DNA of 38,377 nucleotides from Armatimonadia bacterium (GTDB taxonomy: Bacteria > Armatimonadota > Zipacnadia > Zipacnadales > UBA11051). Below are positions 1-38,377 of this stretch, piece after piece. Position numbers and translations under genes: made by a program. The stretch covers positions 1-38,377 of the forward strand of contig JBDKRC010000054.1 of assembly GCA_039683575.1 (NCBI GenBank), in the 5' to 3' direction. The notes below the pieces were generated by a model. The model saw only the letters and a list, made by a program, of their open reading frames with translations. It made no database searches and was not told where the DNA came from. How positions within the stretch are numbered: the stretch's first letter is position 1; the number at the start of each line of letters is the position of its first letter.

Positions 1-55
1 CTCCTTGTCCACGAAGGCTGGGGGGATTATAGCAGGCGGTGTGAGAGGGTGACAA
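1..55 (-). promoter_or_regulatory. sigma70-like promoter and RBS for a gene beginning just left of the window
   Basis: Minus strand reads TTGTCA (55-50), 18 nt, extended -10 TGcTATAAT (34-26); AAGGAG at 6-1. Confidence 0.6.
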
Positions 56-81
56 GAAGAGGAGGGTACAGCCGAGGGCGT

Positions 82-128
82 CCGGCATTGAAATGCCGGC
101 CTTAGTAATGAGCGTCCCTCCGGGACGC
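82..128. repeat. two adjacent palindromic hairpins (REP-like) downstream of the ABC operon
   Basis: ccggcatt-ga-aatgccgg (82-99) and gcgtccc-tcc-gggacgc (112-128). Confidence 0.5.
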
Positions 129-152
129 GAGAGAAGAGAGGCGAGAGGAGAG

Positions 153-1283
153 CTACAGTCGCTTGCGCATGAGGCCGATGCCGAGCGCCAGGAGTGCTAG
201 CGCCAGGAGCGTGAGGGCCAGCATTTGCGGCCAGAGTATGCTTACGCCTACCCCCCGGAGGAAGAGGCCGCGGACGATTTCGAGAAAGTAACGGGCGGGG
301 ATCCCGTATGTCAGCGCACCGATCACCGGCGGCATGTTGGCGATGGGGAACATGAAACCGGACAGCAGTACGGACGGCATGATGACCAGGAAGACGAGAA
401 TCTGCGCTTCCTGCTGGGTGCGGGACAGTACCGAGACGAGGAGCCCCAGGCCGAGACAGGCGACGAGGAATACGGCGGCCATGGAGAACAGCAGCACGAA
501 GCTACCACGGAAGGGAACGTGGAACCAGCCGAGGGCAAAGAGGACGACGAGGACGGACTCGAGCATGCCGATTACACCCATCGGGATCATTTTGCCCAAG
601 AGGAGTTCGCTGGTGCGCAGCGGAGTGACCAGCAGTTGCTCAAGCGTGCCGGCTTCGCGTTCGCGGACGATGGCGAGGCCGGAGAGGTTGATGGTCACGA
701 CCAGCACGATCATGCCGAAGACGCCGGGGACCATGTAGTTGACGCTTTTGAGGTCCACGTTGTACCAGACGCGCTGTTGCGCCTGGAGCTGCGGAACGGA
801 AGTGCCAAAGGTGCCGTCGGCGCGGGCGAGGCGCTGCTGCCAGCGCAGACCGCGCTCCTGCAAAAGGCGCACAAAGTAGGAGGTGGCGAGGCCGGCGGTA
901 TTGGCGTCGCTGCCGTCAACGTACAGGCCAAGCTCGGCACCATCGCCCGTTTTGAGGCGCGTCATGAAATCATCCGGAATGAGCAGGGCGAGTTCCGCCG
1001 TGCCACGCAAGAGCAAGGCGGAGAGCAGGCGCGGATCGTCGGGCAGTGCCGCGACCCGGAAATAGTGACTGTGATCGATCTCGGTGATCAACTGGCGGCT
1101 GTCGGGACTGCGGTCCAGATCGCAGATGGCGACGGAGACGTCGCGGACGTCAGTGGTCGCGCCATAGCCAAAGAGGATAAGCTGGATCAGCGGAGCCAAC
1201 AACACCAGCCGCAGCACCGCGGGATCACGGCGAATCCGCAGGAACTCCTTCTTGATGATATAGCGCAGGCGAGAGAGGTTCAT
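153..1283 (-). CDS. ABC-2 type exporter permease (YbhR-like)
   Basis: KEFLRIRRD start, VDGSDANTA, WYN..L.S.NYMVPG, IVREREAGTLEQLLVTP, LSGFMFPI motifs; multiple TM segments. Confidence 0.92.
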   Translation of the reverse strand: MNLSRLRYIIKKEFLRIRRDPAVLRLVLLAPLIQLILFGYGATTDVRDVSVAICDLDRSPDSRQLITEIDHSHYFRVAALPDDPRLLSALLLRGTAELALLIPDDFMTRLKTGDGAELGLYVDGSDANTAGLATSYFVRLLQERGLRWQQRLARADGTFGTSVPQLQAQQRVWYNVDLKSVNYMVPGVFGMIVLVVTINLSGLAIVREREAGTLEQLLVTPLRTSELLLGKMIPMGVIGMLESVLVVLFALGWFHVPFRGSFVLLFSMAAVFLVACLGLGLLVSVLSRTQQEAQILVFLVIMPSVLLSGFMFPIANMPPVIGALTYGIPARYFLEIVRGLFLRGVGVSILWPQMLALTLLALALLALGIGLMRKRL

Positions 1284-1293
1284 GGTTATCAGC

Positions 1294-2415
1294 CTAGAGG
1301 CGCTTTTTGAAACGTTTGGCGGCCAGCGTTACGAGCACGAACGCAAAGAGCGCCAGGATGAGTACCTGTGGCCAGAGAACTGCCAGGCCGCCAGCTTTGA
1401 GGTAGATCGAGCGGATGATGATCAGGAAGTGTGTAGGCGGGAGGAACTGCGACACGATCCGAAGCGGCAGCGGCATGCTGCGGATCGGGAAGACGAAGCC
1501 GGAGAGCAGGATCGTGGGCAGGAGAGTCGACAGCATGGCGACCAGGATTGCGAGCTGCTGCGTGCGGGCGACAGTCGAGAAGAGGATTCCCGTGGCGAGG
1601 GAGGCCAGCAGATAGAGGAAGCTCACCCCCAGAAGAAGGGCAACGCTGCCGACCGGCACGACATGGAAGACGAGGACACCGGTAAGCACTGACAGGAGCA
1701 CATCAACGAAAGCGATGGCCACGTACGGTAGGATCTTGCCGATCATAATGTTGGGCGCTTGCACCGGAGAGGTTACGAGCGTCTCGAAGCTGCCCCACTC
1801 GCGCTCGCGAACGATGGCGGTCGAGGTGAGAAGGGCGGACAGGATCGCGACCAGGATGGCGATGAGGCCGGGCACGATGAAGCTGCTGCTGCTCAGGCCG
1901 GGGTTGTAGAGGATGGTGGAGTGGACGGTAAGCGGCTGAGGCGGAGAGATGCCCTGGCGGCGCGCGTAGTCGGCGATCAGCGTCTGGGAGTAGCGAGCAA
2001 GGGCGGCGTCAATGTAGCCTTGCGCGGCGCTGGCGCGGGTGGTCTCGACGCCATTGATGAGGACTTGCACATCTGCGGGGCGGCCAGCGCCGAGGGCGCC
2101 CTGAAGGTTGGGCGGCAGCACGAGCACGAACACCACCCGATTGCCGTCGAGCAAGTCCCTCACCCGCCGGTCGTCCGTGATGACTTCTGTTAGCTTGAAA
2201 TAGCCGCTCTGAATGAAGCTCTGGATGATGTCGCGAGAAACCTCGCTGTCGTCGAGGTCATATACGGCGAAGGTGATGTCGCGCAGATCGTAGTTGATCC
2301 CGTAGCCGTAGAGGAGCAGCAGGAGGACGGGCAGGGCGAGAATGACAAAGAGGCTGCGTGGATCGCGCAGGTTGTGAATCCATTCGGCACGGGCGACGGC
2401 GAGGGTGCGGCGCAT
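1294..2415 (-). CDS. ABC-2 type exporter permease (YbhS-like)
   Basis: RDPRSL, YNPGLSS..FIVPG, IVREREWGSFETLVTSP, LSGFVFPI motifs; paralog of the adjacent permease. Confidence 0.92.
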   Translation of the reverse strand: MRRTLAVARAEWIHNLRDPRSLFVILALPVLLLLLYGYGINYDLRDITFAVYDLDDSEVSRDIIQSFIQSGYFKLTEVITDDRRVRDLLDGNRVVFVLVLPPNLQGALGAGRPADVQVLINGVETTRASAAQGYIDAALARYSQTLIADYARRQGISPPQPLTVHSTILYNPGLSSSSFIVPGLIAILVAILSALLTSTAIVREREWGSFETLVTSPVQAPNIMIGKILPYVAIAFVDVLLSVLTGVLVFHVVPVGSVALLLGVSFLYLLASLATGILFSTVARTQQLAILVAMLSTLLPTILLSGFVFPIRSMPLPLRIVSQFLPPTHFLIIIRSIYLKAGGLAVLWPQVLILALFAFVLVTLAAKRFKKRL

Positions 2416-3368
2416 CAGCCCTTCCTCCCCGCGCGGTCGGCAGGCTCATGACGGCGGGCGAGGGAGACGAAGACGTCCTCCATCGTTGGCAGGACTCGCT
2501 CGACCTGCTCGACCTGAACGCCAGCCCGCTCAAGTGCAATACGCACGGTCGCCTCGGGATCCGCAATGTCCTCGTGCACCTCCGCATGCATTGCATCCCC
2601 GAAAAGCGCGGCCTCCACGACCTCGGGCGCATGCTCAAGCGCTTCCAGAGCGTTCCAGAGGGGCGTGGCCCGCACCTCGACCATGTTGCGCACGATGTCC
2701 TGGCGCAACTGCGCCGGCGCGCCTTCGACAATGAGATCGCCATAGTGCATCATCGCGAGCCGGGTGCAGTGCTCTGCCTCGTCCATGACATGGGTGGTGA
2801 CGAAGATGGTGGCGCCGTCGTTGGCGAGGTCGTCGATGACCTCCCAGAACAGGCGACGGGTGATGGGGTCAACACCGCTCGTTGGCTCGTCGAGAAAGAG
2901 CAACGGCGGCTTGTGAATGATGGTTGTGGCGAGGGCGAGGCGCTGACGCCAGCCGGTGGAGAGGGTGCCGGTGAAGCGGTCCAGCACCACGCCGAGTTCG
3001 AGGCGCTCCGAGAGATACGACAGACGCTCGACGATGAGGGCGCGGGGGACCGCGTACATTCCTCCGTAGAACTCGATGTTCTCAGCGACCGTAAGGTCCT
3101 GGTAAAGGGAGAAGAGTTGGGGCATGTAGCCCATGTTCGCCTTGATCTTCTCGGGCTCACGACGGACGTCGAAACCGGCCACGGTGGCGGTGCCGGAGGT
3201 TGGCAGGAGCAGGCCACAGAGCATGCGGATGGTCGTGGACTTGCCCGAGCCGTTGGGGCCGAGGAAGCCGAAGACCTCGCCCTGTGCCACGTTGAAGCTC
3301 ACGCCGTTGACCGCCGTGAAAGTACCGAACTTCTTTACCAGTTTATCCACGGCTACTGCGGTGGGCAT
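2415..3368 (-). CDS. ABC transporter ATP-binding protein
   Basis: Walker A GPNGSGKST, signature LSTGWRQR, Walker B LLFLDEPTSG, H-loop TTH. Confidence 0.95.
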   Translation of the reverse strand: MPTAVAVDKLVKKFGTFTAVNGVSFNVAQGEVFGFLGPNGSGKSTTIRMLCGLLLPTSGTATVAGFDVRREPEKIKANMGYMPQLFSLYQDLTVAENIEFYGGMYAVPRALIVERLSYLSERLELGVVLDRFTGTLSTGWRQRLALATTIIHKPPLLFLDEPTSGVDPITRRLFWEVIDDLANDGATIFVTTHVMDEAEHCTRLAMMHYGDLIVEGAPAQLRQDIVRNMVEVRATPLWNALEALEHAPEVVEAALFGDAMHAEVHEDIADPEATVRIALERAGVQVEQVERVLPTMEDVFVSLARRHEPADRAGRKG

Positions 3369-3370
3369 AG

Positions 3371-4309
3371 TCAGGCCGTCAGTTCGGTTTGTCCCTCAAG
3401 AGTAAGCGCCATAAAGACGTCCTCGAGAGATGGTTCGACAGTCGAGACCTCCTCGCATTCGACGCCGGCCGCTTTCAGGGCTGGTTTGAGGGCGTCCGAC
3501 GTGGTTCCGGGACGAAGGGCGATGTGAAGACGGTCACCGAAAACTTCGACGGAAGCGACGCCCGGCTCGTGTTGCAGCGCCGTGCGGGCTTCGCGCTGGG
3601 GTCGGCAGCGAACCTCGATCATCTGGTAGGGCAGGCGGCTGCGGAGGGCCTGGGGCGTGTCTACGGCGAGTAGCCTGCCCTCGGACATGAAGGCAAGCTT
3701 GCTGCACCGGGCGGCTTCGTCCATGTACGGCGTGCTGATGAGGATGGTGACGCCCTGCCGTGGGAGGTCGTAGAGGATCTTCCAGAAGTCGCGCCGCGAG
3801 ACGGGGTCTACACCGGTGGTGGGCTCGTCGAGCAGCAGGACCCGGGGGCGATGGATCAGAGAGCAAACGAGGGCGAGCTTCTGGCGCATGCCGCCGGAGA
3901 GGCGGCCGGCAAGACGCTTGCGAAAGGGCGTGAGGTAGGTGATGTCGAGCAGTTCGTCAGCCCGCGCCCTCCACTCGGCGTGCGGCACCATGTACAGGTC
4001 CGCCATGTAGCGGATGTTCTCGTCGATGGTTAGGTCACGGTGGAGACTGAACTGCTGGGGAAGGTAACCGAGGTGCTGCTTGACCGCTTCGGGGTCGGTA
4101 GTGACTTCAGCACCGCCGACCACGGCGTGTCCGCCGTCGGCGGGGAGAATGCCGCAGAGCATGCGGAAGCTGGTGGTTTTGCCCGCGCCATCGGGGCCGA
4201 CGAGACCGGCGATCTGCCCCACCTCGACCTGTAGTGTCAGGTCCTCACATGCCACCACGTTGCCGAAGCTCTTGCGCAAGCCCGAGATATCCAGGGCGAG
4301 GTCAGGCAT
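3371..4309 (-). CDS. ABC transporter ATP-binding protein
   Basis: Walker A GPDGAGKTT, LSGGMRQK, LLLDEPTTG, STPYMDEA (typical of the first YbhF-like domain). Confidence 0.95.
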   Translation of the reverse strand: MPDLALDISGLRKSFGNVVACEDLTLQVEVGQIAGLVGPDGAGKTTSFRMLCGILPADGGHAVVGGAEVTTDPEAVKQHLGYLPQQFSLHRDLTIDENIRYMADLYMVPHAEWRARADELLDITYLTPFRKRLAGRLSGGMRQKLALVCSLIHRPRVLLLDEPTTGVDPVSRRDFWKILYDLPRQGVTILISTPYMDEAARCSKLAFMSEGRLLAVDTPQALRSRLPYQMIEVRCRPQREARTALQHEPGVASVEVFGDRLHIALRPGTTSDALKPALKAAGVECEEVSTVEPSLEDVFMALTLEGQTELTA

Positions 4310-5945
4310 GGGGCCGCACCGGCTGGAGCGCCTGTTTTTCGGGAGCGGCCTGGATTACCGCGTCGGCAGGCATTCCTGGCTTCAGCAAGCCCTGCTCATT
4401 GGATACGGCGATCTCTACGGCGAATACTGTGCGGGTGCGCTCTTCGTAGGTCTGGACGAACTTGGGTGTGAATTCGGCTTGCTGAGCAATTCTGCGGATC
4501 GTGCCACTGAAGTTGCGGTCTGGCAAGCCGTCCACGGTCACGGTTGCCGATTGCCCGATGACGAGGCGCGATAGCATTGGTTCCGGCACGTAGACCGTGA
4601 CCCAGGTGTCGGTGAAGTCAACCATGGTCGCGATGGAGGACCCGGGTTTGACTATCTCGCCCACTCTCAGGTGAGTGTCGTCGATCATGCCAGAAGAGGA
4701 GGCGGTCAGGCGGAACTTGTCGAGACTGGCACGAGCCGCGGCAACGGCAGCCTCTGCCTGGACAACCTGAGCTCGCGCGGTCTGGGCCTCTGCGATGCGG
4801 ACGGGGACTTGCTTTTCGTTTTCGCGAGCCTGGCGCAAGGTGGCGCGGGCCTCGGTAACTTGTCGTCGCGAAGTCTCACGCTCGCCCGGACGGGCGCCAG
4901 CGAGAGCGAGACGCAGGTTGGCCTCCGCGGCTTCGTTTGCGCCTTCGGCCTGACGCAGGGCTGCGGCAGCACGGTCTATCTCTTCGCGACGCGGCCCCTG
5001 ACGGGCCAGGGAGAGGGCTTCCTGCGCCGAACGCTGCTGGGCGACGGCGCGCTGTAACTGGCCGCGAGCGGCGGCTATCTGGTCGGTACGAGTCCCGGCG
5101 CGCAGCAGGGCGAGTTGCTCGCGCGCGGCCTTCAGGTCCGACTGGGCAGACTCGTTGGCGGCGCGTAGCGCATCCATCTGACTGGGAGGAATCGCTCCCT
5201 GGCTAACAAGGCCTTCGCCACGGCGGTAGTCCTTGGCAGCCTTCTCGGCGGCGGCTTCGGCCCGGTTGACCTGGGCGCCCATCGCCTCGAGTTCCTGGGG
5301 GCGCGCGCCAGCCTCAAGGTCAGCCAGCGTGGAGCGGGCACTCGCGACCTGGGCGGTCGCGGCCTCGTAGGCGTCTTCGGCCTGCCGTACCTCCTCGGGC
5401 CGCAGGCCAGCCTGTAGTTCGCGTAGCTGCTCTTTCGCGGCATCACGCGCCCCGGCGGCCTGACGGACGGCGGCCTGCGCAGCCTCGATTTCCTGTTTAC
5501 GCGAGCCGGCGGCGACGTCCGCTTCGCGCGCCGCAGCAGTGCCCACGCCAGCGGCGGCCTTCTCAATCTCCCCCGCAGACACGCCCTGCTGCAGACGCAC
5601 GGCGGCGTCGGCGCGTGTGGCCTGGTCCCGCGCTGTCACCAGCGCGGCCTCGGTGCGACGGAGCTCGGCGGCGCTTGTTTCGCTGGCGATGGTCGCTATG
5701 AGCTGCCCCGCGCGCACGGGCTGGCCCTTGTCGATAGGACGCTCGATGATCATGCCGGAGACTTCAGAGGAGAGCTCAATGGTTCGCGCTTCGACCAGAC
5801 CACTGGCGCGAATGCTGTCGCGAGCTGAGGCGTCATTGCCGCGCAAGAGGAAATACAGGGCCAGGGCCAGCAGCGCCACAAGCAGGAGCGGTATAGCAAT
5901 CCTGAGCGGCTTGCGCGAACGAGACGGCGGCGGGGCTTGAGCCAT
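4302..5945 (-). CDS. HlyD-family membrane fusion/adaptor protein (YbhG-like) with a very long alpha-hairpin
   Basis: N-terminal TM anchor, lipoyl-like halves, AEFTPKFVQT..ER...VF and LKPGMPAD C-terminal motifs. Confidence 0.9.
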   Translation of the reverse strand: MAQAPPPSRSRKPLRIAIPLLLVALLALALYFLLRGNDASARDSIRASGLVEARTIELSSEVSGMIIERPIDKGQPVRAGQLIATIASETSAAELRRTEAALVTARDQATRADAAVRLQQGVSAGEIEKAAAGVGTAAAREADVAAGSRKQEIEAAQAAVRQAAGARDAAKEQLRELQAGLRPEEVRQAEDAYEAATAQVASARSTLADLEAGARPQELEAMGAQVNRAEAAAEKAAKDYRRGEGLVSQGAIPPSQMDALRAANESAQSDLKAAREQLALLRAGTRTDQIAAARGQLQRAVAQQRSAQEALSLARQGPRREEIDRAAAALRQAEGANEAAEANLRLALAGARPGERETSRRQVTEARATLRQARENEKQVPVRIAEAQTARAQVVQAEAAVAAARASLDKFRLTASSSGMIDDTHLRVGEIVKPGSSIATMVDFTDTWVTVYVPEPMLSRLVIGQSATVTVDGLPDRNFSGTIRRIAQQAEFTPKFVQTYEERTRTVFAVEIAVSNEQGLLKPGMPADAVIQAAPEKQALQPVRPHA

Positions 5946-5980
5946 CGCACACTCCCGGGGAGGATTCGGCGGAAGACGCG

Positions 5981-7765
5981 CTACAGAAGGTCCTCGAAAT
6001 CTTCGTCATCAGCGAGGCCGACCTGAATCTCGGTCTCGTCGTCGGCTTCGACGGGCTCTTCCTCTTCGGGAGCTTCCTCGCCCACCGGCATGATGACCGG
6101 AAGGACCATCGGACGGCGCTCGGTGAGCTCATAGAGCAACTTGCCAACCGCTGATTTGACACGATCATAGAGGGCGTCCGGTTCGCCGCCTCCCTCTTCG
6201 TGGAAGGCGGTAACGGTCTGTAAAATCCGTTCTTTGGCCTGGTCGATCAGTTCCACTGACTCGTCCATGTATACGAAGCCGCGAGAGTAGATCTCTGGCG
6301 GGGCGAGGAGTTGGCAGGTGTCACGCTCGATTACCAGTACCGGCAGGAAGATGCCCTCGCTCGCCAGGATCTGCCGGTCGTTGATCACCACGTCGCCGAC
6401 ATCACCAACGCCGAGCCCATCCACGTTAACCGAGCCGGCCGGGACGTTCGGTCCGCGGTAGGCTTTCTCATTGCGGAACTCCACGGTGGCGCCGGGCCTG
6501 AGGATGAACACGCGGTCGCGGCTGATACCCATCTCGCAGGCGAGGTCGGCATACAGTACGAGATGGCGTTGGTCGCCATGGACGGGAATCGCGAATTGGG
6601 GCTTGGTCAGAGAGAGCATCAGCTTCAGCTCTTCGCGGTACGCGTGTCCGGAAACATGCACTCCGGAGTCGCTGCCGTAGATGACGCGGGCGCCCTCGGC
6701 AAAGAGGCGGTTGATGGTGCGCCAGATCAGGGACTCGTTGCCCGGAATGGGGCTGGCGCTCATGACGACGGTGTCGCCTTCCTGAATGCGCACGTGGCGG
6801 TGACTGCCACGGGACATGCGCGAGAGCGCCGACAGAGGCTCGCCCTGGCTACCGGTAGTGACCACGGTCACCCGCTCCGGTGGTAGATCGTCAATGTCGC
6901 GGATGTCGATGAGGGCGCCTTCGGGCGCATTGAGATAGCCAAGGCGCTGCGCGGTCGCCGAGATGCGTTCCATGCTGCGGCCAGTAATGGCGACGTGGCG
7001 CCCACAGGCCAGAGACTGGTCAATGACTTGCTGCACCCGGCCCACGTTTGAGGCGAAGGTGGTGACAATAATGCGGCCAGGAGCATCGCGGAAGACGCGG
7101 CGCAGGGTCTCCCCGACGACTGCTTCGGAGGGGCAGTAGCCGCGACGCTCCACATTGGTGCAGTCAGAGAGGAGGCATACCACGCCTTCTATGCCCAGCT
7201 CGGCCAGACGACCAAAATCCGGACCGGGGCAGCCGATAGGCGTTTGGTCAAATTTGAAGTCGCCAGTGTGGAAGATGGTCCCCGCCACCGTTCTGATCGC
7301 GAGGCCCATGCCATCGGGGATGCTGTGGCTGACGCGCACGAGTTCGAGATCGAAATCGCCGACGGTAAAGCGTTCGCCGGGCGCGACCTCAATCAGTTCA
7401 TAGCCGTCGGCGGGGTGATATTCAGCGAGTTTAGCTTCGAGCAGGCCCAGGGTGAGCGCGGTGCCGTAGACTTTGAGGGGCAGTTCCTCGAGAAGGTACG
7501 GGAGGCCGCCGATGTGATCCTCATGTCCATGCGTGAGGACGACGCCAGCCATCTTTTCGGCGTTCTCCATCACGTATGTGAAGTCGGGGAGAATGACATC
7601 TACGCCCGGATGCTCTTCATCCGGGAACATGAGGCCGCAGTCCACCGCGATCATCGAGTCACGCTGCGCGATCAGCGTCATGTTCTTGCCGATGTCGCCC
7701 ATCCCGCCGAGGGAGATCACGCGTACAGCATCATCGAAAATCATTTCAGTCACAGCAATCACCAC
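5981..7765 (-). CDS. rnj: ribonuclease J (start uncertain: 7765, 7753 or 7744)
   Basis: LGGMGDIGKNM, THGHEDHIG, HTGDFKFD, GSQGEP, HVSGH, PVHG, RRPMVLP motifs. Confidence 0.95.
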   Translation of the reverse strand: MVIAVTEMIFDDAVRVISLGGMGDIGKNMTLIAQRDSMIAVDCGLMFPDEEHPGVDVILPDFTYVMENAEKMAGVVLTHGHEDHIGGLPYLLEELPLKVYGTALTLGLLEAKLAEYHPADGYELIEVAPGERFTVGDFDLELVRVSHSIPDGMGLAIRTVAGTIFHTGDFKFDQTPIGCPGPDFGRLAELGIEGVVCLLSDCTNVERRGYCPSEAVVGETLRRVFRDAPGRIIVTTFASNVGRVQQVIDQSLACGRHVAITGRSMERISATAQRLGYLNAPEGALIDIRDIDDLPPERVTVVTTGSQGEPLSALSRMSRGSHRHVRIQEGDTVVMSASPIPGNESLIWRTINRLFAEGARVIYGSDSGVHVSGHAYREELKLMLSLTKPQFAIPVHGDQRHLVLYADLACEMGISRDRVFILRPGATVEFRNEKAYRGPNVPAGSVNVDGLGVGDVGDVVINDRQILASEGIFLPVLVIERDTCQLLAPPEIYSRGFVYMDESVELIDQAKERILQTVTAFHEEGGGEPDALYDRVKSAVGKLLYELTERRPMVLPVIMPVGEEAPEEEEPVEADDETEIQVGLADDEDFEDLL

Positions 7766-7896
7766 ATCCGCAGAAGGTCAAGGGGCAAAGACGTTTGGGG
7801 CTGGCTGCCTTCCGCTTCTTCCAGTTGATCTACCGCTAGTCTTTGAGTCTCGTCAGAGAAGTCTTGTTCAGTCACAATTCATTCCTGCAGGAATCA

Positions 7897-8463
7897 TCAT
7901 TCCTGCAGCATACTGCGCAGGCGCTCCATGTCCTCGACGAGCACAGGCTGCAGGCTGGGTTGGTGCAGGGCCGCGGCCGGATGGTAGAGGGGGACGTAGA
8001 TAATCCCGTCCTGCTCGTGTGGCACGCCGTGGATCCTGCCGATGGACACAGGGGCGTCCAGCACTACCTGGGCAGCGGCGCGTCCGAGCAGGCAGATGAT
8101 TCTGGGGTTGATCAGAGCGATCTGTGTCTCGAGGTAAGGACGGCAAGCCGCTGCTTCATCAGGCGTGGGGGCGCGATTGCCCGGGGGACGGCACTTCACG
8201 ATGTTCGTGATGAAGACATCCGGGCGTCGCAGACCGGCGCGGAGCAGAAGCTGGTTGAGGAGTTTGCCGGCCGCTCCCACGAAAGGACGCCCGGTACGGT
8301 CTTCCTGCTCTCCCGGCCCCTCACCAATGAGCATGAGGCGCGCATCTGGCGGCCCCTCACCCGGAACCGTCAGCGTGCGCGTCATCCCAAGGCCACACCG
8401 CTGGCAGATGGCGACGTCCTCCGCCACCTCCTGCAGCAGACACGTGACCTGCTCGATGCTCAC
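7897..8463 (-). CDS. uracil-DNA glycosylase family 4 (4Fe-4S)
   Basis: CQRC, GEGPGEQED, GRPFVGAAG, NIVKCRPPGNR, YHPAA motifs; GTG start with RBS. Confidence 0.93.
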   Translation of the reverse strand: MSIEQVTCLLQEVAEDVAICQRCGLGMTRTLTVPGEGPPDARLMLIGEGPGEQEDRTGRPFVGAAGKLLNQLLLRAGLRRPDVFITNIVKCRPPGNRAPTPDEAAACRPYLETQIALINPRIICLLGRAAAQVVLDAPVSIGRIHGVPHEQDGIIYVPLYHPAAALHQPSLQPVLVEDMERLRSMLQE

Positions 8464-8494
8464 TAGCCCCTCCTGCTGCCGCGTGCGCGCGGAC

Positions 8495-9382
8495 CTAGAT
8501 CAGCCCCAACTCCTGGCAGGCCTTACGCATAGCCGCGGTGTCGGCTTCATTGGCCTCGACGAGCGGCAGACGCAAGCCGCCGGCGGGAACGCCGATGATC
8601 TCGAGACCGCGCTTAACACACGCGGGATTGCCAGAGGCGAGGAAGCAGGCCTTGTAGATGCCGAGCAGCGACTGGTGCAGCCGAGCCGCCTCTGTCACCT
8701 GGCCTGCGTCGAAGGCTGCGATCATGGCTGCGATCTGCTTGCCAGCGAGATGGGAAGCGACACTGATCACGCCGTAGCAGCCGACGGACAGCATCGGAAG
8801 AGTAAGCAGATCTTCGCCCGAATAGACGATGAAATCATCCGGCTTGCCAGCGCAGATTGCGCTGATCTGCTCGAAGTCGCCGCCGGCTTCCTTGAGGGCG
8901 ACCACATTATCCAGTTCCTCGGCGAGGCGCAGGACAGTCGAGGCCTCGATATTCTTGCTGGTCCGGCCCGGAACGTTGTAGAGCACAACCGGCAGGTCCG
9001 TCACCTGGGCGATGGCCTTGAAGTGCTGGTAGAAGCCTTCCTGTGAGGGCTTGTTGTAATACGGTCCGGTGAGCATGACGCCATCTAGACCCATGCCATT
9101 GACGGCTTTGGTGATCTCGATGCTGTCGGCAGTGTTGTTGCTGCCGGTTCCGGCGATGATCGTCGCGGCTTCGCCGACCGTGTCTTTGACAGCCTTGAAC
9201 AACTCCAGCTTCTCGGGCTTCGTGAGGGTTGGCGCCTCACCGGTGGTCCCTGCTACTACGATGCCGTCTGAACCGTTCTCGACGAGATGCGCTGCCACAC
9301 GGGCAGCCTGATCCAAATCCAACCGCAGGTCAGCATCGAAGGGGGTGACCATAGCGGTGAGCACTTTTCCGAGTTGGGGCAT
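8495..9382 (-). CDS. dapA: 4-hydroxy-tetrahydrodipicolinate synthase
   Basis: TAMVTPF, GTTGEAPTL, PYYNKPSQEG, LYNVPGRT, LKEA; start placed at ATG 9382 behind AAGGAGGA RBS. Confidence 0.92.
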   Translation of the reverse strand: MPQLGKVLTAMVTPFDADLRLDLDQAARVAAHLVENGSDGIVVAGTTGEAPTLTKPEKLELFKAVKDTVGEAATIIAGTGSNNTADSIEITKAVNGMGLDGVMLTGPYYNKPSQEGFYQHFKAIAQVTDLPVVLYNVPGRTSKNIEASTVLRLAEELDNVVALKEAGGDFEQISAICAGKPDDFIVYSGEDLLTLPMLSVGCYGVISVASHLAGKQIAAMIAAFDAGQVTEAARLHQSLLGIYKACFLASGNPACVKRGLEIIGVPAGGLRLPLVEANEADTAAMRKACQELGLI

Positions 9383-9546
9383 TAGTCCGTTCCTCCTTGG
9401 CGGTCCGGCTGACGCCGGATCATCCCTGTCGCGCAGGCGCACGAAAGGGAGTGAATACGAATTCGCCGCGGACGGCGAACTGACCTTCAGGCTGACAATA
9501 TTGGTTTCGGTGGGGGTGGACGATCGGGGAGCCAGTAAAGATGACG

Positions 9547-9577
9547 ACGCCGCCCCGATGCAGCCGGGCGGCGTTTT
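9547..9577. terminator. GC-rich hairpin, possible terminator between the histone-like gene and dapA
   Basis: acgccgccc...gggcggcgt stem; T-run on plus strand, only a weak tail on minus strand. Confidence 0.4.
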
Positions 9578-9703
9578 CATGAATCAACTACTGAGCAAGG
9601 TTTGGCCCCACGCTTTCGCCGTCGACATCAGCATCCTGCAACGGACGCTTTGCCTCCCTGAGACCCTGGGCCTCCAGGTCTCGCGGTGGCGTCTAACCTG
9701 GCG

Positions 9704-9976
9704 CTACTTCTTCGGTGCTGCCTTCTTGGGTGCGGCTTTCTTCGGTGCAGCTTTCTTCGGCGCGGCCTTCTTGGGTGCGGCCTTCTTCGGTGCAGCCTTC
9801 TTCGGCGCGGCCTTCTTGGGCGCGGCCTTCTTCGGTGCTGCCTTCTTCGGCTCGGCCTTCTTGGGCGCGGCCTTCTTCGGTGCTGCCTTCTTCGGCTCGG
9901 CCTTCTTGGGCGCAGCCTTCTTCGGTGCTGCCTTCTTTGGTGCTGCTGACGCTGTGCAACCGCAAGTCTTGGCCAT
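9704..9976 (-). CDS. histone H1-like Lys/Ala/Pro-rich repeat protein, 90 aa (MAKTCGCTAS + 16 x A[AE]PKK)
   Basis: ATG 9976 with AAAGGGAG RBS and upstream promoter; synonymous variation among the 15-bp units preserves the peptide repeat. Confidence 0.8.
   Translation of the reverse strand: MAKTCGCTASAAPKKAAPKKAAPKKAEPKKAAPKKAAPKKAEPKKAAPKKAAPKKAAPKKAAPKKAAPKKAAPKKAAPKKAAPKKAAPKK
9707..9946. repeat. 15-bp tandem repeat, 16 units, coding A[AE]PKK
   Basis: Repeating unit like cttcttcggtgcggc/cttcttgggcgcggc visible directly. Confidence 0.95.
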
Positions 9977-10051
9977 CGGAGGTTCGCTCCCTTTCGGAAG
10001 ATTGTGCCGACGTGCGCGGTGAAACTCGCACCTTGCGAAAAGCGTGTCTAG

Positions 10052-10084
10052 GTGTATATACACTTTGGATTCAACGCTTGTCAA
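10052..10084 (-). promoter_or_regulatory. sigma70-like promoter of the histone-like gene with an overlapping palindrome
   Basis: Consensus TTGACA (10084-10079), 18 nt, TATATA; perfect 12-bp palindrome GTGTATATACAC at 10052-10063. Confidence 0.6.
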
Positions 10085-10147
10085 CAGGTTCTACGCGAAT
10101 TGGCATAGCATCATCGAAAGTTTTCGCCAATCAGGTCATATAACATG

Positions 10148-10184
10148 AAAAAAAAGAACCCGCGGCAGGGAGCACGCGGATTCT
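10148..10184 (-). terminator. rho-independent terminator after xylulokinase
   Basis: Minus strand agaatccgcg-tgctccctgc-cgcgggttct followed by a T run. Confidence 0.8.
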
Positions 10185-10214
10185 GTGTGATCATCGCTAA
10201 TGAGATTCGTGGTG

Positions 10215-11741
10215 TCAGGTGAGCTTCGCCAGGGCCTCAAAATCACCCTTCAGATGCGCATAGATTCGCTTATACAAATCGTATAGCTGCTCGTATTTTG
10301 CAGCCGACGAATCATCTGATTTCATTGTATCTTTGACCTTAATCGTCTGACGACAAGCAGTAACCACATCGGGATAGATCTGCGCGCCGACCCCTGCCAA
10401 CAAGGCCGCGCCGAAGGCAGCGCCTTCATCCACATTGATCGTGCTCATCTCGCGACCGGACACGTCCGCCTGAATCTGCCGCCAGACTTTGCTTCGCGCT
10501 CCGCCACCGGACGCACGCACCTGTGGCATGTCCAATCCCAGACCCGCAATGAGATCGAAGGAGTCGCGGAGGCCGAAAGCCACGCCCTCGAGGACCGCGC
10601 GTGCGAGATGGCGCTTTTCATGGCGCAGCGCGAGTCCAAAGAAGACGCCGCGGGCGTACGGATCGGGGTGGGGACAACGCTCGCCGGTGAGATACGGCAG
10701 GAACAAGAGGCCCTCGCTGCCGACCGGCGCCTTCGTGGCCTCGGCTGTGATCAGTTCGTAGGGATCCACTCCAAGCTGAGCCGCGACCTGCTTTTCCTCG
10801 CTGAACATCGTGTCTCGCAACCAGCGCAGTGACCCGCCGGCGGCGAGCATCACGCCCATGACATGCCATTTGCCCGGGACCGCGTGGCAGAAGGTGTGTG
10901 TGCGCAGCTTGTCATCCATTACCGGCTGATCGAGGTAGGCAAACACCACGCCGGAGGTTCCGGTGGTGCAGGACACGGCTCCCGGCTCCACAATCCCGTT
11001 GCCGACCCCTCCCGCGGCCTGATCGCCCCCCCCGCCGACCACTGGCGTGCCCTCTTTCAGGCCGGTCAGCGCGGCGACTGATTTGCTGAGGCCGCCGGTA
11101 ACCTCAGGCGATTCATAGACACGAGGAAACCACTCGTGTGGCAGGCTCAGTTTGTCGAGGATAGTCTTTGACCAGCGGCGCTCGGGGACATTGAACAGGG
11201 CAGTGCCCGAGGCATCCGACACCTCAGTAGCAAAGTCACCTGTCAGCCGGTAGCGAATGTAGTCCTTGGGCAACAGCACCTGGGCAAGGCGCTCGTAGTT
11301 CTGTGGCTCGTGGTCACGCAGCCAGATGATCTTGGGCGCCTGAAAGCCGGTGAGGACCGGGTTGCAGGTTTCGGCGATGATGGTCTTGCGGCCGACCGTG
11401 CCCGTGATGAAGTCGCATTGTGGGGCGGTGCGTTGGTCGTTCCAAAGCAGGGCGCGCCGGATCACCTGGCCGCTGCAGTCGAGGAAGACCGAGCCGTGCA
11501 TCTGCCCGGATAGCCCGATACCGGCGATCTGCTTGCCGGTCAGCCTCGCCTGCGCGAGTACCTGGCGGATCGACTCGACGGTCGCCTGCCACCAGTCCGC
11601 CGGATCCTGCTCTGACCATCCGGGATGTGGTGAGTAGAGCGGGTACTCAACGGTAGCGCGGGCGATGATCTTGCCTTTGTCATTGACAATGATCGTCTTG
11701 GTGCCACTGGTGCCAACATCAATGCCCATCAGGTAAGCCAT
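10215..11741 (-). CDS. xylB: xylulokinase (FGGY family)
   Basis: GIDVGTSGTK, GLSGQMHG, LWNDQRT, LLPKDY, GGGDQAAG, FLPYLTGER; start ATG 11741 after GGAG. Confidence 0.85.
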   Translation of the reverse strand: MAYLMGIDVGTSGTKTIIVNDKGKIIARATVEYPLYSPHPGWSEQDPADWWQATVESIRQVLAQARLTGKQIAGIGLSGQMHGSVFLDCSGQVIRRALLWNDQRTAPQCDFITGTVGRKTIIAETCNPVLTGFQAPKIIWLRDHEPQNYERLAQVLLPKDYIRYRLTGDFATEVSDASGTALFNVPERRWSKTILDKLSLPHEWFPRVYESPEVTGGLSKSVAALTGLKEGTPVVGGGGDQAAGGVGNGIVEPGAVSCTTGTSGVVFAYLDQPVMDDKLRTHTFCHAVPGKWHVMGVMLAAGGSLRWLRDTMFSEEKQVAAQLGVDPYELITAEATKAPVGSEGLLFLPYLTGERCPHPDPYARGVFFGLALRHEKRHLARAVLEGVAFGLRDSFDLIAGLGLDMPQVRASGGGARSKVWRQIQADVSGREMSTINVDEGAAFGAALLAGVGAQIYPDVVTACRQTIKVKDTMKSDDSSAAKYEQLYDLYKRIYAHLKGDFEALAKLT

Positions 11742-11799
11742 GGTGGTTCTCCTGAGGTGGTGCGTGCCCGTGGCCAGCAAGGCGGGCGGTTCTTCCGCG

Positions 11800-11825
11800 G
11801 CGGGCAGGCGGGCCGCCTGCCCCGC
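11800..11825. other. intergenic GC-rich hairpin
   Basis: gcgggcaggcg-ggc-cgcctgccccgc, one bulged base. Confidence 0.45.
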
Positions 11826-11853
11826 TGGGAAGAGAGCGTGCGAGAGCGCGGTA

Positions 11854-12834
11854 CTATAGGTTCAGTTCGCGCGACAGCATCTCCCGCCCCCTGGCATAGC
11901 CCGCATTGCCTGCTTCGCGGTTGGCCTCGCCGCAACCATCCCACCAAACAGAGAGCGATGGGTTGTCGCGGCGGCAGATGCCCTGCGTGTCAGGAACGCG
12001 CTCGAAGATCAGTCGCAGCATTTCCCTCGCGGGCAGACTACTCCCATACCGAAGGCCCAGCACCCGCAACAGGTCCAGGTCACGCTTCTCGTTGGACAGG
12101 CCGCCGGAGCCGGCCACGTTGACGCAGGCGTTCAGGTCGGCCACTCGCTGCGGGCAGGGCGCGCAGATCATCCAATCCGCGCCCTGGGCCATCGTAATCC
12201 TGAGGTCGGGCCGGCGCCGGAGGAGGTCGATGAACTCGACGATGTTGTCCTCGGCCAGCGGCTCATATCGCCCCTCGCGGTTGCCGTAGTTGCAGACCGC
12301 GCACATGATAACGTGCGGGCGGATCAGCAACTCGTCCGCCGCTTCCATCGCTGCGACTGAGGCCGCTTTGTCAGCGGTCATCTGCGCTGGGTCGCGAGGT
12401 TGGATGAGAGCCGCGATTCCCTTCGCCGCGCCGGCTTCGTAGTGCCCGGCATCAGCACGCGGGCAACCCCGCCAGGCAGCAGGGGCATCGCCATGACCAC
12501 AAAGGCCATCCACTGTCGGGATGGCCTTGAGTATGCGGTGAAGCAACGTGCGGGCGGGAAGGATGCTGCCGGGAGCAAGGTCCAACGCCTGCAGGATGTC
12601 CAGGTCGCGCTTGCGGTTGAACTCATCTTCCCCCACATCGTCGGCTGGGCCAGGATCCTGGTAGGCGTAGACGTCATGCGCGTTGCAGACCAGCATCACC
12701 GGCACGTCCGGCTCGTGGCGGATGATCTCCGCCAACGTCTGTGCCGTCTCGCCCTGCGAGCCCGCAAGCTCATGGCCCTGGCGGCAGATCAGGCACAGCA
12801 TCTGGTATGGCCGCACCCGCAGCGCCGGCTTCAT
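11854..12834 (-). CDS. hypothetical Cys-rich protein with two DUF1284-like repeats
   Basis: RPYQMLCLIC and RPHVIMCAVC; D.MICAPCP...C; KRDLD.L..L.L..G in both halves. Confidence 0.7.
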   Translation of the reverse strand: MKPALRVRPYQMLCLICRQGHELAGSQGETAQTLAEIIRHEPDVPVMLVCNAHDVYAYQDPGPADDVGEDEFNRKRDLDILQALDLAPGSILPARTLLHRILKAIPTVDGLCGHGDAPAAWRGCPRADAGHYEAGAAKGIAALIQPRDPAQMTADKAASVAAMEAADELLIRPHVIMCAVCNYGNREGRYEPLAEDNIVEFIDLLRRRPDLRITMAQGADWMICAPCPQRVADLNACVNVAGSGGLSNEKRDLDLLRVLGLRYGSSLPAREMLRLIFERVPDTQGICRRDNPSLSVWWDGCGEANREAGNAGYARGREMLSRELNL

Positions 12835-12837
12835 TCC

Positions 12838-13212
12838 CTACTCCACGCGTTCGATGGTGATGGGCGTTCCACTCCGGACGGCTTTGAAGACCGTGGGGTC
12901 GCCTTCGACCTGGCCGAAAATGCTGACCGGGCTGGCAGGGCGGATCTCGTCCCCACTGCTCATCGGGGTGGGCCCGAAGAAGATGCAGAAGGCCGGCCCT
13001 GGAGGCCAGTAGGCCAAGTCGCCCATGCCGACGGTCGGCTTGAGGTCTTCGCCCTCGGTGTCCACGTCAATGTCGAAATATATCTCGTCGCCCCAGGTCC
13101 GGGCCGTGCTCTTGATCGGGCAGGCTTCCCAGATGAGGTTCGCCATTCCGCTGTCGTTCAAAGTTGCCATTGCCGACACGTCGCCGGCAGTGATCTTGAT
13201 CTGACGTGCCAT
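12838..13212 (-). CDS. cyclophilin-like fold protein (DUF369/TM1367-like)
   Basis: TWGDEIYF, GDLAYWPPG.AFCIFFGPTP, IRPASPV motifs. Confidence 0.85.
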   Translation of the reverse strand: MARQIKITAGDVSAMATLNDSGMANLIWEACPIKSTARTWGDEIYFDIDVDTEGEDLKPTVGMGDLAYWPPGPAFCIFFGPTPMSSGDEIRPASPVSIFGQVEGDPTVFKAVRSGTPITIERVE

Positions 13213-13240
13213 TGCGTCCGCTCCTCCATTGGTAGTGCTT

Positions 13241-13335
13241 ACGGGCGAGACGCCCGTACTACGCGGTGTTCGGTGACGGGCGAGACGCCCGTACTACGCG
13301 GTGTTTGATGACGGGCGAGACGCCCGTACTACGCG
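13241..13335 (-). repeat. three tandem 35-bp units, each with a GTAG-type REP hairpin
   Basis: acgggcgagacgcccgtactacgcg at 13241, 13276, 13311; minus strand reads GTAGT-ACGGGCG-TCT-CGCCCGT. Confidence 0.85.
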
Positions 13336-13342
13336 TGGGTTG

Positions 13343-14173
13343 CTATGATCCGTCTGCCCAGAGTCTGAGGTAGCCGAGGCCGAGTTCGAAGCCTTCCTCG
13401 CGGCCGACCGCCGAGTCTTCATGCTCGATCGAGAGCACGCCGTTGAAGCCGTTGGCCCGCAGCCGCGCGCAGTACACGCCCCAGTCAATGTCGCCGAAGC
13501 CCGGTATGACATAGCGCCACCAGCCGGACTCCTGGTTGCCCAGATAGGACAGCTTGTGCTGCTTGATCTCGACGTCCTTAGCGTGCGTGTGGAAGATGCG
13601 CGAAGCGAACTTCTCGACTGCATACAGGTGGTCAATGCCTTGCCACACGAGGTGGCCGGGATCGAAGTTGAGGCCGAAGTTGTCGGCAGGCACTTCGTTG
13701 AAGATCATGTCCCACTGGCTGAGGCAGCGGATGTTGGTGGCAAACCAGTTCTCCATCGCAATCTTGACGCCTTTGTCCGCCGCCTTCTTGGTGAGCTCGC
13801 GGAAGTACGGCGCGGCTTCCTGGACGATGCACTGCTCGCGTGTCATGCCAGCGGGCGGCAATCCGGCGGTGCAGCACAGGACACCACATTCCAGCTTCTC
13901 GACGGCATTGAGCGCTTTGTCTATGATGTCACGGTTGGCCTCGCGGGTCGCGGCATCACCATTGGTGATGTCTACATATGCCGCAATGCTGGAGATCTCC
14001 AGGTCGGCCTGACTGACAGCGTCCTGCAGCGCCTCGACATCGAGGTTGTCGAGGTCACAGTGCTTGCTCGGCCCGCGGATTTCCAGTGAATCAAAGCCTG
14101 CCTCGGCGGCGAAATTCACGACAGTATCCATGTCATCATTCGAGAACGGCGCGGTCAGCATACCAACTTTCAT
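13343..14173 (-). CDS. sugar phosphate isomerase/epimerase (xylose-isomerase-like TIM barrel)
   Basis: IAMEN, GLNFDPGHL.WQG.D, HTHAKD, WWRY.IPG.GDIDW, LSIEHED; start ATG 14173 after GGAGGG. Confidence 0.88.
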   Translation of the reverse strand: MKVGMLTAPFSNDDMDTVVNFAAEAGFDSLEIRGPSKHCDLDNLDVEALQDAVSQADLEISSIAAYVDITNGDAATREANRDIIDKALNAVEKLECGVLCCTAGLPPAGMTREQCIVQEAAPYFRELTKKAADKGVKIAMENWFATNIRCLSQWDMIFNEVPADNFGLNFDPGHLVWQGIDHLYAVEKFASRIFHTHAKDVEIKQHKLSYLGNQESGWWRYVIPGFGDIDWGVYCARLRANGFNGVLSIEHEDSAVGREEGFELGLGYLRLWADGS

Positions 14174-14175
14174 GG

Positions 14176-15330
14176 TCAGACCCTCCGATGCCGCTCGCAG
14201 GCGGCTGAATAACATCGCACTATCTGTTCAGCAGTGAAACTTACGAGGCGCCGAGCAGTGTCAGCTTCCATTAGTCGCTCTAGCTCCGCAGGCCCGGTGC
14301 AGATCGAGAAGACTGCAGTCAAAAACTCGTGCAGATTCTCGGCCTCGGTTGAGACCGATCCCCCAAAAGCGACTACCGGCACCCCCATTTCCCGCGCCAC
14401 GTCTGCAACGCCCTTGCAGGTCTTGCCGAAGGCCGTCTGGTAGTCGATCCGACCCTCTCCCGTCAGGCACAGGTCGGCCTGCTCCATCTTGGCGCGCAAG
14501 CCTACCGTATCGATGACGATCTTGACCCCCGGCTCGAGGGTGGCTCCGCAGAAGCCGACGAGCCCTGCCCCGAGGCCACCGGCGGCGCCCGCTCCAGGCA
14601 TCTGCGCCACGTCTACGCCGAGGTCACGCTGCGCCACTTCGGCAAACCTCTGCAGGCCCCGGTCAAGCTGCTCGACGATCTCGGGCGTGGCCCCCTTCTG
14701 GGGTCCGTAGACATGCGCGGCACCAGTCGGGCCGTACAGGGGATTGTCCACGTCACACGCGACGCGTATCTGTGCCGCGCGCACTCGGGAATCAAAACCG
14801 CTGAGGTCAATGCTGCTCAGGTTCGCCAGTCCGGCACCGGTTGGCTCGATCTCGTCGCCACCCTCGTCCAGAAGCCGCGCTCCGAGCGCGGCCGCCATGC
14901 CCAGACCAGCCTCAGTGGTGGCGCTGCCACCTATCCCGACAATAAGCTTCCGCGCGCCGGCATCGAGTGCGGCCTTGATGAGCTCCCCGGTGCCGTAGGT
15001 CGTGGTGTTCAGCGGATTACGCAGGTCTGGCGGCACCAACGGCAGCCCGGAGGCGGCAGCCATTTCGATGACTGCCGTCTGCCCGTCGCCGAGGAGGCCG
15101 TAGCTGGCCTCGACCGGCTCTCCCAGCGGGCCGGTGACGGTTGCTGTTACCAGACGCCCGCCAGTGGCGTCTACCAGCGACTGCACGGTCCCCTCTCCCC
15201 CATCGGCCATGGGCACGGTGAGGACCTCGGCCGCCGGGATAGCGCGCAGCGCCCCCTCCCGCGCCGCATCGCAGACCTCCAGAGCAGTCAACGAGCCCTT
15301 GAATGAATCAGGTGCAATGATGATCTTCAT
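14176..15330 (-). CDS. glycerate kinase (GlxK/GarK family)
   Basis: IIIAPDSFKGSL, PMADGGEGT, IEMAAASGL, GPQKGA, GAGAAGGLG, TGEG.ID.QT..GK. Confidence 0.92.
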   Translation of the reverse strand: MKIIIAPDSFKGSLTALEVCDAAREGALRAIPAAEVLTVPMADGGEGTVQSLVDATGGRLVTATVTGPLGEPVEASYGLLGDGQTAVIEMAAASGLPLVPPDLRNPLNTTTYGTGELIKAALDAGARKLIVGIGGSATTEAGLGMAAALGARLLDEGGDEIEPTGAGLANLSSIDLSGFDSRVRAAQIRVACDVDNPLYGPTGAAHVYGPQKGATPEIVEQLDRGLQRFAEVAQRDLGVDVAQMPGAGAAGGLGAGLVGFCGATLEPGVKIVIDTVGLRAKMEQADLCLTGEGRIDYQTAFGKTCKGVADVAREMGVPVVAFGGSVSTEAENLHEFLTAVFSICTGPAELERLMEADTARRLVSFTAEQIVRCYSAACERHRRV

Positions 15331-15351
15331 AGTATCCTGTACAAAAGCGGC

Positions 15352-15415
15352 GGGAGGGGCTGCCTGTCTCGATTTCTGAGCGGACACCCGCCAATCGGGA
15401 CAGGATGCCCCTCCC
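15352..15415 (-). other. long imperfect hairpin just upstream of glycerate kinase
   Basis: gggaggggc/gcccctccc, cctgtc/gacagg and cgatt/aatcg arms pair. Confidence 0.55.
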
Positions 15416-15466
15416 TGTTAGTCGATTGTGGAGCGGGGTACCCGCGCCTCTTAGTCAGAGATGACG

Positions 15467-15495
15467 GCGGGCGGGGTACGAGCCCCCGCCCTACA
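15467..15495 (-). repeat. GTAG-type REP-like hairpin
   Basis: Minus strand reads GTAG-GGCGGGG-gctcgta-CCCCGCCC. Confidence 0.5.
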
Positions 15496-15520
15496 GCCGG
15501 AAATGACGCGGGGTCTTCCC

Positions 15521-16462
15521 CTAGAGCTCGGCCCACGCCTTCCGGAAGGTGCGCTTGGTGTGGGCGATGATCAGTTCGCTGGACTCGTCGCCAACCGGCT
15601 TGACCTCGAAGGTGAAGACCATCTTGCCGGTGGGCACTTCGTTCTGGAAGACGCCAGCGTAGATCAGCGCGGCCAGATAGGCCTTCAGCTCTTCCATGTC
15701 ATTGGAGCCGCCGGGGAAGCCAAAGCGCGGGTGCTGGTCGCCATAGGCTTCGAGGCCTTCATGGGCGACGGCATTGCCGGCGTGCAGGTGGATGATGTAG
15801 GGCGCCAGGGTGGCGACCAGGTCCTGCATGTCCTCGTGGAGGATCGGCACGTGCGACAGGTCGATGGTGATACCGAAGTTACCGACTTCCGCCCGAACGC
15901 GCTCGGCCAGTTCAGCGGTCTCGGCGCTGCTACCGATCAGGCAGCCCTTGTCGACGTGGGTGTCAAACTGCTCGACCGACAGCCACACGAGGTCGTCGCC
16001 ATTGGACTTGCTCTGTGAGTACTTGGCAAGCTCCACGCAGGACTGCACCATCGCGTCCATCATCCGCTTGTTGTCATCGTCATTGTCGGCGCGGGGGCCA
16101 GACAGACAGGCGCAGATGCGGGCGCCCATTTCGTAGCTGGCATCTATGCCGATCTTGACTTCGTCCACGGCGGCCTGGCGGCCATTCACGTCGAGGCTAT
16201 TGAGGCTCAGCTTTTTGCCAAGCAGCAACGGCTGGGCGCCAACACCGATCTTGACGCCCGACTGATCGCAGATGGCCTTGATCTGGGCGTGTACACCCGG
16301 CAGCTTGCTCGGCCGCACTTCGACCACGCCGAAGAAGTCGTCCTCTGCGAGAGCCTTCACTGTGGAGAGGATCAGGTCGGGGTTATCGTCCTTACCTACC
16401 GCCGGGTAGGCCATGAAATGTACCAAGCCCAGGTCCATGGTCTGCAGCCATGATTCCGTCAT
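15521..16462 (-). CDS. TIM-barrel sugar isomerase/epimerase-like protein
   Basis: SVEQFD, TIDLSH, HLHAGN, DQHPRFG, FEVKP metal-ligand pattern; ATG 16462 after AGGAG. Confidence 0.8.
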   Translation of the reverse strand: MTESWLQTMDLGLVHFMAYPAVGKDDNPDLILSTVKALAEDDFFGVVEVRPSKLPGVHAQIKAICDQSGVKIGVGAQPLLLGKKLSLNSLDVNGRQAAVDEVKIGIDASYEMGARICACLSGPRADNDDDNKRMMDAMVQSCVELAKYSQSKSNGDDLVWLSVEQFDTHVDKGCLIGSSAETAELAERVRAEVGNFGITIDLSHVPILHEDMQDLVATLAPYIIHLHAGNAVAHEGLEAYGDQHPRFGFPGGSNDMEELKAYLAALIYAGVFQNEVPTGKMVFTFEVKPVGDESSELIIAHTKRTFRKAWAEL

Positions 16463-16751
16463 AGCAAATTCACTCCTTTGGGATCCCACCCCTGCCTGCC
16501 ACCGCGGGGCCAGAATCAGCCTGACCACTAACCGTCGGTTCGCTCATGCGGGGGGTTATTGCCTGTATCTGGACTCATTCCGCACCTGTAAACCTCAAAC
16601 CTTCCCCGAACCAAGGATTTTGTTCAAGGGAGGCACAGCCACTGCGAGTGTGGAAATGTGCCCACTGAACTGCCCTGGCAGGCTGTCACGACGCTATCGG
16701 TAACAGGGCAGCGCGTGCTCCGCGTACACTGAAGGGACTGAACCGGCACAT

Positions 16752-17738
16752 ATGTTTGACGTCATCTGCATCGGCAGCGCCACCCAGGATGTCTTCGTCT
16801 CCTCGGATCAGACGCACCTGATCCGCATCGAGCACTACGAGCGGGAGGAGGCATACCTGGCCTATGAATATGGCGCGAAGGTGGCCGTGGATCACCTGTT
16901 CATCTCTACCGGAGGCGGCGCTACCAACACCGCTATCGCCTTCGCAAAGCTCGGGCTGCACGCTGCCGCCATCTGCGAGGTGGGCCAGGACGACGCCGGC
17001 AACATGATCGAGCGGTCACTCCGCGAGAGCGGAGTTGAAACGCGGATGATGACCCGGAACCCGCAGATGGCTACGGGGTATTCGGTCATCCTTACCGGGC
17101 CGACCGGGGACCGCACAGTGCTTGTACACCGCGGCGCTTCCTGCACGCTGTCCCACGACGACATAAACTGGGACCTGTTGCGTCAGACGAAGCGGGTCTA
17201 CTTGAGTTCTCTGAGCGGCTCAAGTGCCGCCCTCTGGAATGACGTAGCCGCTGTCGCCGCGACCAATGATCTGAAACTGGCTATCAACCCTGGCGGCGAG
17301 CAAGTCAAACTTGGCCTGTCCGGTCTGCGAGACGTACTCGCGGCGACGGACGTCATTTTCGTAAACAAAACGGAGGCATACCGGCTCACCGGGATGCAAG
17401 AGGACCGAGGCGACGGGGATGAGAAGCAGGCCATGCAGGCGCTATATGATGCGGGATGCAAGACTGTGGTGATGACCATGGGGTCGGACGGGGCTCGGGG
17501 CTACGATGGCGCGGAGCACCACTATCTGCCAGCACCAGCGGTGAAGGTCGTATCAAACCTGGGCGCGGGCGATGCCTTCGCGTCGGGTTGCCTGGCCGCT
17601 CTGCACCGTGGGCTGCCAATGCGCGAGGCGCTGAAGGCAGGCACAGTGAACTCCGGCTCCGTGGTCACTTCGATGGGAGCAACGCGGGGGCTGTTGGACT
17701 GGGCGGGGGTTGAGGCCGAACTGACGGCTGGGAAATGA
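16752..17738 (+). CDS. PfkB-family carbohydrate kinase
   Basis: IGSATQD, GGGATN.A, VGQDDAG, FVNKTEA, GAGDAFASG. Confidence 0.9.
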   Translation: MFDVICIGSATQDVFVSSDQTHLIRIEHYEREEAYLAYEYGAKVAVDHLFISTGGGATNTAIAFAKLGLHAAAICEVGQDDAGNMIERSLRESGVETRMMTRNPQMATGYSVILTGPTGDRTVLVHRGASCTLSHDDINWDLLRQTKRVYLSSLSGSSAALWNDVAAVAATNDLKLAINPGGEQVKLGLSGLRDVLAATDVIFVNKTEAYRLTGMQEDRGDGDEKQAMQALYDAGCKTVVMTMGSDGARGYDGAEHHYLPAPAVKVVSNLGAGDAFASGCLAALHRGLPMREALKAGTVNSGSVVTSMGATRGLLDWAGVEAELTAGK

Positions 17739-17746
17739 TAAGGGCT

Positions 17747-17771
17747 GTAGGGGGCTTTGCAGGCCCCCTAC
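17747..17771. terminator. hairpin between convergent pfkB and obgE
   Basis: gtagggggc-tttgcag-gccccctac; no clear T tail. Confidence 0.5.
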
Positions 17772-17786
17772 TGCTGACCCTAGCTT

Positions 17787-19088
17787 CTAGCTGTAGTCCG
17801 GACGGTACTCCATCTCAGTCTCACCGATGAAGACGGTGTCCCCGAGTTGGGCTCCCAACTCCTCAAGTTGCAGAATGACGCCCATTTTCTCAAGGGCACG
17901 CTGCGCGCGCCGGATGCCTTCGCCATGTTGCAGGTCCGCCCGCGCCATCATCATCTCGACATCGGTGCCGCTGACCGCGAAAACTCCGTCACCGAGCTTC
18001 TGAACGCGCAGTTCCCGCTCTTCCTCGGCCGGCATCTCCAGCACGACCGGCTCGGCTTCCTCAAGCTTCATAGGCGCCGGGCCGCCAGCCTTCTCCAGTT
18101 CATCCCACACGGCCTGCATTAGCGCCGGCAGTCCTTCACCCGTGGCCGCCGAGATCTCGAGCACCCTATGCCCGCGCTGCTCAAGCTCCTGCCGGTACAG
18201 CGGAGCGTACTCGCGACCCTCCGTCAGATCCACTTTGTTGAGCGCGACGATTTGCGGCAGGCTGGCCAGGTTGTCGCTGTAGAGGGCAAGCTCGCGGTTG
18301 ATCGTCTCGAAGTCCTGCAAGGGATCGCGACCTTCGATGCCCGAGGCGTCCAGAAGGTGGATAAGCACCCGCGTGCGCTCCACGTGCCGCAGGAACTCAT
18401 GCCCGAGACCAATGCCCTCGCTCGCACCCTCGATCAGCCCCGGCATGTCGGCGACTACAAATTCCCGGTTCTCATCCAGCCGCACCACGCCGAGATTCGG
18501 TGTCAAGGTCGTGAAGTGGTAGTCGGCGATCTTCGGCTTAGCCGCCGAGATGCGTGAGATGAGCGTGGATTTGCCCACACTTGGGAACCCAATGATGCCG
18601 ACATCCGCCAACAGCTTGAGTTCGAGCCGCAGGCGGAAATGCTGCTCGGGAACGCCACCTTCGGCGAAGTTGGGGGCCTGACGCGTCGAGGTCTTGAAGC
18701 GTTCGTTGCCGCGTCCGCCGCGCCCACCCCTGGCTGCAATCAGCTCATAGCCCGGCCCCACCAGGTCCGCAACCTGCTGCCCCGTTTCTTCGTCGAACAC
18801 CACGGTGCCGGGCGGAACCCGGACGATGAGGTCCTGGCCGCCCCCGCCGGTTTTGCCGAAGCTGCCACCGTTGGCGCCCTGTTCGGCGCGGAAGGATGAT
18901 TTGTACTTGAAGTCCAGTAGGGTACGCATGTGTGGGTCGACGCGCAGGATGACGTCGCCACCCTTGCCGCCATCGCCACCGCCGGGACCAGCACGCGGCA
19001 CGAACTTGATCCGGCGGAAATGGACCAGGCCATCCCCGCCCTTCCCCGACTCCACCTCAATTGTCGCGACATCCACAAAATCTGCCAT
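17787..19088 (-). CDS. obgE: GTPase ObgE with C-terminal OCT (DUF1967-like) domain
   Basis: FVD..., Gly-rich Obg domain, LELKLLADVG, GFPSVGKST, YHFTTL, DMPG, NKVD; ATG 19088 after GAGGAG. Confidence 0.95.
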   Translation of the reverse strand: MADFVDVATIEVESGKGGDGLVHFRRIKFVPRAGPGGGDGGKGGDVILRVDPHMRTLLDFKYKSSFRAEQGANGGSFGKTGGGGQDLIVRVPPGTVVFDEETGQQVADLVGPGYELIAARGGRGGRGNERFKTSTRQAPNFAEGGVPEQHFRLRLELKLLADVGIIGFPSVGKSTLISRISAAKPKIADYHFTTLTPNLGVVRLDENREFVVADMPGLIEGASEGIGLGHEFLRHVERTRVLIHLLDASGIEGRDPLQDFETINRELALYSDNLASLPQIVALNKVDLTEGREYAPLYRQELEQRGHRVLEISAATGEGLPALMQAVWDELEKAGGPAPMKLEEAEPVVLEMPAEEERELRVQKLGDGVFAVSGTDVEMMMARADLQHGEGIRRAQRALEKMGVILQLEELGAQLGDTVFIGETEMEYRPDYS

Positions 19089-19161
19089 GTGACTCCTCAA
19101 ACCTACAGCAGGGGCGGACCGAGGTCCGCCCGAAAAACGCTGATTCGCTTACGTGCTGTAC

Positions 19162-19170
19162 ATCATACCA
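19162..19170 (-). promoter_or_regulatory. extended -10 element upstream of obgE
   Basis: Minus strand TGgTATGAT about 75 nt upstream of the start. Confidence 0.4.
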
Positions 19171-19235
19171 CAGCGGGGCAACCCTGGCACTCGGCTGCGT
19201 CTGATCGGGTACAGCGGGCAGACCACGGTTCGCCC

Positions 19236-20204
19236 CTACAGACCTGCTGCCAGACCTTCCTGGAACTTACCGGTGAAGCAACTGCCGCAGGCTTGCCACT
19301 CGGGAATGGTGTGCTCGGCGTACTGGCATATCAGCGTTGCAGAAGGAACGCGCTCGGTGAAGCGCTGGAACAGTTCTCGCGCCGTCAGAGTGTCTCCAGG
19401 CAGCAGGTCCAGAAGCTGCAGCGTGTCGAGGTCCTTGCGGCGGTCACGCAACCCGCATCCGGCCAGACAGGTCCCACTCCTGGGCTCCCAGCCGTGGCAG
19501 GGCGGGCAGACCATGCAGGCGCCCTCAATGAGCGTCACCTTGAGGTCAGGGTTCTGCTTCATCTTCATGAGCACTTCGTAGAGGTTATCTACTTCGAGTG
19601 GCGCGTTGCCGCCACCGCCCGCAAAGCACATGATGCACATGAAGTGGTGCGGGCGCAGGAAGATCTGATCCATCTGCTCGATCTCCGCCACCGAGATCCG
19701 CTTCTGCTCCGCCATCTGCTCGCGGTCCTGTGGGTACGGAAGCTCCTGCAGGCCCCGCTGGTAAGCATCCAGAGCTTCCTGCGGCCAGGTTGGCCACTTC
19801 TCTGTTGGCTCCTCAAACACACAGATGCCATCCAGGGTCGGCAGGTTCGCCTTCATGCGCCGAAAGAGCTCCCAGGCGCGCCGGGTGTCACCCGGAACCA
19901 GCAGCAGCCGCTCAAGTACGTGCATGTCCATGCGCCGCTGGTAGGCGTTGTCTTCGCGCGGGAACTGGTAGGGCCCGCCGTTGCAGTCGAAGGTGGACGT
20001 GACCGTCACCGGGACCTGTGGTTGGGCCTTGATCCGCTCGAATATCCCTGGCAGGTCCACCGTCATGTGCGGCGGTTGGCCACCGCCATTGAGGCACACG
20101 AGGCCGATGAGGTCATGAGCCCTCACTGCCAGCGGTGTGAGTGTCGTCAGGTACTCCGGCTCAGCGCCTTCCCAACATTGGCGCACGACTTCGCTATCGC
20201 TCAT
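19236..20204 (-). CDS. hypothetical Cys-rich protein with two DUF1284-like repeats, paralog of 11854-12834
   Basis: RAHDLIGLVC and LRPHHFMCIMC; CMVCPPC...CLAGC; KDLDTL..L.L.PG; ATG 20204 after GGGAGG. Confidence 0.72.
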   Translation of the reverse strand: MSDSEVVRQCWEGAEPEYLTTLTPLAVRAHDLIGLVCLNGGGQPPHMTVDLPGIFERIKAQPQVPVTVTSTFDCNGGPYQFPREDNAYQRRMDMHVLERLLLVPGDTRRAWELFRRMKANLPTLDGICVFEEPTEKWPTWPQEALDAYQRGLQELPYPQDREQMAEQKRISVAEIEQMDQIFLRPHHFMCIMCFAGGGGNAPLEVDNLYEVLMKMKQNPDLKVTLIEGACMVCPPCHGWEPRSGTCLAGCGLRDRRKDLDTLQLLDLLPGDTLTARELFQRFTERVPSATLICQYAEHTIPEWQACGSCFTGKFQEGLAAGL

Positions 20205-20274
20205 AGAAGCCTCCCTGGGGCCTTCGGGCAGTCTCAATCATTGGGGTTAGGCCGGACCGCGCCTTGCGCCGGCG

Positions 20275-20949
20275 CTACCGGTACGGATAGAAGCGTGCGT
20301 TCGTGTACGTGGTGTCGGCCCACTTGACGCAGACTCCGCCGCCGCTTTGCGCGTTCCATGGGGCGGGGGCCTTGTACCACTTTGCGTGGCCGTCGCAGAA
20401 GGCATAGTTGGCGCCTTCGTTATGGCGTCCCCGCGCAGCCATGTACTGGACATCACCGGAGCCATCGTCGCGCCCGTACGTGCCGATGGTGTTGCGGCCG
20501 GGAGCCAGCAGCACCAGCCCGGTGGGCACATTGCAGTCGGACAGCGAGTAGGCGTAATTGGTTTCCATGATGTAGCGGTTGGGCGCGTAGCTACAGGCAG
20601 GATACGTGGACGCCACACCATCAGGATAGCTGCTCTCATACTCAGGGCAGACAAGAATGCCCTTTCGGGAAGCGGCCGATACCGGGATACCGGGGTCAAT
20701 GTAGGGCTTGACGAGGTACCACCATCCGGTTTGGCTGGGGTTGTAGCTCATACCCATCGGCAACCCCTCATCATAGTCCTGTGCGTACGATAGGACCGCT
20801 GTGGAGAGCTGGCGAACATTGGAGAGGCAACTGGCCTGGCGGGCTTTGGCTCTCGCCTTGGCAAACACAGGGAAGAGAATGGCTGCCAAGATCGCGATGA
20901 TCGCAATGACTACTAGCAATTCAATCAGCGTGAAACCACGTCGTGACAT
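20275..20949 (-). CDS. prepilin-type N-terminal cleavage/methylation protein, DUF1559-like with H-X9-DG tail
   Basis: [54 protein letters not shown]. Confidence 0.9.
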
Positions 20950-21065
20950 GGATTTCCCTCCCGGCAAGATAGTCACTTCGCGAGTCCCATTCTATGCCAA
21001 CGCTAAAGTACCTTCCCTGCCTGCGGGAAGATGGTACCGGTTACTCACAACCGGCAAATGAGTAG

Positions 21066-21094
21066 TTGCGCCCTCCGACAGACTGTGGCACAAT
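21066..21094 (+). promoter_or_regulatory. sigma70-like promoter for 21133
   Basis: TTGCGC, 17 nt ending TGG, CACAAT; GAGGAGG RBS before ATG 21133. Confidence 0.45.
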
Positions 21095-21132
21095 AACGCG
21101 ACGTCACATCGTGCCAGTAGAGGAGGACGCAT

Positions 21133-21513
21133 ATGAAGAAGATGCTCATGGTAACGTTGTTATTCGCGCTAACGGCCACACTGGCTTTCGCGCTCGAGCA
21201 GCCTACAGTCACCATGCCCCAGCCAGGCGCGGAACTCGGCCCCAACTACGACGTTCTCGGCAAGATGCCCTACAGGGCCTTCCTCGTCGTCATGACGGAC
21301 TGCATTGATGCTAAGACCGGTCTTACGCTGCGCTCTGTGCCCGGTATTCGCCACTGGACCTTCGACGATGGCAGCTTCCATTTCCGGGTCGCCAGCCCCC
21401 GTGTCTCGATCGGCGAGAAGCAGACTGAGCTGATCTACCGCGTACGCGTCTTCGAGAGCTCAGCTAACGGAGACGGGCCGGAGACCGCCATCGACTGTAA
21501 GATGGCCCGCTGA
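21133..21513 (+). CDS. secreted hypothetical protein, one copy of an unrecognised ~105-aa beta-rich domain
   Basis: Strong RBS, Sec signal MKK...AFA|LE, own terminator, clear similarity to next gene. Confidence 0.85.
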   Translation: MKKMLMVTLLFALTATLAFALEQPTVTMPQPGAELGPNYDVLGKMPYRAFLVVMTDCIDAKTGLTLRSVPGIRHWTFDDGSFHFRVASPRVSIGEKQTELIYRVRVFESSANGDGPETAIDCKMAR

Positions 21514-21537
21514 ACTGAGCCGCAGCGAGATCATCCC

Positions 21538-21566
21538 GCGCCCCCACGACTGGGGGCGCTTTTTTT
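21538..21566 (+). terminator. rho-independent terminator
   Basis: gcgccccca-cgac-tgggggcgc followed by T7. Confidence 0.9.
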
Positions 21567-21685
21567 GTGCCCCGTCAGCCTGGGTTTCTTACTTCTACAA
21601 GAACTTCTTCCGCCGCCCCTTCGTCAGTACGCCTGTCCACTCGCGTGTGGTGGGTAAAACTCTGTGGAATAGGGAGCGAGATGCC

Positions 21686-22417
21686 ATGAGGAAGATACTG
21701 GCCCTGCTGATGCTCGGTGTTGTGCTGGCTGCCACTCAGGCACTGGCGTTGGAGCAACCTACGATCATGTCGCCCCGAGAGGGGGCGATACTTGGCCCCA
21801 GCTATGAAGTTGTCGGCTCCATGCCCTATCGAGCGTTCCTCGTAGTGGTCACCGACCTCGTTCGCTGCGATACCAATGAGGTCCTCTACACGGTTCCGGG
21901 CATCCGGCACTGGACCAACGAGGATGGTTCATTCAGGTTCCGTGTGGCCAGCCCGCGGGTAGTCGTTGGTGGGTCGGGGATGGATTTGCAGTACCGCGTA
22001 AGAGTATACGAGGCCAATCGGAATGAGAAGGGGCCGGAGGCTCTGGTTATCGCCCAGTGCACTCCTGGTCAGGTGACTGCGTCACTCGTGCAGGGCGAGG
22101 GCGGCCTGATGCTCAGCGCGCCCCAGGAGGGTGCCAGCCTCGGCCCGAACTACGACGTGATCGGGCGCATGCCACAGCGGACGTTCCTGGTGGTCGTGAC
22201 TGATGTGCTCAACAGCGAGACAGGCGAGGTCGTCGGCACGGTGCCCGGTATCCGCCACTGGACCGACATGGACGGCAGCTTCCACTTCCGCGTCTCCAGT
22301 CCTCGCATAATGCTTGGACAGAGGGGGCTTCCCCTCTCCTACCGCGTCCGGATATTCGCATCCGGTGCCGAGGGCAACGGGCCGGAGACCGTGATCAACG
22401 CCAAGATGGCCGAGTAG
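21686..22417 (+). CDS. secreted hypothetical protein, two copies of the same domain
   Basis: ATG 21686 after GGGAG; signal MRK...ALA|LE; VPGIRHWT..DGSF.FRV.SPR occurs twice. Confidence 0.85.
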   Translation: MRKILALLMLGVVLAATQALALEQPTIMSPREGAILGPSYEVVGSMPYRAFLVVVTDLVRCDTNEVLYTVPGIRHWTNEDGSFRFRVASPRVVVGGSGMDLQYRVRVYEANRNEKGPEALVIAQCTPGQVTASLVQGEGGLMLSAPQEGASLGPNYDVIGRMPQRTFLVVVTDVLNSETGEVVGTVPGIRHWTDMDGSFHFRVSSPRIMLGQRGLPLSYRVRIFASGAEGNGPETVINAKMAE

Positions 22418-22434
22418 CGGTCACTCTCTTCCCC

Positions 22435-22469
22435 AAAAAACATGGGCCCGGCACTGCCGGGCCCATGTT
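22435..22469 (-). terminator. rho-independent terminator closing the rimP-leuB operon, possibly bidirectional
   Basis: aacatgggcccggc-act-gccgggcccatgtt stem with T6 on the minus strand. Confidence 0.88.
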
Positions 22470-22489
22470 CGTGCGTTCGGAACGTACCG

Positions 22490-23536
22490 TTAGATCAAGC
22501 TGGCGACCAGATCGCCAGTCTTCTGCGTCGAACCCTCCGGGCCGGTTGTGGTCGGCACTTTCCCAGTCGCCAGGGCCCTCGTAATGGCGCTGTCTACCGC
22601 GTCGGCGGCCTCCTGCTCTCCAAGCGTCTCGAGCATCATCTGCACGGCCGCGATGGCCGCGACGGGACAGGCCTTGCCGAGGCCGGCGTGCTTTGGCGCG
22701 CTGCCGTGGATCGGCTCGAACATCGAGACGCCCTCGGGGTTGATGTTGCCCGACGCCGCGACGCCCATTCCGCCCTGGATCATCGCACCGAGGTCGGTGA
22801 TGATGTCGCCGAACATGTTGGTGGTCACAATCACGTCGAACCACTCGGGATTCTTCACAAACCACATGCAGCAAGCATCCACGAAGGCATGTTCCTGAGT
22901 GATATCCGCGTACTCCTGGCCAACCTCAGCGAAGGTGCGGGTCCACAGGTCATGGCCGTGGGTCAGCACGTTGGCCTTATCAACCATGGTGAGCGTGTTG
23001 TTCCTGGCCCGCTTGCGGGCGAGTTCGAAGGCATAGCGGATGATCCGCTCGGTACCCTTGCGCGTGTAGACGGCAAGTTGGGTAGCGACCTCGTCGGGCG
23101 TGCCCTTCTTCATGCTGCCGCCGATGCCGACGTACATGTCCTCGGTATTCTCGCGCACTACGATGAAGTCGATGTCCTCGGGGCCCTTGTCCTTCAGCGG
23201 GGTTTCGACGCCCGGGTAGAGCTTCACCGGGCGCAGGTTCACATACTGATCGAGGCCAAACCGCAGCTTCAACAGGATGCCATGCTCCAGGATGCCCGGC
23301 TGGACGTCGGGATGCCCGACAGCGCCGAGGTAGATCGCATCCACCTGCCGCAGTTCGTCCATCACCGAGTCCGGCAGTACCTCGCCGGTCTTGAGATACC
23401 GCGCACCACCGATGTCGTACGGGATTGTCTCATACTTGACGTCAAACTTGCGAGCGACGACTTCGAGAACCTTCAAACCCTCTGCTACAACCTCCGGCCC
23501 GATTCCGTCACAGGGCAACAACGCGATCTTGTACAT
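22490..23536 (-). CDS. leuB: 3-isopropylmalate dehydrogenase (IPMDH/tartrate dehydrogenase family)
   Basis: DGIGPEV, LLKLRFGLDQYVNLRP, VRENTE, DKANVL, NMFGDIITD, FEPIHGSAP; substrate specificity is inferred. Confidence 0.75.
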   Translation of the reverse strand: MYKIALLPCDGIGPEVVAEGLKVLEVVARKFDVKYETIPYDIGGARYLKTGEVLPDSVMDELRQVDAIYLGAVGHPDVQPGILEHGILLKLRFGLDQYVNLRPVKLYPGVETPLKDKGPEDIDFIVVRENTEDMYVGIGGSMKKGTPDEVATQLAVYTRKGTERIIRYAFELARKRARNNTLTMVDKANVLTHGHDLWTRTFAEVGQEYADITQEHAFVDACCMWFVKNPEWFDVIVTTNMFGDIITDLGAMIQGGMGVAASGNINPEGVSMFEPIHGSAPKHAGLGKACPVAAIAAVQMMLETLGEQEAADAVDSAITRALATGKVPTTTGPEGSTQKTGDLVASLI

Positions 23537-23538
23537 GG

Positions 23539-24549
23539 TTAGCTTCCTTTCTCTGACGAACAGAAGACGCCGGTCCGCCTTAGCTCGCGGGCGGTCGACG
23601 CACATAGTTCGCGTGTCAGTTTGACGTCAAGCGCTATCTGTTCAGCCAACTCTGTTGGCGAATCAAACTTCTGCTGGTCCCTGAGCCGTTGCACAAACTG
23701 CAGTCGGAGTTTCCCGCCTGTCAGGTCTATCGGCTCCTCAGTCAGGATGTGAGCCTCGATCACCCGCTTGCCCAGATCAAAGGTCGGAGCATTACCCACT
23801 GAGATCGCTGCCGCCCAGACCGCGTGTGGTGCTGGCGCATTTCCCACTTCGCTCTCAACTTGAGCGATCCCGGCGTACACTCCATCCCCTGGTATCAGCT
23901 TCTCGGGCGGCGGCACCAGGTTTGCGGTCGGGAAACCAAGCTCCCGTGCTATTCCTCGTCCCCCGACGACCTCACCCACGAGGGAATAGTGTCTTCCCAG
24001 CAGCGCGGTGGCTTCCTCCACCCGCCCCTCCCACAGCAACTGGCGCACCTGGGAGCTACTCACGCTGAAGGAGCCAAGTTGCAGCAGCGGGACCTCGATA
24101 CACTCGAGACCGATGCGCCGGGCGATGCCCGCCATGGCCGCCATGTCTGCGTGATCGTGGCCCATCGCATGGTTGCTGCTGGCCATCATCAGCCGCGCAT
24201 GCATGCCGCCGAGGAGCACGTCCTGCATGAACCGCTCCGCGGTCCAACCCGCCACTTCCGCGTCAAAGCGCAGGATCACCATCAGGTCACAGCACAGCGA
24301 CTCGGCCAGCGCGATGCGTTCCTCGCGAGTCACCAGACGCCGCGGCGGGGCCGTCGGCGGGGCGAAGAACTGCGCGGGTATGGGCTCGAAGGTTACAATG
24401 GCGGATTCCAGGTCCCGCTCGTTGGCCAGTGCGCACAGGCGGCTGAGCAAGTACTGGTGTCCCACATGGAACCCGTCGAGCGCCCCGACGCATACCGCTC
24501 GCGGCTGCTCAGGCAGTGGCAGGTTTTCGATACCTTCGATGACGCGCAT
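23539..24549 (-). CDS. ribF: bifunctional riboflavin kinase/FAD synthetase
   Basis: G.LDGFHVGHQ, TFEP.P, VSSSQVR, LGFPTAN, GVYA, IEAHIL, RLRDQQKF; follows truB. Confidence 0.88.
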   Translation of the reverse strand: MRVIEGIENLPLPEQPRAVCVGALDGFHVGHQYLLSRLCALANERDLESAIVTFEPIPAQFFAPPTAPPRRLVTREERIALAESLCCDLMVILRFDAEVAGWTAERFMQDVLLGGMHARLMMASSNHAMGHDHADMAAMAGIARRIGLECIEVPLLQLGSFSVSSSQVRQLLWEGRVEEATALLGRHYSLVGEVVGGRGIARELGFPTANLVPPPEKLIPGDGVYAGIAQVESEVGNAPAPHAVWAAAISVGNAPTFDLGKRVIEAHILTEEPIDLTGGKLRLQFVQRLRDQQKFDSPTELAEQIALDVKLTRELCASTARELRRTGVFCSSEKGS

Positions 24550-24560
24550 GGTTCCTGGCT

Positions 24561-25439
24561 CTAGTGCTGCGATTTCTGAAAGACCTTGTGCGGCTGAATG
24601 AGTTCCCCCGAACTCTCGCCCAGACACACCAGTTCCCCCGCTTCATCATAAACCAAAACCGGCCCCTGCGCCAATTCCACGGCCTGCACCGCCTGCCCGT
24701 GCACGAGTGCTTCCCGCTGGGGCTCACTCACCATGACGCGTGGCAGGTCTGGAATGGCCTGCTGCGCTGTGAGCAGAGGGCGCGCCGGATCAGCCGCCAA
24801 TTCCTCCAGCGTCACCGCTTCGTCAATCCGCATGGCGCCGACACGGGTCCGGATGAGCATGCTAAGGTGAGCGCCGCACCCGAGCTTCTCCCCCAACATC
24901 GTCGCGAGCGAACGGATATACGTTCCCTTCGAGCAGGTGACATCCACTCTGACGAGGGCGGTATCGGTGCAGGCGACAAACTCCAGCAACTCCAGCGCAT
25001 ACACCTCGACAACTCGCTCCGGCGCTTCCACTGCCTCGCCGGCCCGGGCCAGCTTGTACAGTCTCTCCCCGTTCACCCGCACCGCGGAATGCACCGGCGG
25101 CCGCATCGTCACGGTCCCCGTCAAGTCGCCCAGTGCCGCCCGCACACGCTCCTCAGTCACGTCGGCTGCTGAGGCCCGCGCCGTCACAGCGCCTTCCACA
25201 TCACCGCTGTCCGTCGTCACACCAAGCGCAATCTCCGCGCGATAGCCCTTTACCGCGTCGGCGACGTACTCTCCCAGACGGGTTGCGTAGCCCACCGTCA
25301 GGACCAGTACCCCGGCGGCCGCCGGGTCGAGCGTGCCGGTGTGGCCGATGGCCTTCGTACGCAAGGTCCGCCTCGCGACTTGCACTACGTCATGAGAGGT
25401 CATCCCCGGTGGCTTGAGCAGGTTCAGGAACCCGTTCAC
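24561..25439 (-). CDS. truB: tRNA pseudouridine(55) synthase
   Basis: KPPGMTSHDVV, GHTGTLDP.A.GVL, CSKGTYIRSL. Confidence 0.95.
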   Translation of the reverse strand: MNGFLNLLKPPGMTSHDVVQVARRTLRTKAIGHTGTLDPAAAGVLVLTVGYATRLGEYVADAVKGYRAEIALGVTTDSGDVEGAVTARASAADVTEERVRAALGDLTGTVTMRPPVHSAVRVNGERLYKLARAGEAVEAPERVVEVYALELLEFVACTDTALVRVDVTCSKGTYIRSLATMLGEKLGCGAHLSMLIRTRVGAMRIDEAVTLEELAADPARPLLTAQQAIPDLPRVMVSEPQREALVHGQAVQAVELAQGPVLVYDEAGELVCLGESSGELIQPHKVFQKSQH

Positions 25440-26422
25440 AGCCGCGGCACCAGCTTTGCCAGAGCCTCTTTGAGAGTTAGCAGCAGCTTTGCCAGCAGGT
25501 CGCCGAGTTCGCCCTCATAGTCAAAGCCCGCCGCGCGAGCATGGCCGCCCCCGCCGAACCCCCGGGCGATGTCGGCCACATCCACCACGGGCGCACGCAG
25601 GCTCACCTGCCACTGCCCCTCATGCCCGGGCGCCTTCACAAGCACCGCCACTTGCTGCCCCTCAACCTGCTTGAGAAAGTCTACAATACCTTCGGTGTCG
25701 CCGACGGTGCTACCGGTTTCGAGGTAGTCCTGCGGTCTCAACACCGTCCATGCGATGCGGCCCTCGTCCGCCACCTGCAGGGCCTGCAAGGCCCGCCCGG
25801 TCAGCTTCATTCGCCCCAGGGGACGGGTTTCACTCACCAGTGCCGCCACCGCAGAAGGCACGACTCCGCGTGCCACCATCTCCGCAGCAACTGCGAACGC
25901 CTCTTCGTTGGTGTTTTCGAAACGAAAAAAACCGGTATCCGTAGCGGTACCGGTGTAGAGACATGTCGCAATGTCACCCGTGAGGTCCCAGCCCAGCGCC
26001 CGGAGCAGCCGGCGCACGAGCAGGGCCGCGGCGGCTGCCGATCCGTCCACATACTGCACCTGCCCGAAAGCAGCCCCGCTGTGGTGATCTATCTGAACAA
26101 CGACTTCGGAGGCATTCATGGCCTCCTGCAGTTCGCCCAGCCGGTCAGCACCGTCACAGTCCACGTAGATAGCAACATCGGGCCGGCCCTGGATGGCCTG
26201 AGCCAGCCGGTCTGCCTGCGGAAGCCAACGGTAGTGCCGCGCCACGTCGGTCGGGGCCACGATCTGCACTTGCTTGCCCTGCGCCACCAACGCCTGGTAC
26301 AAGGCCAGGCCGGCGCCCAGAGCGTCTCCGTCAGGCCCTTTGTGCAGGCCTATTACGAAACTGGCCCTCGTTTGCAGGAGGGCCAGCAGTTCCGGCGGCG
26401 GAGGGAGCAACTGCTTCGTCAT
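25436..26422 (-). CDS. nrnA: DHH/DHHA1 phosphoesterase (NrnA-like oligoribonuclease/pAp phosphatase)
   Basis: H..PDGDALG, IDHH, TDTG.F, GGGGHARAAG; conserved position after rbfA. Confidence 0.88.
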   Translation of the reverse strand: MTKQLLPPPPELLALLQTRASFVIGLHKGPDGDALGAGLALYQALVAQGKQVQIVAPTDVARHYRWLPQADRLAQAIQGRPDVAIYVDCDGADRLGELQEAMNASEVVVQIDHHSGAAFGQVQYVDGSAAAAALLVRRLLRALGWDLTGDIATCLYTGTATDTGFFRFENTNEEAFAVAAEMVARGVVPSAVAALVSETRPLGRMKLTGRALQALQVADEGRIAWTVLRPQDYLETGSTVGDTEGIVDFLKQVEGQQVAVLVKAPGHEGQWQVSLRAPVVDVADIARGFGGGGHARAAGFDYEGELGDLLAKLLLTLKEALAKLVPRL

Positions 26423-26928
26423 TGCTCTTTCTCCGCCTCCTCATCTTCATCAAAATCTTCGTCGTCGAGGTCGTCTTCTTCGTCCCAGTCTTCGTCCTCG
26501 TCGGGTTCTTCTTCTGCTGCTGCTGCTCCAGCCTCCGCCGCCACGGCCGCGGCTTCCTCTGCTGCGTGCGCTTCAAGTGTGGGCGCCAGCGTCTCATGTT
26601 CGCGCTGAAGCGCCTCAGCCATCCGCTGGGCCTTGACAGCCGTCTCGTCGTATATGAAGCGAAGCTTGGGGATGTAACGCAGTTCGATCGTTTCGGAGAG
26701 GCGGGCGTTCATGTACTTGCGCGCCCGCAGCAGGCCTTTGATGCTGTTCTTGACCTGTTCTTCGTCGCCCAGCACACTGAAGAACACCTTGGCATGCCTC
26801 AGGTCAGAGGAGACCTCGACGTCCGTGATGGTCACGAAGCCGATGAGAGGGTCGTGGATGTCGCGACGAAGCATCTGTGCAATCTCGTCGCGGATCAGTT
26901 GCGCCACACGTTCCAACCGCAGATTCAT
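26419..26928 (-). CDS. rbfA: ribosome-binding factor A with long acidic tail
   Basis: R.ERVAQ.I, DP.IGFVTITDVEVS.DLRHAKVF, LRYIPKLRF.YD. Confidence 0.93.
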   Translation of the reverse strand: MNLRLERVAQLIRDEIAQMLRRDIHDPLIGFVTITDVEVSSDLRHAKVFFSVLGDEEQVKNSIKGLLRARKYMNARLSETIELRYIPKLRFIYDETAVKAQRMAEALQREHETLAPTLEAHAAEEAAAVAAEAGAAAAEEEPDEDEDWDEEDDLDDEDFDEDEEAEKEQ

Positions 26929-26949
26929 GGCATCCTCGCCGCTCTGGTA

Positions 26950-27237
26950 CTAGAGATACTCACTCTCGCTGCTCTCAACCACCGCCCGGGGCTCACTTTC
27001 GATGAAGTTGAGCACCGTATCAAGCATCCGAGTGACGTGCTGCAGGTCATTTCCCACCGTCGTGGCTGCAATGACCGCCCGCCGGTGGTTGTCGAGCGCG
27101 TCAATCTCCGCCACCGCCACGTTGAACTTGTTACTCACCCGCGAGAGCAGGCTCGACACCACGCTCCGCTTATCCTTCAGAGACATGGCATCAGGAACGT
27201 AAAGTTCAACCGTCAGTAACCCCACAATGGCATTCAT
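26950..27237 (-). CDS. ylxP: DUF503 family protein (YlxP-like)
   Basis: SLKDKRSVV, KFNVAVAEI; located between infB and rbfA. Confidence 0.88.
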   Translation of the reverse strand: MNAIVGLLTVELYVPDAMSLKDKRSVVSSLLSRVSNKFNVAVAEIDALDNHRRAVIAATTVGNDLQHVTRMLDTVLNFIESEPRAVVESSESEYL

Positions 27238-27273
27238 GGCTTTAGCGCGGGACTCTTACCCCGCCGTACGCTA

Positions 27274-29328
27274 TTAGGCAGTCCGCGCCGGCATCTTCCG
27301 CTCGGTAGCGACTTGCATCGTCGCTTCCACGACATCTCCCGGCTTCCAGCCGCGGTAGTCGCCGGAGGCGATACCACACTCGCTCGGCGCCTGCACCAGT
27401 GACACGTCCTGGTTGAAGTGCCGCAACGAGGTCAGCTTGCCGCGGAAGATCTCCTGCCCGTCGCGAGTTACCACGATGTCGGCGTTCGGTCGCAACTCGC
27501 CATCCTGGACGCGCGACCCGGCGACAAAGCCCACACGGGAGATCTTGAAGATCTGCAGGACCTCGGCTTTGCCGAGGTACTTGGTCTCGATGACGGGCTC
27601 GAGCATGCCGTAGGCAGCCGCCCGGAAGTCATCCAGCACCTGGTAGATGATGCGGTAGGTGCGGACTTCCACACCCTCATTGGCCGCCGCTGCCATGACC
27701 GCGGCATCGGCTTCAACATGGAAGCCAACCACGATGGCCTTGGAGGCTGTGGCCAACAGGACATCGGACTCAGTCACAGCACCCACACCGGTGTGCAGGA
27801 TGTTGACCTTGACTTCGTCCAGCTCGTCGTTGAGCTGCAGCAGCGAGCTCTCCAGAGCCTGTGCCGAACCCCACGCGTCTGCCTTGATGATTACGTTGAG
27901 GTCCTTGACCATGCCGCCTTGCAGCGTGTGGTAAAGCTCACGCAGGGCCGTTCCCTGCGCGCCAACCATGTCACGGTCGCGCTGTTGCATGGCATTGCGC
28001 TCGGCTATGACGCGCGCTTCCTTCGGGTTGGGAGCCTTGATCATCAGGTCGCCAGACTCCGGCACGTCCGACAGGCCGATGACCTCAGCCGGATGCCCCG
28101 CCTCGACGCTCTTGATGGTCTTGCCAAGCCAGTTGCGGAGCCGTCGCACGCGCCCATGAGCGGTGCCGCAGACCACGACGTCGCCGACCTTCAGGCTTCC
28201 GTTGCGCACGAGCACCGTCGCCACCGGCCCCTGGCTCTGATCCAGGCGCGCCTCGACGACGATACCAGCCATGTCAGCGTTCGGGTCGGCCCACAGTTCC
28301 TGAACTTCAGTGACGATGTGCAGGATCTCCAGCAAGTCATCGAGGCCCTGACCGGTCTTGGCGGAGATCGGGACCACAACAGTGCTGCCGCCCCACTCTT
28401 CGGGAACCAGTTCGTGCTCCAGCAACTGCTGCTTGACGCGGTCCACGTTGGAGTCCGGCAGGTCCACCTTGTTGACTGCGACCACGATCGGAACGTTCGC
28501 GGCCTTGGCGTGGTTGATGGCCTCTACCGTCTGCGGCATGATGCCGTCATCCGCCGCCACGATGATAACCGCCACATCAGTGATCTGCGCTCCACGGGCC
28601 CGCATCGCCGTGAAGGCGGCGTGGCCCGGAGTGTCGAGGAACACCAGCGGCTTGTTGTCATGTACAATCTCGGAGGCACCGATATGTTGGGTAATCCCGC
28701 CGGCCTCGCCCGCCGCGACCTGCGTGCTGCGCAGCGCGTCCAGCAGACTTGTCTTGCCGTGGTCGATGTGCCCGAGCACGGTCACAACCGGGGGAACGTC
28801 AATGGCGTCGGGAGGACGGTTGCCAGAGGGGCGCTTTGCCATGTCGGGGATGGACTTGACAAGCTGCGTCTCCTGCTCGACCGACTTCTCCTGCATGGCC
28901 GCCAGATGCTCTTCCAGTTCCATGAGGCCTTCATGCAGGCGAGGCGGCCCACCCGGCAGACGCCCTTCGCGCTCTTTGCGCTCCCGCTCTTCTTTGTCCT
29001 TGGCGGCGCGTTCGGCAGGCGTCGGGGTGGGTACCGGGGCCTTCTCCGGAGCTTTCTTCTCCTCGACGGGAGGCGCGACAACCGCTACAGGCTTGGTGGC
29101 GGCAGCGGCTGCCTTCGCCGCAGCTTCTTCCTCGACCCGCTCTTCCTCCTGTGCCTTCGCCTTTACCGCCTGCTCATTGATGATCTCACGTACCGTATTC
29201 GCCGTTTCCTCATCAATGGCGGACGCCTTGGTGACGTTCTCGACACCAAGCTTGGACAGAGCGGCCAGCAGAGCTTCGGTCTGCAAGCCCATCTCCTTGG
29301 CCAGTGAGAATACCCGTACTTTCGCCAA
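27274..29328 (-). CDS. infB: translation initiation factor IF-2
   Basis: [42 protein letters not shown] start after GGAGGT. Confidence 0.96.
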
Positions 29329-29454
29329 AATAAGACACCTCCGCGGAATCTCCGCGTGCTTTCCGCCTCACCACCAGGCAACGTCAGGCGGTAACCCAAC
29401 CCGCCGTCACAATCATCATCTCACTCGGACGGGCGTCGCCCGCCTTACCTGAGT

Positions 29455-30723
29455 CTATTCGATCTCCGTCAGCGTCCCCTCGCCACCGCTGAGGAGCTCG
29501 CGCAGCATTGTCGCAACTTCCTCGGATACCGTGCTGGCGTGGCTGGAAACCTCCACGCCCTCTTCCTGCAGGATCTCCACGAGGTCCTTGCTCTCGACTT
29601 CCAGTTCCTTGGCCAGCTCGTAGATGCGGAACCGCTTCTCCTTGGGAGCCTCGGCCGCTGCAGCCGCCGCTGCGGCTTCCACTGCCGCCGCCTCGGGCGT
29701 TTCGGCCCACTGGCTCTCGCTGCGGATGTCGATGCGCCAGCCGGTGAGCTGCGCCGCCAGCCGCACGTTCTGTCCGCGCCGGCCGATGGCCAGTGACAAC
29801 TGGTTGTCCGGAGCGATGACCGTGGCCGACTGGTCTTCGAGGTTAGCGATGACCTGGCTCACGCGCGCCGGGCTGAGGGCGCTCTTGAGGTATTCGCGGA
29901 TGTCTTCGTTGTAGCGAACGATGTCAATCTTCTCGCCACGGAGCTCATCAACAATCGCCTGCACCCGCGCGCCGCGATGCCCGACGCATGCGCCGACAGC
30001 ATCCACCTGCGGGTCGGTTGAGACTACAGCGACTTTTGACCGTGCTCCGGGCTCACGGGCAACCGACTTGATCTGCACGATCCCGTCGAAGACTTCTGGC
30101 ACTTCGAGCTCGAACAGCCGCGTTACCAGCGCCGGATGGGTTCGCGATACGACAATCTGCGGCGTCTTGGTGGTTTTGCGGACGTCGAGCAGGTACACCT
30201 TGAGCCGGTCGTTGAAGCGGTACGGCTCGCCGGGGATCTGCTCATGCGCCGGCAGCAGCGCTTCGGCCCGACCCAACGCCACGAAGACGTTGCGGGCATC
30301 CTTGCGCTGCACTTCGCCGGTCACAACCTCACCCATGCGGTGGGAGAACTCGTCGAAGACGATCTCGCGCTCCGCTTCGCGAATCCGCTGCATGACCACC
30401 TGCTTGGCAGTCTGGGCGGCGATGCGGCCGAAGGTCGCGGTATCTACCTCGTGCTCTTCATAGCGCAAAAGCCCCGCAGCCTCGAGTTCCTCGAGGTCAA
30501 CCGGCTCGGCGCCCTCGGGTTGCTCAGGCAGAATCGGGGTCCTGACCATCAGACGCACCGTCCGCGCCGCCTGGTCAATCTGCAAGCGAACCTCTTCAGT
30601 TGACCCAAAGTGCTTGCGGTATGCCGACGCCATCGCCGCCTCTACCGTCTGCACCAGCGAGGCCATGGGAATGTCTTTTTCCTTCTGAAGCTGCTCGAGA
30701 GCCTCAATGAACTCTCCGTTCAT
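29455..30723 (-). CDS. nusA: transcription factor NusA with C-terminal IF2_N-like extension
   Basis: [13 protein letters not shown]1 domain, AREPG.RSKVAV, GEKIDI, LSLAIG..GQNVRLA..LTGW.IDI; ATG 30723 after GGGGAG. Confidence 0.95.
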
Positions 30724-30788
30724 CAGCGTCAACTCCCCAATAATGATGGGAAAACCTTAGTTATCTCCGCACTTGGATCTCTATCTGC

Positions 30789-31271
30789 CTAGTCCGTCTC
30801 ATCCCACTCATGAAGCAAATGGGCCTGCTCCACAGTGTCCAGCGCCAGCGACCGGGGACCCTCATCCACCGCCACGACCACGTCCTCGCCCTCAAGGCCC
30901 TTGAGCTCTCCCCGCAGCGTCGCCCGCTTGCCCTCGGCATCCCGGTATGTCACCGCCACCTTACGCCCTGCAAACCTCGTGAAATCCTCGTCCCTCGTGA
31001 TCGGCCGATTCACCCCGGGCGATGACACCACCAGGTTATACCGTCCTGGCACGGGATCCAGTACGTCCAGCAGTACCGACAACCGCTCTGTGACATACTG
31101 GCAGTCAGCCGTCGTGACCCCGCCTGGCTTGTCAATGTATACCGATAGCGTCTGGTTCCCGGGCGGCCCCCCGAACTTCATCAGCACCAGTTCGTACCCG
31201 AAGTTGCGCAGCGTCCGCTCGACTTCTTCCTCGATCTGTTCCACCACGGGATGTTTTGGCGACTGCTTCAT
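30789..31271 (-). CDS. rimP: ribosome maturation factor RimP
   Basis: L.VYIDKPGGV...DC, Y.L.VSSPG..RP; first gene of the nusA operon. Confidence 0.92.
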   Translation of the reverse strand: MKQSPKHPVVEQIEEEVERTLRNFGYELVLMKFGGPPGNQTLSVYIDKPGGVTTADCQYVTERLSVLLDVLDPVPGRYNLVVSSPGVNRPITRDEDFTRFAGRKVAVTYRDAEGKRATLRGELKGLEGEDVVVAVDEGPRSLALDTVEQAHLLHEWDETD

Positions 31272-31284
31272 ATGCCCACCCCAC

Positions 31285-31321
31285 AAAACAAAAAGGAGTG
31301 GGCTCGTGCGACGCCCACTCC
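31285..31321 (-). promoter_or_regulatory. rimP leader terminator/attenuator hairpin
   Basis: Minus strand GGAGTGGGC-gtcgcacga-GCCCACTCC-TTTTTGTTTT between promoter and rimP start. Confidence 0.7.
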
Positions 31322-31355
31322 CAGGAAACGCCCTGAGAATGTTAACTACTCCGAT

Positions 31356-31384
31356 AGTATAACAGCCTGCCGTGGCAAATGCAA
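31356..31384 (-). promoter_or_regulatory. sigma70 promoter of the rimP-nusA-infB operon
   Basis: TTGCAT, 17 nt, extended -10 TGtTATACT. Confidence 0.7.
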
Positions 31385-31556
31385 CCCCTGCAGACCTATT
31401 TCTGCCCCCTGGCTCATGAAATGTTCAATATCCTGATTCAGATGTTATGAAAGCAGGAAATCAGAGCCAGGCAGGGAATACCCTCCTCCAGACATGGCCC
31501 AACCCTCGCTTACCTGGATGCGGTACCGTCGGCGATGATCGATGGAGGTGGTTTTG

Positions 31557-32942
31557 ATGGCAACCGAGGAAATGACTGCTGAACGCACCAGAGCCTTCTA
31601 CAAGTTCAAGGAGGCCGAGCAGCACGCAGCCAAGCATCACTACGAGCAGGCGATGAACTCCGCCCGCGACGCCCTGGAGGTTGACCCCACCTTCGTCGAG
31701 GTGCGTTTCTGGATTGCCGACCTGCACGTGCGTCTGGACAGCCCCCGCAAGGCCTCGCTCGAATACCAGGAGATCATCCACCAGAACCGGGATAATCAGC
31801 AGGCCTGGGAGAAGCTGCGCGCGATTGACCCCGCCTCCGCCGAACGCCTCGAGCGCCTCCACGACATTGCTCCGGATCCCTTTGTAGTACAACGCACCTC
31901 CGAGAATGCTGTCAGTGAAGACCTGGACGACCTTGGCGGCCTGGCGGATGAATTTGTGCCCGAGGAAGAAGAAATTCTCCCCCAACATGAGCCTGCGGAG
32001 TTCGACTCCCTCGAAGATCTCTCCGGTACTGACGCCATCAAGACGGAACTGCAGGAAGGCGTTGGGGCCATAGTGGGTGTAACCACGGCTGCGCCCGAAC
32101 CGCAGCCCTCGGGGCCGGCGGACTGGCTGTATGAGGAAGACCTGAAGTATCGCGACAAGATGGACCACAACCCGGTCTTCGCCAAGCTCCTGCCCAATAT
32201 CATGGAGTTCTGGAAAGACAGTGACTCCTGGGAAACGGCTATCAGCGGCTCAGTGCACCTCGATGAGCATCGCCATCCTGAGATAGTCCAGGTCTGCCAG
32301 GAAGCTGCAGACGCCCTCGGCGTGCCGCACTGGACAATGTATGTCTGCCCGGAGCGCCGCATGGTCTGCTGCATCACCCGTGGCGATCCGCCAACCATTT
32401 CGCTGACGACAGGTGTGATGAACAGTCTCTCCCATGCAGAACAACTCTTTGCCATAGGCCGCTTCAGCGCCATGGTTGCTGCTGGACATGTGCCATACCT
32501 GCAGATGACCATGATGGCTCTTGAGCGCAGCCCACGCAGCATCACCGACGTGGAAATCGACATGCTCGAACTGCTCAAGCACCACCACGGGGGCTGGGAC
32601 GCCGGCGTACATCGTGAGGACCGGATCAAGCTCGGAGCCCTCGCCCACGCCTGGCAGCAGCGCTCGGAGCTTTCGGCGGATCGCGGCGGACTGATCTGCT
32701 GCCGGGACCTCGAAGCTGCTCTGAACGGCATTGCCAAGACGACGGCCCATGACGCAACCGCGGCCAGTACGCTCACGTGGAAGGCCCTCGCGGAGAAGCA
32801 CAAGGGCGAGGATCCCGGCGCTCTGGCTGCCATACCACCGAAGGAAGACCCGTCACGGCACGAGGGGTACGCCGTCTATCGCATTCAGATGCTCAGATGG
32901 TGGGCCAAGACCCCGGCCGGGCAGGCCTATCTGACGGGGTAG
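31557..32942 (+). CDS. TPR-containing protein with degenerate M48-peptidase-like C-terminal domain
   Basis: TPR-like N-terminus (A...ALEVDP), acidic linker, I.LTTG, W...SELSADRGGL; no HExxH; ATG 31557 after GGAGGT. Confidence 0.75.
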   Translation: MATEEMTAERTRAFYKFKEAEQHAAKHHYEQAMNSARDALEVDPTFVEVRFWIADLHVRLDSPRKASLEYQEIIHQNRDNQQAWEKLRAIDPASAERLERLHDIAPDPFVVQRTSENAVSEDLDDLGGLADEFVPEEEEILPQHEPAEFDSLEDLSGTDAIKTELQEGVGAIVGVTTAAPEPQPSGPADWLYEEDLKYRDKMDHNPVFAKLLPNIMEFWKDSDSWETAISGSVHLDEHRHPEIVQVCQEAADALGVPHWTMYVCPERRMVCCITRGDPPTISLTTGVMNSLSHAEQLFAIGRFSAMVAAGHVPYLQMTMMALERSPRSITDVEIDMLELLKHHHGGWDAGVHREDRIKLGALAHAWQQRSELSADRGGLICCRDLEAALNGIAKTTAHDATAASTLTWKALAEKHKGEDPGALAAIPPKEDPSRHEGYAVYRIQMLRWWAKTPAGQAYLTG

Positions 32943-33026
32943 AAAGACGCGACCATCAACAACGGAGTCTGAGGTAAGCCACATCTGTGCTGCACAGGTG
33001 TTCGGCTGTAAAGGGCTCCGTCTTTA

Positions 33027-33035
33027 TGCTATACT
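33027..33035 (+). promoter_or_regulatory. extended -10 element upstream of the flippase
   Basis: TGcTATACT; no clear -35. Confidence 0.45.
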
Positions 33036-33192
33036 GATGCCGTAACTGGCACAGCGTTTGCACGGTAACTCATGCTCGTGCTATCCCCCGGTGTGCGGGC
33101 GGCTGTCCCAGAGTGGAACCGCGCCAGGCGCTCGTGCGCCTTCATGCCGCCTGCCTTCATCCGCAGCCTTTCATATCCGAGTTCACCAATCT

Positions 33193-34743
33193 ATGGCCGC
33201 TCCTTCACCTACAAGCGCGCACCGCAAGATCACCGAGATGCGCGTTACCACCGCTGTGCTCATCATCGGCGGCAGCTCCTATTTCAGCATGCTCGCCGGA
33301 GTGCTGCGCTCGATCATCGTGATGCGCCTCATCGGCCCCCATGCCCAGGGCATCCGCCGGATCGTTGATATTGGGATCAAGTACCTCTTCAATGCCCACC
33401 TGGGCATCCTCCACGGTACCAACAAGGCTGTCTCCATCTATATTGGCAAGGGCGACGAGTCGCGGGTAGAAGAGGTCGAGGATGTCGGCATCACCTGGAC
33501 CATCGGCCTGACGGTCATCGCCGCGGTCGGCATGGCCATCTACGGCCTCACCAACCCCACCGGCGACATCACCAAGGCTGTCGCCATCATCATCGGCGCT
33601 GGTTGGCTTCTGGCCCAACAGACCTATACCCTCTATCGCACCATTATCCGCGCCTGGGGTAATTTCGGCGCGCTGGGCATCGTCGGAGCCATTGACACCA
33701 TCGCCACTTTCGCCCTGACGATCCTCGGCGCGTGGAAGTACGGAGTGCTGGGCGCCATGGCCGGCACCCTCGCCGCCTGGTGCATCTCGCTGCTGTCGCT
33801 CCACCTCTTTGCCCCCCTGTACATCAGGCCGCGCTTCAAGCCTCGTGTGGCCCTGCGCCTCGCCCTAAGCGGCCTGCCCATTGCTGCGGTGATCTTCTCC
33901 GACACACTACTGCGCACCATTGATGGCGCCATCATCGGCCACTACCTCGGGGACTACAGCATGGGGCTCTACAGCGTGGCCATGCAGATGGCGGCGTACC
34001 TGTTCGCCATCCCCGAATCCGCCGGGTTTGTGATCTGGCCGCGCATCTTGCAGGCCTATGGCGCCGCCGATCGCGATCCGGATGAGCTTCGTCGCCAGAT
34101 AGTCATGCCCACCCTGGTCTCGGCCTTCTTCATGCCCTTCATCGCCGGTCTCGCCTATGTGATGCTGCCACCCCTTGTGAGCGGCATTCTGCCGCAGTTC
34201 GCGCTATCAACCGGCGCCGCTCAGACCCTGGCAATGGCAAGCGTCTTCCTCGCCCTGCCCATGGCCACCAACAGCCTCCTGATTGCCAATAACCGTGAGT
34301 TCATGGCCGTGGTCGTAAAGCTCATCGGTGCGGGCGTCAGCGGGATTGGCTGTCTCTATTTCGTCCGAAACCACGGCACACTGGAGCAACTGGCCGCCGC
34401 GGCGAGCGTCGGGTACGCCTTGACCGCAGTTGCCAGCCTGGCAGTGGTGCTACCGCGCTACGCGCAGGGCTTCTACCAGACCGCCAAGCTCTTCATCTTT
34501 GCGCTCGCCCCGTTCGTCTACGCCTGTGCCGTTCTCTACCTTTCCTACCTTACGGCCAGCATCTTCGTGGCGCCTTCCCCGGGGAGCTGGACGTGGACCA
34601 TCACCCGCGTGCTGGTCTTCACTCTTCTGATGATCCCGCTGTTGTCCTACGGCAACCGCAAGACCCTGTTACTCACGCAACTCAGCCTCATGTACAACTC
34701 CCGCAGACGCAAGAGAGGGCACCACAATGAAACCAACGATTGA
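33193..34743 (+). CDS. oligosaccharide flippase/MOP-superfamily membrane protein (start 33193 or 33238)
   Basis: About 12-14 hydrophobic segments; RLIGP...G, SGLP, TID..IIGHYLG....GLYSVA, VIWPR pattern of Wzx-like exporters. Confidence 0.75.
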   Translation: MAAPSPTSAHRKITEMRVTTAVLIIGGSSYFSMLAGVLRSIIVMRLIGPHAQGIRRIVDIGIKYLFNAHLGILHGTNKAVSIYIGKGDESRVEEVEDVGITWTIGLTVIAAVGMAIYGLTNPTGDITKAVAIIIGAGWLLAQQTYTLYRTIIRAWGNFGALGIVGAIDTIATFALTILGAWKYGVLGAMAGTLAAWCISLLSLHLFAPLYIRPRFKPRVALRLALSGLPIAAVIFSDTLLRTIDGAIIGHYLGDYSMGLYSVAMQMAAYLFAIPESAGFVIWPRILQAYGAADRDPDELRRQIVMPTLVSAFFMPFIAGLAYVMLPPLVSGILPQFALSTGAAQTLAMASVFLALPMATNSLLIANNREFMAVVVKLIGAGVSGIGCLYFVRNHGTLEQLAAAASVGYALTAVASLAVVLPRYAQGFYQTAKLFIFALAPFVYACAVLYLSYLTASIFVAPSPGSWTWTITRVLVFTLLMIPLLSYGNRKTLLLTQLSLMYNSRRRKRGHHNETND

Positions 34744-35803
34744 CCTGCTGCGCGAAATCAGCGAACTCGACGGCCCGTCCGGGTTCGAGGCCCCCGTTGC
34801 CCGCTATGTGGCCGAGAACCTCGAAGGTCTCGGCGAGATCAGCCGTGACAACCTCGGCAGCGTCATCTGCCGCAAGGAGGGCCAGGGCTCGTGCCGCGTC
34901 ATGATCGCCGGCCACATGGACGAGATCGGCTTCATGGTCAAGCTGGTTACCAAGGAGGGCTTCGTCAAGTTCGCCCCCCTCGGCGGCTGGTGGAGCCAGG
35001 TCCTGCTTGCCCAGCGTGTTCGCATCCTCACCAACAAGGGCCCTGTTCTGGGCATCGTGGGCAGCAAGCCGCCTCACCTGCTCCGGGCCGACAAGCGCAA
35101 TGACGTCGTCGACATGAACGATATGTTCATTGATGTCGGCGCCACGGACAAGGACCAGGCCCAGGACGCCTTCGGCATTCTGCCCGGCGACTGCATCGTC
35201 CCCGAAAGCGCCTTCGCGCGAATGTCCGACCCGGACATGCTGCTCGGCAAGGCCTGGGACAACCGCGCGGGTGTGGCCATGTTCATGGAAACCCTCGACC
35301 GTCTCTCCGGCCTGGATCACCCCAACACCGTCTACGGGGCCGGCACCGTTCAGGAGGAAGTCGGCCTCCGCGGCGCCCAGACGGCTGTGGACGCCATCAA
35401 GCCGAACGTGGCCCTGATTGCCGAGACGGCCATCTCGGGCGACATGCCTGGCATCGAAGAGCACGAGTCTCCCGTCAAAATGGGCCAGGGCCCAGTCATC
35501 TACGTTCTCGATGGCAGCATGATCCCCAACCTCCGCCTCCGCGACCTGGCCATCGCCACCTGCAAGGAACTCGGACTGCCTTATCAGACCACCGTCCTCA
35601 CCGGCGGGGGAACCGACGGCGGGCGCATACATGTTTATGCTACCGGAGTTCCGAGCCTTGTCATCGGCGTACCCACCCGGCACATCCACAGCCATGCCGC
35701 AATCATGCATCTGCGCGACTACCAGCAGTGCGTTGACCTGATGACCGGTCTTTGCCAGCGGCTGGACGAGGCCACGGTAGCTTCCCTGACCGCCGCCATG
35801 TAA
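34727..35803 (+). CDS. M42 family metallo-aminopeptidase
   Basis: GPSGFE, AGHMDEIGF, KAWDNRAG, TVQEEVGLRGA, GGTDGG, RHIHS. Confidence 0.93.
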   Translation: MKPTIDLLREISELDGPSGFEAPVARYVAENLEGLGEISRDNLGSVICRKEGQGSCRVMIAGHMDEIGFMVKLVTKEGFVKFAPLGGWWSQVLLAQRVRILTNKGPVLGIVGSKPPHLLRADKRNDVVDMNDMFIDVGATDKDQAQDAFGILPGDCIVPESAFARMSDPDMLLGKAWDNRAGVAMFMETLDRLSGLDHPNTVYGAGTVQEEVGLRGAQTAVDAIKPNVALIAETAISGDMPGIEEHESPVKMGQGPVIYVLDGSMIPNLRLRDLAIATCKELGLPYQTTVLTGGGTDGGRIHVYATGVPSLVIGVPTRHIHSHAAIMHLRDYQQCVDLMTGLCQRLDEATVASLTAAM

Positions 35804-35834
35804 GGCGGCTGGCCAGCCGACTCCTATGCCGCGC

Positions 35835-35895
35835 GCAGGCCGGGCGTCTCGCCCGGCTGATCCACTATTTCCGTTGGACGGGCGTCTTTCCCGTC
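35835..35895 (+). repeat. REP-like hairpins related to the 13241 units
   Basis: GCAG-GCCGGGCG-TCT-CGCCCGGC (35835-35857) and degenerate gacgggcgtctttcccgtc (35877-35895). Confidence 0.6.
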
Positions 35896-35918
35896 TCCGA
35901 CTGCAGGGGAGTACCATC

Positions 35919-36982
<1,064 letters not shown>

Positions 36983-36986
<4 letters not shown>

Positions 36987-37714
36987 TCGCGTCTGGCAGG
37001 CGAAAGATACAAAGGCGTGCCGCTTTCACCCTAATCGAACTTCTCGTTGTCATTGGCATCATCGCCATACTGGCCGCGATACTGTTTCCCGTCATCGCCA
37101 AGGCTCGCGAGGCCGGCCGCAAAACGGTTTGCGCCTCGAACCTCCGCCAGATCGGCACCGCGTTTGCCATGTACACTGGCGACTATGACGAGTGCTTTCC
37201 GAACACTGGAGACCCGATGCTGTGGATGGGGCGGCGCTGGCGCTGGCCGCTGCAGCCGTACCTGGCCTTCGGCGCCCGGCGCGACCCGGTAGACCCGACG
37301 AACCCTAACATCTCAACCGGTCGTGGCGTTGACATCCTGGTCTGCCCGTCTGATGCCACGGCCCCGGGCGTATGGGACGCGACGTCCTACGCTTACGCGG
37401 CCTGCTTCTACCACACGCCGCAGCAGGTCAACGCCATGGCCACCACTGACCTGTACGGGGCGACGACCGTGGGCTGCGTCTCACAATCCCTGGCCCAAGT
37501 GGCATATCCCGCCCGCAAGGCGCTCGCTTCCGAGTGGCTCAGCAACCACAATCCGCCGGCGGTAGGCTGGTGGCAGTCGGGCGGCGCCCGCAACTACCTG
37601 TTCGTCGATGGCCACGTGAAGTATCTGCAAGCCAGTGCTATCCTGCCCGCAGGAAACAACTATCCGGACATAAACCTGACACGCGACGGCCTCCAGGGCT
37701 TCGACATCGACTAA
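36983..37714 (+). CDS. prepilin-type N-terminal cleavage/methylation protein, DUF1559-like
   Basis: [52 protein letters not shown] overlap with moxR stop. Confidence 0.88.
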
Positions 37715-37733
37715 GCTGTCGTCCCCCGTCGGC

Positions 37734-37761
37734 CTGTTTTCCGTTCTCTGTTCTCTGTTTT
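37734..37761 (+). repeat. four pyrimidine-rich heptamer tandem repeats
   Basis: ctgtttt ccgttct ctgttct ctgtttt. Confidence 0.6.
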
Positions 37762-37780
37762 CGCCGTGATCTCTCACACC

Positions 37781-38377
37781 ATGCTACCCAACGAACTTCT
37801 GAAACGAATTCGCCAGATCGAGATCTATACCGATCACCTCGCCAATGACGTGTTCGCGGGCCAGTACCAGTCCACGTTCAAGGGCCAGGGGATGGAATTC
37901 GCCGAGGTACGCCAGTACGTCCCGGGCGACGATGTCCGCACCATTGACTGGCGTGTATCTGCCCGGACGCGCAAGCCCTACGTCCGCCGCTATGTCGAGG
38001 AACGCGAACTGACTGTGATGCTGGTCGTGGACGCCAGTGGCAGCATGAATTTCGGCACCTGCGCGACTACCAAGGCCGAGACCATGGCCGAGGCCGCTGC
38101 CACGCTCGCCTTCTCTGCCATCCGCAACAATGACAAGGTCGGGCTGCTGGTTTTCACGGATGAGGTCGAGGCCTACATTCCACCCACCAAGGGCCGTCGC
38201 CAGGTCCTCCGCGTCATCCGCGAGGTGCTCTACACCAGCCCCCAGCGACGCAGCACCAACCTCGCGCAGGCGCTGGAGTACGTCAACCGCGTGCTGACCC
38301 GCCGCGCGATCATCTTTGTCGTCTCAGACTTCCTGACCGGCGGCTATGCCCGCCCGCTCAGCGTCGCCGCACGCCGC
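37781..38377 (+). CDS. DUF58 domain protein, truncated by the window end
   Basis: Translated by hand: MLPNELLKRIRQIEI...FKGQGMEFAEVRQYVPGDDVRTIDW...EERELTVMLVVDASGSM; usual MoxR partner; absent from the ORF track because no stop is reached. Confidence 0.9.
   Translation, partial: MLPNELLKRIRQIEIYTDHLANDVFAGQYQSTFKGQGMEFAEVRQYVPGDDVRTIDWRVSARTRKPYVRRYVEERELTVMLVVDASGSMNFGTCATTKAETMAEAAATLAFSAIRNNDKVGLLVFTDEVEAYIPPTKGRRQVLRVIREVLYTSPQRRSTNLAQALEYVNRVLTRRAIIFVVSDFLTGGYARPLSVAARR

Follow-up and report, generated by a model that had tools for sequence, protein, structure and literature searches.

The NusA protein encoded in the stretch of DNA analysed here (38,377 nucleotides, contig JBDKRC010000054.1 of an Armatimonadia bacterium, assembly GCA_039683575.1; hereafter the window) ends in a conserved IF2_N domain, paralogous to the N1-type domain with which the adjacent IF2 begins. 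The fusion is old and stable, and in the genomes sampled it is restricted to a single uncultured class of the Armatimonadota. We propose, with a probability of roughly one in three (0.35), that this tail is a putative acidic docking module which, by analogy with the AR repeats of E. coli NusA, would mimic IF2 N1 and share a site on the KH2 domain with it.

Architecture and fold of the NusA tail

The nusA gene lies on the minus strand (29455..30732) as an open reading frame of 425 amino acids, whose numbering we use throughout for NusA residues. The true start is probably the ATG at 30721-30723, giving 422 amino acids, because the homologues and the Atlas record begin at residue 4 of this frame (MNGEF). 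The product is identified as NusA by TIGR01953, with 384 bits against a cut-off of 253.4 over residues 7-341; scores against the full-length NusA models NF006645 and NF006642 are far under their cut-offs. Pfam finds the order NusA_N (7-123), S1 (131-192), KH (228-340) and IF2_N (369-412). The RNA-binding domains KH1-KH2 (29713..30051, minus strand, approximately residues 228-340; KH_5 at 228-294, KH_2/KH_1 at 278-340, KH_2 alone at 278-331) are followed by a flexible linker rich in Ala, Glu and Pro (residues 344-366; 29635..29703, minus strand). Then come the N1-type IF2_N domain (residues 367-414; 29491..29634, minus strand) and, as the very end of the protein, an LLxGGEGTLxxL motif with acidic residues (415-425; 29458..29490, minus strand).

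A first-pass annotation had read an IF2_N-like domain at 29480-29640, behind the last KH domain and an Ala-rich linker. The nusA frame does end exactly in the sequence quoted there, and PF04760 recognizes the domain with 46.1 bits (E 4e-12; gathering cut-off 25.3) in the whole protein, 49.0 bits in the isolated 71 amino acid tail, and 48.7 bits in a genome-wide scan that places it at 29497-29628, inside the interval first proposed. Among Pfam matches at E-values up to 1, NusA has no member of the HhH or AR families, and thus no E. coli-type AR1/AR2 repeats by this measure. As a side observation, the tail (29455-29670) weakly matches positions 19-68 of NCBIfam NF052588, a mycobacterial RNase E model (E 0.0018), which hints that the N-terminus of that RNase E may hold an IF2_N-like module.

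An AF2 model built from an alignment of 13 tails shows a strand-helix-helix-strand-helix order (E16-18, H19-25, H30-39, E50-52, H53-64), that is, the beta-alpha-alpha-beta-alpha fold of IF2_N, with pLDDT 83-90 in the domain blocks. The top PDB fold matches found by Foldseek are all the N/G1 domain of Thermus thermophilus IF2 (4B43, 4B3X, 4B48, 4KJZ, 3J4J; rmsd 1.5-1.8 A over 51-54 columns, 46-49% identity, best E-value 5e-4), with 4B43 and 4B3X at 1.5 A, E 5e-4 and a probability of 1.00. The 30S-bound N2 sub-domain of Pseudomonas aeruginosa IF2 (7UIU, 7UNV) is matched as well, with an rmsd of 1.2-1.3 A at 23% identity. A phmmer search of PDB sequences with the tail returns the same Thermus domain (E 6e-8), so sequence and predicted structure both uphold the initial domain assignment. 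The N-terminal domain of IF2 has been classed as a circularly permuted winged helix, among the RNA-binding versions of that fold (PMC2848206).

In the full-length AF2 model of NusA (pTM 0.61) the core, KH1-KH2 included, has pLDDT of approximately 90, the linker 51-67 with values below 50 at 357-364, the tail domain 73-82, and the GGEG motif (residues 417-420) below 50. The model thus shows the tail as an independently folded domain on a flexible tether. It assigns the tail no confident fixed position, which is a weak readout since it comes without contact or PAE data. In the ESM Atlas we found only generic NusA or IF2_N clusters and nothing on the combined architecture.

The gene order on the minus strand is rimP (30789-31286), nusA, infB (27274..29328), a DUF503 gene (26950-27237) and rbfA (26419-26928). 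The nusA stop codon is a TAG at 29455-29457. It is followed by a 126-nucleotide spacer (29329..29454, minus strand, read from the DNA) that holds the infB ribosome-binding site, GGAGGTG, ahead of a TTG start at 29328. Because each gene has its own stop or start signals, nusA and infB are separate genes. The IF2 product has 684 amino acids, with a Pfam IF2_N match only at residues 1-51 (DNA 29176-29328). As the first-pass annotation had suggested by eye, the NusA tail can be aligned with this start: BLASTP gives an ungapped alignment of tail residues 13-61 to IF2 residues 3-51 (35% identity, 67% positives, E 1e-8), and the two are paralogous. The 6.2-Mb genome has no IF2_N match besides these two.

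By Pfam and by an HMM trained on the lineage, the IF2 of the window has a single N1-type IF2_N and lacks the G-proximal (N2-type) copy; TIGR00487 matches it from model position 83 onward only. The IF2 proteins of this order share a layout in which a single N1-type IF2_N is followed by approximately 115 low-complexity residues, with no N2-type copy; across the window and loci L003-L016, N2 is canonical in just the two lineages of the class whose NusA is tail-less. Two further observations concern the neighbours. RbfA has approximately 60 residues beyond its Pfam domain (4-107) that are Ala-rich and then extremely acidic (26419-26600), resembling the acidic NusA tails of Armatimonadota. A divergently oriented reading frame of 466 amino acids adjoins rimP (31542-32942, plus strand); its sole family match is a weak one to TPR_19 at residues 30-94.

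Distribution and origin of the fusion

Is the fusion peculiar to this one assembly? It is not: the best 120 of 8000 scored candidate homologues that were listed (67-99% identity) all carry PF04760 in their precomputed annotation, and the named sources among them are Armatimonadetes/Armatimonadota or "candidate division WS1." An assembly artefact or frameshift was considered and rejected, given the separate stop and start signals and the same architecture in 120 of the 120 listed homologues, from independent assemblies.

Within its own class, approximately 55-57 of 61 genomes have the domain on NusA. The PF04760 scan of these genomes counted as NusA-type a frame of approximately 420-570 residues (or truncated by the contig) distinct from the IF2 frame. 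Wherever both share a contig, the NusA-type frame precedes the IF2 match by a few hundred bases. Direct matches number 55 of 61, one of them under the Pfam cut-off; the genomes without one are G227, G236, G240, G194, G203 and G206. We fetched 40 loci and analysed them with the lineage-trained HMM, which finds the tail in 13 of the 15 loci from the class. It shows that G227 and G236 (family f43) have tails too divergent for Pfam at the threshold used, finds no tail on the NusA of G194 and G203, and in G206 the expected position runs off the contig. The tail-less lineages inside the class are L013 and L014.

Outside the class, a NusA gene precedes infB in 24 of 26 loci from other Armatimonadota, and the lineage HMM finds IF2_N on none of these 24; the early suggestion that the fusion is lineage-specific is borne out. 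(The two other loci, L017 and L020 of family f30, have no nusA in the 2.4 kb upstream of infB.) The tail-less NusA proteins of the phylum end in acidic low-complexity stretches of 34-133 residues (L013, L014, L022, L027-L031, L040, L041), with no match to the lineage IF2_N HMM and nothing domain-like on reading. An acidic C-terminus is therefore a property of NusA across the phylum, within which the IF2_N domain was added.

Searching 185,579 species genomes for the tail pattern gave 45 confirmed loci. Two are NusA with a tail, one of them from an "uncultured Armatimonadia bacterium." The remaining 43, from Clostridium, Lachnospiraceae, Planctomycetota and others, match through the N-terminus of IF2, and none of the 41 NusA C-termini present at those loci carries IF2_N. 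Another phylum, the one to which a Syntrophothermus MAG belongs, likewise shows no NusA-type match in 61 genomes. One pair of matches there, in two frames 1.6 kb apart, is read as a split IF2, as a sister genome has both in one frame.

IF2_N does occur in many other architectures (P0123, P0126, P0129, P0132, P0141, P0150, P0169, P0200, P0222). Hosts other than IF2 include Ser/Thr protein kinases, with the domain at either end, a KH_1 protein of 1364 amino acids, an R3H protein, an O-antigen-ligase-like membrane protein, and proteins of two to four tandem IF2_N repeats.

Supplements aside, we found no description of IF2_N on NusA in the literature. As far as we found, the NusA-IF2_N fusion is visible in database domain annotations and apparently undiscussed in print. 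A 2026 preprint compares NusA C-terminal length with IF2 N-terminal length (r = -0.18); its available text does not mention IF2_N on NusA, and its Extended Data list NusA C-terminal extensions that could include such proteins (Fer et al., 10.64898/2026.02.08.704698).

Which of the IF2_N subtypes does the tail represent? Outside the class, IF2 has two IF2_N copies in 24 of 26 loci. In a tree of 84 IF2_N sequences (56 columns; finer branching unresolved), the G-proximal IF2 copies stand apart, with 98% SH-aLRT support, from the distal IF2 copies and the NusA tails. With the exception of one row, the distal copies in turn group together to the exclusion of the tails (94%). The residues R369, K375 and R411 are a signature common to the tails and IF2 copy 1 and absent from copy-2-type sequences. 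By tree and signature alike, the sequence of the NusA tail is that of an N1-type (distal) IF2_N. Constraining the 13 tails to one clade gave a likelihood better by 36 log units (p-AU 0.927), and a single origin of the tails is thus not rejected by these sequences. Since nusA and infB adjoin, the simplest route would be that the 5' end of infB was duplicated locally onto the 3' end of nusA. A shift of the gene boundary, in which loss of the nusA stop captured the first copy of IF2, is unlikely, and duplication is preferred to it, because four families of the class have the tail alongside a two-copy IF2.

Conservation, charge and accompanying changes

We aligned 28 NusA homologues that are 68-90% identical overall (alignment A1). 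The linker ahead of the tail domain varies freely in length and sequence, with gapped columns. In the tail itself 17 positions are invariant (R369, Y371, E372, L373, A374, L377, L384, E386, I387, Q389, S397, H398, S400, A407, L414, G416, G417) and, in the conserved C-terminal motif, G419 and T420 are nearly so. Between the window and L003 the tail is 73% identical, against 64% for IF2 N1 of the same pair. Family f43 keeps the motif LLxGGEGTLxxL(E)AG despite a degenerated IF2_N part, and the GGEGTL motif is weaker in more distant families of the class. A six-frame translation of its own genome has no second carrier of GGEGTL; NusA is the sole match.

The tail domain is strongly acidic, with net charges from -10 to -4 around a median of -6 (n = 13), compared with +1 for IF2 copy 1 of the same class (n = 15); IF2 copy 1 in the rest of the phylum has -2, and copy 2 has 0. 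Whole NusA tails run from -6 to -25. The NusA-specific acidic positions are E386 (100%), E390 (92%), E391 (69%), E394 (62%) and E418 (77%), and they cluster on helix 2 and just beyond.

Two changes elsewhere accompany the tail. The GxxG loop of KH2, in the window G-R-R-G at residues 317-320 (29773..29784, minus strand; R318 and R319 invariant in A1), reads G[RK][RK]G, that is GRRG or GKKG, in 13 of 13 tail-bearing NusA proteins. Its second x is basic in none of 26 tail-less Armatimonadota NusA proteins, including the two tail-less lineages of the same class. Both the dibasic loop and the tail may date from one and the same branch, in which case their co-occurrence is one event and not 13. The second change concerns IF2: none of the 13 tail-bearing lineages examined has a canonical G-proximal IF2_N in IF2 (absent in 9, very divergent in 4), while both tail-less lineages of the class keep it.

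Possible roles of the tail

Fusion of partners that are separate elsewhere is a classic sign of a functional link, and the fusion described here suggests a built-in link between transcription and translation initiation. The reading we favour, at about one chance in three, draws on the fold and conservation of the domain, its N1-type paralogy and the E. coli contact described below, and also on the NusA-specific acidity, the lack of AR repeats, the dibasic KH2 loop and the flexible tether. A folded N1-type IF2_N would have arisen once, as a duplicate of the N-terminal domain of IF2 encoded immediately downstream; it sits on its flexible linker inside the phylum-wide acidic C-terminal tail of NusA. 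There it would take the place of E. coli AR1/AR2 as an acidic module for protein docking and regulation, as a built-in copy of the very IF2 domain that binds the KH2-AR1 part of E. coli NusA. In free NusA the tail would fold back onto the basic surface with which KH2 binds RNA, with its dibasic GxxG loop, which only tail-bearing NusA proteins have. Once NusA is on a transcribing polymerase, nascent RNA or the N1 domain of IF2 itself would dislodge the tail. With one docking site shared by NusA and IF2, transcription would be tied to translation initiation.

The model for this reading comes from E. coli, where IF2 N1 (residues 1-50) and residues 57-90 are reported to bind the C-terminal part of NusA. 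The evidence comprises a pull-down, in-cell cross-links at positions 13, 50 and 88, and the loss of the interaction when NusA-deltaC is used; in addition, an AF3 model puts IF2 N1 on KH2-AR1 (PMC12297416). The authors of that report note a lack of conservation both in the IF2 N-terminus and in the NusA C-terminus, and ask how general the contact is in other species (PMC12297416). Several points speak against docking of this kind. The E. coli contact needs the AR region, which is absent here, and an equivalent site may not exist. The acidity may be inherited from acidic low-complexity tails such as those of NusA in other classes. The closest solved relative of the tail is a domain reported on the 30S subunit and not on NusA (PMC9192638). 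A complex prediction that combined the NusA tail (360-425) with NusA KH1-KH2 (195-345) and IF2 1-60, run without controls, scored 0.13 against a mark of 0.32 and counts neither way.

The main rival, which we rate nearly as probable, is the ribosome tether suggested in the first-pass annotation. The tail would dock at the shoulder of the 30S subunit, at helix 16 of 16S rRNA, as the G-proximal IF2_N does. It would thereby hold RNA polymerase-bound NusA by the mRNA entry site of the 30S or 70S ribosome, or on nascent 16S rRNA, and serve transcription-translation coupling or co-transcriptional 30S assembly. By both sequence and fold the closest solved relative is Thermus N/G1 (47-49% identity, rmsd 1.5 A over 53 columns), and P. 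aeruginosa N2 in 7UIU/7UNV also matches (1.2-1.3 A). The latter is bound to helix 16, and Thermus N/G1 is said to interact with the 30S subunit and to have an N1-like sequence (PMC9192638). The operon rimP-nusA-infB-DUF503-rbfA is one of 30S biogenesis factors, and the lack of a canonical G-proximal IF2_N in the IF2 of tail-bearing lineages, set against its retention in tail-less ones, would fit a transfer of the anchoring function to NusA. The charge of the NusA copy (-4 to -10), followed by an acidic motif, speaks against direct RNA binding, and the surface that is conserved specifically in NusA is the acidic face of helix 2, an unlikely RNA contact. The reported helix 16 contacts of P. aeruginosa N2 are R259, the loop S277-V278-K279 and an extension that wraps the minor groove (PMC9192638); the corresponding extension of NusA is acidic. 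The loop reads E378-V379-E380 in NusA and G-V-E in its relatives, with Glu380 at the position of Lys279. The Lys279 equivalent is also not conserved in the N2-type copies of Armatimonadota, so that mapping of contact residues does not discriminate.

It is also conceivable, if improbable in our judgement, that the NusA IF2_N pairs with IF2 N1 as like with like and so recruits IF2 to the elongation complex without an AR region. In this class NusA and IF2 each have an N1-type domain and are encoded side by side, and since proteins with two to four tandem IF2_N copies exist (P0123, P0126), the domain may tolerate self-association. We know of no evidence that IF2_N dimerises, and in family f43 the NusA copy has lost conserved N1 residues that IF2 keeps. 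A contact between IF2 and NusA as such does exist in E. coli (PMC12297416).

Equally improbable is a tail with no docking function, a tolerated relic of local duplication whose sole effect is to give an acidic NusA tail one more soluble folded unit: NusA of other Armatimonadota classes manages with only low-complexity acidic tails, L013 and L014 in the same class have none of the domain and the f43 domain is degenerated in sequence, but 17 positions are invariant at overall identities down to 68%, surface-type residues (R369, Y371, E372, S397, H398, S400) among them, the tail is at least as conserved as IF2 N1 (73% against 64%, window and L003), and NusA has its own conserved acidic face and GGEGTL motif.

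Implications and comparison with known systems

The 2025 report of E. coli IF2 N1 binding to a non-conserved NusA C-terminus is the sole direct evidence for coupling at initiation (PMC12297416). A class-wide NusA in which a conserved copy of IF2 N1 type stands where the AR repeats would be gives independent, evolutionary evidence that NusA and N1 cooperate. The C-terminus of NusA appears as a place where different docking modules get swapped in. A bolder idea, which we regard as rather improbable, is that IF2_N is an address module that moved from IF2 to NusA, IF2 having lost or degraded its own G-proximal 30S anchor and polymerase-bound NusA having gained the domain. NusA itself would then keep the 30S subunit, or IF2, close to the transcript as it emerges, and translation initiation would be physically started by the transcription complex. 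On this view the fusion would also be a natural "Rosetta stone," and the NusA-IF2(N1) link of E. coli would be ancient and widespread and not an enterobacterial peculiarity. In practical terms the tail, at approximately 60 residues, should be a well-folded and easily expressed reagent for finding the binding partners of N1-type domains.

Among known systems, AR1-AR2 of E. coli NusA resembles the tail in being an acidic folded module linked after KH2. For the AR region, autoinhibition through AR2-KH1, binding of alpha-CTD and a requirement in IF2 Domain I binding are reported (PMC12297416). The two differ in that AR1-AR2 consists of two helix-hairpin-helix domains, whereas the tail is a single permuted winged helix (IF2_N) of unrelated sequence. 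The N1 sub-domain of IF2 (residues 1-50 of E. coli IF2alpha) belongs to the same Pfam family and tree subtype as the tail and has R369, K375 and R411 in common with it, although the tail sits on NusA, is far more acidic, and has an acidic face and GGEGTL motif of its own. The best structural matches to the NusA tail, Thermus N/G1 and P. aeruginosa N2, are reported to lie directly before the G domain of IF2 and to contact 16S helix 16, with a basic extension (PMC9192638); the NusA copy, in contrast, lies after KH2 and has an acidic extension.
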